In this document: positions 1-64,000 of the stretch, in pieces
Numbering within the stretch: position 1 is the stretch's first letter
Layout: each line of letters starts with the position of its first letter
Source of the DNA: an uncultured Trueperaceae bacterium
GTDB taxonomy: Bacteria; Deinococcota; Deinococci; Deinococcales; Trueperaceae
Reading direction: 5' to 3'
DNA length: 64,000 bases
Assembly: GCA_963799485.1 (NCBI GenBank)
Contig: CAWCXJ010000012.1
Location: 64,001-128,000 of the forward strand
Notes under the pieces: model-generated
Database searches by the model: none
What the model was told of the DNA's origin: nothing
Seen by the model: the letters and a program-made list of their open reading frames with translations, nothing else
Made by a program: the position numbers and the translations under genes

Positions 1-436
<436 letters not shown>

Positions 437-575
437 TTACCCTATGCGGTTTGGCTCGAGATAGTGCGCGCCGCGAAATCAGCTCGGGTAGTCGGTTCTG
501 AAAAAGATGCAAAAGGGCGAGGCTTGTACAACTCACCCTTTTACGGTGTTCGTCTAACAGCGTTCGGAGTTCACC

Positions 576-3500
576 TCAAACAGCTTGTTTCGGTTTTTCA
601 GTCTTGCCCAAGTTGATTGTCAACGGTGTTCCCTCAACTTCAGCTTCTTCACTGTAAACGGCGTCAGAGAGCGGTTCAAAACTGACCTCAGCCGCCAAGA
701 CTTCGTTTTGAATCGTCCCTAAGTGCGTTTTTACGGCTCCGAGTACCTCTCCTGTTGCTTGCAAACTAAGTGCGATGGTGTCCGAAACCTCGAGCCCCGC
801 GTTTTTACGGGCATTTTGCACAAGCCGGATGACGTCTCGAGCCAACCCTTCTTGCACCAACTCGGGCGTGAGCTGCGTATTCAGCGCAGCCAAGTAACCG
901 CGTTCTTCAAGTGCCGTAAAACCTTCCGGGCTCTTCGCGTCGAGGAGGAAGGCTTCGGGCTCGAGCCGGTGCTCTTCACCGTTCAAAACCAGAACGGTTT
1001 CACAGCCCTCACGGACATTTCTGGCGATGTCACGCCCGTCGGTTTCCTGAATCGCTTTTCTGAGCGCCGGGATGAGCTTGCCGAAACGTTTGCCGATGAG
1101 GGGTAGGTTCGGTTTTACGTCGTATTCGACAAAATCGGCAGTCACGTCCAGGTAGGTGGCTTTTTTGACGTTGAGTTCTTCTAAGAGTTGGGGCTCGAGC
1201 GTTTTCAGTCCCGCTAACTCTTCAGCGCTCCGAACGCGCACCAACACTTCGGGCAGCGGCTGCCGCGTCTTGACCTTCGAGGCGGCCCGCGCTCCGCGTC
1301 CGAGTTCGACAATCCGGACGAGCGCGTTCATATCCCGCAGAAGGGCGTCATCAATGAGTGAGGCGTCGGCTTCGGGCCAGCTCGAGAGATGCACCGATTC
1401 GGGCGCGTCCCTTGTAACGGATAAGACCAGGTTACGGTAGAGCGCGTCGGAGATAAAGGGGGCCAAAGGTGCCATCAGCTTTGTGAGCGTGACGAGCGCC
1501 TCGTAAAGCGTTTTGTACGCCGCGAGTTTGTCGGCGTCGGCCCCGGACTTCCAGAAGCGGCGGCGGTTGCGCCGCACGTACCAGTTCGACAGGTCGCTCA
1601 CGACGAAATCGCGGATAAGTCGGCTCGCACTCGTGGGGTCGTAGGTCTCGAGCCTTCCCGTCACGTCCCGGACGAGCGCGTGTGTTTTGGCAACCAACCA
1701 GCGGTCGATGTCGGGGCGCTCAGCCACAGGAACCGCTTGTGTCAGGTCGGGTTTGTCCAGGTTGGCGTACAAGACGAAAAAACTGTAAGTATTCCAGAGC
1801 GTCATAAAGAGGTCGCGCTGCGTTTCCTCAACCAGCGCGGGCGAAAACCGCTTCTGGTCGCCGGGTTCGGACGCGGCAAACATGTACCAGCGCACGCAGT
1901 CCGCGCCGTAACGGTCGAACAGCGGGATGGGTTGGATGACGTTGCCTTTAGACTTCGACATCTTTTTGCCGTACTCGTCAACGATATGACCCAGACAGAT
2001 GACGTTTTTGTACGCCGGAGCGCCGTAAAGCAGCGTGCTGATAGCGTGCAGACTGTAGAACCAGCCGCGCGTCTGGTCGATGGCTTCACAGATGTAGTCG
2101 GCGGGGAAATGTGCTTTGAACTGCTCGAGACCCTCCTCGGCACCGGGCAACGGTTTGTCACCGTCAGCGTCCAGCAACAAGTGCCACTGCGCGTAGGGCA
2201 TCGAACCCGAATCGAACCAGACATCTAAGACTTCCGGCACCCGCTTGAATAGTTTTCCGTCTTTCGTAAACGTCACATCGTCGATATACGGGCGGTGCAA
2301 ATCCAATTCTGACAAGTCGCGTCCTGCCAGCTCCGAAAGTTCCTGCACGCTGCCGACACAGACCATCTCGCTGCCGTCTTCAGCGACCCAGAAGGGGAGG
2401 GGTGTGCCCCAGTAGCGTTCGCGGGAGATGGCCCAGTCCACGTTGCTCTCCAACCACCGCCCGAAGCGCCCGTGTTTGATATTTTTCGGCACCCAGTTGA
2501 TTTTCTCGTTTTGCTCTAACAACTCCGGCGTCATCCGCTGCGTCCGGACGTACCACGACGGTTTGGCGAAATACAAAATCGGGTCGCCGGTGCGGTCGTG
2601 AAAGGGGTAGCGGTGGCGGTAGACTCCGGCCCGGTACATGAGACCTCGAGCCCCCAGATCTTCAATCAGCACCTTGTCGGCGTCTTTGAAAAATTGCCCG
2701 CGTGCGTTTGTCACCTGCATCACGCCGTGGTCGTTCGTTCCAAACACCAGCGGCGTGCCGTAAACCCGGCTGAGCTCCAGGTCTTCCGCGCCGTAAACCG
2801 GGGCTTCGTGCGCAACGCCCGAACCGTCTTGGGCGCTGACAAAATCCGCGAGTGCGACAAAGTGCATCCGGCCCGTCACACCGAGTTCTGTGACGACTTC
2901 CGGAAACGGTTGGGCGTAACCCCAGAACTCCATGTCTCGTCCCCGTAAAGTGGCGAGCACCGCGAGCGGTTCCGCGTGCAGCTCTGACACCCGTTCTACG
3001 GCGTCTTGGGCCACGATGATCGGCCCGACAGGACTCCTGCAAACGGCGTAAGTCAGCTCCGGGTTCACCGCCGCCATCGTATTCGACGGCAGCGTCCAGG
3101 GCGTCGTCGTCCAGACCACTAACGCGAGTTCCGGCAGGTCGGCGAGTTTTACGTTTTGCGCCGCCAATGCGTCCAGCACCGCCTGCGGCGTCGTCTCCGG
3201 TTTTACGGGGAAGCGGACGTAAACACTCGGGTCATCCACCTCGCGGTACGAGTCCTCTTCACCCAACTCGGCTTTGGAGAGCGTGGTAGCGATACGCGGC
3301 GACAGTGGCACGACCTTGTAATCTTGCGCGACCAGACCTTTAGCCCATAACCGCTGCAGCAGGTTCCACACCGATTCGATGTAGGGGTTTTCGTAGGTGA
3401 TATACGCGCCCTCTAGGTCAACCCAAAACCCCAAGCGTTCGGTAAAAACGTTCCAGTCCTGAATGGTGCTCCACACCGATTCGCGGCAGAGGCGGTTAAA

Positions 3501-3872
3501 GGTTTCCAACTCTTCCCGGGTTGCGTCGTGGTTGCGCCCTTGCAAACCGAGTTTTTTCTCTACACTGATTTCAACCGGCAAACCGTGCGTGTCCCAACCG
3601 CCGCGCCGCCCGACGTGGTAGCCCTGCATACTCTTAAAGCGCGGGAACAGGTCCTTGAACGACCGCGCCAGCACATGATGCAGCGCGGGCTGCCCGTTGG
3701 CGGTCGGTGGCCCTTCGTAAAAGACGTACTCGCCTTTGGGTGAGGGTTTGCCTAAAGACTTTTTGAAAATCTCATGCTCGCGCCAGAAGGTGGCGACCTC
3801 CTGCTCTAAGGCCGGAAAATCGGCTCCTTTAACCGCATCGAACATCGGTTTGGTTGCAGCTTTAACCATCAT
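576..3872 (-). CDS. ileS: Isoleucyl-tRNA synthetase (type 2)
   Basis: FYEGPPTANG and HIGH-like ALHH, GWDTHGLPVE, DWAISRERYWG, KMSKS. Start placed at ATG 3872/3869 after a GAGGGG RBS. Upstream T-box carries an AUC specifier. Confidence 0.97.
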   Translation of the reverse strand: MMVKAATKPMFDAVKGADFPALEQEVATFWREHEIFKKSLGKPSPKGEYVFYEGPPTANGQPALHHVLARSFKDLFPRFKSMQGYHVGRRGGWDTHGLPVEISVEKKLGLQGRNHDATREELETFNRLCRESVWSTIQDWNVFTERLGFWVDLEGAYITYENPYIESVWNLLQRLWAKGLVAQDYKVVPLSPRIATTLSKAELGEEDSYREVDDPSVYVRFPVKPETTPQAVLDALAAQNVKLADLPELALVVWTTTPWTLPSNTMAAVNPELTYAVCRSPVGPIIVAQDAVERVSELHAEPLAVLATLRGRDMEFWGYAQPFPEVVTELGVTGRMHFVALADFVSAQDGSGVAHEAPVYGAEDLELSRVYGTPLVFGTNDHGVMQVTNARGQFFKDADKVLIEDLGARGLMYRAGVYRHRYPFHDRTGDPILYFAKPSWYVRTQRMTPELLEQNEKINWVPKNIKHGRFGRWLESNVDWAISRERYWGTPLPFWVAEDGSEMVCVGSVQELSELAGRDLSELDLHRPYIDDVTFTKDGKLFKRVPEVLDVWFDSGSMPYAQWHLLLDADGDKPLPGAEEGLEQFKAHFPADYICEAIDQTRGWFYSLHAISTLLYGAPAYKNVICLGHIVDEYGKKMSKSKGNVIQPIPLFDRYGADCVRWYMFAASEPGDQKRFSPALVEETQRDLFMTLWNTYSFFVLYANLDKPDLTQAVPVAERPDIDRWLVAKTHALVRDVTGRLETYDPTSASRLIRDFVVSDLSNWYVRRNRRRFWKSGADADKLAAYKTLYEALVTLTKLMAPLAPFISDALYRNLVLSVTRDAPESVHLSSWPEADASLIDDALLRDMNALVRIVELGRGARAASKVKTRQPLPEVLVRVRSAEELAGLKTLEPQLLEELNVKKATYLDVTADFVEYDVKPNLPLIGKRFGKLIPALRKAIQETDGRDIARNVREGCETVLVLNGEEHRLEPEAFLLDAKSPEGFTALEERGYLAALNTQLTPELVQEGLARDVIRLVQNARKNAGLEVSDTIALSLQATGEVLGAVKTHLGTIQNEVLAAEVSFEPLSDAVYSEEAEVEGTPLTINLGKTEKPKQAV

Positions 3873-3891
3873 TTCCCCTCGCCGGGGCCGC

Positions 3892-4203
3892 AAAAAAGCG
3901 CCCCAAAACTTAACGATTGGGACGCCCGGAATGTCTGAGAGCGTGATACCACCCAACTTCGCCGCTGCGTCACCGCCTCGGCCTCTGTGATTGCCCCCGT
4001 AAAAGTCGGGGAGAACCTGCCGCTGTCACGTGCGGCTCACGTTCCCGTCTACTCAGGTCGCCGTAAAACTCGTTACCGTAACGGCTGCCTTTTCGGGGGA
4101 CGGCTCGAGGCTGATTTTCGCGGGCTCCGCGTGTTACCGGGCTTTCACCGTCCCCGGCTCGCTCTTAACCGCTTTTAGCCCCTACTCGTACCTGTCATCG
4201 CCT
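3892..4203 (-). promoter_or_regulatory. T-box riboswitch (Ile, AUC specifier) with terminator
   Basis: Minus strand: GCGATGACAGG..AGTA..AGCGAGCCGGGG..GGTGAAAGCCCGG stem I; GAAAATC with ATC at 4115-4113; T-box AGTTGGGTGGTATCACG at ~3958-3942; terminator GCGTCCCAA..TTGGGGCGC followed by T6 (3925-3892). Confidence 0.92.
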
Positions 4204-4454
4204 TTATTTTTACCCAGTCAAGGGTTTTTGCATCGTCTACGCTTTACATCGGCGCGTGACCATGCGTATACTCAGGTTAGCAGCACCACACAGGCACGTC
4301 AACACGCCGCGCTGCACACCCGCTGACAATTAGAAGTGCAACTATCCGGGTGCTGCAGCCTTACCAAGCTGGACAATCTTGCTGTCACTATGGCCTCTGT
4401 GCCCGTCATCTTGGTTTAGTAGCTGTGCAGATATATTATGAAAGTCGAGCCTCC

Positions 4455-6107
4455 ATGAGCGAAGCCAACGAAAGCGATACCCAAACCCTCGAGCCGGGCA
4501 CCGACGAGGTTGCGCCGCAGCCACGCCGCCGTGGTCGGCCCAAGGGCAGCGGGCGTAAAAAAGACCCCGAAGCCGATACCGAACCTGCCTCTGATACGAC
4601 CGCAGAAGTTGACCAAAACGCGGCTCCCGCCGCAGAGAGTGAAGCTGCCGAACCCGTCAAACGCCGGGGCAGGCGTCCGAACCGTCCGCAAGCAGCTGAC
4701 GTAGAAACCCAAGAGCGTGACGACGGCGATACCGAAGCTCGCGGCGCTGATGCTAGGGACACCGACGAAGACAGTGAACGCAGTGCCTCAGAACGAGAAG
4801 ACACCTCTAGCAACGCCCCGCGCCGAGGTCGTAACAGCCGTAACACGCGCCGCCCGACGCTTAACTACCGCGACCTGCAAGCCAAAATCTTGCCCGAGCT
4901 GCACCTCTTGGCTATCGAGGTCGGTTTGTCGGACTACCGTCAGCTCAGCAAAGACGAGCTTTCGGTGGCTATTTTAGAGCGCGCTGCGGAAGCCGAGGGG
5001 TTGCGCCTCGTTAAAGGCTACCTGGAGATTTCGTCGGACGGCTACGGTTTTTTGCAAGAATCGCTGCTGCAAAACAACACCCGCTCGGTTATCGTTTCAG
5101 CGGGACTGATTAAACAGTTCAAGCTCCGCACCGGCGACTTTATCCTGGGTAAAGCCCGCCGCCCCCGCGATAACGAGCGTTACGGTACGCTTATCCGGGT
5201 GGAAGCGGTCAACGGCGTCGACCCGTTCCAGGCCGCCAGACGCCCCCGGTTCGACGACCTCGTCCCGATGTTCCCCGACGCACGGATCAAGCTCGAGACC
5301 ACCCAAAGCGAGGTTGCCGCGCGCGTTATCGACCTGTTAGCCCCCATCGGGCGCGGTCAGCGCGGACTTATCGTCGCGCCACCCAAAGCCGGGAAAACGA
5401 CGCTGCTCAAAAAAATCGCCAACTCGGTCGTGCAAAACGAACCCGACATCAAGGTCATCGTGCTGTTGGTCGACGAGCGCCCCGAAGAGGTCACGGACTT
5501 CCGCGAATCGGTTTCGGGTGTCGAGGTCATCGCCAGTACCTTCGATGAACCGCCGACCAACCACATCCGCGTCGCAGAATTCGTCCACGAACGCAGCCGC
5601 CGCATCGTTGAAGAGGGCGGTCACGTGATGATCTTGCTCGATTCGATTACACGGCTGGCGCGCGCGAACAACCTCGTGACGCCGCCGACCGGACGCACCC
5701 TTTCGGGCGGTCTTGACTCTTCAGCGCTCCACTGGCCCAAGCGCTTTTTGGGTGCAGCCCGTAATATCCGGGGCGGCGGTTCGCTCTCGATCTTGGCAAC
5801 GGCTCTGGTTGAAACCGGTTCCCGCATGGACGATGTGATTTTTGAAGAGTTTAAGGGTACGGGCAATATGGAGCTGCACCTGTCGCGCCGTTTGGAAGAG
5901 CGCCGCATCTTTCCGGCTATCGACATCCTCAAATCGGGAACACGCCGCGAAGACCTGCTTTTGGGTGAAGATGTGCTGGCTAAGATGTGGCTGCTGCGCA
6001 AAGTCATCTCCGACATGGACCCGGCGGAAGCGATGGACATGCTGTTGTCACGTCTGGGCCGCGTTAAAACCAACGGTGAGTTCTTATCGACGCTGGGGCA
6101 AGGGTAA
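4455..6107 (+). CDS. rho: Transcription termination factor Rho with long charged N-terminal extension
   Basis: DGYGFL RNA-binding motif, PIGRGQRGLIVAPPKAGKT, LLVDERPEEV, FEEFKGTGNMELHL. Start at ATG 4455. Confidence 0.97.
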   Translation: MSEANESDTQTLEPGTDEVAPQPRRRGRPKGSGRKKDPEADTEPASDTTAEVDQNAAPAAESEAAEPVKRRGRRPNRPQAADVETQERDDGDTEARGADARDTDEDSERSASEREDTSSNAPRRGRNSRNTRRPTLNYRDLQAKILPELHLLAIEVGLSDYRQLSKDELSVAILERAAEAEGLRLVKGYLEISSDGYGFLQESLLQNNTRSVIVSAGLIKQFKLRTGDFILGKARRPRDNERYGTLIRVEAVNGVDPFQAARRPRFDDLVPMFPDARIKLETTQSEVAARVIDLLAPIGRGQRGLIVAPPKAGKTTLLKKIANSVVQNEPDIKVIVLLVDERPEEVTDFRESVSGVEVIASTFDEPPTNHIRVAEFVHERSRRIVEEGGHVMILLDSITRLARANNLVTPPTGRTLSGGLDSSALHWPKRFLGAARNIRGGGSLSILATALVETGSRMDDVIFEEFKGTGNMELHLSRRLEERRIFPAIDILKSGTRREDLLLGEDVLAKMWLLRKVISDMDPAEAMDMLLSRLGRVKTNGEFLSTLGQG

Positions 6108-6150
6108 CTGCAAGGAGCGTCGGTTAAACCTCGGAATCGTTCCGACTTTC

Positions 6151-6180
6151 TTGACGTGACCACGCGGCGCGGTCTATAGT
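6151..6180 (+). promoter_or_regulatory. Sigma70-type promoter of rrf2
   Basis: TTGACG-18 nt-TATAGT. Inverted repeat TCGGAA-tcg-TTCCGA at 6131-6145 just upstream. Confidence 0.65.
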
Positions 6181-6209
6181 TGCCTTTAACTAACCCCCGG
6201 GAGGACACT

Positions 6210-6656
6210 ATGTGGGTTTCGACACGCGCACAATACGGGATGCGGGCACTTGTAGAGATTGCCCTCAGCAGTGAGCCGACGAGTCTCAAGGTCGTCGCCG
6301 ACCGACAAAACATCAGCCAGCACTACTTGGAGCAGATCATCGCAGTTTTACGGCGCGCCGGGATCGTCGAATCGACGCGCGGCGCTTACGGCGGCTACCG
6401 CGTCGCCCGGCCTCTCGATGAAGTTACGGCGCTCGAGGTCGTCGAACTCATGGAAGGCAGCCTCGCGCCGGTCGCCTGTATCGAAGACACAGGCGCGTGC
6501 GAACACACCGGGCACTGCTCGACGGAAACGCTCTGGAACCGCGTCGATAGCGCCGTCCGCGACGTTTTGGGCAGTACGACCCTGGCGCAACTTGTTTCGG
6601 AACGGCAGCTTTTGCAGCTCGAGCCTTTGCCCGAACAGTTCGCTGGAGCGAATTAA
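6210..6656 (+). CDS. Rrf2-family (IscR-like) transcriptional regulator
   Basis: STRAQYGMRALVEIA..ISQHYLEQI..STRGAYGGY Rrf2 motif. Three Cys (ACIEDTGACEHTGHC) as possible Fe-S ligands. GGAGG RBS. Adjacent to cysteine desulfurase. Confidence 0.92.
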   Translation: MWVSTRAQYGMRALVEIALSSEPTSLKVVADRQNISQHYLEQIIAVLRRAGIVESTRGAYGGYRVARPLDEVTALEVVELMEGSLAPVACIEDTGACEHTGHCSTETLWNRVDSAVRDVLGSTTLAQLVSERQLLQLEPLPEQFAGAN

Positions 6657-6764
6657 CAGATTTTTCTCAACTTTACGGTGCGGGCACTGTTCGCACCGTT
6701 TTTTACGGTCAACTTTTACGGTTAGCCAACTCGGTTTACGCTCTGTGCCATCTAAAATAGTCTT

Positions 6765-7901
6765 ATGAACGCTTACCTCGACTACGCCGCGACGACGCCC
6801 CTCGAGCCCCTCGTTTTAGAAGCGATGCTCCCGGCCCTGAACGCCGATTACGGCAACCCGGCGTCTTTGCACCGTGCCGGACAGCGGGCGCGTAAGGCAG
6901 TCGAGACGGCGCGGGAACAGTTGGCGCAAGCTATTAACGCGCAACCTCGCGACCTGACTTTTACCTCCGGCGCAACCGAAGCCGATAACCACGCCCTACG
7001 CGCTTACGCTTTGCAGTTTCCGGGTGGGCATATCGTGACGAGTTTGCTCGAGCACGCCGCCGTTTTAAGCACCTGCAAATACCTCGAGACCCAGGGCTGG
7101 CAGGTGACGTACCTACAACCCAACGCGCGCGGCGAAATCACCTCGGACGCAGTTCAAGCGGCGTTACAACCTGACACCTTTTTAGTCGCATTGATGCTTG
7201 TCAACAACGAAACCGGCGTCATCACCGATATTCCGGCTATCAGTCAAATTGTTCATGAGGCTGGCGCAGCGCTTTTTTGCGACGCGGTACAGGCGTTCGG
7301 CGTGATGGACGTAAACGTGCAAACTCTGGGCGCGGATATGCTGGCGCTCTCGGCGCACAAGGTTTACGGCCCGAAAGGGGTCGGGGCACTTTATGTGAAA
7401 AGCGGCCTCGAGCTTTCTCCTTTTTTGCTCGGCGGTGAGCAAGAACGCGGTCTCCGCGCCGGCACCTTAAACGTTCCGGCGATTGTCGGCTTTGGTCGGG
7501 CGGCGGAGTTGGCGCAAGAACGTTTGGGGACAGACCCGCTCGAGCTTGCGCGGTTGCGGGATAGGCTCGCGGCTCACCTCTTAAACATAGACGGCGTAAA
7601 CCTCAACGCCCCCGGTGCGCCGCGTAGCCCGAAACATCTGAACGTCCGGGTTGCCGGCGTCGACGGGGAAGACCTGCTGATGGGACTAGACGCCGCCGGG
7701 GTTTACGCGAGTGCGGGGTCGGCGTGTGCGGCGGGGACGCTCGAGCCTTCTCACGTCCTGTTGGCAATGGGCCTGGCTCACCGTGAAGCAAAAGCGAGTA
7801 TTCGTTTCTCACTTGGGCGTGGGGTAACAGAGGAGCTGGTGGAGTACGCCGCAAAATCTTTTGCCGAGGTGACGGAGCGCGTGCGAATGTACGCGGTCTA
7901 G
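6765..7901 (+). CDS. iscS: Cysteine desulfurase (IscS/NifS family)
   Basis: YLDYAATTP, TSGATEA, SAHKVYGPKGVG (PLP Lys), SAGSAC (catalytic Cys). Confidence 0.93.
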   Translation: MNAYLDYAATTPLEPLVLEAMLPALNADYGNPASLHRAGQRARKAVETAREQLAQAINAQPRDLTFTSGATEADNHALRAYALQFPGGHIVTSLLEHAAVLSTCKYLETQGWQVTYLQPNARGEITSDAVQAALQPDTFLVALMLVNNETGVITDIPAISQIVHEAGAALFCDAVQAFGVMDVNVQTLGADMLALSAHKVYGPKGVGALYVKSGLELSPFLLGGEQERGLRAGTLNVPAIVGFGRAAELAQERLGTDPLELARLRDRLAAHLLNIDGVNLNAPGAPRSPKHLNVRVAGVDGEDLLMGLDAAGVYASAGSACAAGTLEPSHVLLAMGLAHREAKASIRFSLGRGVTEELVEYAAKSFAEVTERVRMYAV

Positions 7902-7940
7902 TGCCCGTATCCGAGGCCACAGGTTGCTCGCCGTAAACCT

Positions 7941-8834
7941 CTACAAAAACCGCTCGAGCCCCCGTGCTACTTTAAGCGCCCGCACGTCCCAATCGCCGTG
8001 CATCTCAGCGTCCCAGCAAGCCGACAAGACCATGTGAACGAACCCCCACCTAGCGAGTTCCTGCCGGCCCAGCCCCAACATCCCGCTAAAAATCTTTAGG
8101 CGACTCGGCAAAAGTGCAATCAGTTCTGCGGCAGTGGCCTGCATGGGGTTGTGCAGATAAGTCCCGACGTCGTAGCCTCTTGCACCGACGATGCCTTTGG
8201 GGTCGATGGCTAAAAAAGGCTCTTTCGTAGCCGTGAGGATATTGCCGTGATGCAGGTCGGCGTGAAGCAGTACGGGGTCTTGCTCGGGATTGAGCCCTTG
8301 CAGTAACCCCTGCGCCTGTCTTTGCAAATCAGTCGGAATGCTTTCGTAATCTTCCCAGAGCGCCCCCGTCCAACTTGTAAGGCTACGAAACAGATTCGGT
8401 TCTACTACCGGACGCCAAAGCCGCCGCATCAGTTCAGCAGTAATTTGAGTATGGGTTTTATCCTCTCCCGGCGTCCAGAGTTCTTGCAGCGAGACACCGG
8501 GGGTGACGCGTTCCAGAAGCAGCGCACTTACGTCGTCAGCTCGTTCTAAAAGCTGACAGATGCCGTCTCCAGCGTAGTACTTCAAGGCTTCGGCTTCACA
8601 AACGATTTCGTCGTTTGGTGGACTCAGTTTGAGGATGCAGGGCGTTCCGTCCAAACGTTGGGCGTAGGCGACGAGGTTGTACGAAAGTTGCGGGACGAGG
8701 CCGGTGACGCGAATGTGCCAGCGAGACTCGAGCCCCGCTAAAGTCTCCGGGAGCGTCTCGAGCCACCCTTCAGCGTCGTCATGAACATCTCGGAGCGCCC
8801 GGAGAAGTGCAGGTGGTAGTGCTAGGTCGATCAT
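7941..8834 (-). CDS. Aminoglycoside/hydroxyurea resistance kinase (APH(6)/StrB-like) family protein
   Basis: LLLERV, LLHADLHHGNIL, AIDPKG kinase motifs. Confidence 0.85.
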   Translation of the reverse strand: MIDLALPPALLRALRDVHDDAEGWLETLPETLAGLESRWHIRVTGLVPQLSYNLVAYAQRLDGTPCILKLSPPNDEIVCEAEALKYYAGDGICQLLERADDVSALLLERVTPGVSLQELWTPGEDKTHTQITAELMRRLWRPVVEPNLFRSLTSWTGALWEDYESIPTDLQRQAQGLLQGLNPEQDPVLLHADLHHGNILTATKEPFLAIDPKGIVGARGYDVGTYLHNPMQATAAELIALLPSRLKIFSGMLGLGRQELARWGFVHMVLSACWDAEMHGDWDVRALKVARGLERFL

Positions 8835-8920
8835 AAGGCTACGCCGGCAACGCTTCTTTTAGGCGCTTCTGCTGCTATAAAAGACGACTTTACCCGGCGC
8901 ACGGTTAGTTATATCACCTT

Positions 8921-9454
8921 GTGACGGGCGCCTCCATCATGCCGCAAAAGCGCAATCCGGTCGCCTTAGAGCATGCCCGCACGCGTTTTTCACGGGCCTT
9001 GGGTGCGTCGCAGATGGTCTTGTACTCGTCGCACGACATTCCCTACGCCGACCTCAACGATTTTGGCCCGGATATTCAGGGCGCGCTCCAGGCGCTTTTA
9101 TTGCAGCTGAGCGGCGGGCTGGACTTGCTGGATGCGTGCGTAGGTGAGAGCCGTTTCGAGGTCGCGGCCTTTGCTAAGCTTGCCCAAGCTACGGATACGA
9201 GCGCGACCGAGTTGACCGACGAACTGACCAGGCGCGGCCTCAGCTTTCAGGCGCCGCATCGTCTGGTGGGGCGGTTACCAGAGCTCGAGTTGCGCGGCGA
9301 ACCTCTGCAACGCAAAACACCCGGGGACGTGCGGCAACCGGGTGGCCCCGGCCTGAGTGACGCCGAACTGCGCGCGGCGCTCGCGCCCGAGACGTTCGTC
9401 CGCCGCCGTAATGGTATCGGTGCTACGCAGCTAGCGCTAAGAAATCGCACATAA
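8921..9454 (+). pseudogene. argH: C-terminal fragment of argininosuccinate lyase
   Basis: Begins at the GASIMPQKRNP lyase signature. TELTDELTRRGLSFQAPHRLVG resembles the ArgH C-terminus. The N-terminal half or more is missing. Confidence 0.75.
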
Positions 9455-9517
9455 AAAGTCAAATGACCGTTTGCTTCGTGTCTTTTAGGCGGCGGTTACC
9501 TGCTATATACTCGGCAC

Positions 9518-10261
9518 ATGAACCTCCACTTGAGCGGCAAGGTCGCCCTGGTAACAGCCGGGTCGAAGGGTATCGGTTTAGCGGTGGCGCAGGGGCTCGC
9601 CGCCGAAGGCGTCAGGGTCGCGCTCTGCGCCCGCACTGCAAGAGAAGTCGAGGCGGCGGCAGCAGCGGTGGGCGGGGCCGGGTTCGTCGCGGATGTTTCC
9701 TCAGAAAGCGACCTCGAGCGCCTTTTTCGTGAGGTGCGCGGGACCTTGGGCTCCCCCGATATTCTCGTGACCAACGCAGGCGGCCCACCCTCCGGAACGC
9801 CGACCCAAATCGGTCTGTCCGGTTGGGACGAGGCCTACGCCCTGACCCTGATGTCGGTCGTCCGGCTCGTCCAGCACGCCCTACCCGCTATGCGTCAACG
9901 GGGCTGGGGACGTATCATCAACGTGACCAGCTTGTCGGTACGTGAACCGATAGGGACGCTTACGCTCTCCAACGCGTTTCGCGCTGCGGTGACCGGCTAC
10001 GCCAAAACGCTTGCAGGCGAGGTCGCCGGGGACGGCGTAACGGTCAACAACGTCGCGCCCGGTTACACCGCGACAGCGCACGTCGATGAGCTTTTCGGGG
10101 GCGAAAGGCGGCGGCAGCTCGAGGCCGACATTCCCACAGGCCGTTTCGCCGCGCCCGAAGAGATTGCGGCGGCGGCGGTGTTTCTCGCGTCGCAGGGCGC
10201 TGCCTACATCACCGGACAGACGCTGCTCGTCGATGGTGGACTGACTAAAGGGGTCTACTGA
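9518..10261 (+). CDS. Short-chain dehydrogenase/reductase
   Basis: GKVALVTAGSKGIG, DILVTNAGGP, VNNVAPG, YITGQTLLVDGG. Confidence 0.92.
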   Translation: MNLHLSGKVALVTAGSKGIGLAVAQGLAAEGVRVALCARTAREVEAAAAAVGGAGFVADVSSESDLERLFREVRGTLGSPDILVTNAGGPPSGTPTQIGLSGWDEAYALTLMSVVRLVQHALPAMRQRGWGRIINVTSLSVREPIGTLTLSNAFRAAVTGYAKTLAGEVAGDGVTVNNVAPGYTATAHVDELFGGERRRQLEADIPTGRFAAPEEIAAAAVFLASQGAAYITGQTLLVDGGLTKGVY

Positions 10262-10746
10262 TCTAAAACCAGAGCCGGACCTTCGGTGAAGATGGCTCAC
10301 GACCGACAAACTGAGTGGTGGGGAGCACCCGGCGAGAAGTCTCGAGCCGTCAGCCGGGAACGAACATAGACTTGGAGTCAAGCAGGAAACGCTTGCAAAA
10401 GTGCGCGGTATCTAAGCAGGCGCGGTAGACAGTCGGGTGTACGCTTGCTAAAGCCCGCAGCAAAGGGTGCAATCACGACTTCGATGTGTTTGGGCAGTAC
10501 CGCTGTGCGGTGGTGTCCCGGCCCGCTGCCGAACGCAGCGGCAGCGGCAAAGGTGTTGCAAGGTATAAGGTGTTGCAAGGCATCTAGAAACCGAACTCGA
10601 GCGCGCAGACTATGAAACCAGGCGTCGGTACTCGGCCCGTCGGCCCGTTTAACCGCACATTCGGCTTTATGTACCTGAACAAGCTGGTTTGTCGCGGGGC
10701 GCTTTCTCGGTCGCGGCCCGCTGACGTAAACTGGAAAACTGTGAAT

Positions 10747-11856
10747 ATGCTGCCCGAACCCTTTGCCGAAGCCCAAACCTTGCCCGAAAGAGGCCGCGTT
10801 CTCTGCGCCATGTCGGGCGGGGTGGACTCGTCGCTGGCGGCAGCGCTCCTTAAAGAACAAGGCTACGAGGTGCAAGGTGCGATGCTGCGGTTCTGGCCCG
10901 ACGAGCGCCCTAAAGGTGCTTTCGACCTCTGCTGCAGCCCCGACGCGGCTTATGACGCTCGCCGCGTCGCCGATAAGGTAGATGTGCCCTTCTATCTACT
11001 CGACGCCAGGGAGCAGTTCGATGAGGTGGTTATCAGCCCGTTTGTACCGGCTTACGAAGGTGGGCAGACCCCCAACCCCTGCGTGTGGTGCAACCGCGAG
11101 ATCAAATTCGGGACGTTCTTGCACAAAGCGCGGCGGCTGGGCTGCGAGTTTGTTGCTACCGGACATTACGTAAAACGTATTGACGGCCCAAACAGCGTAG
11201 AACTTCACCGGGGGGCAGACGATTCCAAAGACCAGACCTACTTTTTGTGGGCCTTAAACCGGGACGTCTTGCCGCACCTGCTCTTTCCGTTAGGCGATAA
11301 AACCAAACCTGAAGTGCGTGAACTCGCCGAGGCCAGGGGCTTTATCACGGCGGACAAACCCTCGTCGCACGGGCTCTGTTTTATCACGAGCAGCGTCAAG
11401 GACTATCTGAGCGACTTCAGCACAAGCTCGCCGGGAGCTGTACTCGACGCGTCGAACGGTTATAAAAAGGTTGGGCAGCATAACGGCGTGCAGTTCTACA
11501 CCATCGGGCAGCGGCGCGGGCTGGGGATGTATCACTCACACCTCGAGCGCTTTGTGATCGAACTCCGCGCCCAAACAAACGAAGTCATCGTCGGCACACG
11601 CGAGATGTGTCACTGGCGGGGTCTCAGCGCCGAACAGGTCAACTTGTTGCTGCCTGAAGACGAGCTACCTGAGCGGGTGCAGGTGCAGACGCGGTATCGG
11701 CAAACCTCGGTTCCTGCGACGCTAAAGCTGGTGGGGGGGAGGCTCGAGCTGCGTTTCGACACCCCGATGTTCGCTGTTACCCTCGGTCAATCGGCGGTAA
11801 TTTACGACGGCCCGCGTCTTTTAGGCGGCGGCGTCATCAGCGAGCGCCACAGCTAA
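10747..11856 (+). CDS. mnmA: tRNA 2-thiouridylase
   Basis: AMSGGVDSS, TPNPCVWCN, ATGHY, KDQTYFL, YTIGQRRG, GQSAVIY. Confidence 0.96.
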   Translation: MLPEPFAEAQTLPERGRVLCAMSGGVDSSLAAALLKEQGYEVQGAMLRFWPDERPKGAFDLCCSPDAAYDARRVADKVDVPFYLLDAREQFDEVVISPFVPAYEGGQTPNPCVWCNREIKFGTFLHKARRLGCEFVATGHYVKRIDGPNSVELHRGADDSKDQTYFLWALNRDVLPHLLFPLGDKTKPEVRELAEARGFITADKPSSHGLCFITSSVKDYLSDFSTSSPGAVLDASNGYKKVGQHNGVQFYTIGQRRGLGMYHSHLERFVIELRAQTNEVIVGTREMCHWRGLSAEQVNLLLPEDELPERVQVQTRYRQTSVPATLKLVGGRLELRFDTPMFAVTLGQSAVIYDGPRLLGGGVISERHS

Positions 11857-11930
11857 AACCTGTAAAAAGCCGCACATCTTTTTCGCAGCCGCCTCGCTAC
11901 TTGCGCTAGACTAACCGCAGGAGGCCCGCC

Positions 11931-12479
11931 GTGCTGTGGATTGTACTTGCCGTGCTCGTTATCGTCGCCCTCGTCGGGGTCACGTTTTATAACCGTATCA
12001 CCGTCCTGGAAAACCGTATCAAAAACGCCTGGGCGCAGATCGATGTGCAGCTTAAACGCCGTAATGACTTGATTCCGAACTTGCTCGAGACCGTTAAAGG
12101 CTACGCGGCGCACGAGCGCGGGCTGTTTACCAAACTCGCTGAAGCGCGTGAACGCTCACTTCGGGCGACCACCGTCCCCGAACAAGCCGAAGCCTCGAAT
12201 CAGGTGACAAGCGCCCTGCGGAGCGTTTTCGCCGTAGCCGAAAACTATCCTGAACTTAAAGCCAACCAGAACTTTTTAGCGCTGCAAACCGAGTTGTCCG
12301 AAACTGAGGACAAAATCGCTTACGCGCGGCAGTTCTACAACGACGCGGTGCTGCAGTTCAACAATACCATTCAAACGGTTCCTGGCGTCTTCGTTGCCGG
12401 GCCGATGGGCAAAACGCCACAGGTGATGTTGGAAACGCCTGAAGCGGAGCGCGCCGTACCCAAGGTATCGTTCGGCTAG
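11931..12479 (+). CDS. lemA: LemA family protein
   Basis: N-terminal TM, WAQIDVQLKRRNDLIPNL, AENYPELKANQNF. GGAGG RBS. Confidence 0.94.
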   Translation: MLWIVLAVLVIVALVGVTFYNRITVLENRIKNAWAQIDVQLKRRNDLIPNLLETVKGYAAHERGLFTKLAEARERSLRATTVPEQAEASNQVTSALRSVFAVAENYPELKANQNFLALQTELSETEDKIAYARQFYNDAVLQFNNTIQTVPGVFVAGPMGKTPQVMLETPEAERAVPKVSFG

Positions 12480-12497
12480 ACGCCGCAAAAATCCACT

Positions 12498-12535
12498 AAA
12501 AAACCCCGCGCTTAACGACTGGCGCGGGGTTTTTT
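12498..12535. terminator. Bidirectional intrinsic terminator between lemA and rpsA
   Basis: AAAAAACCCCGCGC-loop-GCGCGGGGTTTTTT between convergent genes. Confidence 0.85.
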
Positions 12536-12548
12536 ATTAAAAGCCGAG

Positions 12549-14822
12549 TTAGGCGGAAGGCTCTTTTTCTTCTTCGGGTTGGGTTTCTTCAGACGTCTCG
12601 GGGGTACTGGGTGCGGGACGTCTGCCTTGACGGAACGCGGCGGTCAGGAGCGCAGCGGCCTCGGCTGCGTCGATAGCGTTTTCCGGTTCCTCTGCAGGCT
12701 GCTGCGGTTGCGCCTCTGCTCGCGTGGGCGCTTGCCTTTGCTCTGTCTGCTCGGCCGGAGCCGGTTCAGCAGCCTGAGGTGCGGTGTCGGCTACTGGTGC
12801 AGAAACTTCTGCTGAGGTCGTGTCGGCGCTCGAGCTTTCACCGGCGCTATCGGCGCGGTTCGCCTGCGCCTCAGCCGGCTGGTTGTCGCTCAGACCGAAC
12901 TGGGCGAACAGGTCGGCGTACACGTCGCCAAGCTTGGTGGTGGTTTTGCTGCCGGCGTCGGCGGAAGCGTACGAGTAATCATAGTCGATGCCCTGGCTCC
13001 GGCGACCGCCACGGCGACCCCCTTTGCGGGCTCCACCACGGCTTTGCGGTGCGCCGAGCGGTGCGCCGCTCTCGTAGCTACCTTCGCCCGCGCTGTACGG
13101 CAGGGTGCGTTTACGCGACAAGCTTGCGCGCTGTTCGATAGGGTCGATGTTGAGGATGACCGCGGTAATCTCGTCGCCCTTGCTAAAGTGCTGCGAGATG
13201 TCCTCGATGTGTTCGTGAGCCAATTCGCTGATGTGAACGAGCCCTTCGATACCCTCTTCGATCTCCATAAAGACGCCGAAATCGGTCATCCCGGTAATCG
13301 GGCCGGTGACTTCCGTGCCGGGCGGGAAACGGTCGGGCAGGCTCGACCACGGGTCGGGTTGGGTCTGGCGAAGTCCTAACGAAATCCGCTGCTGCGGTAC
13401 GTCGATCTTCAAGACCATTGCCTCGACTTCTTGGCCCTCTTCGACAACCTCTTTGGGGTGCCGGACGCGTTTGGTCCAGCTCATCTCCGAGACGTGAATC
13501 AAGCCCTCGAGCCCCGACTCGATCTCGACAAACGCACCGAACGGTGTGATGTTGGTGACCTTACCGGAAACTTTTTGCCCAATTTGGAAGTTCGCCAGCA
13601 CGTTTTCCCACGGGTCGCCCTTCAGGGACTTCATCGACAAGTTGATGCGCTCGCGCTCCAAGTCCATGTCCATGACTTCGACCTGAACTTTTTGCCCGAC
13701 CTCGAGGACTTCGCGGGGGTGGTTGAAGCGGCCGTGGGTAATCTCGCTGCGGTGAACGAGGCCGTCGACGCCGCCCAAATTGACAAACGCGCCGAAGTCG
13801 GTGATTTCAACGACTTCACCCTCCAACTTCGCACCGGGCTCGAGCTTTTTGAGCGTCTCTTCTTTGACGCCTGCGAGTTCTTCTTCCATAATCGAGCGGC
13901 GCGAGATGATGACGCGGTTGCGGCGGCGGTTGAGTTCGATAATCCGCACGCGCATCCGCTGCCCGACATACGGTGCGAGATCGTTGATCCGCCGCACATC
14001 GACCTGACTCGCGGGTAAAAAGGCCCGCACGCCCAGGTTGGCGACCAAACCGCCGCGAACTTTCTCGACGATTTCGACCTCGACCGGCAGTTTTTTGTCG
14101 AAGATGTCTTGCAGGAGGTTCCACGCACGCTCCTGATCGGCCCGTTTTTTCGACAAGATGATGGTGCTGTTGGCGATATCGACGCGAATGGCGTAGACCT
14201 GAAGCTCGTCACCGGGTTTGAAGTATTTGGCGGCTTCAGCGGCGTCGGCTTCAAACTCGAAAAGCTGGTTGTAAGGCACCAAACCTTCGACTTTTTGACC
14301 CACGTCAACAACCAAGCCCTCTTGCGAGAGCATGATCACAGAACCGGTGGTGAGCATCCCGCGGTGAATCGGCTTACGGGCGAGCTGCTCGTCCGAGGCG
14401 GCCATGACTTCTTCCATGGTCATGCTCGAGCCGTCGTCGTCCTGACCGCGCGCAACTACACTTTTAGCGTCACCTTGAACATCGTCTTCAGCAGCGTCTC
14501 GAGTGTTGTCAGTTCGGGGCTCGGCTTGAAGGTCCGCCTGACTGTTCTCTGCGCCGGGTGCATCTTGGGGGGTAGCGTCCGCCGTCTCTGGAGTTGCAGC
14601 TGCGTCATCTGCCGAGGTCGGTTCCGTTTCGGCTGCTGTCGCGGGGTTTGTGTCGGCGTCGGCGTCCTCTGGAGTAGAAGATGCTGAGAAGGTTTCGGTC
14701 TCAGCCGACGCAGCGCTTTCACCCTGAGTGGGCGCGGCGGTCGGTGCCTCGGTCGAACCGGGGTTCTGGGCTTGGTCGGTGCCGGATTCAGGGTGTCCGG
14801 TCTGGTTTTCCTTTTGATCCAT
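12549..14822 (-). CDS. rpsA: 30S ribosomal protein S1 with low-complexity N- and C-terminal extensions
   Basis: Repeated S1 domains ([57 protein letters not shown]). Start ATG 14822 after AGGAGG. Confidence 0.95.
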
Positions 14823-15279
14823 GTTGGGGGAGTTCCTCCTTGCCTGGTTTGTGGCAACATTCTTATTTAAGCACGAATCCCTGCGAGGTACAAGACTCGT
14901 GGTGCTCACTCCGGCCTGGCTTGACTGGCTGGGGATGACGTAACCACGGGCAAATACGGTGTGGGAGTGGGTGTCTTTCTAAGTGTAGCAGAATACGCGC
15001 GCTTTGCGTAGGGGTAGCTGACGAAAATTGACGGAAAAAATTGCTGGACGGAACCGGACGGAACACCGGTCTGCACTGATATGCCTGAGGCGGCTGAACG
15101 CGAGTCCCCGGTCCGTACCCGGAGCTGTGTTCAGACCCGTGCAAGCAGCCCCAAGTCAAACGCAACAAGCAGAAAACGCCGGAAAACTTTTAGCAAGGCT
15201 TGTGCCGAGGCGAGCGCGTCAGTGTGGGCGGCATAACAAAAGAGGCAGCCGCAGCTGCCCCTTAAGCCGATAAGCCGGT

Positions 15280-17460
15280 TTAAGCTGTGCGGCGCTGCGT
15301 TTTGACCGGCCTTTGACCCCGACGGTTTTGAAACCACACGACCATCGGCGCGAGGATAAAGATGCTCGAGTACGTCCCGAAACCGATCCCGATCAAGAGC
15401 ACCAAAGAAAAGTCGCGCAGCACGCTGCCGCCGAAAAAGAACAGTGCGAGTACGGGCAGCAGTGTAGTCAGCGAGGTCATCAGCGTCCGGGACAAGGTTT
15501 GGTTGACCGACAAATCGACCAACTCGCGGTAGTCCATCCCCTTGTGAACCCGCAGGTTTTCGCGGATACGGTCGGAAATGATGATCGAATCGTTGAGCGA
15601 GTAGCCGATGACGAACAAAATAGCCGCCAATACCGGGATGCTGAACTGGGCCCCGACGAGGGCAAGAATCCCCAACACGATACCGACGTCGTGAACCGTC
15701 GCAATCACCGACGCGACCGCCACAATCCAGTTCGGCCAGAAACGCCACGCCACGTAAACGAGAATCAGCAGTACCGCTACGAGTGCGGCGAGAATGGCGT
15801 TTTGCCGCAGGTCTTCGCCCACCGAAGGCCCGACGAAGTTGTTTTGCAACACCTCACCCCCGACCGCCGCTGCGAGCCTGTTCGCCAAGGTGCCGCTGTC
15901 GGCCTCGTTTTGGGTCTGCCCGACCCGCACCGAAATTTCTTTGCCTGCAATCGTCGTGTCCTGCACCTCTTGCACCGTCGCGCCCGCCCCGTCTATACCT
16001 GCAATGCCAAGCGTATCGATACCGCTCCGCACGTCGCTCACATTTACGGCGTCGGGAACGCTGAGGAGGATGTCGCTACCGCCGGTAAAGTCGGTAGACA
16101 AGTTGAGACCGCGTACAAAGACAAAGCCGAGCGAAACAACTGCCAGCACCAGCGAGAGCGTCATAATAACGGGCGCTTTGTTGACGAACTTGAGCCCCTG
16201 AATGTGAAAGCCTTTGGGCAAAAGGGGCCGCCGTGAACGTGCAAAGACCGTGTTAAGCGCAAACGGCACCATCACCGAGTTCATAAACACCGAGGCGACT
16301 GCGCCGATTGCCAGCGTGATGGCAAAGCCGCGTACCGGGCCGGTGGTGTACTGATACAAGGCCGCTGCTGCCAGCAAAATCGCCATGTGCGTATCGATAA
16401 TGGCCGGAATCGAGTGGCTGAACCCGGCTTTCATCGCCAGCCCCAGACCCTTACCTGCGCGCAACTCTTCGCGGATACGTTCGAACGAGATGATGTTCCC
16501 GTCGGCTGCCGCCCCAATCGTCAGAATCAGACCGGCGAGCCCCGGCAGCGTCAGCGTGGCGTTAAGACCCGAAAGAATACCCAGAATAAGGAGCATGACG
16601 TAAAAGAGACCGAAGACCAGAATACCGCCGAAGAGCGGCCCGTAGTAGAGAAACACGAGGACGACCACCCCGGCCCCACCGATGAGCGCGGCTTTGACGC
16701 CTGCGTTTACGGCGTCGCGTCCCAAAGTCGGGCCGACGGCGGTGACGCCTTCGGTGCGGAGCGAGATCGGCAGGCTGCCCGAGCGCAAAACGAGCGCTAA
16801 GTCGGACGCCTCCTCGAGCGTAAACTGCCCGGTAATCTGTCCGCTGTTACTGATGCGCTGATTGATGGTCGGGGCGCTCACCACGTTGCCGTCTAAAACA
16901 ATTGCCATACGGCGACCGACGGCTCCGCCGGTAAACTGCCCGAACGCCGCCGCGTCGCGGTTACGAATCTGAAAACTGACGAGGGGTTGGTTGAGCGTAC
17001 TAAACCCGGTCGAGGCGTTTTGCAACACTTCGCCGGTGAACGCGGCGGGCTCGAGGTCGGCCTCAGTCATCTCGGCGTCGGTTTTATTTACGGATGAGGG
17101 TTTAACAAGCCGGAACTCTAGCACGGCCTGCTGCCCGATCAGGTCTTGCGCGCGGTTTTGCTCTGCGGTCGTCAGACCCGGCAGCTCGACCAAAATGCGG
17201 TCGGTGCCCGACGTTTGAATAAGTGCTTCGGACACCCCGAATTCGTTGACGCGGTTTTCGATGACGCGGCGGGCCGCCTGCATATCTTCGGGGGCGGGGT
17301 TGGGCGTATCGGCTTGCAGCACGACGCGCAGCCCCCCCTGCAAGTCGAGGCCGAGTCTTAGGGAGGGGTCGCCGGAGGTGTCCCACGGCTTCCAGAGGTA
17401 GAGGATGGCGGCTAACAGGGCGGCGAGGACTAAAAGCCCGCGAAAGGCACGTTGGGTCAT
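15280..17460 (-). CDS. secDF: Fused protein translocase subunit SecDF
   Basis: LGLDLQGG, RVNEFGVSE, LRSGSLP, ERIREE, DFTGG, GYSLNDSIIISDRIREN. Confidence 0.96.
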   Translation of the reverse strand: MTQRAFRGLLVLAALLAAILYLWKPWDTSGDPSLRLGLDLQGGLRVVLQADTPNPAPEDMQAARRVIENRVNEFGVSEALIQTSGTDRILVELPGLTTAEQNRAQDLIGQQAVLEFRLVKPSSVNKTDAEMTEADLEPAAFTGEVLQNASTGFSTLNQPLVSFQIRNRDAAAFGQFTGGAVGRRMAIVLDGNVVSAPTINQRISNSGQITGQFTLEEASDLALVLRSGSLPISLRTEGVTAVGPTLGRDAVNAGVKAALIGGAGVVVLVFLYYGPLFGGILVFGLFYVMLLILGILSGLNATLTLPGLAGLILTIGAAADGNIISFERIREELRAGKGLGLAMKAGFSHSIPAIIDTHMAILLAAAALYQYTTGPVRGFAITLAIGAVASVFMNSVMVPFALNTVFARSRRPLLPKGFHIQGLKFVNKAPVIMTLSLVLAVVSLGFVFVRGLNLSTDFTGGSDILLSVPDAVNVSDVRSGIDTLGIAGIDGAGATVQEVQDTTIAGKEISVRVGQTQNEADSGTLANRLAAAVGGEVLQNNFVGPSVGEDLRQNAILAALVAVLLILVYVAWRFWPNWIVAVASVIATVHDVGIVLGILALVGAQFSIPVLAAILFVIGYSLNDSIIISDRIRENLRVHKGMDYRELVDLSVNQTLSRTLMTSLTTLLPVLALFFFGGSVLRDFSLVLLIGIGFGTYSSIFILAPMVVWFQNRRGQRPVKTQRRTA

Positions 17461-17619
17461 GAATCTAGGTCTCCAAAAGGGAAAAAGGGTTGAGGGATGT
17501 TTGCTTGGCTGGTTGACGTAATGTGTTGGGCTCGAGCCTCATCCTAAAATAGATATGAAAGCTGTATCCTTACCGAATTCAAGCACTGAAGCTGGGCCAA
17601 AACGTCGGTAGAAGCAGCC

Positions 17620-17946
17620 TTAGCCGCCCTCGAGCTGCCACTGCTGAAACATAGCGAGGTCGGTGTGGTTTACTTCTTGTAAAGCAAAAAGCAGCAGAAC
17701 AATATGCCAAGTCTGCCTAACGGCCTCTAAGTGACCTGTTGTCGGCAGCATGCCGAGTAAACGGCGTTCAGGAGTGCCGAACGTGACAGGGCGTGCGTGC
17801 GACTCTAGAAGCGGCGGCGGCGGCGCGTCCATCCCGGCGTGCGGCTCGCCCGGTTCACCGGCCTGTAAATTTTCAGAAACGCTGTAAAAGGGCAGCAGTA
17901 AAAAGCAACAAAAAAGGGTGCGAAGACTCCGGAAAGAGCCTTTCAC
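17620..17946 (-). CDS. Small uORF protein upstream of secDF with signal-peptide-like N-terminus (candidate arrest peptide)
   Basis: MKGSFRSLRTLFCCFLLLPFYSVS..DAPPPP..QWQLEGG*. Fills the infB-secDF gap on the same strand. Extended -10 TGCTAAAGT at 17990-17982. Start could also be TTG 17973. Confidence 0.55.
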   Translation of the reverse strand: MKGSFRSLRTLFCCFLLLPFYSVSENLQAGEPGEPHAGMDAPPPPLLESHARPVTFGTPERRLLGMLPTTGHLEAVRQTWHIVLLLFALQEVNHTDLAMFQQWQLEGG

Positions 17947-18011
17947 ACCGGTCGAAGTCCATACGCTCGTCAAAACAGACTACTTTAGCACACCCTTACG
18001 GCGGTCGTGAA

Positions 18012-19784
18012 TTACGAAACCGGGATTTCCACCATATCGTAAACCTCGATGATGTCGCCTTCTTGCACGTTTTCGTAATTTTGCAGGTTGATACCACATT
18101 CAAATCCTGTGCCAACCTCGCGCACGTCGTCCTTAAAGCGGCGCAGCTGCGAAACCGTCCCCTTGTAGGCCTCTTTACCGTTCCGCAAGAGCCGCGCTTT
18201 GGCTCCGCGGCGGATGGTGCCGTCGGTGACGTACGACCCGGCGATGTTGCCGCTACGCGGGACGCGGATAACCTGCCGCACTTCGGCGTGTCCGATGACC
18301 TGTTCTTCAAACTCGGGTTCGATCTGACCCTTGATGAGACGCTGCACGTCTTCGATCAGCTCGTAGATGATGCGGTAGTTTTTGAGCGGAACGCCCTGAC
18401 GTTCAGCAGCTTTTTTAACGCTTCCGGGCGCAGCGACGCCGAAACTCATGATGCTCGCGCCTGCGGTCGAAGCCAGCAGCAAATCCGATTCGGTAGGCGC
18501 ACCTACGGCGTCCAACATAACCTCGACGTCCACTTCATCGACCTGCTCGGACTCTTTGGCGATGACGCCCTTGATGGCCTCCAAAGACCCCTGGGTATCG
18601 GCGCGTAAAATCAGGTTGATTTTGGTGACTTTGGGTTTGCCGAACAGGTCGGCCAGGGTCACACCTTTTTTGTTGCCTGCCTGCGCTTCTTCGTCTTCGC
18701 GGGCAGTGCGCCGCTCACCGACGAGCGCTTTGGCACTTGCTTCATCGGCAACGGCGACGATCTGGTCGCCGGCGACGGGTTGCTCGCTAAACCCCAAAAT
18801 CTGTACGGGCACCGACGGCCCCGCCTCGGTGATGGCTTTGCCGCTCTCGTCGGTCATGCGGCGGATTTTTGCCCAGACTTCGCCGGAGACGAGGTAATCG
18901 GCGACGTGAAGCGTGCCTTTTTGCACCAGTACGGTTGCCAGCACCCCGGCGCGTTTGTCTAGCACCGATTCGATGATAACGCCTTCGGCGTTGCCGCCCG
19001 TTGGTGCGCGCAAATCCTCGAGTTCCGCGACCAGCGAGATCATCTCTAACAGGTTATCTACGCCGTCGCCGGTTTTGGCGCTGATGGCGGCGGTAATGGT
19101 GTCGCCGCCGAAATCTTCGGGAACGAGCTCGAGGCGCATCAAATCCTGTTTGACCTTATCGACGTTCGCCTGCGGCAAATCGGTTTTATTAATCGCGACG
19201 ATGATTGGGACGCCCGCCGCTTTAGCGTGGGCGATGGCCTCACGACTTTGCGGCATGATCGAGTCGTCGGCGGCTACGACGATCACGGCGATGTCGGTGG
19301 CCGACGCGCCGCGTTGCCGAATCGTCGTAAACGCTTCGTGACCGGGGGTGTCCAGGAAGGTGATGAGCCCGCCCGGTGTTTCGGCCTGGTACGCGCCGAT
19401 ATGCTGGGTGATGCCGCCCGCTTCTTTGTCGGCGACTTTGGTTTTGCGGATGTAATCCAGGAGGCTCGTTTTGCCGTGGTCGACGTGGCCCATCACGGTC
19501 ACGACCGGGGCGCGGTGGGGCGCATCGGGGGCGGGGGCAGGTTTAACCTCTTCTTCCGGAACTCCTTCCGCCTCGGCTTCGGCGGCAAGTTCGGCGGCTG
19601 CTTCTGCTTCGGCGACGCCGCCCTCGTCTTGAACCAGTTGGCGGACGGTCTCGGCGACGTCTTCGTCTAGGCTGCTCGAGTGCGACTTGTAGCTGACGCC
19701 CAAATTATCGAGGTGTCCCAGAAGTTCCTTGGAGTCGATGCCCAGCTCCTTGGCGAGTTGATAAATCCTTATTTTTTCAGACAT
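18012..19784 (-). CDS. infB: Translation initiation factor IF-2 (short form)
   Basis: GHVDHGKTSLLD, DTPGHEAF, INKTD, LRRFKDDVREV. Confidence 0.97.
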   Translation of the reverse strand: MSEKIRIYQLAKELGIDSKELLGHLDNLGVSYKSHSSSLDEDVAETVRQLVQDEGGVAEAEAAAELAAEAEAEGVPEEEVKPAPAPDAPHRAPVVTVMGHVDHGKTSLLDYIRKTKVADKEAGGITQHIGAYQAETPGGLITFLDTPGHEAFTTIRQRGASATDIAVIVVAADDSIMPQSREAIAHAKAAGVPIIVAINKTDLPQANVDKVKQDLMRLELVPEDFGGDTITAAISAKTGDGVDNLLEMISLVAELEDLRAPTGGNAEGVIIESVLDKRAGVLATVLVQKGTLHVADYLVSGEVWAKIRRMTDESGKAITEAGPSVPVQILGFSEQPVAGDQIVAVADEASAKALVGERRTAREDEEAQAGNKKGVTLADLFGKPKVTKINLILRADTQGSLEAIKGVIAKESEQVDEVDVEVMLDAVGAPTESDLLLASTAGASIMSFGVAAPGSVKKAAERQGVPLKNYRIIYELIEDVQRLIKGQIEPEFEEQVIGHAEVRQVIRVPRSGNIAGSYVTDGTIRRGAKARLLRNGKEAYKGTVSQLRRFKDDVREVGTGFECGINLQNYENVQEGDIIEVYDMVEIPVS

Positions 19785-20086
19785 TAAGCCCTCCTGTCCG
19801 GCTTGGTGCGCTGGTCTAGTTCATGGTCGTTGGTATGGGTACTGAATTGGTCGTTGAGAGAGCGGCATATCGCCTCCGTTTGGGCGCGGTAGCTGCGTCC
19901 GAGCCGTTTGGGTGTCCAGCACGCGGGGGTGTCTTCGCAGACCCAGCTGCCGCGTCCGGGGGCGCGGCGGGCCGGGTCGAGCGCCCACTTCCCCTGTTCG
20001 TCCCGGACGAGGCGCAAGAGTTCGGCCTGCGGGCGTACCCGGCGGCAACCGACGCAGCGGCGCAGCGGAATATGACCCCGTTTCAT
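19784..20086 (-). CDS. ylxR: YlxR/RnpM family RNA-binding protein
   Basis: HIPLRRCVGC..LLRLV..PGRGSWVC, between nusA and infB. Confidence 0.88.
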   Translation of the reverse strand: MKRGHIPLRRCVGCRRVRPQAELLRLVRDEQGKWALDPARRAPGRGSWVCEDTPACWTPKRLGRSYRAQTEAICRSLNDQFSTHTNDHELDQRTKPDRRA

Positions 20087-20091
20087 CCGCG

Positions 20092-21324
20092 TTACGCCCG
20101 TTCGGTTTCCCCGTCGTCGGCTTCTTTAGGCGCGTCTTCCGAGCTTTCGAGTACAGCTTCGGACGCGGCTTCCGGAACATCGGGAGCGGCGCTGAAGAGC
20201 GCTTCGAAGGCGGCGCGTTTGGCGTCGTCGGTACCTAAAGACGGCTCAGAAGTTCTCGAGGCCACGGCCTGAAGCGCGGCGTCAAGGTCAGACACGTGCT
20301 CAGACGCGACCAGGTCGATCTTGAAACCGGTCAGTTTGGCAGCCAAACGGACGTTTTGTCCGCCTTTGCCAATCGCCAGCGAGAGCTGGTCATTACCCAC
20401 ATTGACCTTCGCCTCACCGGTTTCGCTGTTCACGTCGATATTGCCGACCTTGGCAGGGGAGAGGGCGTTGCGGATAAATTCGCGCGGGCTCGGGTCCCAC
20501 AAGATGATATCGACGCGTTCACGCTGCAACTCGCCGGTCACAGCCTGAATCCGCGCGCCCCGGTGCCCGATACACGCGCCGATCGGGTCGACGTTGGTGT
20601 TGCGGCTGATCACTGCGACTTTCGAGCGTTGTCCGGCTTCACGGGCGACGGCTTTAAGCTCGACGGTATCGTCGGCGACTTCGGGAATCTCCTGACGCAT
20701 CAGGTACTCTAAAAGCTCGGGCGCAGCGCGGGAGACCAAAATGCTCGGCCCCCGGCTGCCGAGTTCGACCTTCATGACAAACACTTTAAGGCGCATCCCG
20801 ACCATGTACCGCTCGCCCTGAATCTGCTCTTTGGGCGGCATGATGGCCTCGCCTCGGCCCAGGTCGACGAACACGTTACGTTTGTTGTCGGTTCTCGAGA
20901 CCACGGCGGTGATGATGTCGCCGGCGCGGTCTTTGTACTCGTTGAAGACGACGGCGCGCTCGGCCTCGCGGATTTTTTGGGTGATGACCTGCTTGGTCGT
21001 TTGCACCGCGATACGGGTGAACCTCTCGGGATCGACCGGAAACTCCATCTCCATGCCGACTTCGACGGTGGGGTCTAGCTCGAGCGCCTCGGCGAGCAAA
21101 ATCTCCTGCTCGGGCTCCTCGATCTCTTCGACCACGCGCCGAATCACGATCACGTCGATCTCGCCGGAATCGGGGTCGACTTGCACCTCGATGAGTTTGC
21201 CCGGTTCGACGTTGCGCTCATACGCCTGCTCCAATGCCTCTTCAAAGCTCGTTAAGAGCTGTTCCTTGTCGATGTTGCGCTCGGTGGCTAACTGCCCGAG
21301 CGCGTCGATAAAATCCTTGTTCAT
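20092..21324 (-). CDS. nusA: Transcription factor NusA
   Basis: AREAGQRSKVAV, DPIGACIG, LAIGKGGQNVRLAAKLTG. Confidence 0.97.
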   Translation of the reverse strand: MNKDFIDALGQLATERNIDKEQLLTSFEEALEQAYERNVEPGKLIEVQVDPDSGEIDVIVIRRVVEEIEEPEQEILLAEALELDPTVEVGMEMEFPVDPERFTRIAVQTTKQVITQKIREAERAVVFNEYKDRAGDIITAVVSRTDNKRNVFVDLGRGEAIMPPKEQIQGERYMVGMRLKVFVMKVELGSRGPSILVSRAAPELLEYLMRQEIPEVADDTVELKAVAREAGQRSKVAVISRNTNVDPIGACIGHRGARIQAVTGELQRERVDIILWDPSPREFIRNALSPAKVGNIDVNSETGEAKVNVGNDQLSLAIGKGGQNVRLAAKLTGFKIDLVASEHVSDLDAALQAVASRTSEPSLGTDDAKRAAFEALFSAAPDVPEAASEAVLESSEDAPKEADDGETERA

Positions 21325-21337
21325 CCTTGTCTCCTCA

Positions 21338-21784
21338 TTAGCGGGGGGTATCGGGCCACTCGGCGAGCCGCGCCTGCATGTCCTCTAGAGCCAGCGTCCG
21401 CGTTTGGCCTTTGAGGTCGAACGTTACGCTGCTCTCACCGACCTCTTTTACGCGACCGGTAAAGGTTTCACCGTGCGCGCTGACCTTGGCGAGCAGCCCC
21501 GCAAAGCGCCGAAAGTGCTCGGCGGTCTTTAGGGGGCGTGCCGGGCCCGGCGATTCGACCTCGAGGTTGTACTCGTTCTCGAAAGGGTCTAGCCGGTCGA
21601 GCTCGAGGCTGAACACGCCGGTCGCCGTCTCCACGTCCTGCATCGTCACCACTGCGCCGTCAAGCCGGTCAACCCGTAACAAGACGTTTCTCTTTTTGCC
21701 CTTGCCGCTGACGACCAGCTCCAAGACCTCATAACCGAGCGGCCCCAGCACCTCTTGTGCAGCTTCCGCCAACTCCACACGCAC
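21338..21784 (-). CDS. rimP: Ribosome maturation factor RimP
   Basis: LDRLDP..YNLEVESPGPARPL..HFRRFAG. First gene of the nusA operon. Confidence 0.93.
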   Translation of the reverse strand: MRVELAEAAQEVLGPLGYEVLELVVSGKGKKRNVLLRVDRLDGAVVTMQDVETATGVFSLELDRLDPFENEYNLEVESPGPARPLKTAEHFRRFAGLLAKVSAHGETFTGRVKEVGESSVTFDLKGQTRTLALEDMQARLAEWPDTPR

Positions 21785-22138
21785 CTCCCGACACCACTAC
21801 CTTTGCTGCCGTATCCATAAAACCTGTGCCCGGTTGCCAACAAAAAAGGATGGGCCTCGGCCCACCCTCGAAAAAAGGCAGTCGGGATACTTCTCCAAAC
21901 CCTAGTGTACAGCGCTTCCCTGCCTTTTTACAAGGTAGTACACTACGCACCGCTTATACCGGTCGCTAAAGGCCGTCAAATGGGCGCGACCTCGAGCGTG
22001 GTTTTTTGCATCAACGCCGGCAGGCGTACGCGCGCGCAGTAACAAAGCCGCGAGCTGTGCCGAGCGACTCAGCTTGTCTGTTGTCTGTACCAGGCTGTCT
22101 TTTCCCTCCTTCAGCCATGCGCTACACTGGGCGCTACA

Positions 22139-24553
22139 GTGACGAATACAGAGGTAAATTCTGTGGCAGATTCCGTAAAAACCCGGCATAGACGGTTTCG
22201 GTGGTTTATTCCTTTGGGATTACTCGCCACTTTGCTGCTCGCACTACTCGGCGCCTTTGTCTACCTCCGCACGTCGCTGCCTAAAATCAGCGGCACGCTC
22301 ACGCTGCCCGGCCTCAGCGCCCCGGTAGAGATCGTCCGTGACGAGAACGCCGTACCGCACATCTACGCCAAAAGTTCAGAAGATGCGCTCTTTGCCCTCG
22401 GTTTCGTACACGCCCAAGACCGCCTTTTTCAGATGGATTTTCAGCGGCGCGTCGGTGCGGGCCGTCTCTCCGAGGTTTTGGGCGAAGCGACCTTGGAGAC
22501 CGACAAGTTCTTGCGGACTTTAGGCGTTTACCGCTCAGCCAAGCGGACGCTGCCAAACCTCAGTGCTGAGGCGCAGGGGGCGCTAGCAGCGTACAGCGCC
22601 GGAGTCAACGCGTTTTTAGATGAACGCAAGGGTGCGTTGCCGCCTGAGTTTTTGATTTTGGGCTATACGCCCGAACCTTGGCAGAGCGCCGATTCGCTTG
22701 TCTGGCTCAAGATGATGGCGTGGGATTTGGGCGGCAACTGGGATGACGAGCTTTTGCGTGCGCGACTCCTGAAGGTTTTGCCGCCCGAACGTGTTGCCCA
22801 GCTCTGGCCCCCTTATCCCGGAGACGCGCCGCTTATCTTGCCCGATTTTTCTGCGCTCTACCAAAAATTACCCTTAGACAAACTCTGGGCGCAGTCGCCT
22901 AAACCATTGCCACCCGGAGCCGGGTCGAACAACTGGGTCGTAAGTGGTGAGTACAGTGTGACCGGCGCGCCGCTTTTAGCCAACGACCCGCACCTGGCCC
23001 TGCAAACTCCGGCGCTGTGGTATCTGGCGCAGCTGTCGGCACCGGGGCTCGAGGTTTCGGGCGCGACCTTACCCGGACTACCCCTCGTCGTCCTCGGACG
23101 CACAGACCGCATCGCCTGGGGTTTTACCAACACCGGCCCCGACACCCAAGATTTGTTTATCGAACAGCTCGAGCCTCAATCAAACCGCTACAAAACGCCG
23201 ACGGGCTGGGCCGAGCTCAAGACGCGGCAAGAAACGATTCGGGTCAAAGGGCAAGCCGACGTAACTTTGACGGTACGTGAAACCCGCCACGGGCCGCTCA
23301 TCTCGGATGTAAGTGCGGGCGCGGCTGAGGTCGCCGGTTCAGGTTACGCGCTGGCCTTTGCCTGGACTTCGCTGCGTGACGATGATTTGTCTTTGCAGGC
23401 GGGGCTCGAGCTCAACCGCGCGCAAAACTGGGACGACTTTACCGAAGCGCTGCGTAACTTCCACGCGCCGCAACAAAACATCGTTTACGCCGATACAGAC
23501 GGAAATATCGGGATGTACGCGCCTGCGCGCGTGCCTATCCGCAAAAACGGTGACGGCCTGGTACCCGTTCCGGGTTGGACGGGTGAATACGACTGGACGG
23601 GATTTATCCCCTTTGAAGCGTTGCCGCACGTCTACAACCCACCCTCGGGCCAGATCGTAACGGCAAACAACAAGCTCGTGCCGGACAGCTACCCGTACTT
23701 TTTGACCTCAGACTGGGCCGAACCGTACCGCGCCGAGCGCATCACGGCGCTGTTAGCCGCCCAGAAGAAGCATTCACTCGGTTCGTTTGGTGATATTCAA
23801 GCCGACCAGCTTTCAGGTATGGTGGGCGATTTTTTGCCCTTTTTGCTAAGCGTTCGAGCCGAGGGTGCCGAAGCGCAGACACTGCAAGCGCGACTCGCTG
23901 TGTGGGGCGGGGTGATGGCAGCAGGCGTGCCCGAGCCGCTTATCTTCAGCACTTGGTACCGGGCGTTTACCCGGCTCGTTTTGGAAGATGATTTGGGAAC
24001 GATGTTTGAAGACGCCTGGGGGTTTAGGCCTGTCTTTTTTCGTAACGTCATTCAGAAACAGACGCAGTGGTGCGACAATGTGGAGACGCCCCAAACCGAA
24101 ACCTGTGAACTTCTAGCAGCCACCGCACTTCGGCAGTCTGCCCAGGAACTCTACGAGCTCTACGGCGAAGACCCGGAAAGCTGGCGTTGGGGTAATGTTC
24201 ACTACGCCGACCACGACCACCTCATCTTCGGTGAGACACCACTAGGACGTTTCTTTAACCTGCGTGCCCCCAACGGGGGAGACGCTTTTACGGTCAACGC
24301 GGCGCGTTACGCCATTGACGGTGAGGGTGCAGCGCAGACTTCCGGGCCGGGACTCCGGGCAGTGTACGACCTCTCGGATTTGGAGCGTTCGCGGTTTATG
24401 CAACCGACGGGTCAGTCGGGGAACGTTTTGTCGTCGCACTACCGCGACTTTCTAAACCGCTGGGTGAACGTCGAGTATCTGCCAATCTTTACGGATAGAG
24501 AGCAGGTTGAAGCGAACGCTACGGGAACGCTTACACTAGCTCCGGAACGTTAA
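22139..24553 (+). CDS. Penicillin acylase (Ntn-hydrolase, S45) family protein
   Basis: N-terminal TM anchor, VPHIYA, GFVHAQDRLFQMD, GSNNWVVSG nucleophile, LANDPHL, TGQSGN. Confidence 0.93.
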   Translation: MTNTEVNSVADSVKTRHRRFRWFIPLGLLATLLLALLGAFVYLRTSLPKISGTLTLPGLSAPVEIVRDENAVPHIYAKSSEDALFALGFVHAQDRLFQMDFQRRVGAGRLSEVLGEATLETDKFLRTLGVYRSAKRTLPNLSAEAQGALAAYSAGVNAFLDERKGALPPEFLILGYTPEPWQSADSLVWLKMMAWDLGGNWDDELLRARLLKVLPPERVAQLWPPYPGDAPLILPDFSALYQKLPLDKLWAQSPKPLPPGAGSNNWVVSGEYSVTGAPLLANDPHLALQTPALWYLAQLSAPGLEVSGATLPGLPLVVLGRTDRIAWGFTNTGPDTQDLFIEQLEPQSNRYKTPTGWAELKTRQETIRVKGQADVTLTVRETRHGPLISDVSAGAAEVAGSGYALAFAWTSLRDDDLSLQAGLELNRAQNWDDFTEALRNFHAPQQNIVYADTDGNIGMYAPARVPIRKNGDGLVPVPGWTGEYDWTGFIPFEALPHVYNPPSGQIVTANNKLVPDSYPYFLTSDWAEPYRAERITALLAAQKKHSLGSFGDIQADQLSGMVGDFLPFLLSVRAEGAEAQTLQARLAVWGGVMAAGVPEPLIFSTWYRAFTRLVLEDDLGTMFEDAWGFRPVFFRNVIQKQTQWCDNVETPQTETCELLAATALRQSAQELYELYGEDPESWRWGNVHYADHDHLIFGETPLGRFFNLRAPNGGDAFTVNAARYAIDGEGAAQTSGPGLRAVYDLSDLERSRFMQPTGQSGNVLSSHYRDFLNRWVNVEYLPIFTDREQVEANATGTLTLAPER

Positions 24554-24555
24554 AC

Positions 24556-25119
24556 TCAGGCGTCTGAAGGTGGCAACTGCCAGTCCGTAAAATCCGCCCA
24601 CGCAAACGCTCCCGCCATCAGCACGTCAAATACCGGGTCTTTGATGTCGTAATACGCCTCAGCATCATCCGGAAAATAACGCGCGAGTTGCGCTTTGACT
24701 TCAGCGTAGGCGTCTCTGGCAAGCGGCTGTGACCGTAAAAAGTCGCGGCAGAGGAGCGCGTAACGCTGGTTAAAGCGGCCTACGGCGCGAATGTGGAGAT
24801 GGATGGGCCGTTCTGAGCGCTGGAAATAAAGCTTCTCGAGCTCTCCGGGTGCAAGCGTCATACCGGGCGGCAGATGATCTCTGCGGATATCATCGCGGAA
24901 GGTAAAACCAGCGTTCTCTAAAGGGCGTTTTAACGGAACATCAAGGTCGGCGACCGTCACCTGAATATCGATCACGTCTTTGGCGGCTAGACCCGGCACA
25001 CTCGTCGAACCGATATGGTGAACCGCTAGCGCCGTATTCCCCAGCGCTACGCGCACTTCTGCGCCGATTGCCGTAAATTCGGCGGGCCAAGCGGTTTTAT
25101 ACCGGATGATGCGAATCAT
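24556..25119 (-). CDS. GrpB (UPF0157) family protein
   Basis: HHIGSTSVPGLAAKDVIDI, HLHIR, RDFLR..YAEVK. Confidence 0.9.
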   Translation of the reverse strand: MIRIIRYKTAWPAEFTAIGAEVRVALGNTALAVHHIGSTSVPGLAAKDVIDIQVTVADLDVPLKRPLENAGFTFRDDIRRDHLPPGMTLAPGELEKLYFQRSERPIHLHIRAVGRFNQRYALLCRDFLRSQPLARDAYAEVKAQLARYFPDDAEAYYDIKDPVFDVLMAGAFAWADFTDWQLPPSDA

Positions 25120-25135
25120 CGGCTCGAGCGGCGCG

Positions 25136-25477
25136 TCAACTTACTGTGGCTAGCTTTACAAACGCCTCGACTGCCTCCGTTTGAATCTCCGAGCGGTACA
25201 AGCTCTGAATAACTTCGCCGTTTCGGATAATCAGCAGCTGCGGTGAGGCGTGCTCAGCACCGAAGCGTTCGGCGACGGCAGCTGAAATATCTCTGGCGTA
25301 CTGCACCGTCAGCGCAAAACGGGGAATCCCCTCGATTGCGACAAACTGCTCTTGGGCGCGGGCGCTAAACGGGCAGGTCAGGCTGTGTTTGAACAGCAGC
25401 ACCGGTTCTTTTTGGGACGCTTCGGCAACGGTTTCTAGATCGTCTACGGATTCGAGGATTTCAATTTGGGGTGTCAT
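25136..25477 (-). CDS. YtxJ/BrxC-like thioredoxin-fold protein
   Basis: LFKHSLTCPFS and HASPQ motifs. Confidence 0.85.
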   Translation of the reverse strand: MTPQIEILESVDDLETVAEASQKEPVLLFKHSLTCPFSARAQEQFVAIEGIPRFALTVQYARDISAAVAERFGAEHASPQLLIIRNGEVIQSLYRSEIQTEAVEAFVKLATVS

Positions 25478-25545
25478 ACCCTACGATAGCTTTCAGGCGC
25501 TGCCTGCATTTGGGCGCGGCGCACCCTGCGGGGTATGCTTTGGGC

Positions 25546-26568
25546 GTGCGCTTAAGACTCGATCCCTGGGCGGTTGAATATAACACCGCTTATCACGCAG
25601 AAACCGCCGGTGACGGGCGCGCAGACGTCGATACGAGCGTCGAAGGGCTGTGGCAACGCCGTAAACCTGAACATGCCGAGACCTTTTGGGACGACCTCTA
25701 CTTTTTAGACGGCAGCCGCCGGATTGAAGCAAGGGTGCTTTTGGAGCAAGACGCCGCGCAGGTGGCGTTCGGGGTGCTCGGCACTTACGGCGTCGGGGTC
25801 GTGTCTTGTTGCGCCAAACGGAGCCGCCAGGCGAGCTTTTTACACAGAAACGAACACGGCGAGGAGACGATGCTGATTCGCCGGGTGTGCGCCTTAAGCA
25901 GTGGACACAGCACCCCGGACTTTGTGATGGCGAAAACGCGCTCACGGTTAGGCGCACTTCACTATGAAGTCGTCGGTACGGCGGAGCGCGACCCGGACGC
26001 GGTGGTGCGGCGGCTCCAAACCGAGATGCTGGACGCGGAAAAACGCTTGGCCTCGAGACTCATCGCCCAAAATCCGGAAACGCTTATCATTTGCGACGGC
26101 CCCCGACCCTTTTTGGGCGGCGAGAAAAACGTCATCGGCTACCTCAAAACGATTTACGAACCCAAGATTTCAGAAGCCGAGCTGAACGTGGTGCGGGGAC
26201 TCGAGCAGGGCGAGCGCTCACCGCTCTATTTGGTACGGACCAGGGACGCTGACAACAGCTATTTCGAGTGGTTTCTACGGCTGCGCGACCCGCGCCCGTG
26301 GCTCTACAGCCTCGCGGGGATGGTGCGGCTGCAAGCATATGCCGGGCCGAACTGGCGTGAGAGACTCGAGTGGACAGCCAACCTCGCCGACTGGAGCTGC
26401 CTCAACCTGCCCGAGTTTGCCAGCCGTCAACACCAAGACCCGCGTGCGCCGCAGCAGCTTTTACCGATTCGGGCGCTGGAAGGTGAACTCTCTCGCCGGA
26501 TGGGCAACGCGCAAATTGTGCGCCGCCGGGTGATGCAGCATTTGGCGAGTTTGGAGGACGCGGCTTAA
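25546..26568 (+). CDS. nurA: NurA-family nuclease
   Basis: MRLRLDPW, FLDGSRRIE, IICDGP, GYLKT, DPRAPQQLLPI..LE..L. Stop overlaps the herA start (TAATG). GTG 25546 follows a TATGCT -10. Confidence 0.82.
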   Translation: MRLRLDPWAVEYNTAYHAETAGDGRADVDTSVEGLWQRRKPEHAETFWDDLYFLDGSRRIEARVLLEQDAAQVAFGVLGTYGVGVVSCCAKRSRQASFLHRNEHGEETMLIRRVCALSSGHSTPDFVMAKTRSRLGALHYEVVGTAERDPDAVVRRLQTEMLDAEKRLASRLIAQNPETLIICDGPRPFLGGEKNVIGYLKTIYEPKISEAELNVVRGLEQGERSPLYLVRTRDADNSYFEWFLRLRDPRPWLYSLAGMVRLQAYAGPNWRERLEWTANLADWSCLNLPEFASRQHQDPRAPQQLLPIRALEGELSRRMGNAQIVRRRVMQHLASLEDAA

Positions 26569-28460
26569 TGGCAAACATCATCAAGTTCAGCGACCTGCCT
26601 ATCGGGATGGTCTTGGGCACTGAAGACGCAACGCCCTTGCAGTTCTGGTTCGGTGTGCTGGACGGGTGCAAAGTTCAGCTCGACGACCTGATCGCCGTTG
26701 AGGTTGAAGACCCGAGCGGCAGCGGTGAAAAGGTCAACTTTTACGGCGTGGTGGACGAGGTGCGCCGCCGCTTTGAGGGCGTGCAGTTCGACGGCGATAC
26801 CGAGCTGGTCAGCAGCGGTCTGATGCCCGCCAACATCGCCTACGCCGCACACGTCCTCGTAACCCGCGTTGAACCCGAAGATTACATCCCGCCGACTCCG
26901 GGCGATTCGGTCAGGCTGGCGACGGGGGAGGCGTTGGAAAAAGCCCTCTACCTCGACAGCATGGACGCGCCGCTCCCCGCAGGCGTGCTCCGTAACGGCG
27001 AACCGGGGTTTATCAACTTCGACTTTATCAGCGGGCAAAAGGGTGCCCACGTCAATATCTCGGGGATTTCCGGGATTGCGACCAAGACCTCGTACGCGCT
27101 CTTTTTGCTCTACAGCATCTTTAACGCGCAAAACCGTAAACGCGACACGCCGACGAGCCTGTTAAGCAACGTCAACGCGAGTAAAGCGGTGATTTTTAAC
27201 GTCAAAGGCGAAGACTTACTGTTTTTGGACAAGGCCAACAAGGATTTTGCTGAGCAAGAGGGCAAGTGGCAAGCCAAACGCCGCAGCGACCGCACCCGCT
27301 ACGAGATTTTGGATTTGCCTGCCAAACCGTTTGAAAGCGTCGGGCTGCACGCGCCTGCACTCGAGGGTAGCGGTGTCATGGCTTCCGCACAGGGGCGCGG
27401 CGGCGTGTCGCCATACTTGTGGACACTGCGTGATTTTGCCAGGGAGCGGATGCTGCCTTTTGTCCTAGCCGATAAAGACGCGATGACGAACTTGGGCTTT
27501 CTGGTGTCGCACCTTGAAGAACGCCTTTTTAAGCTCGCTGAAAAACAGCGCGGGCCACACCTCGAGACTGAAGACGGCGACTCGGACTTTGCGCTGGAAC
27601 GCGATATAGACGCACGGGGCCGCGTCAGGATGGCAGCGGACGAGGCGATCTCGGCTGAGCGTTTAGGCAGCGGTTTGGGCGTGCGGCTCACGAAGTTCGA
27701 CGATTTGGTGGAGTACCTCGAGTACAAACTCTTAAAAAAGAATGCGGGTGAAGACGACGGCGCGGGCGGCAGCAACAAAGGCGGCGACTCACGCTGGACG
27801 GCGAATCAAGCCAAAGCAACCCGTGAAGCGCTCATCCGGCGTTTACGGGGCGCGTCCAAACATTTACGGGCACTCGTTCGCGGCGACCTCTCGGCGGGGG
27901 AGGTGAAGAGGTCACGGCTCGAGCTGCTCGACAGTTCCGAACAGGTTCACGTCGTAGACATTCACACCCTCGCACCCCTAGCCCAGATGTTCGTCGTCGG
28001 CGTGCTTTTGCGGGGCGTTTTTGAAGCGCAAGAAGGCCGCAACAGCCGAGGTCAAATCTTCGTCGTTTTAGACGAGCTGAACAAATATGCGCCCGCCGAA
28101 GGGGACGGTCCTATCAAAGATGTGCTCTTGGACATTGCCGAACGTGGGCGGAGTCTGGGTATCATCCTGATTGGGGCGCAGCAGACCGCCAGCGAAGTCG
28201 AGCGCCGCGTGGTGAGTAACGCGGCGGTACGGATTGTCGGGCGCTTGGACGCTGCCGAAAGCGAAAGGGCCGAATACCGGTTTATGCCGCGCAGCTTTTT
28301 GGGCCGCGCCACCATTCTGGCTCCCGGAACGATGATTGTCCATCAGCCCGATGTGCCGCAACCGATGATGCTGAACTTTCCCTTTCCGGCGTGGGCGACG
28401 CGGCGTAAGGAGATGGATGAGACGGTGACGGATGATGAGGCGCTGGATGTGCTGAATTAA
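26568..28460 (+). CDS. herA: HerA-family ATPase/helicase
   Basis: N-terminal HAS-like barrel, Walker A variant GISGIATKTS, FNVKGEDL, Walker B VVLDELNKYAP, ERGRSLG..GAQQ. Confidence 0.87.
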   Translation: MANIIKFSDLPIGMVLGTEDATPLQFWFGVLDGCKVQLDDLIAVEVEDPSGSGEKVNFYGVVDEVRRRFEGVQFDGDTELVSSGLMPANIAYAAHVLVTRVEPEDYIPPTPGDSVRLATGEALEKALYLDSMDAPLPAGVLRNGEPGFINFDFISGQKGAHVNISGISGIATKTSYALFLLYSIFNAQNRKRDTPTSLLSNVNASKAVIFNVKGEDLLFLDKANKDFAEQEGKWQAKRRSDRTRYEILDLPAKPFESVGLHAPALEGSGVMASAQGRGGVSPYLWTLRDFARERMLPFVLADKDAMTNLGFLVSHLEERLFKLAEKQRGPHLETEDGDSDFALERDIDARGRVRMAADEAISAERLGSGLGVRLTKFDDLVEYLEYKLLKKNAGEDDGAGGSNKGGDSRWTANQAKATREALIRRLRGASKHLRALVRGDLSAGEVKRSRLELLDSSEQVHVVDIHTLAPLAQMFVVGVLLRGVFEAQEGRNSRGQIFVVLDELNKYAPAEGDGPIKDVLLDIAERGRSLGIILIGAQQTASEVERRVVSNAAVRIVGRLDAAESERAEYRFMPRSFLGRATILAPGTMIVHQPDVPQPMMLNFPFPAWATRRKEMDETVTDDEALDVLN

Positions 28461-28512
28461 GTTTTGAAGCTGCACACGTACAAGTTCAAACTTTTGAAGG
28501 TAAACTTTTTGT

Positions 28513-29274
28513 GTGTATATCATGTACGTTGACGAGAGCGGTGACATCGGACTTGATAATTCGCCTAGTCGGTTTTTTATCCTTACAGGTCTAGTTGTGC
28601 ATGAATTACGGTGGCAAGCTAATCTTGACCAAATTGTTGGTTTCAGGCGTCGTATGCGAATTGTGTATGGGTTGAAGCTACGTGAGGAATTACATGCTTC
28701 TCACTTCATCAATAAACCGGGTGATTTGAGGCGTATCAAACGTAATGAGCGTTTGGGTATTATCCGAGCATTAGCTACAGAATTGTCAACGATGCAAGAT
28801 ATAAACCTTATAAATGTAGTTGTAGATAAACAAGGAAAGCCACCAGACTTTGATGTGTTTGGCAAGGCTTGGCAAGCGCTTATTCAGCGCTTTGAAAATA
28901 CGATACGAAACGGTAACTTTCCGGGACCCGCAAACCCCGCAGAGAAAGGGTTAATCTTTCCAGACAGGACAGACGACAAAAAGCTTAGACTGCTGTTGAG
29001 AAAAATGCGGCACTATAACCCTATTCCTTCAAAGTTTGGTTATGGTGGTTATCGTCAAATGCCCTTAAGCCATATCGTCGAAGACCCGAACTTCAAGGAT
29101 TCGCGTGACTCCTACTTTATTCAAGCGGTTGACTTGGCTGCCTACCTTCTTCAACAACAACTTGCGCCAAACAGTTATATGAAAAAGGTAGGCGGGCAAA
29201 ACTACTTCTCGCGTCTTGACCCCGTTTTGTGCAAAGTAGCAGGTTCAGCTCCTTACGGTATCGTCCGCATCTGA
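28513..29274 (+). CDS. DUF3800 family protein (RNase H-like acidic motifs), AT-rich
   Basis: YVDESGD at the N-terminus, ELHAS, and IQAVD (QxxD) near the C-terminus, typical of DUF3800. Visibly lower GC than its neighbours. Confidence 0.85.
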   Translation: MYIMYVDESGDIGLDNSPSRFFILTGLVVHELRWQANLDQIVGFRRRMRIVYGLKLREELHASHFINKPGDLRRIKRNERLGIIRALATELSTMQDINLINVVVDKQGKPPDFDVFGKAWQALIQRFENTIRNGNFPGPANPAEKGLIFPDRTDDKKLRLLLRKMRHYNPIPSKFGYGGYRQMPLSHIVEDPNFKDSRDSYFIQAVDLAAYLLQQQLAPNSYMKKVGGQNYFSRLDPVLCKVAGSAPYGIVRI

Positions 29275-29276
29275 CT

Positions 29277-29342
29277 AAAGGGGGGAGCCGTAGCTCCCCG
29301 GGTGGGTCCTAGTCTTGGGTCTAGCCCAGTTTCAGACCCATA
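29277..29342 (-). ncRNA. Candidate small structured RNA convergent with the DUF3800 gene
   Basis: Minus strand: -10 TATAGT (29353-29348), hairpin TGGGTCT/AGACCCA, then GGGGAGC-UACG-GCTCCCC and CCTTT. Confidence 0.55.
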
Positions 29343-29466
29343 CACACACTATACAACTAAAAACAGATACGGCATGTGGTACACTGTAAGCTTTTTTGAA
29401 ATTTCCGGTTTATTGAGCACTGTGCTGTCTAATCCGTAAACCTCGCTGTGCTAGATTTAGTACAGA

Positions 29467-29699
29467 TGAAACGCGAAGAGGTCTACCGCTCTGACCCTGA
29501 AACTTTGGGGGGCACGCCCGTATTTGTGGGTACGCGTGTTCCGGTACAGACGCTGCTCGATTACCTCGCGGGCGGCGATACCTTAGACGAGTTTTTAGAC
29601 GGTTTTCCCGGTGTAAGCTGTGAGCAGGCAGTGGGGTTTCTCGAGCCTGTCTACAAACCGATGTGTCGATGTCAAACCCGGACTTTTCTCGTACTTTAG
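29467..29699 (+). CDS. DUF433 antitoxin-like protein (orphan, C-terminus possibly degenerate)
   Basis: DPETLGGTPVFVGTRVPVQTLLDYLAGGDTLDEFLDGFP is a typical DUF433 sequence. No downstream PIN toxin is visible. Confidence 0.75.
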
Positions 29700-29912
29700 G
29701 TAGTGTTTGCCCAACGTTTGATCTGGCGACGCCCACGGCGGTTCTCGCGCCAAAACGCCAGAAATGCACCCAGAAAAACTGTACCGAGTTGCAAGAAGAG
29801 CTCAAAAACGTTCACCCCTCGACAGCTCGAGTAACCCACCACAAAACCTAGCGCTTTTGATGTGCTATACTACTCGTCCCTCACCGATAAACCGTCGGCC
29901 AGGGGCATGTCT

Positions 29913-30281
29913 GGGGGCGTCCCGGTTTCGACGGGGCTCACCAAGGGCGTGGTTGCGCGTAGAGGACGCCGTTGGCCTCTCTAAAAAACGGCACAGCCAT
30001 TAACTGGCAACAACAATGCTCGTCAGAGCTTTGCACTCGCTGCTTAATTGACAGCGTCCGTTCACTAGAAGCCCCGCCCGTGGCTCGCTAGACCGAACGA
30101 CCTGAAACGGGATAGCCGAAAGCTTTTAGCGCTGGGCTGAGGCGAACCTAAAGGCGCGTAAGCGTAGGGTGTGAGCACGCCGCTCGGCTCGCCCTGCGCC
30201 GACAATCGATGAGCGACTACACGCGTAGAAGCCAGTCTTAGGGGGTTTCGGACGCGGGTTCGATTCCCGCCGCCTCCACCA
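29913..30281 (+). ncRNA. ssrA: tmRNA
   Basis: 5' GGGGGCG..GGTTTCGAC; 3' GACGCGGGTTCGATTCCCGCCGCCTCCACCA. Tag frame 30006-30047 reads GNNNARQSFALAA*. TATACT -10 upstream. Confidence 0.96.
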
Positions 30282-30282
30282 G

Positions 30283-30317
30283 AAAGCCGAAGGTTTAGAG
30301 CCTTCGGCTTGATTTTT
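30283..30317. terminator. Terminator between ssrA and galE
   Basis: AAGCCGAAGG-loop-CCTTCGGCTT followed by GATTTTT. Confidence 0.75.
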
Positions 30318-30339
30318 GTTGAGAATGTTTACGGGTTGT

Positions 30340-31344
30340 TTACGGGTATCCGAGGATTTTTTGACGGCGGCGGCCCCACTCGAGCGCGCTACTAATCCCT
30401 TCATCGATACTCCGCTCCGCTTGCCACTCGAGCAGCGCCCTTGCCTGGTCTGCGTTGGCGTAGGCTCCGGCTACGTCGCCGGGACGCGGCGGCGCTTCGG
30501 ACTTGGCGATGGCCTTGCCCCAAACCCGTTCAAAAGCAGCCACGAGTTCTTTGACGGTTACGCCGTCGCCGGTGCCTAGATTGATGACTGCGTAAGGGCT
30601 GTCCACTGTTGCGAGTACCGCGTCGAAACGCGTCACGGCCGCCACGTGCGCTTTCGCCAAATCCCACACGTGAACGTAGTCGCGAATCCCGCTGCCGTCT
30701 CTTGTAGGCCAATCGACGCCCGTAATCTGAAACTCCGGGAGTTTGCCGAGCGCCGTATCGACCAATTTGCCGAGGACGTGCGAGGGTTCCCGGACATAGA
30801 TACCGCTGCGAAACTCCGGGTCGGCCCCGATAGGGTTGAAGTAGCGCAGCGCAATCCCGCACAAAGGTGTCGCGTGCGCGAGGTCGGACAAGACCTGTTC
30901 CATCATGTACTTCGTGCGGGCATACGGTGATGAGGGTTTGAGCGGCGCGTCTTCCGTAACCTTAAACCCCGGTACGGCGTCGTAAATGCTCGCCGACGAA
31001 CTAAAGACGACTCTTGGGTAGCCTAACTCGGTCAGAAGCCGAAACAGCTCCAAAGACTTGCAGACATTTTCGTGATAGTAGCGGTAAGGTTGTTCGACGG
31101 ACTCCGGCACGACGATCAGCGCGGCGCAGTGAACCGTCGCGTGGATGTCCGGATGGTCGTTACATATCTGCTCCAGCAGTTCTTTGTCGGCGACGTCGCC
31201 CTCGTAAAAGATACGCTTTTCGGTGAACACCCTCGGCCCGCTGACGAGTGAATCGAGCAAAATCGGGGTGTGGCCCTCGTCCTCCAAGGCGCTGGCAATC
31301 GTACTCCCGATATACCCGGCACCGCCGGTTACTAAGATTTTCAT
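30340..31344 (-). CDS. galE: UDP-glucose 4-epimerase
   Basis: ILVTGGAGYIGS, FSSSASIY, SPYARTK, LRYFNPIGA, DGSGIRDYVHV. Confidence 0.94.
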   Translation of the reverse strand: MKILVTGGAGYIGSTIASALEDEGHTPILLDSLVSGPRVFTEKRIFYEGDVADKELLEQICNDHPDIHATVHCAALIVVPESVEQPYRYYHENVCKSLELFRLLTELGYPRVVFSSSASIYDAVPGFKVTEDAPLKPSSPYARTKYMMEQVLSDLAHATPLCGIALRYFNPIGADPEFRSGIYVREPSHVLGKLVDTALGKLPEFQITGVDWPTRDGSGIRDYVHVWDLAKAHVAAVTRFDAVLATVDSPYAVINLGTGDGVTVKELVAAFERVWGKAIAKSEAPPRPGDVAGAYANADQARALLEWQAERSIDEGISSALEWGRRRQKILGYP

Positions 31345-31523
31345 CTTTCACCTCACTTTGCTGGCTTCACTTTACCCGGTTCGAGCTTAGGTCGGTCTCA
31401 CCTGCTGCCCGGCTCGAGCCCGGTAAACGGTTTTATTTTCGCGCAGCAACGCCTGAGCCGCAAAACGTCACGGCTTTTGTGCGAAAGCGATCGGGGGCCG
31501 CGGCGTATAGTCCAAACTCCGGG

Positions 31524-32801
31524 CTAACGGTCGGCAGTGCGTTTCGCATCGGGTTTGTCCGCCAGCAAAAAGAGCATCTCGGCTGCGAGGTTGGCGCGGC
31601 CCACCGGATAGTAATTTTCGTCTAGGTCGACTTCTTGGTAGGCCCGCCGGACGGCGCGCTCAAGCTTGCCCGTTGCGTCCCACTTACCGACTACGGCGTA
31701 AGGGTAATTCACAAAATGAAAGGTGATGCCATCCTCAAAGCTCGAGGGTTTGAGCCCTGCTTGAAACACGCCGCCGCAGATATCACTGGCAAACGAACGG
31801 TAGCTGTCTTTCATTACCAGTGAGGTCATCGCCGTCGACACATACTGCATAAAGGTGTCGTCGAAGATACTAAACCCTTCCATCGCCAGGTCTTGAAACG
31901 CCTGAAAGGTAAGCCGCAAGTAGACGAACGGTTGACAGCTCAGCGCGTCGTTTCGGTCGGCTGCCGGCAAAAACCGCTGATCCCAGACGTAAGCCGGCCC
32001 GCCCGGGGTGTATACCCTTCTGACTTGACGGGTTACCTCCCTCGCCATCCGTTCGGCCTCGCTGTAGTAGCTCGCCTCGCCGGTCAACTTGTACATGTAG
32101 AGTTGATAACGAATAAATTGCACATAGGGATGCATGAGGTCACGAGTCAAAAACGGAAAGCCGAACGGTACGTTGTTGCGTTTACGCCACTTGGCCTCGA
32201 AATCGTTTTTTAGATAGTCTTCCCAAAATATCGCGTGTTCGCGGTAGCGCGGATTAAACGCAGCATTTTCGCGAAGTGCGGCGGCAGCGGCGGCGACGAC
32301 GGAGTGAGTTAGAATCTCTTCCATCGTGTACTCGTCGTCGCCGTAGAGCGACGGGTTGCTGCCTCTTGCAAGGTAACGCCAGTTTCTAAAGCCGTCGCCG
32401 TTGTAGTCGGCTAGTTCAGCGCGGGCCAACTCCATCAACCGGTCGATTTCATCGAGCAGCGCCAGGTCTTTGGTAACCCGCAGCGCAGTCAGCAGGCTCG
32501 TAAGGTAGTTGTTGAACTTTCTGCCTAAATCGTTGAGGTCACCGCTGGCAGCGAGCCGTTCGGGATTAAAATCGCTGTCGCTGTTATTGACGTATCTGAT
32601 ACCGTCCCAAAGGCGGGCGTGCCACACCTTCATCTCACCGGGAAGCTGGTTCGGGCTGAAGTTCGGGTCGCCTTTTAAGCTGTAGGTGCCTACCGGCTTA
32701 AGGGGTGGGCTCACACGGGAAACAGCCTGGGATTTTACACCGGGGAGGGTACAGCTCGTTAGGAGCAGCGCAAACAAACAGGTTAAAACGCGAGTTATCA
32801 C
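31524..32801 (-). CDS. Uncharacterised lipoprotein
   Basis: Lipobox LLLTSC. 425-aa open frame. TACGAT -10 seven nt before the GTG. Confidence 0.7.
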   Translation of the reverse strand: MITRVLTCLFALLLTSCTLPGVKSQAVSRVSPPLKPVGTYSLKGDPNFSPNQLPGEMKVWHARLWDGIRYVNNSDSDFNPERLAASGDLNDLGRKFNNYLTSLLTALRVTKDLALLDEIDRLMELARAELADYNGDGFRNWRYLARGSNPSLYGDDEYTMEEILTHSVVAAAAAALRENAAFNPRYREHAIFWEDYLKNDFEAKWRKRNNVPFGFPFLTRDLMHPYVQFIRYQLYMYKLTGEASYYSEAERMAREVTRQVRRVYTPGGPAYVWDQRFLPAADRNDALSCQPFVYLRLTFQAFQDLAMEGFSIFDDTFMQYVSTAMTSLVMKDSYRSFASDICGGVFQAGLKPSSFEDGITFHFVNYPYAVVGKWDATGKLERAVRRAYQEVDLDENYYPVGRANLAAEMLFLLADKPDAKRTADR

Positions 32802-32949
32802 GGTTTACATCGTACCGAGGAAACGTGAAGTCCATGTGACGCTTGTCTCCCGGCTGCAAGTCGGCGTCGAAAAAGGTCTGGGAATCCGGTAGCGTCTTTA
32901 GGCCCCAATCGTCCAAATCACGCCCTGGACGCCTTTAAGCGCGTACGAG

Positions 32950-33753
32950 TTAAGTAAACCACTCGAGCGACCCCTGTTTCTCCCGCACCGTAAAACCCAC
33001 CGCGCCGTAAATATTTTTGGCGAAGTAATGCTCGTCGGCAACGATCACGAGCGTTTTGGCCCCCAAGGTTGAGAGCGCAAAACGTCCTACTTCGTAAAGC
33101 AGGGTGCTGCAAATCCCGCGCCGCCGCAAGTCCGGGTGCGTTACGACCGACTGATAGCGGGCCAAGTTGCCCACGTGCAAGTCGGCAAAAATGCCCATAT
33201 CGGCGACCAGCTTCCCGTCCAAAAAGGCTCCGAACCACCTTCCTAGACCCGCCGCAATCATCTTCCGGTAAGACTCGGTACTCGCTTCGTAAAACCTTCG
33301 GTAGCTTGCCTCGTCGTCTTTTTCCTGACGGCAGAGGACGTGCAGCTCGACGTGTTCGGCAAACTCGGCGTCGGTCGTAAGCGCCCGGATGTCAAGTTCA
33401 TGGTGGTAACGGCGCGGCAGCACGAGTGTATCGGTTGCCATGACGACCTCTTCGCCCAGCGCGAAACCGGCGGCGAGAAAGTCGGCGGTGTCGCCGTGCC
33501 GCCCGTCTACCGTGTCCCACGCGAAAAGCTTGTGTGTGATGCGCGGCGGCGTGCCGACCTCACGGGCAAAAAGCTCGTTCCAGCGCCTGAAATCTCCCGG
33601 CTCGGGTGGCGCGCCGAAGATAAGAAAGTTACCCCAGCGGTAGCTTGGATTGCTCGGTGTGCGGATAACCAGGTAACGGCCCCGGTCTACGACTTCGCCT
33701 TCAAAACGGTGAAAAATCAGGTCGGTACGGTAGCCGAGTGAGGTCGGTTGCAT
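32950..33753 (-). CDS. GNAT family N-acetyltransferase
   Basis: VVTHPDLRRRGI acetyl-CoA motif, IYGAVGF. Confidence 0.85.
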   Translation of the reverse strand: MQPTSLGYRTDLIFHRFEGEVVDRGRYLVIRTPSNPSYRWGNFLIFGAPPEPGDFRRWNELFAREVGTPPRITHKLFAWDTVDGRHGDTADFLAAGFALGEEVVMATDTLVLPRRYHHELDIRALTTDAEFAEHVELHVLCRQEKDDEASYRRFYEASTESYRKMIAAGLGRWFGAFLDGKLVADMGIFADLHVGNLARYQSVVTHPDLRRRGICSTLLYEVGRFALSTLGAKTLVIVADEHYFAKNIYGAVGFTVREKQGSLEWFT

Positions 33754-33833
33754 AGCGCTTAAGCTACCATTCAGGAGAGCAGCAGGACTCGAGCCTCCTC
33801 CAACAAACTACGTCCCACAAACAATTTAGGAAC

Positions 33834-33917
33834 TATTCCGAGTAAGCTGCTCGGGTATTGACGTGGCGTTGGCAGGGCGCTAGACTACCCCTAAATCCGA
33901 CCTCGGCGCTAGGTTTT
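33834..33917 (+). promoter_or_regulatory. Promoter of the iron-uptake operon flanked by two Rrf2/IscR-type palindromes
   Basis: TTGACG(33858)-17 nt-TAGACT(33881). TATTCCGAG-7 nt-CTCGGGTAT (33834-33858) and AAATCCGAC-7 nt-CTAGGTTTT (33893-33917). Confidence 0.65.
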
Positions 33918-33953
33918 CGTCGTTTCGACGCGGGTGGTGCCAGAAGGAGCTTT

Positions 33954-35000
33954 ATGCTCAGCAAAGCCAAACTTGCCGGTTATCTCGGTCTCGCCCTGAC
34001 TTTTTCGGGGGTTGTCCTCGCCCAAAACGACCTCGGCGCTATCAAAACCTATCTGCTGGGTAAAACCGCGGCGCTCGTCGCCTCAACCGACGAACTCGCG
34101 GTGCTCAGCCGGCAGTATTACGAGTTGGCAAAAGCCGCCGATTTCGACTACGAAGCGCTCTGGGCCGATCGTCGGGCCGAAGTCTCGCGGCTTCTTCTAG
34201 ACGCCAGAGACGCCTGGACGACTGCCAGCCCGCTTTATGAACAGATGGAAGGTATCGTGGCCGGGACGCCCGGCTTGGCTCAGTTCGACGTTGACCTCGA
34301 TGCGGGCGCTGCCGCTGCCGAAGACCCCGAGAACGCGGTTTCGTTCGATATCACCCTCCCCGACGGGCAGGTGCTCGAGAAACCCGGCAACCTCATGGGC
34401 GTCACCGAGAGTACGCTTTACGGCACCTTTGCGGCCTACTCGAGCGGTGTCGGGGCCGACCTCGGCGGCGATGGCAAGCTGGCCTTCAGCGACCTTTTAC
34501 CCGACGCCAACGTGCTCCTCGGCGGGGCGCAAAAGATGGCGGCGACGGCCCGCGACCTCGCGACCTCGGCCAAAGCCTGGGAGCCCAGCGCGTCCGACGC
34601 CTTTACCGCGCTCATCGTGATGGTTCCGACCATGAACGAGTATTTTGCGTCGTGGCGCGACTCGAGGTTCGTCGCAGGGGAAGACTCGGGCCAGCGCGAT
34701 TTCGTAGCAATCTCACGGCTTGCCGACGTTCAAGATATTCTGGGCGGGTTGCAAATCGTGCTGAAAAGCGTCAGCCCGCAAATCAGCACCGTCGACGCCG
34801 CCCAGAGCGAGCAGTTAGCGGCGCGCCTAGACGGTCTCAAGGCTTACGTCGGTAAAGTTTACGCCCAGGAGCGGTCCGGCAAACGGTTCAGCCCGGAAGA
34901 GGCCGACCTCTTGGGCGTCGAGGCGCAAGACCGCGCGACCGCGATTACCGGGCAGTTGGCTCAGGTTGCCGGTGTGCTCGGCGTTACGGTCGAAAACTAA
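33954..35000 (+). CDS. Imelysin/EfeO-like periplasmic iron-uptake protein
   Basis: Signal peptide, YEQMEGIV acidic helical motifs, AAGGAG RBS, co-transcribed with an FTR1 permease. Confidence 0.75.
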   Translation: MLSKAKLAGYLGLALTFSGVVLAQNDLGAIKTYLLGKTAALVASTDELAVLSRQYYELAKAADFDYEALWADRRAEVSRLLLDARDAWTTASPLYEQMEGIVAGTPGLAQFDVDLDAGAAAAEDPENAVSFDITLPDGQVLEKPGNLMGVTESTLYGTFAAYSSGVGADLGGDGKLAFSDLLPDANVLLGGAQKMAATARDLATSAKAWEPSASDAFTALIVMVPTMNEYFASWRDSRFVAGEDSGQRDFVAISRLADVQDILGGLQIVLKSVSPQISTVDAAQSEQLAARLDGLKAYVGKVYAQERSGKRFSPEEADLLGVEAQDRATAITGQLAQVAGVLGVTVEN

Positions 35001-35001
35001 G

Positions 35002-37326
35002 ATGAGACGTTTTACGGCTCTTTTTACGGTGCTCGCTGTTTTCGGCGTTGCTGTTTTTGTCTCTGCCTTTTCGGTGGCGCTGGCGGCGTCACCTGCCCAA
35101 CTTGCCGAGACCGTGCGGAGCAGTCTGGCAGCGGCGCAGCTCGAGCTGATGCTTTCGCCCGAAGCTGCCCGTGCGCCGCTGCAAAAAGCGAGAGCGGCTT
35201 ACGCAAAGCTGGGGTTAGCGGGGCTCGAGCCCACTAATACCCGCGCCGAAGCCGCCTTGACCCGGGCGGAAAGGGCCGTAAAACAGGGTGACGGGGCCGC
35301 CTTTGCCGCTGCCAAAGCCCAGCTCTGGACGGCCCTGTTGGGTGCCGGTTTTAAGCGCACGGTGACGGCGATTCAGCAGGCTAAACCAGAAACAGCCGCG
35401 TCGTGGCTCGTGTTACGGGAGTTTCGTCAAGCGACCCGGTTTTCTCGCCCCGACGCCGACGCGACGCTCGCCTTGCGGCGCTGGGGAGCCGGCGAACTGT
35501 CGCAGGAAAAAGCTCTGGCGGCGGTGCGCGCCGACCTGCTCGATACTTACGGGGCGAGGCTCGAGGAGACCCTGGCGGACGTCAACGCGGCCAGTGCGCA
35601 GAACTTTTCAGTACGCACCGCCGAAGCCGCCGCGCTAGCTAGAGGCTACTTTGCGATTTTGGCACCGAGTTTTCGTGAACAGCGCGGCGCAGCCGCGTTG
35701 CGAGAAGCTGAACAGGCGTTTGCGGGGTTGGCGCGCGGTGACGTTGCACCGGTTCAGGCGGCGCTCGCCGGGTTTCGCGCGGCCCCCCTCAGCCCCGACG
35801 AACAGGCCAGCCGCGCCGGTCAGCTCTTCCGCTTCCTGCTGCTTGTCCCGGTCGAGTACGGGCGCGGCGTTCGTAGAGGCGAGGTTACAGTTGACCTCGA
35901 GATTCGTGAAGCCATCAGCTTCCTGGAAGCCGCGACTGCCGCCTTTGCCGACATTCAGGGCGAACTGACGACGCGCGACGCCGCCGCCACCGCACGCGCC
36001 GCCGAGCTTTTCGCCGGACTGACGCAAACCTTGGACGACGCCAGCAAAAACACTGCCGTCGCCGCACCGGACGCGGTGAAAGGCAACGTTCAGACGCTGA
36101 CTGCAACGCTTCAGGGCGTGATGCCCGCCGCGTGGCTTCGGCAAAACAGCAGCGCCGACTTCGACGTGATTGAAGAAGCGCTGTCGCAGCTCGAGGCTGC
36201 CGTCGCTACCGGCGCCTACGCGCAGGCCGAATCTGCCCGCATCGGAGCCTACGCGATTTTAGAAAGTGGCCCTGAAGCGAAACTAACCGCGTTTGCGCCG
36301 CGCTTTGTCCCGGAAATCGAGAACCTGTTCTGGTACGGCTCGGAACCCAAGGGTCTGGCGTACCTGCTCAGCCGTCACGCACCTTTGGCCGAAGTTCAGG
36401 CGACCCGAGCCGCGCTTTCAGCAAAGCTCGCCGAGGCGAAAACCGCAATTGGCGGCTCCAAAGCGCCGGGTTCGGTGGCGACCAACGCCGCGATCATCGT
36501 CTTTCGGGAGGGGCTCGAGGCCGTCCTTATCTTGGCCTCGCTCCTCGGCAGCCTCAAAATGGCGTCGATGCAGCGCTTTCGCCGTCCGCTCTGGGTCGGC
36601 GTCTGGAGCGCTTTAGTCGCTAGCGCCGTAACATTTACGGTGATACGCGGGGCGCTCTTGGCCTTTGCCCAGTTCGGCGAGAAGCTCGAGGCCGTCGTTT
36701 CGGTTGTCGCTATCGGTGTGCTTTTGGTCATCACCAACTGGTTTTTTCACGACACCTACTGGACGGACTGGATGGCCGGGTTTCACAAAAAGAAAGCGCG
36801 CATCATCGGCGCAGGGGTCGGGCAGTTTGTCGGGCTAGCCCTTTTAGGTTTTACCAGCGTCTACCGCGAAGGTTTTGAAACCGCCTTGTTCTTGCAGGCG
36901 CTCATGCTCGAGGCGGGTAGCCTCAGCGTGCTGGCGGGCGTCGCCTTAGGCCTCGCCGCGACGTTTGCAGTCGGTTTTATCGTCTTTCAGGTGCAGACCA
37001 AACTGCCGTACAAAAAGATGCTCGTCGTGACGGCGGTCATGCTCGGCGCAGTTTTGCTGGTGATGGTCGGCAATACCGCGCACGCCCTGCAGGTGGTCGG
37101 CTGGTTGCCGACGCATCCGCTGCGTTTTCTCGAGTTTCCCTACTGGGCGGGGCTCTGGTTTGGACTTTACGCGACGTGGGAAGGGCTTGCCTTACAAGCC
37201 GTTGCCGGGACTTTTGTCACTGGGAGCTACTTCTTGGCTGAGCGGCTCAAAGAGCGCAGACGCCGCACACCAGCTAAAACGTCTAAGCCTGTGTCTGAAA
37301 AGGCGCTGCAAACGGCTGAACGCTAA
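35002..37326 (+). CDS. FTR1-family iron permease with large periplasmic N-terminal region
   Basis: Two RExxE motifs (FREGLEA, YREGFET) within a multi-TM C-terminal domain. Confidence 0.9.
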   Translation: MRRFTALFTVLAVFGVAVFVSAFSVALAASPAQLAETVRSSLAAAQLELMLSPEAARAPLQKARAAYAKLGLAGLEPTNTRAEAALTRAERAVKQGDGAAFAAAKAQLWTALLGAGFKRTVTAIQQAKPETAASWLVLREFRQATRFSRPDADATLALRRWGAGELSQEKALAAVRADLLDTYGARLEETLADVNAASAQNFSVRTAEAAALARGYFAILAPSFREQRGAAALREAEQAFAGLARGDVAPVQAALAGFRAAPLSPDEQASRAGQLFRFLLLVPVEYGRGVRRGEVTVDLEIREAISFLEAATAAFADIQGELTTRDAAATARAAELFAGLTQTLDDASKNTAVAAPDAVKGNVQTLTATLQGVMPAAWLRQNSSADFDVIEEALSQLEAAVATGAYAQAESARIGAYAILESGPEAKLTAFAPRFVPEIENLFWYGSEPKGLAYLLSRHAPLAEVQATRAALSAKLAEAKTAIGGSKAPGSVATNAAIIVFREGLEAVLILASLLGSLKMASMQRFRRPLWVGVWSALVASAVTFTVIRGALLAFAQFGEKLEAVVSVVAIGVLLVITNWFFHDTYWTDWMAGFHKKKARIIGAGVGQFVGLALLGFTSVYREGFETALFLQALMLEAGSLSVLAGVALGLAATFAVGFIVFQVQTKLPYKKMLVVTAVMLGAVLLVMVGNTAHALQVVGWLPTHPLRFLEFPYWAGLWFGLYATWEGLALQAVAGTFVTGSYFLAERLKERRRRTPAKTSKPVSEKALQTAER

Positions 37327-37390
37327 ACTGGTTGAAAACAGCGTTATAGGTTCCAAAGGTCCTCCTCTGGAACTTTTTAGCTGGGCTCGT

Positions 37391-38233
37391 CTAGTCCACG
37401 AGCGATTTAGTTTTCTGGACGAGACTACCTAAACGCTTATGGTTGTGTCCTAATTCTTCCGCTGTCCGGCCCACACAGCCCAAGATATCCGTCACTTCGT
37501 CGGCAAACGCTTCCGGACTTTTCTCAAAGGTGCGCGTCTCGGCGACCGCACCTTTTTCGTTGACGAAGTAGCGTTCGTTAAGGGCAAAAAGCACCTGCAC
37601 GAGGCTATAGACACACTCAAAGAAGCATCCGGCAACGTAAGAACTTTCTGCGCGTTTGACAGGCTTTTCACTAATTGCCAAGGCAAACTCGGCTACTTGT
37701 AAAAAGGTAGGAATCAGCGCCGCTTTAAGCTTAGGCGGGTAGATAGCAAGCTGCGTTTGCAGCGCGCGCAACTCTCCTGCGGGGTCGTAGAGAATCCGAG
37801 CATAGTGGACTTCTCCTAAGTAGATAGGGCTGTGAAACCCATGCGGATGACCGCCGTGAAGATGTCGTTCCGGCTGACCCACGCGGCACTGCTCTAGCAC
37901 TTTTGTGACCCTATCCAGATCGCGGTAGATAAAGTCAACGCGCTGACCACCGATGGTGAGCCATGCGCCGCCGTTGACCCAAGTCCCCCAACCGCCGTAA
38001 CCTGTGACCGTCTCGTCGGAACCGCTGTCATCAACCGCCTTGGCCAACGCCTTGAACGTCCAAATGTCGGGGGGCGTGTCCGCGTGGTAGTACACGCCTA
38101 AATCGATGTCGCTCTCCGGATGCCCGCGGCCCCTTGCCAACGAGCCGCCTAACGTAACTGCCTGAACGCCGGAAATCCAACCTAAACGTTCGGCTAGTTC
38201 TTCAGCTAGAGCATACTGCGCTGCTGCGTCCAT
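37391..38233 (-). CDS. Nucleotidyltransferase domain protein (DUF4037-like)
   Basis: LGGSLARG..SDIDLG, WVNGGAWL, NEKGA. Confidence 0.82.
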   Translation of the reverse strand: MDAAAQYALAEELAERLGWISGVQAVTLGGSLARGRGHPESDIDLGVYYHADTPPDIWTFKALAKAVDDSGSDETVTGYGGWGTWVNGGAWLTIGGQRVDFIYRDLDRVTKVLEQCRVGQPERHLHGGHPHGFHSPIYLGEVHYARILYDPAGELRALQTQLAIYPPKLKAALIPTFLQVAEFALAISEKPVKRAESSYVAGCFFECVYSLVQVLFALNERYFVNEKGAVAETRTFEKSPEAFADEVTDILGCVGRTAEELGHNHKRLGSLVQKTKSLVD

Positions 38234-38244
38234 ATCGCCTCATT

Positions 38245-38270
38245 AAAAAGAGCGGCTTCGGAGCCGCTCT
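38245..38270 (-). terminator. Intrinsic terminator after pruA
   Basis: AGAGCGGCT-CCGA-AGCCGCTCT followed by TTTT on the minus strand. Confidence 0.75.
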
Positions 38271-38286
38271 CGTAAACTTGAAGTCT

Positions 38287-39840
38287 CTAGTACCGCTCGG
38301 CAACGGTTTTCATCTCCATAAAGAGCCGCAGGTAGTCCGGCCCCCCCGCTTTCGCGTTTGAGCCCGAGAGGTTAAACCCGCCGAACGGCTGCACCCCGAC
38401 GAGCGCCCCGGTAATTTTACGGTTTAAGTACAAGTTCCCGACGTGAAACTCGCGCCGTGCCCGCTCCAAACGTGAACGGTCTTTGCTGATAACACCGCCC
38501 GTGAGCCCGTAAACCGTCGCGTTCGCCAGCTCGAGCGCGTGGTCGAAGTCTCGCGCCCGCATAACCGACAAGACCGGCCCGAAAATCTCTTCACAGGCAA
38601 TCGATGCGCTCTGCGGCACCTCGGCAAAGATGGTGGGTTCGATAAAAAAGCCTGTTTCGTCGCCCCGGTTGCCGCCCAACACGAGCTTCGCCTCGGTTTT
38701 ACCGTTTTCGATATAGCCCATGATCTTATCGACCGCTTTTTGATTGATGACCGCGCCCACATCGCTATTTTCTTCCGCTGGGCCGAACGAGAGCCGTTTA
38801 GCACGCTCCACGACCTTCCCCAGCAACGCGTCGTAAACCTCATCGACGACGATTAAGCGGCTCAGCGCCGAACATTTCTGCCCTTGAAAGCCGAAGGCGC
38901 TGGCGACGGCAGCGCCTGCTGCCATGTCCAGATCAGCCGTCTCATCGACAATCAGCGCGTCTTTGCCGCCCAACTCGGCGTAAACTTTTTTCAGCCACTT
39001 CTGCCCCGGTTGGAGTTTGGCGGCGCGTTCATGGATGCGCAGGCCCGTCGTAAGCGACCCCGTAAAGTTGATAAACCGGGTGCGCGGATGGTCGACCAAA
39101 AGGTCGCCGATGTCGGCGTCTGCGCCCGTAACCAGGTTGATGACGCCCGCCGGAAAACCTGCCTCGGCAACGCATTCCATAAATTTTTGCGCGATAATCG
39201 GCGTGTCGGGCGAGGGTTTGACGATGACGGTGTTGCCGACGACGACCGGCCCGACGGCGGTACCGACTAAAATCGCCAGCAAAAAGTTCCATGGCGGAAT
39301 GACCACACCGACGCCGATAGGGACTAAAAACGAGGTGTTCTCTTCACCGGGGTAGTCGTAGGTCTCGAGCGGCCCGTCGAGTTTAAGTGCCTGCCGCGCG
39401 TAGTATTCGCAAAAGTCAATCGCCTCGGCAACGTCGGCTTCGGCCTCGGCAAAGCTCTTACTCGCTTCGAAGGTTTCCCACGCCGAGAGTTCGAATTTGC
39501 GGCGGCGCATCACGGCGGCGAGTTTGACGAGTGCCCGCGCCCGGGCGCTCATCGGCAGCTGCGACCAGCTTGCGTAAGCGTCCCAGGCCGCGTTCAGCGC
39601 CCGCTCCACCTCTTTGCGTTTAGCTTTGGCGCTGCGCCCGACAAGCTGCTCTTGGTTACACGGGTTGACGGACTCGAGCCACCCGTGCGCCGTTTCGACC
39701 CGTTCACCGCCGATGATAAGCGGGTAGTCTTGCCCGAGCTGACCGCGAACAGTCTCTAAAGCCTCTTTGTAGGCGTCCTGCACACTTCTTTGTGAAAAAT
39801 CCGAGTACGGCTCGACTTGGTAAGGCTCAAATAAATCCAT
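38287..39840 (-). CDS. pruA: L-glutamate gamma-semialdehyde (P5C) dehydrogenase
   Basis: PPWNF, FTGS, AELGGKD, FGFQGQKCSA, EEIFGPV, NRKITGALVGVQPFGG. Adjacent to proline dehydrogenase. Confidence 0.93.
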   Translation of the reverse strand: MDLFEPYQVEPYSDFSQRSVQDAYKEALETVRGQLGQDYPLIIGGERVETAHGWLESVNPCNQEQLVGRSAKAKRKEVERALNAAWDAYASWSQLPMSARARALVKLAAVMRRRKFELSAWETFEASKSFAEAEADVAEAIDFCEYYARQALKLDGPLETYDYPGEENTSFLVPIGVGVVIPPWNFLLAILVGTAVGPVVVGNTVIVKPSPDTPIIAQKFMECVAEAGFPAGVINLVTGADADIGDLLVDHPRTRFINFTGSLTTGLRIHERAAKLQPGQKWLKKVYAELGGKDALIVDETADLDMAAGAAVASAFGFQGQKCSALSRLIVVDEVYDALLGKVVERAKRLSFGPAEENSDVGAVINQKAVDKIMGYIENGKTEAKLVLGGNRGDETGFFIEPTIFAEVPQSASIACEEIFGPVLSVMRARDFDHALELANATVYGLTGGVISKDRSRLERARREFHVGNLYLNRKITGALVGVQPFGGFNLSGSNAKAGGPDYLRLFMEMKTVAERY

Positions 39841-39964
39841 AAAGCGTATCCTTTGGGCAGTAAAGCGTATATATACATCACTGTAATCAGGGACGTGAGC
39901 GTTCGGGTGTCGGCTGTAAGACGCTTCTCAGAAGTCAGGATACAGCACTGAAGAGCCGCAAAAC

Positions 39965-40897
39965 CTAACCGAAAAGTCCGCGCACGACGAAGAACAAGTT
40001 GGCGGGTCGCTCGGCTAAGCGGCGGCTGAAGTAGCCGTACCAGTCGTGACCGTAGGGGATATAAATCCTGACCTTGTGGCCTCTAGCAACCAGGCGGCGC
40101 TGCAAAGCGGGTTTGACGCCATACAAAAACTGAAACTCGTAACGCTCCGGCCCGAGTCCGGCCCCGCGTACAAACGCCAGGGCTTCGCGGAGGATGCTCT
40201 CGTCGTGGGTGGCGACGCCGATAGTCGCCCCGGCCTCGAGCCCCCGGTAGACCAAATCGCGGTAATTCTGGTCGACTTTGGCCTTGTCTTGAAACGCGAC
40301 CGCTTCGCTTTCGCGGTACGCACCCTTGACAATTCGCAGCGTGGGGTTCGGGGTGCGTTCCAAGAGCCCGTTCAGGTCGTCCATCGTCCGGTACAAGTAG
40401 CTCTGCAACACGGTACCGACGTGCGTGTGACCGGCGTCTTGGAGCGCGCTGAAAAGTTCGAGCGTCCCGTTAACGTGCGGCACGTTTTCCATGTCCAAAC
40501 AGAGCTGCGCGTTTACGTCACGAGCTTTTTCGGCGATTTTCAGGGCGTTTTGCAGAGCCAGGTCGAAACTTACGCCGAGCCCCAGCTGCGTCGGCTTGAC
40601 ACTCATGTATCCTTCGCCGGGTACGTCTTTAAGCGCCTCTAGCGTCATCAAAATCTCGCTTGTCATCGCCGCCGCGCCCGCCTCGGTATCGATGAACTCA
40701 CCCAACAGGTCGAGGATGCTCTCGAGCCCGTCCTGACGCAGTGCCCGCACCGCTTCTAAAACCTCGGGCAGCTGTTCACCGGCAACAAACCTCGAGACGC
40801 CCAGATTAAACCCCCGCTGTTTGATAAACGTCGTTATCGGCGGCGCGTCGGCAACAGAAAGCACCGTGCGGCGGTAGAGATTATCGATAGCTTGCAC
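39965..40897 (-). CDS. Monofunctional proline dehydrogenase
   Basis: RFVAGE, SVKPTQLG, LDME, RIVKGAY, ATHD, YFSRRLAERP. Confidence 0.94.
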   Translation of the reverse strand: MQAIDNLYRRTVLSVADAPPITTFIKQRGFNLGVSRFVAGEQLPEVLEAVRALRQDGLESILDLLGEFIDTEAGAAAMTSEILMTLEALKDVPGEGYMSVKPTQLGLGVSFDLALQNALKIAEKARDVNAQLCLDMENVPHVNGTLELFSALQDAGHTHVGTVLQSYLYRTMDDLNGLLERTPNPTLRIVKGAYRESEAVAFQDKAKVDQNYRDLVYRGLEAGATIGVATHDESILREALAFVRGAGLGPERYEFQFLYGVKPALQRRLVARGHKVRIYIPYGHDWYGYFSRRLAERPANLFFVVRGLFG

Positions 40898-41284
40898 GCT
40901 TTATACTACAAGATACCCGGAAGCAGATACCTAAAAGGCTTGACGTACCGCGCGCCGACTAGCAGGTAGCCGTCTTACCTGCGGCCCGAAAGTTAAGCAT
41001 CGCATACTCAACCTCTGACGTACTCTGCTAGGCTACGGATGTCCGTTGCCTGAGCCCTATTTTGTCAGGCTGCACCACTCATCTTGACGACTGCGAAGGG
41101 GAGACGCCGGGGCCTCTCGAGACGCAATGCACACTTTCATGTACGCGCTACCTAACACTCCAGCTCAGCACACTTTAGCCTGTTGTAACTACCGCCGTAA
41201 AAGCACTTGTGCTACCCTGAACCATGTCGGCGTCGCCTGCCATCAGTTCTGCCGAGGTACTTGCCAAAGGCGTGTGAGCTGCGT

Positions 41285-41971
41285 ATGAAGCTCTTTTTTA
41301 TCCGCCACGGTGAGACCGACTGGGGGGCCTTAGAGTCGCGCGGGGTACGCGGCTGGGCCCGCTCGTTTGCGCCACTTACGCCCAAAGGCCGTGTCCAGAT
41401 CGATGTGATTGCCAACGATTACCGCCTCGAGGCGGCCCAGGGCATTCTCAGCTCGTCGTATGCGCGGGCTTTAGAGTCGGCGGCGCGCCTGTCACGGGCA
41501 CTCGACAAACCCTTGCACGTCGAATACGATCTGCACGAATGGCTGCCGCAAAAAGACTCGCTCGGCGCGATGGACGACGCCATCATCCGCGACGCCAATC
41601 AGCAGCTCTCATACTACACGGGGTTTATTCCCTTCGCCGAGCGGCGTGTGCGGGCCGCTTCAGATTCGGCAACGCAAAAACCTGAGGTCGACCGGCGCGT
41701 TCCGGTGTCCGAGCGGCAGCCGCCGCCGCCCGAAGCGCGGAGTTGGGAGAGTGTCGAAGAGGTGCGTGCGCGCGTCGTGAATGTACTGCGGCGCTACGAA
41801 CACCTCGACAGCCTGATCGTCGTGTCGCACGCGGTGGTGATCAGCAGTATGCTCGGGGTGCAGCGCGCTATCGATTACGCCGAAATCGTCCCGCTCGAGC
41901 TCGACCTCTCGGCGCAGCCTTTAGCGTCTCCTCAAGCGACGCTCCCCGACGTGGATTTGCAGGTTGGTTGA
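41285..41971 (+). CDS. Histidine phosphatase family protein
   Basis: FIRHGET, SSSYARALES, VVSH. Confidence 0.85.
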   Translation: MKLFFIRHGETDWGALESRGVRGWARSFAPLTPKGRVQIDVIANDYRLEAAQGILSSSYARALESAARLSRALDKPLHVEYDLHEWLPQKDSLGAMDDAIIRDANQQLSYYTGFIPFAERRVRAASDSATQKPEVDRRVPVSERQPPPPEARSWESVEEVRARVVNVLRRYEHLDSLIVVSHAVVISSMLGVQRAIDYAEIVPLELDLSAQPLASPQATLPDVDLQVG

Positions 41972-42575
41972 GGCCGGCTTGCAGATTCAGCATCCGCTCG
42001 TCTTAACGGGCCACTTGGTGACGCTCGAGCCGCTTACCGAGCAGCATACGGGGCCGCTCCTGGAGATTGCCCGGAGGTCGCCGGAGCACTACCGCTACAC
42101 CTCGACCCCGACGACGCCCGCCGAAGCCGCAGCGTACTTCAGCCGCGCCTTTCGGGAACGAGACGAGGGCGCGGCCTATCCGTTTGCACTGCTTGTAGGC
42201 GGCAACGTCGTCGGGACGAGCCGTTACTCGCGCCTCGATTACAGTAGCCGCAACTGCGAGTTGGGATTTACCTGGCTCGAGCCGTCGGTGCAGGGAACCG
42301 GCGTCAACCGCGAGAGCAAATATCTGCTGCTTACCCACGCCTTTGAAGCTCTGAACTTCTTGCGCGTTTACTTCTACACCGACGCCCGCAACGTCCGCTC
42401 GGAAAAAGCGATTCGCAAACTAGGCGCAGTTTACGAAGGGACGCTGCGCGCCGAGCGCGTGTTAAAAGATGGTCACATCAGAGATTCGCTGCTCTTCTCA
42501 ATTATCTATACCGACTGGCCCGAGGTGAAGCGGGGGCTCGAGGCGCGTCTTGGCTCGGTGCCCGCGCAACCCTGA
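41964..42575 (+). CDS. GNAT (RimJ/RimL-like) acetyltransferase
   Basis: ELGFTWL..QGTGVN.ESKYLLL.HAFE, NVRSEKAIRKLGA.YEGTLR. Confidence 0.88.
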   Translation: MVEAGLQIQHPLVLTGHLVTLEPLTEQHTGPLLEIARRSPEHYRYTSTPTTPAEAAAYFSRAFRERDEGAAYPFALLVGGNVVGTSRYSRLDYSSRNCELGFTWLEPSVQGTGVNRESKYLLLTHAFEALNFLRVYFYTDARNVRSEKAIRKLGAVYEGTLRAERVLKDGHIRDSLLFSIIYTDWPEVKRGLEARLGSVPAQP

Positions 42576-43827
42576 CCGGCAGACCGCCGCGCGGGTGCAG
42601 CGTGTTGCCCGCCTCTGCGACCGGTTCGGCCCACAGCGGCGTCAGCGTGTAATCCCGTAAAAGATGTTTAAGCCCCAAAGTCAACACCCGCGTTGCCAGT
42701 CCTGAGCCGATACAGTAACGCGCGCCGCTGCCGAAGGGTAGATAGCTGTAGGGCGGCGGCGTAAACGTCTCCCAGCGTTTCGGGTCGAACCGTAAAGGCT
42801 CGGGGTAGCTAGCGGCTGAGCGGTGCGCCGCGTAGATTGAAAACGCCGCCGGGTGCCCTGCCGGGATGTGGTAGCCGCCGAAGGTAAGGTCGCGTGACGC
42901 CCGCCGCAAGCCTGCCGGGGCGGGTGGGTAAAGGCGCAAGGTCTCTTTGATGACCTGGGCGAGCAGGGGCGGTTCATCCGAGGTCGAAAGCTCGGCGCGC
43001 AGCTCGGCGAGCAGCTCGGGTTGCCGGTGCAGCTCCAAAACCGCCCACGTCAACGCCGCGCTCGTCGTGTCGAAGCCTGCCGACACCAGGCTGATGGCCT
43101 GGTCGCGCATCTCGAGTTCGTTCAGACCCTGCCCGTCCTCGTCTTTCGTCTCTAAAAGAAGTCCGAGTACATCGTCGCCGAAGTCGCCGGTCTCTCGCCG
43201 CCGCCGGATTTCACGGTAAAGCGCAGCGTCGGCCCGCTCCCGCGCCGCCAAAAACCGCGCCCACGGGCTACCGGGAACGCGCAGCTTGACGAGTTGATAC
43301 TGAAAGGGCAGGTTGGCAAACCGCATCATCCGATTGATGTCGGCGGTGAGCGGGGTCGTAAGCGCCGCCCGGCCTAAAAGCACCTCACAGATAACCTCGA
43401 GCACACGCCCCTGCACCTCTTTGTAAAGGTCTACGGTGCGCCCGACCCAACTTCCGAACAGCTCCGTCAGGCGCGTCTCTAAAAGGGTCTCGAGCGACGC
43501 CAGCCGTGAACGGTGAAACGCCGGCTGCACGAGCCGCCGCCGCCGTAAATGCTCGGGTTCGTCGGAGGTGATAAGCGCAGCGCTGCCGCCGATGGTACGC
43601 AAAAAGCCGTAGGCGGGGCCGAGCTGAAAGTGCGTGGCAGCGTCCTCCAGCACGAACTTGTTCGCCTCCGGCCCGACAAACCAGATAAAACGCACCGGCC
43701 CGACACCGAACGCGAACACCGGGCCGTAAACCCCGTAAAGCGCCGTAACCGCCCGGTTGATGTCGCGGCCTGCGAGCCGCATCGCAGCGAGGTGCTCCTG
43801 ACCTTTTGGGGATGGAACAGCTTTCAT
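42502..43827 (-). CDS. Cytochrome P450
   Basis: AGFDTT I-helix, KETLRLYPP, FGSGARYCIG heme motif. Confidence 0.95.
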   Translation of the reverse strand: MKAVPSPKGQEHLAAMRLAGRDINRAVTALYGVYGPVFAFGVGPVRFIWFVGPEANKFVLEDAATHFQLGPAYGFLRTIGGSAALITSDEPEHLRRRRLVQPAFHRSRLASLETLLETRLTELFGSWVGRTVDLYKEVQGRVLEVICEVLLGRAALTTPLTADINRMMRFANLPFQYQLVKLRVPGSPWARFLAARERADAALYREIRRRRETGDFGDDVLGLLLETKDEDGQGLNELEMRDQAISLVSAGFDTTSAALTWAVLELHRQPELLAELRAELSTSDEPPLLAQVIKETLRLYPPAPAGLRRASRDLTFGGYHIPAGHPAAFSIYAAHRSAASYPEPLRFDPKRWETFTPPPYSYLPFGSGARYCIGSGLATRVLTLGLKHLLRDYTLTPLWAEPVAEAGNTLHPRGGLPVRVARAPSQDAPRAPASPRASRYR

Positions 43828-43843
43828 AGCTGAGGTTGCCTGG

Positions 43844-44536
43844 TCAGCGAATGCCGTGCAAAATCTCCTCTAAACCCTCGGGGTCTTGAATCAAGACCTC
43901 TTTGGGACGGGTGCTGATGACGCGCTCTTCCTCCAGCGCCTTGAGCGCCCGCGTGACCGTCTCGCGGCTCGTCCCGGCGAGGCTCGCCAGCTCTTGGTGC
44001 GTAAGCCGTAAAAGCGCCTTACCCTCGTCGTTAAAGTCAATCAGGCCGCCCCAGTAGAGCCGCAAAATCACATAGGCGACGCGGCCCTGTGCGTCTTTGT
44101 AAGAGAGCACCTGCGCCTCGTCGTTGGCGCCGTAAAGCCGCTGTGAGAGCGTGTTGGCGACGTTTAGGCTGATGCTCGGATAATCTTTTAAGAGCCTCTG
44201 AAAGTCGTCCTTGAAGAGCAGGTAGACGAGCGTTTCGCGGATAGAAAGCGCCGTCGCACTCCGGCCCTGCTCGCCTAAAAGCGCCATCTCACCGAAAAAT
44301 TCGGGCGGTTTAAGAATAGCGAGCGTTTTTTCGTGACCCTCCAAATCGATTTTGAAGAGCTTGACGATGCCTTTGTTGAGAATATACAAAACTTCGCCCT
44401 TGTCACCTTCTTGAAAAAGCACGGTGTCGGGGGCGAAAGTGCGGGGTTGCAGGGCTTGCGCGGCAATCTCGAGGGCGCGCTCCGGCGCACCCTTAAAGAG
44501 CGGGACTTGCGCGAGGAACGGCTCGAGTTCAGCCAT
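43844..44536 (-). CDS. Crp/Fnr family transcriptional regulator
   Basis: FFGEMALL..RSATA cNMP domain and THQELASLAGTSRETVTR HTH. Confidence 0.94.
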   Translation of the reverse strand: MAELEPFLAQVPLFKGAPERALEIAAQALQPRTFAPDTVLFQEGDKGEVLYILNKGIVKLFKIDLEGHEKTLAILKPPEFFGEMALLGEQGRSATALSIRETLVYLLFKDDFQRLLKDYPSISLNVANTLSQRLYGANDEAQVLSYKDAQGRVAYVILRLYWGGLIDFNDEGKALLRLTHQELASLAGTSRETVTRALKALEEERVISTRPKEVLIQDPEGLEEILHGIR

Positions 44537-44826
44537 GAGCGGTTCCAGAAGAGGCGGTTCCGGGGCAGAGGTGAACAGAGAGCTTCATTAGAAAAAGCCT
44601 ACCACAGAGCGTGAGAAATTTTGCAGCCATGATAGATGCTTTGGCAGGAGGCTCGAGCACAACGCGCGTAGTTCAACTTCAGCGTTCTGCGGAGCCAAAA
44701 AGGGGTGCCCCACACCGTTCATCGCCAGAGTCACGGTGCGGGGCGTAAAGCGCATGGTCCGGATGCGCTTTATGAACACAGGATAAAACTCGGACTCTTA
44801 CAAGATTCTTACTCGAGGATGGGCAC

Positions 44827-44851
44827 AAAAAAGAGCTGCCCGAAGGCAGCA
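44827..44851 (-). terminator. Intrinsic terminator
   Basis: GCTGCC-TTCG-GGCAGC followed by TCTTTTTT on the minus strand. Confidence 0.8.
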
Positions 44852-44896
44852 AGAAAGTAGACTGCATTTCTTTCGGTCTGCTGCAGTGCTATGGAA

Positions 44897-44941
44897 TTAA
44901 GCGTTGACTCTGACGCCTTCGCAAACGATTTTCCGGACCAT
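44897..44941 (-). CDS. Candidate 14-aa peptide MVRKIVCEGVRVNA
   Basis: SD-like AAGGGGTGA just before ATG 44941. Lies between a near-consensus promoter and a terminator. Confidence 0.4.
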   Translation of the reverse strand: MVRKIVCEGVRVNA

Positions 44942-45025
44942 TTTTCACCCCTTTTAACTATCGATGAAACGCTAAAAGTAACGCTCTTCGAATGAAGACG
45001 CTCTGGCGTTCGCCTCCTAATAACA

Positions 45026-45054
45026 ATCTTATATTGATGCGAAGTGAGCGTCAA
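45026..45054 (-). promoter_or_regulatory. Sigma70-type promoter
   Basis: TTGACG-17 nt-TAAGAT on the minus strand. Confidence 0.7.
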
Positions 45055-45155
45055 CATTAGAAAGATTAAAGTGGTTTATTTCACAGCGCCCGACTACTTT
45101 TTCATAACCAACCTCTTTAGGTAAAATAGCGTTGATGGAAACAGAACGTCTATTT

Positions 45156-46100
45156 TTACTTTAATTTTCCTGCCTTTAGTGCCGTGCAAAAAGCCTTGAC
45201 AACTTCCTTCGGGTAGTGAATACCGGCATATTTACGAAGTTCGGCGAGTGCTTCGGCTTGGGATGACGCTTTGCGGTATGGGCGGTCTGTCGTCATGGCA
45301 TCAAAAGTGTCTGCTACGGCGACAATAGAAGATTCAATCAGTATCTCATCGCCAGACAACCCGTAAGGATAGCCGCTGCCATCAGAACGTTCGTGGTGTT
45401 GCTCGACAATTACCCCTGCTTCTTTCATAAACGTTTGGTCTAAGAGTTCACGACCATGAGTTGGGTGTTTTTTGATAACTTCCCACTCTTCAGGAGTCAA
45501 CTTGGCAGGTTTGTTCAAAATAGCAAGAGGTACACGTATCTTGCCTACATCGTGAAGATAGGCTCCATAATCTAGAAGATGTAATCTTCCAGCCTTCAAG
45601 CCAAGCTCTTGACCGATGAAATAAGACAGGGTTTGTAAACGCAAACAATGGTCTGCTGTGTAGCCATCTTTAAGCTCTATTTCGACAGCCAGTTTTCTAA
45701 GCTCATTCAGGTCTTCACTAATTGTATGGAACTGCGCTTGTTCTGTGACATAAAGTAAACTCGTCCTATTTAAGGCAGTGAGAATCGCAGGTTCTATGAG
45801 TGATTTCGTGACTACATAGTCACCTTTTGAAAGAACTTGCTGACCTTTGCCCAAATCGCAGACAAGCTTTCCAGAAAGGACAAAAAATGTTTCAGTGATC
45901 GAGCCAGCAGGAGTTAGCGTCAGACGAGCGTCCGGCTTAAGGTCTATCTGAGTTATCTCAAAATTTGCATGGTTGTTTAGAAGCTTGAAGTCCCCGAGTT
46001 TTGAACTCACCGTCTCCAAAGACTCACCCTGACGCCGGATAATCAAACCCTCAGGTGTCTGAACGTTCTCTTTGCCAGTTTTACTCATGACCCCGTTCAC
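45156..46100 (-). CDS. Cupin + HD-GYP domain protein (putative c-di-GMP phosphodiesterase), AT-rich
   Basis: N-terminal ETFFVLSGKL..LSKGD cupin-like region; KDGYTADH, LHDVGK, HHERSDGSGYP, ADTFDAMTTDRPYR. GGAGG RBS. Confidence 0.9.
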   Translation of the reverse strand: MNGVMSKTGKENVQTPEGLIIRRQGESLETVSSKLGDFKLLNNHANFEITQIDLKPDARLTLTPAGSITETFFVLSGKLVCDLGKGQQVLSKGDYVVTKSLIEPAILTALNRTSLLYVTEQAQFHTISEDLNELRKLAVEIELKDGYTADHCLRLQTLSYFIGQELGLKAGRLHLLDYGAYLHDVGKIRVPLAILNKPAKLTPEEWEVIKKHPTHGRELLDQTFMKEAGVIVEQHHERSDGSGYPYGLSGDEILIESSIVAVADTFDAMTTDRPYRKASSQAEALAELRKYAGIHYPKEVVKAFCTALKAGKLK

Positions 46101-46320
46101 AAGAGACCTCCTGGTAGCTCATGACCACTATGACGCCTCCTCTCTGACAAAAGTCTTACAACCGTCTTACAAGCTGCAAGCGGCGGTCTTACCAAGGGCT
46201 TTACAGTAGACGTTCGGGCGCGCGTCGCAGGTGACTTTTTCGACGTTTGCCCGACTGACTACGCGTTGCTGCCGCCGGACTCGGTACGAAAAGTCGGGGG
46301 TCAGCGGTTATAGTAGCGGC

Positions 46321-47031
46321 GTGACCCGCTCCGAAGCTGCTAAAGCGTCACCCTCGCCGTCTCTTGGGGTGGCGCTCTCTTGTACCGGGCTGACCCGCAC
46401 TTTTGCGACGCCGGGGGGGAGCTTGGAGATTCTTAAGGGGCTCGAGCTGAAGGTCTACCCCGCGCAAATCATCGCTATTCTAGGGCCTTCGGGGTCGGGC
46501 AAGAGTACGCTTTTACACCTCTTGGGCGGGCTCGACCGACCTACTTCGGGTGAAATCTATTGGGGCGAGCGGCGTATTGACGCTTTGCCGCAGCGGGTAT
46601 TGGCGGCGCTGCGGGCAGAGCGTTTGGGTCTGGTGTTTCAGCAGCATTATCTGCTCGAGGATTTAACCGTACTGGAAAACGTGACCCTGCCGGGGCGTAT
46701 CGGGGGCCGTCCGGACGCGGCGCGCGGGGCCGAACTGCTCGCACGCGTGGGGCTGTCAAAGCGGGCGACGTTTTTGCCGAAGCGCCTGTCGGGGGGCGAG
46801 CGGCAGCGCGTCGCGGTAGCGCGCTCCTTGTACAGCCGTCCGCAGGTGATTTTGGCGGACGAACCGACCGGGAGTCTAGACCGCGCCTCGGCTGCCGCTG
46901 TTTACGCGTTGTTGGCGCAGCTTGCCCGCGAGGAGGGGAGCGCGGTGGTCATGGTCACGCATGATGAAGGACTGGTGCGGGGCGTAGACGCACGCTTCCA
47001 CCTTGAAGGGGGCGTTTTGGTTCCTGTCTGA
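46321..47031 (+). CDS. ABC transporter ATP-binding protein (LolD-like)
   Basis: GPSGSGKSTLLHLLGGLD, LSGGERQRVAVAR, ADEPTG, VTHD. Confidence 0.9.
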   Translation: MTRSEAAKASPSPSLGVALSCTGLTRTFATPGGSLEILKGLELKVYPAQIIAILGPSGSGKSTLLHLLGGLDRPTSGEIYWGERRIDALPQRVLAALRAERLGLVFQQHYLLEDLTVLENVTLPGRIGGRPDAARGAELLARVGLSKRATFLPKRLSGGERQRVAVARSLYSRPQVILADEPTGSLDRASAAAVYALLAQLAREEGSAVVMVTHDEGLVRGVDARFHLEGGVLVPV

Positions 47032-47270
47032 AGCAGTCTGAGGCACCGCAGCAACGCTTTATGCAGCTTTCGTGCCAAGTTTTCAAGCTTGTGTTTTGTA
47101 TTCCGTTTTTGTCCAGTGCAAAGCTCTACAGAAAGCACAAGCCCTCGAGAGTCTTCCTCACGAGCTTGCCGCAGCCTTGTGTTAAGCTTTGATGAGCATT
47201 GCGCGGTGTTTGGCTGGAGTTGGGTTCTTAAAAGACCGGACGCCGCCCCGATGTACTTTCTGGAGGTGAC

Positions 47271-48839
47271 ATGAAAAAACTGCTTATCGTAACAGCGCTG
47301 CTTTTAACGCTGGGTCTGGGGAGCGCGCAGACGCTCGTGTTCGGCGGCAGCGGCTTGCCGGTCAGTCTCAACGACGCGACCGACGGCAACTCGCTGACGG
47401 TCGCCTATCAGATTCTGGAAAACCTCGTTTTTGTCGAACCCGGCGGCACCGAACTGCAACCCGGTTTAGCGACCGAGTGGTCTTCGAACGACGACGGCAC
47501 CGTCTGGACGTTTACGCTCCGCGAAGGGGTGACGTTTCAAGACGGCACGCCCTTTAACGCCGAAGCCGTCAAGTTCAACATCGACCGCTGGAACGACCCC
47601 AACTTCGAGTACGGCTTCCGCGACCAGGGCCCGACCTACGAAGCCTGGGGTTATGTGTTCGGCGGCTTTTTGGGCGATGAGTCGGCGATTTTGAGTGAAG
47701 CTACGGTTATTGACGAGTACACCCTCGAGCTCACCCTGAACAACCCGATGGGCTTTTTGCCTGCCGCGCTCTCATCGTCGTACTTCGGGATTCACAGCCC
47801 CACCGCCGTTCGTGAAGCGGGCGCAGACTACGGCACGCCGTCGGTCGGCGCAGTCGGTACCGGCCCTTTTCAGTTCGTCGAGTGGGTGGACGGGTCGCAG
47901 GTCGTTTTGGAGCGCTACGAAAACTACTGGGGTGAACCCGCCGCAGTCGAGCGGCTCGTCTTTCGCGGTATCGAAGACCCGACCGCGCGCCTCGCCGAAC
48001 TCCAAGCAGGTAGCATCGACATCGCCGTAAGCCTTTCGCCCGACGATGTTCAGACCATCGAGAACGACCCGAACCTCGAGGTCGTCACCGCAGATTCAAA
48101 CCTGAATATCGGCTACATCGGCTTTCACCAGTCGAACGCGCCGCTTGAAAACCTCAAAGTTCGGCAGGCCATCGCCCACGCCGTCGACTGGAACGAGGTC
48201 GTCACCGCCTTTTTCGGTGAAGGCGCGCAGGTCGCCTCGCAGTTCATCCCGCCCGGTCTGATCGGCTACAGCGAAGACCTGGAGCCCTACAGCTACGACC
48301 CCGAGATGGCGCGGCAACTCCTCAGCGAAGCGGGCGTAGAGGGTGGCTTCTCGACCGAGTTCTGGTATATGCCCGTCTCACGCCCCTACTTCCCCTCACC
48401 CGAGCCGGTCGCGTCCGCCGTGGCGTCGTACCTGGCCGACATCGGGATTCAGGCCGAGCTTCAAACCGAAGACTGGGGCACGTACCTGGACGACAACAAC
48501 ACCGGCAAGTTCCCCATCTATATGCTCGGCTGGAGCGCCGACTACGCCGACCCGGACAACTTCGTCTACACCTTTTTCGGGGCTCAAGAGGGGATTCGCA
48601 ACTTCGGTTGGGACAACGCCGAGGTGCGTAACCTGCTCGACCAGGCCCGTCAGGAACCCGACGAAGCGACCCGCGCCGAGCTCTATCAGCAGGTCAACCA
48701 GATCATCTACGACGAGGTTCCCGCTATTCCGGTCGACCACAATCCCGTTTTGAACGCGGTGCGCGTCGGTATCGAAGGTTTTACGCCGAGCCCGCTCGGC
48801 AGTACCGTACCCTTCAGCACGATTAGCAAAGCCGAGTAA
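47271..48839 (+). CDS. Peptide ABC transporter substrate-binding protein (DppA-like)
   Basis: Signal peptide, LREGVTFQDGTPFNAEAVKF, GTGPF, RPYFP, GWSADYADPDNF. Confidence 0.92.
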   Translation: MKKLLIVTALLLTLGLGSAQTLVFGGSGLPVSLNDATDGNSLTVAYQILENLVFVEPGGTELQPGLATEWSSNDDGTVWTFTLREGVTFQDGTPFNAEAVKFNIDRWNDPNFEYGFRDQGPTYEAWGYVFGGFLGDESAILSEATVIDEYTLELTLNNPMGFLPAALSSSYFGIHSPTAVREAGADYGTPSVGAVGTGPFQFVEWVDGSQVVLERYENYWGEPAAVERLVFRGIEDPTARLAELQAGSIDIAVSLSPDDVQTIENDPNLEVVTADSNLNIGYIGFHQSNAPLENLKVRQAIAHAVDWNEVVTAFFGEGAQVASQFIPPGLIGYSEDLEPYSYDPEMARQLLSEAGVEGGFSTEFWYMPVSRPYFPSPEPVASAVASYLADIGIQAELQTEDWGTYLDDNNTGKFPIYMLGWSADYADPDNFVYTFFGAQEGIRNFGWDNAEVRNLLDQARQEPDEATRAELYQQVNQIIYDEVPAIPVDHNPVLNAVRVGIEGFTPSPLGSTVPFSTISKAE

Positions 48840-48845
48840 ACCCGT

Positions 48846-48877
48846 AGGGGCCGGGTTTAGTCCGGCCCCGTATTTTT
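48846..48877 (+). terminator. Hairpin/terminator after the binding-protein gene
   Basis: GGGGCCGG-loop-CCGGCCCC then GTATTTTT. Confidence 0.65.
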
Positions 48878-48909
48878 AGCCCTATCAGTTCTATTACAGG
48901 AGCGCACCT

Positions 48910-49965
48910 TTGACCCAGTATATCTTCAGGCGCATTTTGGGTCTTATCCCGGTTCTGATCGGTATCAGCTTGATGGTTTTCACCCTGACGCGAATTATTC
49001 CCGCCGACCCGGCGCTCCTCATCTTGGGCGAACGTGCAACTCCCGAAGCGCAGGCGCGGCTCCGCGAACAGCTTGGGCTCAACGAACCGCTCTTTTTCAA
49101 TACGGCGGCGGTTGCCGAAACCGGTAGCCCGCTCGCGCTCTTCGACGCTCAATATTTCAATTTTGTCGGCGGCGCGCTGACCGGCGACCTGGGGCGCTCG
49201 TATTTTACCCGTATCGATGTTCGCGACGGCCTCATCCAGCGTTTTCCGGCGACCTTCGAGCTGGCTGTCACCGCGATGATTTTTGCGCTCGTGATCGGTA
49301 TTCCTGCCGGGGTGTTTGCGTCGCTCTACCGCGGCACGGCGATAGACACCGTGCTGATGATCGGCGCACTTTCCGGCGTGTCGTTCCCGGTATTTTGGCT
49401 GGCGATTATCCTGATCTATATCTTTTCGATCAATCTGGGCTGGTTGCCCCCGTCGCAGCGCTTAGACGTGTCGCTGAGTTTGCAGCCTGTCACCGGGCTT
49501 TACGTCCTCGACGGACTTTTACGCGGGAACCTCGAGGTCTCGTGGAATGCGCTTAAGCACCTGATTTTGCCGGGGATCGCGCTCGGAACGATTCCGCTGG
49601 CAATCGTCGTGCGGATGACCCGGAGCTCGATGCTGGAGGTTTTGGGTCAGGATTATGTCCGCACCGCCAAAGCCAAAGGGCTCGCGCGAAGTCTGGTCGT
49701 GAATAAACACGCGCTTAGAAACGCGCTCTTGCCGGTCGTGACAGTCGTCGGGTTGTCGTTCGGGTCGCTGCTTTCAGGCGCGATTTTGACCGAAACGGTC
49801 TTTTCCTGGCCGGGTATCGGCAAATGGGTTTACGACGCGATTTCGTCTCGAGACTACCCCATCATCCAGGGCGGCGTTGTCTTCGTCGCGTTCGTCTTCG
49901 TCGTCGTCAATCTGCTCGTCGACCTTTCCTACGCGGTGATCGACCCAAGGATTCAGTACACATGA
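48910..49965 (+). CDS. Peptide ABC transporter permease (DppB-like)
   Basis: DYVRTAKAKGL, HALRNALLP, ETVFSWPGIG, IDPRI. Confidence 0.93.
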   Translation: MTQYIFRRILGLIPVLIGISLMVFTLTRIIPADPALLILGERATPEAQARLREQLGLNEPLFFNTAAVAETGSPLALFDAQYFNFVGGALTGDLGRSYFTRIDVRDGLIQRFPATFELAVTAMIFALVIGIPAGVFASLYRGTAIDTVLMIGALSGVSFPVFWLAIILIYIFSINLGWLPPSQRLDVSLSLQPVTGLYVLDGLLRGNLEVSWNALKHLILPGIALGTIPLAIVVRMTRSSMLEVLGQDYVRTAKAKGLARSLVVNKHALRNALLPVVTVVGLSFGSLLSGAILTETVFSWPGIGKWVYDAISSRDYPIIQGGVVFVAFVFVVVNLLVDLSYAVIDPRIQYT

Positions 49966-49972
49966 GGCCAAT

Positions 49973-50965
49973 ATGACCTCAGGGGGCGCAGACCTAGGGG
50001 GGGGCACGGGCGCAGTCGCCGATACGCTGACGGACACCGACGCCGTGCGCAGCCGCTCGCTTTTACGCGATTCGTTGCGGCGCTTTTTTCGCAACCCGAC
50101 CGGCGTTGTGGGTCTTGCGGTCGTGGTTTTTTTCGTTGTGATGTCGCTGCTCGCGCCGGTTTTGCGCCCCTACGACGCGACGACCGACCGTAACTTGCGG
50201 CTCCGGCTCGAGCCGCCGTCGTGGACGCTGAGCCCGGCTGAGCGCACCGAACTCGGCGACGACGCAAATATGGACATTACACGCTGGACGCTCCCTTTCG
50301 GTACCGACGAAAATGGACGCGACCTGCTGGTGAGGGTTTGGCACGGCGGGCGCATCAGCCTCCGTATCGGGATTGCCGCCGTTGCGATCTCATCTGTTAT
50401 CGGGGTGCTGTTGGGGCTTTTAGCCGGTTACCTGGGCGGTTGGTTCGACCTCGTGGTCGTCTGGCTGATGGACATCTTGCAGGCGTTTCCAGGGATTTTG
50501 CTGGCGATTGCCATCGTTGCGACGCTCGGCCCGAGTCTGACGAACGCGCTGATTGCCATTAGCATCACGCAGATTCCCAGCTACGTCCGGATTACCCGTT
50601 CGGTGGTGCTGGGGTTGCGGGAGTCCGAATACGTGCAGGCGGCCAGGGCGCTCGGTTCGGGCGGTTCACGGATTATCTTTAGGCATATCTTTCCAAACAG
50701 CTTGTCGCCTATTATGGTGCAGCTGACGCTTTCTATCGGGGTGGCGATTCTAGACGTGGCAGCACTTGGATTTTTAGGACTCGGCGCACAACCCCCCGAC
50801 CCCGAGTGGGGGGTGATGATCCGTGACGGCTACCGGCAGTTTTTACGGGCCCCGTGGATGAGCATCTTTCCGGGGCTAGCCATCTTTTTCTCGGTCGTCG
50901 GCTTTAACCTTTTAGGTGACGCGATTCGTGATGTGCTCGACCCGAGGCTCAAAAACGTGCCCTGA
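49973..50965 (+). CDS. Peptide ABC transporter permease (DppC-like)
   Basis: FGTDENGRD, EYVQAARALG, PPDPEWG, LGDAIRDVLDPR. Confidence 0.93.
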   Translation: MTSGGADLGGGTGAVADTLTDTDAVRSRSLLRDSLRRFFRNPTGVVGLAVVVFFVVMSLLAPVLRPYDATTDRNLRLRLEPPSWTLSPAERTELGDDANMDITRWTLPFGTDENGRDLLVRVWHGGRISLRIGIAAVAISSVIGVLLGLLAGYLGGWFDLVVVWLMDILQAFPGILLAIAIVATLGPSLTNALIAISITQIPSYVRITRSVVLGLRESEYVQAARALGSGGSRIIFRHIFPNSLSPIMVQLTLSIGVAILDVAALGFLGLGAQPPDPEWGVMIRDGYRQFLRAPWMSIFPGLAIFFSVVGFNLLGDAIRDVLDPRLKNVP

Positions 50966-51060
50966 GTCGATTGCGGCCTCAACAACAGCTCGAAGGCGTT
51001 TGCTATGCTAACCTACTGAAATCGAGAGATGGATTTTACATCGCCCGAGGAGCTACTTAT

Positions 51061-51273
51061 ATGAATGGAAACGGTTACAAGACAGATTTCTTATTTGCGA
51101 GCCCGTCACTACTTTCAGGCGCGGCGAGAGCTCTAGACATGTTCGCTGTTTTTGATGAATACAACACCAGTAACAGCGTTGAGGAAGCTGATAGACGCGC
51201 AATAGAAAGTGACTGGGGTATTGTCGGACAGGATATGGCAGCCGCCATTCAGAAGTACGTAAAAGAAAAGTAG
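51061..51273 (+). CDS. Small hypothetical protein, AT-rich islet
   Basis: GAGG RBS + ATG. PSLLSGAARALD..EEADRRAIESDWGIVGQDM. Directly upstream of the DUF2335-like gene. Confidence 0.7.
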   Translation: MNGNGYKTDFLFASPSLLSGAARALDMFAVFDEYNTSNSVEEADRRAIESDWGIVGQDMAAAIQKYVKEK

Positions 51274-51277
51274 CTGC

Positions 51278-51782
51278 ATGGGGAGAAAGTCTAGATTTAG
51301 CAGGCAGGCAACAGCTACCCCAAAAGCAAAGAGACGAGCAGAAGCAGCAAAGGAAAGAGGCACCGCAAGGTGTCCTTCCTTTTGATGTAGAAAGAACTGA
51401 AATTACTGCAGAATATTTTCAAGGCCCTTATCCACATCCTAGATTGCTAGCGGAATATGACCAAGTGAAACCCGGTTTAGCAGAAGAGATAGCAGTAGGT
51501 GTCAGAGAACAGAGGCGACATAGACAGCAACTTGAACGTTGGAAGTTGTTGAACGATATAATCCAATCGTACATAGGTCAGGTCTCAGCTTTCGCTATAG
51601 CTGCTCTAGCTCTCTTTTTTGGATACAGAATTGTGATTTCCGGCAATGAAGTAGCAGGGTTTTTTACAGGCTTCTTCGGTCTTACTTCTTTGGTGACAGT
51701 TTTTATAGTGGGAAAAAACCAGCAGAGGAGAGATCTACAGAGTAAATCACTCCCCTCAAAAGAAATAGAGAGACCCAAGTAA
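51278..51782 (+). CDS. DUF2335-like membrane protein with disrupted or non-canonical 5' end
   Basis: FQGPYPHPRLLAEYDQVKPGLAEEI..EQRRHRQQLE plus two TM helices. The conserved motif lies upstream of the first in-frame start (TTG 51444), and ATG 51278 is in another frame. Confidence 0.65.
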
Positions 51783-51931
51783 GGTGATTTCCGTTTCCTG
51801 AAATGTTGGGTATGGCAGGTATTGTCCAGTTTGAAACGTTCTCGGTACGAGGTTTGTCCTATAGCATGTGCGCTCCCAGATGAGACCTGAGTCAGCCCTT
51901 AGTAGATGTGCCAAAAGCTACCAACATTTCG

Positions 51932-53035
51932 TCAGGTGACTTGGCGGCCTGCAACGTAAACCGCCTGTACCTGCAGGTCGCTGTCTAGAACAACTAAATC
52001 GGCACGTTTGCCCTCACTCAGGCTGCCCCGGTCGGTCAGGCCCATATAGCGTGCGGGAATTTCTGAAAGCATCCGGCTTGTCTGCGCCAACCCCACGCCC
52101 AAAGAAACTGCGTTGCGTAGGGCCTGCCCCAGCGTCAGGGTACTTCCAGCAATCGTCCCGTCGGCGAGCGTCGCCGCGCCGTTTTGAACTTTGACCCGTT
52201 GTCCACCGAGTTCGGTGTCACCGTCGCCTAAACCGCCCGCACGGATACAGTCGGTCATCAGGTGAAGCCTGCCCGGTTTGGCCTGGAGCGCCGCTAGAAA
52301 ACTGCCCGGATGGACGTGATGCAGGTCTAGAATCAACTCGCTGTAGGCTTCTCTATCGGCGAGTGCTGCGCCGACGATACCGGGTTCGCGGCCCGAAAGC
52401 CCGCCCATCGCGTTGTAAAGGTGTGTAATACCGAGCGTCCCACCGGCGTTTCTGACGGTCTCGGCAAACGTCCCGACCGTTTCGTAAGTTGCTACAGTAT
52501 GCCCGACACTGACGCGGACACCCGCCCGTGCAAAACGGCGAGCGGCTTCGGTTGCGCCCGCAATTTCGGGGGCAAGCGTCACGAGGCGGATAACGTCAGG
52601 AGCCAACAACGCGTCTAGGTGTTCGGGGGTAGGGAGAAGCGTCAGCGGCGGTTGTGCGCCGAGCCGGTACGGGCTGATAAACGGCCCCTCGAGATGTACA
52701 CCGGGGAGGTCGGGAAGCGCCCGGTCAGCCTCGCGCTGCACCTCTTTAACACCCTCCAGGGCCCCGATAATCTTCTCCCAGGGGTTTGTGATCGTCGCCG
52801 GATAGAGCGTCGTGGTGCCGTGCTGTACGTGAAAGCGGGCGAGAGTGCGGACGCCCCCCGCGCCGTCCATGGTGTCGCCGCCGCCGCCGCCGTGAACATG
52901 GGTGTCGATAAAACCGGGCAAGATATAGCGTTCTGCGCCGCTGGCGTCCGTGATTTCGGTGATGTGGGTGTCGAACTCGAGCGCTCCCGTTCTCACCCCC
53001 TGCGGCGTGACAAGCTGTCCGCAGAGCCGGGTCAT
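51932..53035 (-). CDS. nagA: N-acetylglucosamine-6-phosphate deacetylase
   Basis: PGFIDTHVHG, HLEGPFI, TLAPE, THLYNAM, IAGSTL. Confidence 0.94.
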   Translation of the reverse strand: MTRLCGQLVTPQGVRTGALEFDTHITEITDASGAERYILPGFIDTHVHGGGGGDTMDGAGGVRTLARFHVQHGTTTLYPATITNPWEKIIGALEGVKEVQREADRALPDLPGVHLEGPFISPYRLGAQPPLTLLPTPEHLDALLAPDVIRLVTLAPEIAGATEAARRFARAGVRVSVGHTVATYETVGTFAETVRNAGGTLGITHLYNAMGGLSGREPGIVGAALADREAYSELILDLHHVHPGSFLAALQAKPGRLHLMTDCIRAGGLGDGDTELGGQRVKVQNGAATLADGTIAGSTLTLGQALRNAVSLGVGLAQTSRMLSEIPARYMGLTDRGSLSEGKRADLVVLDSDLQVQAVYVAGRQVT

Positions 53036-53079
53036 GTGAGGCGGGTTTTAGGCGTAGAGAAGGACGACATGCGTCTACT

Positions 53080-54195
53080 TTAACCCGGTGCGTCCGGCGC
53101 AATTTGGCGACCCGGAAACGCGAGGCGAATCCTGTCCGCTTGAAACATAAAGAGCCCATCCCGCCGGGCTGCAAGCAGTAAAACGACTACGCGGTCGTAA
53201 TCGTCGATTCCAGCCCCGACACGCTGGGTGCGGAGGTAACCATCATACAAACGCGTTTGTAACAAGGTGACGAAGTTGGGTGCGAGGTAGCGCCTGTAAG
53301 TACGGCTAAAGGCAGTGAGATCCGTTTTCGCTCTAGGCGACAACCCGTTGAAAAGTGTTTCGTAGCGCTCCGGTGGCAGCGCCCGACCAACCCGTAAAAA
53401 GAGAACCAGCGCCGCGCCGTAACGCACGGACGCGCGCTTTGCGCTGAGGCCCGCGAGGGCGGCGATAAAGTCGGCTTCGGCTTCGCCTGCGTACCCCGCG
53501 ACGTGGGCGGTTTCGTGAAGCGCTGTTGCCAGCGCCACCGGGTAGGGGAGAGCGCGGTCGAGATACGCCTCGAGCGTCCACGGTACGGTAATGCCGGTGG
53601 CTTGTCCGGTGAATATCAAAAATCCGGGCGGGGTGTACTTGATAAAGCGCGGCAGCGTGACGGGGTGAGCCTCGAGCCCTTCGACAAGACCTTTTAACGA
53701 CGTTTTGCCCGCGTTCAGGTCGGCTGTCCAGTTTTGCGAAGCGCCACTATCTTGACGTAGTACCCGACTTAAAGCTTCGGCTAACGTAAACGTCTCAGTG
53801 GCGGTCGGCGCGTCGGTTGAGAGACCCAAGCGGGTCTCGAGCGGTGTTTTGCCGTAGTTCGCACCCCATAAGACGATGAAAAGTGTGTAGAGCGTTGCAG
53901 CGGTAACCAGACCCCGCCAGAGCCAGCGCCAGAAGGCTTGCGGCCCACGCAGACGATTTTTATTCAGGGCAATGCTGAGGACGAGCCAGACCAGCAAAGC
54001 TGCCAGCAAAAGCGGCGTTACCGGGAGCGGCAGGCTGCCGGTGAGCGGGACGAGCACGCCGGCAATCGCGGGGTAGATGACGCCGCCGTAAACTCGCCCC
54101 ACCCACCCCGACGGGGGCGGGAACAAAACCCACCAGACGATGAGCGCGGTACAAAAGAGGAACCAGCAAAAGATAAACCAGCGGGTGCGGCGCAT
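53080..54195 (-). CDS. DUF3810-like membrane zinc-peptidase family protein
   Basis: N-terminal TMs, LWGANY, PWTLEA, HETAHVAGYAGEAEADF (HExxH..E). Confidence 0.78.
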   Translation of the reverse strand: MRRTRWFIFCWFLFCTALIVWWVLFPPPSGWVGRVYGGVIYPAIAGVLVPLTGSLPLPVTPLLLAALLVWLVLSIALNKNRLRGPQAFWRWLWRGLVTAATLYTLFIVLWGANYGKTPLETRLGLSTDAPTATETFTLAEALSRVLRQDSGASQNWTADLNAGKTSLKGLVEGLEAHPVTLPRFIKYTPPGFLIFTGQATGITVPWTLEAYLDRALPYPVALATALHETAHVAGYAGEAEADFIAALAGLSAKRASVRYGAALVLFLRVGRALPPERYETLFNGLSPRAKTDLTAFSRTYRRYLAPNFVTLLQTRLYDGYLRTQRVGAGIDDYDRVVVLLLAARRDGLFMFQADRIRLAFPGRQIAPDAPG

Positions 54196-54233
54196 AGGCT
54201 TTAGTCTACCGTCAGATTTTGCTTCGGTTCAGG

Positions 54234-56483
54234 TCAGGTTTTGTTGCGCTGTCGCCGCCGTTCGGCCCATTCCGACGGGTTCGGGTAACGCAAGCTGCGC
54301 CGTTCGGCCCCTGCTTTGGCCTGTGTCTGTTTGGCTTTTGCTTGTTTTACGGGCCGTAAAAATCTTTCTTGCAGCGCGTAATGTTCGCGGTCTTGCACCC
54401 ACCAGTCGTTTCCGGCAGGGCTGAAGCCGGCGGTGCCGAGGTCGCCTTCATGTTGCAGCTGCAAGGCGTGCACGCCGAAAACCTCGAAGGCGAGACGCGC
54501 GGCCCCGCGCACGAGTGCCTGCTCCGCTTTGGGGAGCAGGCAGCTTTTACCATCATGACGTAGCCGCAAATGACCTATTCGTGTGCTTTCGTCGAAAAAG
54601 AGGAGTACGTCAAAACCTGTGTCGCTGCAAATTACAACCGGGACTGTGTCGCCATCTGTAGTCAGGGTGAGGCCCCCCCCCTGTACCCGGTAGCGCGGAG
54701 CCGGAGGTGCTAAACGGGCGTCGTAACGTTCTGAAAGAAGGTCAACGAGTTCGTAAAGACGTTTTTCGAGCCGCAGTTTGTCGCGTCCCGAAAGCCGCAG
54801 CGGGTCGGCGAGCAGCGTTTCGGTGTTCATGGTTTCGTCTTCCAAAGCCTCGAGTTCGGCTTCAGGGTCGGGTGCGGTTTCGTCGATTTCTACCCTGTTT
54901 ACGGGCAGGTCGGGCTCGAGCCGCAGTTTTCCGGCGTAGTATCCGGCCAAGCCGCCACGGTACTCTTTAAGTTCACCGCCGTCAAGCCCTACGACCCGCG
55001 TCGCTACGGCGTCTATGAGCGCGGCGTCGTGTGAAACGAGAATCAGCGTGGCTGAAGTGTCTTGCAGGGCGGCCTCGAGCTTTTCGACCGTCTCGACATC
55101 GAGCCCTTCACTCGGTTCGTCGAGCAGCAGCAGATTCGCCTCGGTCGCCAGGAGCAGCGCAATGCCGGCGCGGGCGCGTTGTCCGCCGGAAAGCGTTTCA
55201 GGCGGTTTATCGAACGCTTCAGAAAGGCCGACGAGCGCCAGCAGCGAGCGGGCACGGGGTTCGGAGACGCTCCGCAGCTGTTCACCAAGCGGCACGCCGT
55301 CTTCCAGACCCCGGCCCTGCTGGTCGCATGCCGCAAGCCTGACGCCTTGACCAAACTGCACCGACGCTTCAGGGTCTTCGGACTCGAGCCCCCCGCTCAA
55401 CAGCTCCAGCAGGCTCGTTTTGCCGCTTCCGTTGGGGCCGACCAAGGCGAGCTTGTCGCCCGCGTAAAGGTTGAGTGAAACGTCTTGTAAAAGCGGTTCG
55501 CCGTTTTGCGTTACGGTTAGATGCTGTGCGTCCAGAACGATACTACCCGGTTTCGTATCCGCTGCGTTTAGCATGAGCGTTACGGTGTTTTTTGCCGCTG
55601 TGACTTTAGGCGCGGCAGGGAGCCGGGCGAGACGACGTTCCAACCCTCGCCGGGTCGAAAGCGTCGGTTGACTCCGCAGACGGGTCTCGAGACTTCGCCG
55701 CTCATGCCCCAAACGCATGTTTTCCCGCAATCCGCGCGCCGCTACGTGCTCGCTCTGTACCCGAAAACGGCTGTACGCGCCCCGGTACCCCGTTACGGTG
55801 CCGTTTTTGAGGTGCAGTGTCCGCGTCGTTACGGCGTCGAGCAGCGCCCGGTCGTGCGAGGCCAGCAGGAGCGCCCCCGGATAGTCTTTAAGCGCGTCTC
55901 CCAGCCACCGCTTGCCGGGCAGGTCGAGGTAGCTGCTCGGTTCATCGAGTAGCAGCAGGTCGGCTCGCCCTGCAAGGGCGCGGGCCAGAGCCAGCCGTGA
56001 ACGCTCACCCCCGGAAAGGGTCAGCACGTCGCGTTCCAGATCACCCCCGGAAAATCCCAACCGGCTCAGCGTCGCCCGCAAAGCGGTTTCGGCTTCGTAG
56101 CCGCCCGCCGCTTCAAAGAGGGCGCTCAGGTCGCCGTAAAACTCCAGACCAAGCTTATCCAAGCGGGTTTCGGCGTCTCGCAGCTCGGCCTCGAGCCGCC
56201 GCACCTCCGCCAAACCCGCTTCAGCCACCGCCCAAACCGTCCCGCGCCAGCGCTCGGTGTGCTGCTCGGCGTAGGCCAGCCGTAAACCCGGCGGTTTGAC
56301 GATGCGCCCTTCAGTCGGCGTCAGGTTTCCGGCGAGCAGCCCCAACAGCGTCGTTTTCCCTGCCCCGTTCGCGCCGACCAGACCGACCTTTTCACCCCGT
56401 TTTAGCGAAAAGCCGACATTTTGCAAAACCGTGTGTTCAAGGCGCGTAAACCCTACGGCCCCCAGCCTGACAACCTCATCCAC
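54234..56483 (-). CDS. ABC-F family ATPase with C-terminal extension
   Basis: Two NBDs (GANGAGKT/LSGGE/LLDEPS; GPNGSGKT/LSGGQ/LLDEPS), no TM domain. Confidence 0.9.
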   Translation of the reverse strand: MDEVVRLGAVGFTRLEHTVLQNVGFSLKRGEKVGLVGANGAGKTTLLGLLAGNLTPTEGRIVKPPGLRLAYAEQHTERWRGTVWAVAEAGLAEVRRLEAELRDAETRLDKLGLEFYGDLSALFEAAGGYEAETALRATLSRLGFSGGDLERDVLTLSGGERSRLALARALAGRADLLLLDEPSSYLDLPGKRWLGDALKDYPGALLLASHDRALLDAVTTRTLHLKNGTVTGYRGAYSRFRVQSEHVAARGLRENMRLGHERRSLETRLRSQPTLSTRRGLERRLARLPAAPKVTAAKNTVTLMLNAADTKPGSIVLDAQHLTVTQNGEPLLQDVSLNLYAGDKLALVGPNGSGKTSLLELLSGGLESEDPEASVQFGQGVRLAACDQQGRGLEDGVPLGEQLRSVSEPRARSLLALVGLSEAFDKPPETLSGGQRARAGIALLLATEANLLLLDEPSEGLDVETVEKLEAALQDTSATLILVSHDAALIDAVATRVVGLDGGELKEYRGGLAGYYAGKLRLEPDLPVNRVEIDETAPDPEAELEALEDETMNTETLLADPLRLSGRDKLRLEKRLYELVDLLSERYDARLAPPAPRYRVQGGGLTLTTDGDTVPVVICSDTGFDVLLFFDESTRIGHLRLRHDGKSCLLPKAEQALVRGAARLAFEVFGVHALQLQHEGDLGTAGFSPAGNDWWVQDREHYALQERFLRPVKQAKAKQTQAKAGAERRSLRYPNPSEWAERRRQRNKT

Positions 56484-56503
56484 TTAACTATGAACGCGCA
56501 GGT

Positions 56504-57010
56504 CTACCAGCCCCACGTTCCGGCCTCACCCTTAAACGGCCCCTTGACTTCGCGGGTAATCCAGCCGCCGTAAAAGTCTCCAGCTTGCGCCTGTACGCGC
56601 TCCCGGTCTACAAAACACGCTTCGACCCGGCCCGGATAAAACGCCAGGTAAGCTTTTATGGCTTCAAAACCCTCCGTCGGATTGGGGTAACTCCAGGCGA
56701 CGTTTTGCGACTCTTGTCCGTTTAGAGCAAGCGTCCAGTACACCGCGCCGCCCTTGAACTCACAAAAGCTCTTCTGCGCGGTCTGCGTCAAAAGCTCCGT
56801 CCGAACGTCCTCCGGCGGGACGTAAAAAACAGGTGGGTGCGACGTTTCCAGAATCCGCAGGGTGCGCCTCGAGTCCGCAATCAGTTCTCCGGCGAAGTAG
56901 ACCTGAACGTGTTTGGGGCTCGCCTCGAGCCTCGGCGGGCGCGGGTAATCCCAGACCGATTCCTCGCCAGTGCCGTGCGGTTCACGTGTTTTCGTCGGTT
57001 TACGCGTCAT
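56504..57010 (-). CDS. DUF427 family protein
   Basis: ESVWDYPRPP, LETSHPPVFY, SFCEFKG, FYGGWIT. Confidence 0.9.
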   Translation of the reverse strand: MTRKPTKTREPHGTGEESVWDYPRPPRLEASPKHVQVYFAGELIADSRRTLRILETSHPPVFYVPPEDVRTELLTQTAQKSFCEFKGGAVYWTLALNGQESQNVAWSYPNPTEGFEAIKAYLAFYPGRVEACFVDRERVQAQAGDFYGGWITREVKGPFKGEAGTWGW

Positions 57011-57469
57011 AAATCAAGTTTACGCGCCCCTCAGGGTGTGAGGCGTGTTTTGCGCTGTCCCCGGCAGCGGTCGGTATCGTCACCGAACAAGCGGTCGGCG
57101 AGCGCCGTAAGCCCGACACCCAAAGCAGCTTCAACCAAAAACGGAATGTAAGAAATCCTACTCGAGCGGTTTGTTTATACCGCTTTTTTCGTTACGAATA
57201 CCGTTCAGAACGTCTTAACCTTTGTTCTCGCGCACGACCGGGCCGCGCGCGGTCGTGGGAGAATTCACGCGGAAAACCTGCGACCTGTAGTCATGATGAG
57301 TTCAGCGTGTGTACCCGGTCGGCTGTCGGCCCAAAGGTACCAGCAGTCAGGGAGAGGACTACATCATGATGAGAGCTTATTGCGCGCAAGGGGCAGGTTT
57401 GACTACACGGTTCGTGGCGGGAAGGGGCTCGAGGCTCCCCCTCAAGACTCCGGCAAGTTGGGGGTTTTA

Positions 57470-60256
57470 GTGAAATCTTTTGGTGCCGCATTTATTTTGC
57501 TATTTTTGAGCCTATTGGGATTTGCCTTTGCCCAAACACCGGTCAACACGGCAATTCAAAACACGGCGACGGCGACCTACACGAACGCCGCCAATCAGTC
57601 GCTGACGGCAACGTCGAATACCGTTACGACGACGGTTTTGCCGATCTACCGCTTTGAGATTACCCCCAACGGAACCGACGCACCTTTTGTTTCAGGTAGC
57701 GGAACCGGGGCCGGTCAGAGCCAGACAGGTGCAGCGGGCGGTACGGTCGTCTTTACCTATCAGCTCGAGAACCAGGGCAACACGGCGAACAACACCATCA
57801 ACCTCTCAGCCCTCGACTCTGCTACCGACGATTTTCAGTTCGGTACCAAAACGATCTATCTGGACAATCCGACCGCCGGGATTCAGGGCCAACTCGACCC
57901 GCAAGACTCCCCGGTAACCTCGGTGACGCTGCCGTACAACAGCACGCCGGTCACGCTTTTCGTCGAAGCGGCCATTCCCGGTACTGCGGTGGACAACCAG
58001 GTCGGCAGGCTCAACCTCTCAGGCGCTTCAGCTACCGGCGGCGAAACCGATGCGAACAACTGGGCCGAACTCGCCGCGTTTACCAACGCAGCCTTGACCT
58101 TGAACAAAACCGCGACCGGCAACGTGATTCCGGGCGGCACCATCAGCTACACGGTTTCAGGTGCGAATACGGGTGGGACGAACCCCTACGCGGTAACAGG
58201 CGTTGCAAATATCTCCAGCGGGGGCGTCACTGCGCCTCGAGACGGCATCCTTGTTTCGGACGTGATTCCTGCGGGCCTCAGCTACGTACCGGGATCGCTT
58301 ACGTTCTCGGGTTCCAATACGGCGTCTACAACCGTTGTCCTCTACTCGACCAACGGCGGGACGACCTGGGTTACGGCGCAACCAGCGAGCGGCGTCAATG
58401 CGGTTGGGGTCTATATCGGCGGTACTGCCGGTCAACGCGTCTCGACAACGGGCGGCGCGCCGCTCTCCTACAGCTTTACCTTTAATGCAACAGCTCCGGC
58501 AGGCGCAACCGCCGGAACGGTCTATAACAACACCGGTACCATCCGCTACGACAGCAACGGCGACAGCGACGGCGCAGACGCCGGTGAAGTGGTAACGACT
58601 ACGCCCGCACCGACGACCGTCGATCCGTCGGGTACCTTTGCCGTCGGGCCGTACACCTTCCCGACCGCCGGAGCCTCCGGCAGCTACACCGTTACGGGCG
58701 AGGGTTACACCGTCTCCCGCACCGACGACGCCCAGACGATTGCCTCGGCGCCTAACGAACGCGAGGTCAGCTTCCGGCACACGCTGGGGAACGCTACGAA
58801 CTTTGGCGACACCTTTACGCTCAGCAGCACTTTACCCACATCACTCGCCAACAACACGCCTCCCGGTTCAGTGAGCTTTTATGCGGTCAACGGCGACGGC
58901 TCGCGGGGTGCACTCATCACCGCGCCGCTGGCAGTAGCCGCCGGTGCTACCGCAGACTTCTATACGGTCGTAACGTTGCCCGCCGACTATACAAGCGCCA
59001 CACCGCTCGACTTTACCGTCACAGCGACCTCCACCCAGACCGGCAACACCGATACGACGATAGACACCATCAGCGAAGTGACCGAGGCCCAGGCCGTCGA
59101 TATCGGCAACTACGCCGGAAACGGCACGCCGAACAACGCTTCGATCGACTTTCCGGCGCAACCCGGCAGCACCGTCAGCATCCCGCTGATCGTCCGTAAC
59201 AACGGTGCTGACCCCGACACCTTCGGTCTCAGCGCCGTCATCGCGCCGCCCGGTTACACCGTGACCATCTACGGGGATGATAATTGTAACGGACGTATCG
59301 ATGGCCCCGACACAGAAGTCAGCAGCAGCAACGAACTCGAGCCCGGTACCTTCGAGTGCTTTATCCTTCAGGTCACCATCCCTACCGGAGCCGCGCCCGC
59401 GACCTACGACGTCACGGTTACGGCGACGAGCCAAAATGACCCGAATATCAGCGATTTCATCACCGATACCGTCACTGTAGGACTGCTCGAGAACTTTACC
59501 TTTACGCCTACCCCGCAAGCTCAGGCGACCAGCTCGACCGTACCTGTCGTCTACACCCACACGATCACCAATAACTCGAACGAGGTCGCCTCGGTAGACC
59601 TGACCTTTACCGAAGAAGATGCGACGGCTTGGACTTACGAGTACTCACTTACGGGTGCTGACGGCTCCTACACGACTACCTTGCCGACGGGTATCTCGGT
59701 CGCAGCCAACGGCGGCACGCAAGCCATCTACGTCCGGGTAACGCCTGACCCGGCTGCAACCGAGGGCACGACCGACGCTTTTACCCTGACCGCGACGCCG
59801 ACCTACGGCGCAACCACGGGCGCGGCAGCCTCCGTGACCGACACGACCACCATCGACCAGGAGTACTTCGGTCAGCTCGACCTGGACAAAACCGTCAGCG
59901 TCAACGGTGGAACTGCAGGTACGGACAACGACGCCGAACCCGGCGACACCCTGACCTACACCGTTACCGCGACCAACCTCGGGGCGGGTGCGCTCAACAA
60001 TGTTCAGCTTACAGACGCCGTCCCTGCAAACACGACTTTCGTCTCCGCTACGGCGACTGCCGGCGGCGGCCTCGCCGGACAAACGGTGCTTTACTCCACG
60101 AACGGTACGACCTGGAGTACGACGCCGCCTAGTACGCTCGCTACCGGCAGCATCTATGTGGGCGTCAGTACAAACGGCGACAACAACGTCAACGCCAACG
60201 ACAGCTTCCCGGCAGACGGCGTGCTGACCCTGACGCTGGTTGTCACCATCGACTAA
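57470..60256 (+). CDS. Secreted DUF11/Ig-like repeat protein (putative major filament subunit)
   Basis: Signal peptide MKSFGAAFILLFLSLLGFAFA, Thr-rich beta repeats, K-T..PG.T..Y....N..D..P DUF11 motifs, DxNxD Ca-binding-like loops. Confidence 0.85.
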   Translation: MKSFGAAFILLFLSLLGFAFAQTPVNTAIQNTATATYTNAANQSLTATSNTVTTTVLPIYRFEITPNGTDAPFVSGSGTGAGQSQTGAAGGTVVFTYQLENQGNTANNTINLSALDSATDDFQFGTKTIYLDNPTAGIQGQLDPQDSPVTSVTLPYNSTPVTLFVEAAIPGTAVDNQVGRLNLSGASATGGETDANNWAELAAFTNAALTLNKTATGNVIPGGTISYTVSGANTGGTNPYAVTGVANISSGGVTAPRDGILVSDVIPAGLSYVPGSLTFSGSNTASTTVVLYSTNGGTTWVTAQPASGVNAVGVYIGGTAGQRVSTTGGAPLSYSFTFNATAPAGATAGTVYNNTGTIRYDSNGDSDGADAGEVVTTTPAPTTVDPSGTFAVGPYTFPTAGASGSYTVTGEGYTVSRTDDAQTIASAPNEREVSFRHTLGNATNFGDTFTLSSTLPTSLANNTPPGSVSFYAVNGDGSRGALITAPLAVAAGATADFYTVVTLPADYTSATPLDFTVTATSTQTGNTDTTIDTISEVTEAQAVDIGNYAGNGTPNNASIDFPAQPGSTVSIPLIVRNNGADPDTFGLSAVIAPPGYTVTIYGDDNCNGRIDGPDTEVSSSNELEPGTFECFILQVTIPTGAAPATYDVTVTATSQNDPNISDFITDTVTVGLLENFTFTPTPQAQATSSTVPVVYTHTITNNSNEVASVDLTFTEEDATAWTYEYSLTGADGSYTTTLPTGISVAANGGTQAIYVRVTPDPAATEGTTDAFTLTATPTYGATTGAAASVTDTTTIDQEYFGQLDLDKTVSVNGGTAGTDNDAEPGDTLTYTVTATNLGAGALNNVQLTDAVPANTTFVSATATAGGGLAGQTVLYSTNGTTWSTTPPSTLATGSIYVGVSTNGDNNVNANDSFPADGVLTLTLVVTID

Positions 60257-60267
60257 GACTCTTTTGG

Positions 60268-60304
60268 GCTGCTCCTCCGGTCGCCAGCGGAGGAGCAGCG
60301 TTTT
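60268..60304 (+). terminator. Intrinsic terminator between the two DUF11 genes
   Basis: GCTGCTCCTCCG-loop-CGGAGGAGCAGC followed by GTTTT. Confidence 0.75.
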
Positions 60305-60426
60305 ACCCAAACGCCTACAAGCCCGGTTCAAACACGACGCCCAGCCGAACCCACTCGGCTCTACTGCTCGACCTTAAGTCGTCCGCCTGCTTGGTATCAG
60401 TCGCCGGAGACTGGTGAGGATGAAAC

Positions 60427-63400
60427 GTGAAGTTAATACACAGTTTATTTTTTTTGCTGCTCTTGGGGGGAGCTTTCGCTGCGGGGACGCCTGCCGGAAC
60501 GGAGATTAAAAACCGGGCCGAGGCGACCTACATAAACCCGGATGGTAACGTTCAAACGGTCGCTTCAGACGAGGTTGTTACGACCGTTTTACCCGTTTAT
60601 GATTTCGTCATTTTGCCGAACGGGGCCAGCCCCGACGCGCCCGGTCAGACCGTTACGGCAGTAGCCGGAAGCGCGGCGCAGTTTTTTTATACCGTTACAA
60701 ACCAAGGCAATATAACAGACACCATCACCCTGACGCTCGCTCAAGCCGGGGACGACTTTAATCTGAGCAATGTTCGTATTTATCTGGACGAAGACGGCAA
60801 CGGCGTTTTAGACGCGGGTGAACCGCTCGTGACTGAAGTCCAACTCGGTGCGGGCGAATCCGCCCAGCTTATCGTTATCGGAACCGTGCCGGAGGGCACG
60901 GTGTCCGGGGCAACTGCCAATGTCAACCTCGAGGGTGTTTCAGTCGGGGTTCCGGACAATACCGATACCGACAACTGGGCCAGAGCCGTCCTCGGCAATG
61001 ATAACGGCGGTGGTGGGAACGTTGCGGGCGTCAACATCGGCAACAGCGACGGCGACCCGGACACCGCGCCGAACGACGGGGGCCTTACCGAGTCGGCGCA
61101 ACCCGGCAAAGCGGTGAGTTTCCCGCTCGAGCTAACCAATACCGGCAGCGCACCCGACACCTTCGACCTGAGTATCGTCAACCTGCCCGACGGCTGGACG
61201 GCAGCGCTTTTTGCCGATGCGGATTGCGACGGCGAAGCCGACAACGAAGAACCTGTTACAACGGTAGGGCCGCTCGAGCCCGGTGAAAACATCTGCTTCA
61301 TCCTTACGGTGACGCCCGCAGCGGACGCACAACCCGGTTCGGTGCCGGTTACAGCCACCGCCGTAAGCCAAAGCGACCCTTCAAAACGGGACAGCATCAC
61401 CAACCTCGTCATCATCGGCGATAACGGCGGCGGTCAGGCGGGCGCGGAAATCGTCCTCGAGAAGTCCGTTTCGCCGGCGGGTTCGGTCGTGTCCGGCGCG
61501 ACCCTGACCTATACGGTTACGGCGATCAGTACCGGCGACGCGGCGGCGACAGGCGTCAGCGTGAGCGACCCGTTGCCCGCCAATACCGCGTTCGTTTCGG
61601 CTTCGGCGAGTACGACGCTGGACGGCGCAACCCTTTATTCGGCGGACGGCTCGAGCTGGTCTACTGCGCCCCCGAGCAGCCTAGAGCCCGGGGCGAGCCT
61701 TTACGTCGGCGTCGATACGAACGGCGACGCCACCCTCACGGACGCCGACACTTTCGGGCCGAACGAGACCTTGACCCTGACGCTCACCGTGCAGGTTACG
61801 GGCGGCCCGGAGGTGAGCAATCAGGCTGAGGCAACTTACGGCGACGGCTCGGCCTCGTCGGAAACGGTGACGACACCTGTAGACAACGCTGCGCCGGAAC
61901 CCGAACCCGCCCGCTGCGCCGTCTCGGTCACACCCGACGGCACCGAAGAAGTGCCCGGTCAGCTCGTTCAGGCACTGCCCGGCAGCACCGTCTACCTGCC
62001 CTATACGCTGCAAAATACGACACCGCAAAACATCGCTGAACCGGGTGACGCGGACAGCACCTTTATTCTGAGTGCAGACACGCTTACGGGCGAAGTCGCA
62101 GGTCTCCGGATTATTGCCGACAGCAATGCCGACGGTGTACCGGACGAAGGCGAAGAGGTTGTAAGTCGGCTAGACCTCGCTGAAGGGGAGAGCGCGGCGC
62201 TGCTCTTAGAGGTCACGCTGACCCCAACCCCCGGCACTTACCTCGTCAACCTCGCCGCTAGTTGCGAAGGTGCGGACGAAGACGCCGTAGACTCGAGCGA
62301 TACGGTCAACGTCTCACAGATCGATGTTCCGGCCCTAAACCTGGCAGCCCCCCAAAAAACTGCCGTCCCACCCGCAGGCACGGCGCTCTACGCGGGCGCG
62401 GCGGTGTCTTACGTCGTCACCTTTACCGCGCCGGAACTGCCTCTAGAAAACGTCGTCGTGCGCGACGTTTTAGACCCCAAACTGGCGCTGCCGACGACGT
62501 ATACGACCGGCACCGTCACCGACCCGGCGACCGGACTCAGCACCGAAGCGGTCGCTACCTTAGAGAACCGCACACTGCGCTGGACGTTTACCGAAGTTCC
62601 GGCAGGAATGACCGTGACGTTAGCTATCGAGACGCAAGTCGCCGCTGACGCCGCCGTTACCGAAACCGTGGACAACACCGCGTGCATCGCGGCTTTGAGC
62701 TTGAGCGAAGTGTGCAGCGCCCCGGTCACGCACCCGCTCGCGCCGGTTGAGCTGAGCTTAAGCAAAACCGCGCTCTCGCCGAGTGTCACCGTCGGCGACA
62801 CCTTGACCTACGAACTCGTAGCGACGAACCTTTCAGATGTTGTCCCGGTCACAGAAGGGACGCTGACCGACACCTTGCCGGAGGGTCTCGAGTACCTCCC
62901 GGACAGCGCCGTACGGCTGGACTCGGCGGGAACGACCGAACCCTTTGAACCCACCCAAACAGGTCTCCTCGTCTGGAATCTGCCCGACCTCGCGCCCAGC
63001 ACGTCGCTGACGCTGCGTTTCGATGTCCGCGTGACGGCGGCGGCGCTCGGGCAAGAGACGCTTCTTAACCGCGCCGAGTTCGACGCGCTCGGCAGTGACG
63101 GCGGGGTCGTCGCCTCGCAAGAAGATGAAGCGGCGGTCGCGGTCGAAGCGGGGTTTTTCGTACCCGGAGCGTGCTGCTCGGACACCTTTATATCGACAAG
63201 GACGACAGCGGTGATTTCAACCGAGGCGATAAGCCTGTGAAAGACGCGCGGCTGTATCTCTCCAACGGGCTTTCAGTCGTAACAGACGCGTTCGGACGCT
63301 ACACCGTCACCGATTTACCTGCGGGTCTGCTCGCGCTCCGGCTCGACAGCACGACGACGCGGGGGCTCGAGCCAGCCCGCAACGAACGTACCGCTGCCAA

Positions 63401-64000
63401 AGACGGCCTCTGGCGTGTGCGCTTGCAGCCCGGTCTGCTGACCCGCCAAGACATCGGCTTCGTGCCGCCCCCCGTAAAACCCACAGAAAGTACCGTAAAA
63501 CCGACACCTCAGGCGGCAGAAACGCCGACGCCGAATCTAAATACAGACACGTCAGACCCCGACCTGCCCGAAAGCCCGGTCGAGACCCTGAGCGGCGTCA
63601 ATATCATCGCCCCGGAACCGGGTACCTTGCTCCGGGGCCGGAGCAGCGTCCCGATTGTCGTCGAAACGCCGCTCGGCGACGTGGTGAGCTTGAGCGTCAA
63701 CGGTCAGCTCATCCCTACGTCGCTGCTCGGCAAACGCGTGCTGGACGAAGTGCGGCAGCGGCAGCGCTTTGAATACGCCGGAGTGCGGTTCGAGCCCGGT
63801 GAGAGTGAAATCGTGGTGCAAAGTCAAGCTGCCGGGGGCGCGGTGACCGAAACGCGCGTGACGATTGCCACCGCCGGCCCGCCTGAACGCATCGTAATCA
63901 GGCCGCTTGAAGCATTGACGGCTGACAGTGCCGCGCCGCTGGCGTTTACGCTGCGCCTCGAGGACAAAAACGGTTACGCGCCGCAAGATACATTTGTCAC
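60427..64000 (+). CDS. Large secreted DUF11 repeat protein; frameshift near 63150; runs off window end
   Basis: Signal peptide, AGTPAGTEIKNRAEATY, several DUF11 domains. After GCGGGGTTTTT a protein-like frame continues VFRTRSVLLGHLYIDKDDSGDFNRGD..VTDAFGRY in the -1 frame. Confidence 0.8.

Follow-up and report, generated by a model that had tools for sequence, protein, structure and literature searches.

In the genome of an uncultured Trueperaceae bacterium, the last DUF11 domain of a protein that we call P1 stops before its closing hairpin, and a hairpin of this kind is carried by the N-terminus of P1 itself. The split had been noticed in the original prediction, made from the letters of the DNA, and is confirmed here: both the N-terminal hairpin and the stop before the C-terminal one are common to all 22 aligned P1 homologues. 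Our reading, drawn from sequences and structure models, is that P1 and its neighbours probably build a fibre that needs neither sortase nor chaperone, its subunits connecting through strand complementation, with Lys-Asn isopeptide bonds as the lock. Each inferential step of the original prediction gained independent computational support, and a downstream tip subunit, a barrel and a wide phyletic spread are now added to its picture. The window is the whole 64,000-nucleotide stretch of DNA analysed; coordinates refer to it, and all features lie on the + strand.

P1 (57470..60256, 928 aa) is the proposed shaft subunit, with a donor hairpin at one end and an open acceptor domain at the other. Its likely start is a GTG codon at 57470, with GGGGG upstream at 57460-64; a longer form of 987 aa, starting farther upstream, is also found in the list of open reading frames. 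Residues 1-21 (57470..57532) were read from the sequence as a putative signal peptide, cleaved between AFA and QTP, and residues 1-19 have a pLDDT below 50 in the AF2 model. The donor hairpin (residues 23-57, 57536..57640; IQNTATATY...SNTVTTTV) matches the donor HMM with an E value of 5.5e-17 and contains Asn31 (codon 57560-57562), the proposed isopeptide asparagine. The open acceptor, a DUF11/CLIPPER domain made of residues 798-928 (59861..60253), is matched by Pfam (PF01345, 36.5 bits, cut-off 24.6) and by TIGR01451 (58.6 bits, cut-off 24). It harbors Lys807 (59888-59890) and Asp849 (60014-60016), lacks the Asn-bearing last two strands, and reaches the stop codon with ...VLTLTLVVTID. The first bases assigned to these three codons in the original prediction (57560, 59888 and 60014) were exact. 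In the interior of P1 (58091..58624), a further DUF11/CLIPPER-like domain is complete, having a Lys, an Asp and a closing hairpin with Asn; it is the second match of the acceptor HMM, and its D264 and N354 are nearly invariant.

The 22-sequence alignment (887-975 aa, identity down to 32%) has 47 invariant columns, N31, K807 and D849 among them; in the hairpin, the invariant residues are I29, N31, S49, N50 and V56. Nineteen P1 orthologues from several phyla end 0-2 residues past the last strand, with the Asp invariant and the Lys nearly so. A sequencing artefact at the end of P1 was considered and ruled out: the 170-nt spacer 3' of the stop codon encodes no further hairpin in any of its three frames, so the truncation cannot be ascribed to a frameshift or to a sequencing error.

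The open frame of protein 2 (P2; 60427..63240, 937 aa) is the N-terminal part of a longer gene and encodes the proposed donor-only base. It scores 117.8 bits with DUF11, 75.4 bits with TIGR01451 and 66.6 bits with TIGR04226 (RrgB D2 type), a match of the sort found in Gram-positive pili. At its mature N-terminus, P2 presents a donor hairpin (residues 21-56, 60487..60594; donor HMM, E 1.6e-11) with Asn29 at 60511-60513. As read from the sequence, eight of the nine alternating, presumably core-facing, residues are identical in the P1 and P2 hairpins; hence, one acceptor type could take either of them. The internal domain of P2 that served for comparison in the original prediction (61441..61881) is complete, a DUF11/CLIPPER domain that runs on into a hairpin of its own: residues 339-457 match the acceptor HMM (E 4.8e-34), the domain is 53% identical to residues 823-927 of P1 (E 4.3e-18), and the hairpin HMM matches residues 460-483, which are the strands that close it. 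The CLIPPER triad is present within one chain in the internal domains of P1 and P2 and incomplete in the C-terminal domain of P1, where the Asn is missing.

The AF2 monomer of P1 is an all-beta string of tandem Ig-like domains (mean pLDDT 85.8) with a pTM of only 0.47, which means that no confident global shape is predicted; Foldseek searches with the whole protein returned generic tandem-Ig matches only (HYDIN, PrgB Ig and alpha-2-macroglobulin, TM ≤0.14). The pLDDT of the hairpin is high (81-91), indicating that it is docked somewhere in the monomer model. A prediction of acceptor plus hairpin, proposed along with the original claim that the hairpin completes the C-terminal domain, supported that claim: hairpin residues 22-59 dock into P1 residues 799-855 and 909-928, with a median docking score of 0.62 versus 0.00 for the best of three controls. 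In a benchmark, 116 of 157 solved complexes attained the mark used for docking, as against 2 of 215 mismatched pairs. Runs share at least 96% of their contacts, with a partner pLDDT of at least 73, and the low-error pairs include D849-N31, D849-A33 and K807-A33/S49/V52, D849 and N31 being among the lowest. The pass may reflect likeness to solved domains, as the prediction puts a known fold back together from two pieces.

One could argue that complementation does not take place at all, the hairpin being part of the first domain of P1 and the C-terminal domain a shorter variant that is stable by itself. The Pfam DUF11 match ends near profile position 96-98 of 114 even in the complete domain of P2, and profile coverage alone is therefore no proof of truncation. 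This explanation seems, however, barely credible. In the predicted complex, the hairpin docks on the acceptor with domain 1 present; domain 1, though in the same chain as the hairpin, meets the acceptor at residues 103-104 only, so that the assignment of the hairpin to the first domain, an outcome foreseen in the original prediction as adverse, was not borne out. The hairpin HMM also matches the closing strands of P2, all members of the family end at one and the same strand, and acceptor-only proteins keep Lys and Asp without an Asn strand of their own.

Pairing in trans finds its strongest evidence, judging from sequences, in neighbouring genes for donor-only and acceptor-only proteins, which can pair only between chains. 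The acceptor-only protein, P4, is encoded downstream, outside the window; it has an open C-terminal acceptor domain and no hairpin, and its sequence looks like that of an adhesin. The copy in genome G005 carries CshA_NR2 (5e-49) and GEVED domains, and in the copy of genome G039 a C-terminal DUF7927 match ends at profile position 95 of 132. P1 and acceptor-only P4 are found in all seven Deinococcales-order loci; the donor N-terminus of P2 is seen in six, the P2 start of the seventh (G025) being not resolved. Beyond Deinococcales, where the search was seeded with a three-sequence alignment of distant P1 members, 13 loci from other phyla have P1 (13/13), a donor-bearing barrel protein in most cases, and an acceptor-only protein in ten. 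The hairpin HMM was iterated, as the P1-trained version missed many base-subunit hairpins. Across 676 ORFs of 45 loci, the iterated model gave 78 N-terminal matches versus 4 internal, one of the latter being the internal hairpin of P2. A donor opens 26 of the 34 barrel proteins of these loci (the other eight are split or frameshifted genes), and among 73 proteins with a terminal acceptor, 39 carry a donor as well and 34 do not. Donor-only P2 and acceptor-only P4 are thus found in conserved loci, in support of the trans pairing originally proposed.

The complex prediction cannot tell cis from trans, and the hairpin of P1 might fold into the C-terminal domain of its own chain. P1 would then be a covalent ring of about eight Ig-like domains, and only the P2 donor and the P4 acceptor would pair in trans, so that the adhesin would be bound to the barrel protein with no P1 between them. 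The two ends meet at their highest effective concentration when they belong to one chain, the hairpin is docked somewhere in the monomer model, and an invariant K/D/N triad in P1 would be equally expected. Nested or discontinuous domains are, moreover, known in Gram-positive pilins. We nonetheless consider a ring quite improbable. Linkers are very short by DSSP, with some 4 residues separating the hairpin from domain 1 and some 8 ahead of the acceptor, the length of P1 varies across loci from 575 to 997 aa, which makes a fixed ring geometry unlikely, and the pTM offers no confident global shape. The near identity of the P1 and P2 donors at core-facing positions, the constant presence of P1 in an operon with donor-only and acceptor-only partners, and a stem-loop after P1 that fits a subunit made in excess argue in the same direction.

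DUF11 is a domain in which a Lys-Asp-Asn isopeptide has been experimentally shown (PDB 9IFR, K715/D748/N806), according to the excerpted text of PMC12617251. PDB searches with the complete P2 domain or with a 19-sequence acceptor profile gave no significant match and did not retrieve 9IFR, so the residue correspondence rests on spacing and motifs, not on alignment. In P1-class acceptors, Asp is found in 39/39 and Lys in 39/39 (31 by alignment, 8 by eye), and 69 of 79 N-terminal donors have the Asn. This conservation supports the Lys/Asp/Asn isopeptide in trans that had been predicted, and we infer a covalent, if putative, bond. The ten donors devoid of Asn are all base subunits of one clade, none of them a P1; six of the 34 acceptor-only proteins lack Asp, and three tips of the Abditibacteriota clade have Gln/Asn at the Lys/Asp positions. 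As the triad is incomplete in such proteins, some junctions are probably non-covalent. In the clade with Asn-less base donors P1 still has Lys, Asp and Asn, and in the Abditibacteriota clade, where the tip is devoid of Lys and Asp, the Asn of P1 is kept.

The existence of these junctions brings up a fibre held by strand complementation alone, in the manner of chaperone-usher or TasA fibres, in which no isopeptide forms and Lys, Asp and Asn serve folding only. The natural absence of Asn from some donors, and of Lys or Asp from some acceptors, indicates that the fold evidently tolerates the loss of triad residues. Against this explanation, which we regard as very unlikely, the triad is complete in all P1 proteins examined, the contacts of D849 and N31 have some of the lowest errors in the predicted complex, and the same triad bonds in the solved DUF11 domain, as stated in the excerpted source (PMC12617251).

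A perfect 12-bp stem-loop followed by GUUUU lies just 3' of the P1 stop codon (60268..60304; stem, 60268-60299). It folds at -27.3 kcal/mol with a z of -4.28, and none of 57 control windows in the locus has a more stable 45-nt fold. A simple terminator scan missed it because its T run is short, and we propose that it acts as an attenuator or terminator, or as a transcript-stabilising hairpin. A strong stem-loop is present 3' of P1 in 12 of 15 loci across phyla, and in 10 of those 12 it ranks first in stability among 34-71 control windows. This recurrence lends weight to the earlier view of P1 as the major subunit.

Homopolymerisation of P1 is a further inference, and the same genes could specify a three-part adhesin of fixed length, P4-P1-P2/barrel, in which each junction is made once and P1 does not polymerise. 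One copy of each protein would balance the numbers of donors and acceptors, and the computed data carry no stoichiometry. Docking of the P1 donor on the P1 acceptor is predicted, however, although close cousins of a true partner can pass too. The hairpins of P1 and P2 have nearly identical core faces, the stem-loop is conserved, and two genes of the P1 type occur together in one locus of a Thiothrix MAG. The triad residues that P1 keeps opposite an Asn-less base or a tip without Lys and Asp suggest that each needs P1 as a partner, an observation that closure in cis would explain too. Altogether, we rate the fixed-length adhesin as improbable and retain a shaft of repeated P1.

The role of P2 as base or anchor, also part of the original prediction, is supported by the rest of its gene. 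A single-base frameshift site, a GGGGTTTTT run at 63153..63159, splits P2 from a barrel-bearing frame. The orthologue in the same genus is a single 2,739-aa protein, and when it was used in tblastn its residues 766-1603 fell in one frame and 1602-2739 in another, with the join at 63153-63159. The continuation of the base subunit (63171..64000 in the window; 1,123 aa in this frame) runs beyond the window to C12:130542. Its last 700 aa or so are predicted to form a large outer-membrane beta-barrel: the AF2 model, of moderate pLDDT (67.5), shows 32 or more antiparallel strands, regularly arranged, within some 550-700 residues. Foldseek returned LptD, FimD, SlpA and SprA at TM 0.16-0.29, matching no specific family; a Pfam search of the barrel part gave no match, and its Atlas clusters carry the name 'outer membrane protein'. 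Inspection of the downstream genes for an outer-membrane anchor, suggested in advance, thus led to a predicted barrel in the frameshifted gene of P2 itself, either fused to P2 or adjoining it. The base gene has one frameshift in this genome and the tip gene (P4) three, which reflects either decay of the system in this bacterium or errors of the assembly. Among the sequencing runs searched for this DNA, no RNA run was listed; 0.17 of the sampled words occurred in one DNA run, whose eight short contigs were 99+% alike, none covering 63153-63159.

The same division into tip, shaft and base is seen again in genomes of the order Deinococcales and in loci from Latescibacterota, Abditibacteriota, Thiotrichales, Photobacterium, Fidelibacterota and a spirochaete MAG, and loci are also found in records titled Krumholzibacteriota, Gemmatimonadota and Spirochaetaceae. 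The distribution of the family is patchy, with a match in only 16 of 41 related genomes. Clustered at 50% identity, barrel proteins number 5,048 representatives with E ≤1e-3 and 2,632 with E ≤1e-30. Within the best 150 barrel matches, 121 are at least 1,500 aa long, and 82 of these begin with a donor detected by the HMM. A regular expression was added, as the iterated donor HMM still missed motif-bearing N-termini in the representative library; it revealed the hairpin motif in 25 of the 39 remaining proteins, compared with 137 of 968 control windows.

Known assembly machinery was not detected in the genome, which is 99.99% complete: there were no matches to sortase (PF04203; three Gram-positive controls matched), to PapD-like chaperones (PF00345, PapD_N; the E. 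coli and D. radiodurans controls matched) or to ushers (PF00577). The C-terminus of P1, ...VVTID, has no visible sorting motif.

Assembly might proceed as follows. P1 would be exported by Sec, and cleavage of the signal peptide would expose the two-strand hairpin with Asn31. The end domain would offer the isopeptide Lys807 and the catalytic Asp849 without the two hairpin strands. The hairpin of one subunit would enter the open domain of its distal neighbour and complete the fold of that domain, after which the Lys-Asn isopeptide would form spontaneously; this also sets the presumed polarity of growth. Adhesin-like P4, an acceptor only, would cap the distal end of a shaft of repeated P1, and the chain would be ended by donor-only P2, whose giant C-terminal barrel would root the fibre in the outer membrane. 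The barrel may also be the pore through which the fibre passes; export by this route is a guess.

The closest relatives of the split domain are the CLIPPER (DUF11, PF01345) domains, which form isopeptides within one chain in fibrillar adhesins. According to the excerpted text of PMC12617251, 9IFR has the Lys in its first strand, the Asp, and the Asn in the first strand of the closing hairpin, and the survey, in that text, describes intramolecular bonds only, all five occurrences of 'intermolecular' referring to other systems. In contrast, the terminal copy described here is split, with Lys and Asp at the C-terminus of one chain and Asn at the mature N-terminus of a second.

Resemblance to chaperone-usher pili (Fim, Pap) lies in an N-terminal donor that completes, here by prediction, the Ig-like fold of a more distal subunit, in the division into acceptor-only tip adhesin, donor-plus-acceptor shaft and donor-only terminator, and in an operon headed by the gene of the major subunit, with a stem-loop after this gene and a gene for a large outer-membrane barrel. 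The predicted incomplete Ig fold, seen in sequences and models, would indicate a similar way of working, not membership of the family. On the other hand, matches to PapD chaperones and ushers are absent from the genome; a hairpin of two strands takes the place of the single donor strand, and a covalent lock is predicted; the subunits are strings of domains of about 900 aa, not single pilin domains; and the terminator is fused to a barrel of at least 32 predicted strands whose likeness to FimD is generic (TM ~0.26). Classical autotransporters (type Va) have the same passenger-then-barrel order, but a 12-strand barrel, and no autotransporter family was matched by Pfam in the proteins searched.

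Tandem Ig-like domains with Lys-Asn isopeptides, here predicted, are also found in the covalent, sortase-assembled pili of Gram-positive bacteria. There, however, the bond between subunits is made by sortase at LPXTG, whereas the diderm hosts considered here showed neither a sortase, in the genome searched, nor an LPXTG motif that caught the eye. In systems of the SpyTag/SpyCatcher kind, a peptide with one reactive residue and a larger part with the other residue and the catalytic acid reconstitute a domain and ligate. Those pairs were engineered from CnaB-type or other pilin/adhesin domains; here, a natural CnaA-like split would serve polymerisation.

Archaeal threads (Saci_0406) and C. perfringens BsaA share Sec export and N-terminal donor-strand complementation with the proposed fibre, and spontaneous, sortase-free intermolecular isopeptides ('exchange and lock') have been proposed for both in the excerpted sources (PMC9715654, PMC11580942). 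The chemistry of the threads is different: the bond links the N-terminal amine of Asp24 to Asn57, with subunits n and n+2 as the partners (PMC9715654, as excerpted). As far as those excerpts describe them, their folds (a head domain in threads, TasA-like in BsaA) are unrelated to the one described here, their subunits have one domain, their hosts are archaeal or monoderm, and there is no outer-membrane barrel. Haloarchaeal tat-fimbriae were considered as a parallel and rejected: the excerpted source mentions DUF11, yet the fibres are made of non-covalent DUF1102 and are likened to TasA (PMC11821415). A search of the literature on DUF11/CLIPPER, isopeptide, donor-strand, diderm/outer-membrane and sortase-independent pili found no description of the system.

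Whether these loci make up an unrecognised, multi-phylum class of diderm pilus is, in our judgement, evenly balanced. Such a pilus would be a natural Tag/Catcher fibre of split CLIPPER domains, whose tip, shaft and base ligate themselves without chaperone, sortase or ATP, with export through, and tethering to, a barrel of at least 32 strands; the base would be usher and terminator in one chain. A question raised is how folded subunits of 900 aa cross the outer membrane with one dedicated barrel. Protein engineering could also draw on the system for natural ligation pairs of peptide and protein, which have co-evolved and may be orthogonal, some of them from thermophiles. Judging from the size of the barrel family, the system appears common and, if the proposal is true, would explain many annotations as 'DUF11 repeat protein' and their stops in mid-domain. 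It would also represent a further assembly route for bacterial surface fibres, one in which subunits pair through donor strands, as in chaperone-usher pili, and make their covalent bonds by themselves, as Gram-positive pilins do, with no need for the enzymes of either pathway.

Protein 1 (P1), the proposed shaft subunit, is encoded on the forward strand at 57470-60256 and comprises 928 aa. Its most likely start is the GTG at 57470, before which GGGGG stands at 57460-64; the ORF listing gives a form of 987 aa with a start farther upstream. The signal peptide ends in AFA, immediately before QTP, and the donor hairpin follows at residues 23-57, where two short strands (IQNTATATY and SNTVTTTV) flank a loop. 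The remainder is a series of all-beta domains (AF2 model: mean pLDDT 85.8, pTM 0.47), among them a DUF11-like domain that is complete and has Lys, Asp and an Asn hairpin of its own. The C-terminus (...VLTLTLVVTID) belongs to a DUF11/CLIPPER domain (PF01345, 36.5 bits against a cut-off of 24.6; TIGR01451, 58.6 bits against 24). The sequence and these profile matches bear out the original prediction that P1 ends in a DUF11 domain devoid of its two-strand piece and carries such a piece at the mature N-terminus. When the 170-nt spacer 3' of the stop was translated in all frames, no further hairpin strands were found; it contains a perfect 12-bp stem-loop (-27.3 kcal/mol, z -4.28) with GUUUU on its 3' side.

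An inserted motif resembling an Asp-box (BNR) is present in the open domain of P1 (LYSTNGTTWS, window ~60080-60110) and in its internal complete domain (~58340-58370). The Asp-box of sialidases reads S-x-D-x-G-x-T-W; PDB matches of the acceptor profile were weak throughout, and sialidase Asp-boxes were among them. Elsewhere in the window, a stretch of low GC (50970-51800; 0.45 versus ~0.60 around it) includes two short ORFs (100 and 112 aa); it is flanked by genes for an ABC permease and an amidohydrolase-like protein, and may be an inserted element.

A homologue search over 5.8 billion proteins retrieved 37 relatives of P1, the named ones coming from Thermus filiformis and Meiothermus. Twenty-two relatives (887-975 aa, identity down to 32%) were aligned. 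The hairpin directly follows the signal peptide in all 22, and all 22 stop at the same terminal strand, with tails of 2-11 residues in three and an Asn strand in none; the 47 invariant columns include N31, K807 and D849. Because both ends and the triad are shared by every aligned relative, the split architecture is, judging from the alignment, a family property rather than a peculiarity of this one gene. The family is patchy, with a match in 16 of 41 related genomes.

The codons assigned to the triad proved exact (57560, N31; 59888, K807; 60014, D849). In PMC12617251, DUF11 is renamed CLIPPER and a Lys-Asp-Asn isopeptide is established by crystallography (9IFR, K715/D748/N806). From N806 to the end of that domain there are 22 residues, and from N31 to the end of the P1 hairpin 26, a spacing that fits.

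The complex prediction proposed for the C-terminal domain and N-terminal peptide of P1 was carried out in three runs with alignments supplied, using residues 690-928 as chain 1 and 22-200 as chain 2. The hairpin was predicted to dock, with a median score of 0.62 versus 0.00 for the best of three controls, contact agreement of at least 96% and a partner pLDDT of at least 73; 116 of 157 solved complexes and 2 of 215 mismatched pairs attain the docking mark. The modelled interface joins hairpin residues 22-59 to acceptor residues 799-855 and 909-928, and its lowest-error pairs include D849-N31, D849-A33 and K807-A33/S49/V52. Domain 1 contacts the acceptor at residues 103-104 only. Since the docking joins two parts of a fold that is already known, likeness to solved domains may explain the score. 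The predicted score is, moreover, equally compatible with pairing in cis and in trans. P1 may be closed upon itself, its hairpin occupying its own C-terminal domain.

The neighbouring proteins speak against closure in cis. P2, the proposed base protein (60427-63240, forward strand), has a signal peptide followed by a hairpin (IKNRAEATY...SDEVVTTV), and a complete domain within it is 53% identical to the last domain of P1 (E 4.3e-18) and continues into its own hairpin, exactly as had been described. P4, the proposed tip protein encoded by the third gene, carries a signal peptide but lacks the hairpin; in 7 of 7 Deinococcales-order loci examined, its C-terminal domain has the Lys and Asp motifs and breaks off at the strand where P1 does. 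The existence of a donor-only P2 and an acceptor-only P4 implies that these orphan halves can be satisfied only by a partner in another chain.

In a genome of the same genus (G005), the P1 orthologue is followed by a single 2,739-aa protein with an N-terminal hairpin and then by a 2,199-aa protein. Comparison with G005 by tblastn shows that P2 forms a single gene with the frame that follows it (63171 onward); a shift of one base at 63153-63159, within a GGGGTTTTT run, separates the two. In the predicted structure (pLDDT 67.5), the last ~700 residues of this gene's product make up at least 32 regular antiparallel strands, whose likeness to LptD, FimD, SlpA and SprA is generic only (TM 0.16-0.29); in the protein Atlas this part falls in 'outer membrane protein' clusters. 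Inspection of downstream genes for an outer-membrane anchor yielded a predicted large barrel, fused to the P2 gene itself. Thermaceae-like loci encode P2 and the barrel in two adjoining genes. The tip gene of this genome, which lies downstream and outside the window, contains three more frameshifts (L003 ~10858-10910, 11409-11415 and 12118-12128), with no obvious homopolymer at any of them, and is without the CshA-type head of its G005 orthologue, where a CshA_NR2 adhesin domain (5e-49) is N-terminal and GEVED domains are also present. The four frameshifts fall within ~7 kb, and P1 is intact; either gene decay or assembly error may account for them. Public sequencing reads had no coverage of the 63153-63159 site.

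One base protein (P0038, L022:12708-18539), from a Latescibacterota/Krumholzibacteriota-type locus, contains a complete OmpA peptidoglycan-binding domain (residues 616-714, E 1.5e-15) between Ig stalk and barrel, which would place that segment in the periplasm. No such domain was found in three other base proteins scanned (P0039, P0040, P0058) nor in those of the Deinococcales order. The stalk of the base protein would thread outwards through its own barrel, and the position of OmpA in P0038 is consistent with such a path.

A scan of one genome per species with distant family members as query found 42 loci, whose record titles include Latescibacterota, Krumholzibacteriota, Gemmatimonadota, Spirochaetaceae, Thiotrichaceae/Thiothrix, Photobacterium sp., Fidelibacterota and Abditibacteriota. 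Thirteen loci were inspected and show a recurrent set of proteins: P1, a barrel protein of 1,900-2,200 aa with a donor, and an acceptor-only protein. Their gene order differs by clade. The last of the three was detected in 10 loci, contig ends interrupting some of the 13. An iterated hairpin HMM matched 78 N-terminal versus 4 internal sites in 676 ORFs of at least 200 aa from 45 loci, the internal hairpin of P2 being one of the four. N-terminal donors were detected on 26 of 34 barrel proteins, the genes for the remaining 8 being split or frameshifted, and 73 terminal acceptors divide into 39 with a donor and 34 without. A barrel profile matched 5,048 of 1.84 billion cluster representatives (3,883 at 1e-10; 2,632 at 1e-30). 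Among the best 150 of these, 121 have at least 1,500 aa and the HMM detected an N-terminal donor in 82 of the 121; in the remaining 39, the donor motif is visible in 25, versus 137 of 968 control windows.

Many loci also harbor, just upstream of P1, a small gene encoding a signal peptide and a single open acceptor domain, ~130-160 aa when mature (L019:14924-15550, minus strand; L022:9206-9907; L024:9305-9988; L026:4835-5458; L045:9238-9843; L056:9108-9914). It is absent from this window. The product may serve as a minimal cap. In the copy from G035 the catalytic Asp is replaced by Ile, and this protein might bind hairpins without ligation, in a chaperone-like manner. A Thiothrix MAG locus (L054) has two P1-type proteins (619-3612, 997 aa; 10001-12652, 883 aa) with the base gene between them; both carry donor and acceptor, and they may be major and minor shaft subunits.

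All 39 P1 acceptors retain Asp, and all 39 retain Lys (31 aligned, 8 recognized by eye behind insertions); 69 of 79 donors keep the Asn. The ten that do not, where Ser, Ala or Gly takes its place, are all base subunits of one clade (L024, L027-L030, L039-L041, L045, L046), whose titled records are Latescibacterota or Krumholzibacteriota. Three tip proteins from Abditibacteriota-clade loci (L057-L059) have Lys replaced by Gln and Asp by Asn. In neither clade has P1 lost any residue of the triad. Because Asn-less base donors and tips without Lys and Asp occur, strand complementation seems to be universal and the covalent lock optional at the end junctions, though always retained in P1.

P4, P1 and P2 may form a 1:1:1 adhesin, but three features point to a polymer of P1. 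Eight of nine alternating, presumably core-facing hairpin residues are identical in P1 and P2 (I, N, A, A, Y; V, T, V), N50 versus D being the only difference, so an acceptor for one should take the other. In 12 of 15 loci, which span several phyla, a strong stem-loop lies 3' of the stop codon of P1; 10 of these stem-loops rank first in stability among 34-71 control windows, as would be expected for a subunit made in excess. The shared hairpin face, the retained P1 triad and the stem-loop favour a P1 homopolymer with P4 as cap and P2 at the end: P4 would cap the chain, P1 repeats would form the shaft and P2 would terminate it.

Sortase, PapD_N and Usher had no match in this genome (99.99% complete) and matched in control genomes, in agreement with sortase-free assembly. 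No description of this split-domain system was found in the literature searched. The nearest systems in principle are archaeal threads, where donor strands are combined with isopeptides (PMC9715654), C. perfringens BsaA, whose assembly is termed 'exchange and lock' in PMC11580942, and chaperone-usher pili, with which the locus shares a tip/shaft/terminator logic. Altogether, the analysis supports the original prediction of a self-assembling split-domain fibre, and we consider it probable that the locus encodes a self-ligating fibre of this kind, rooted in a giant barrel.
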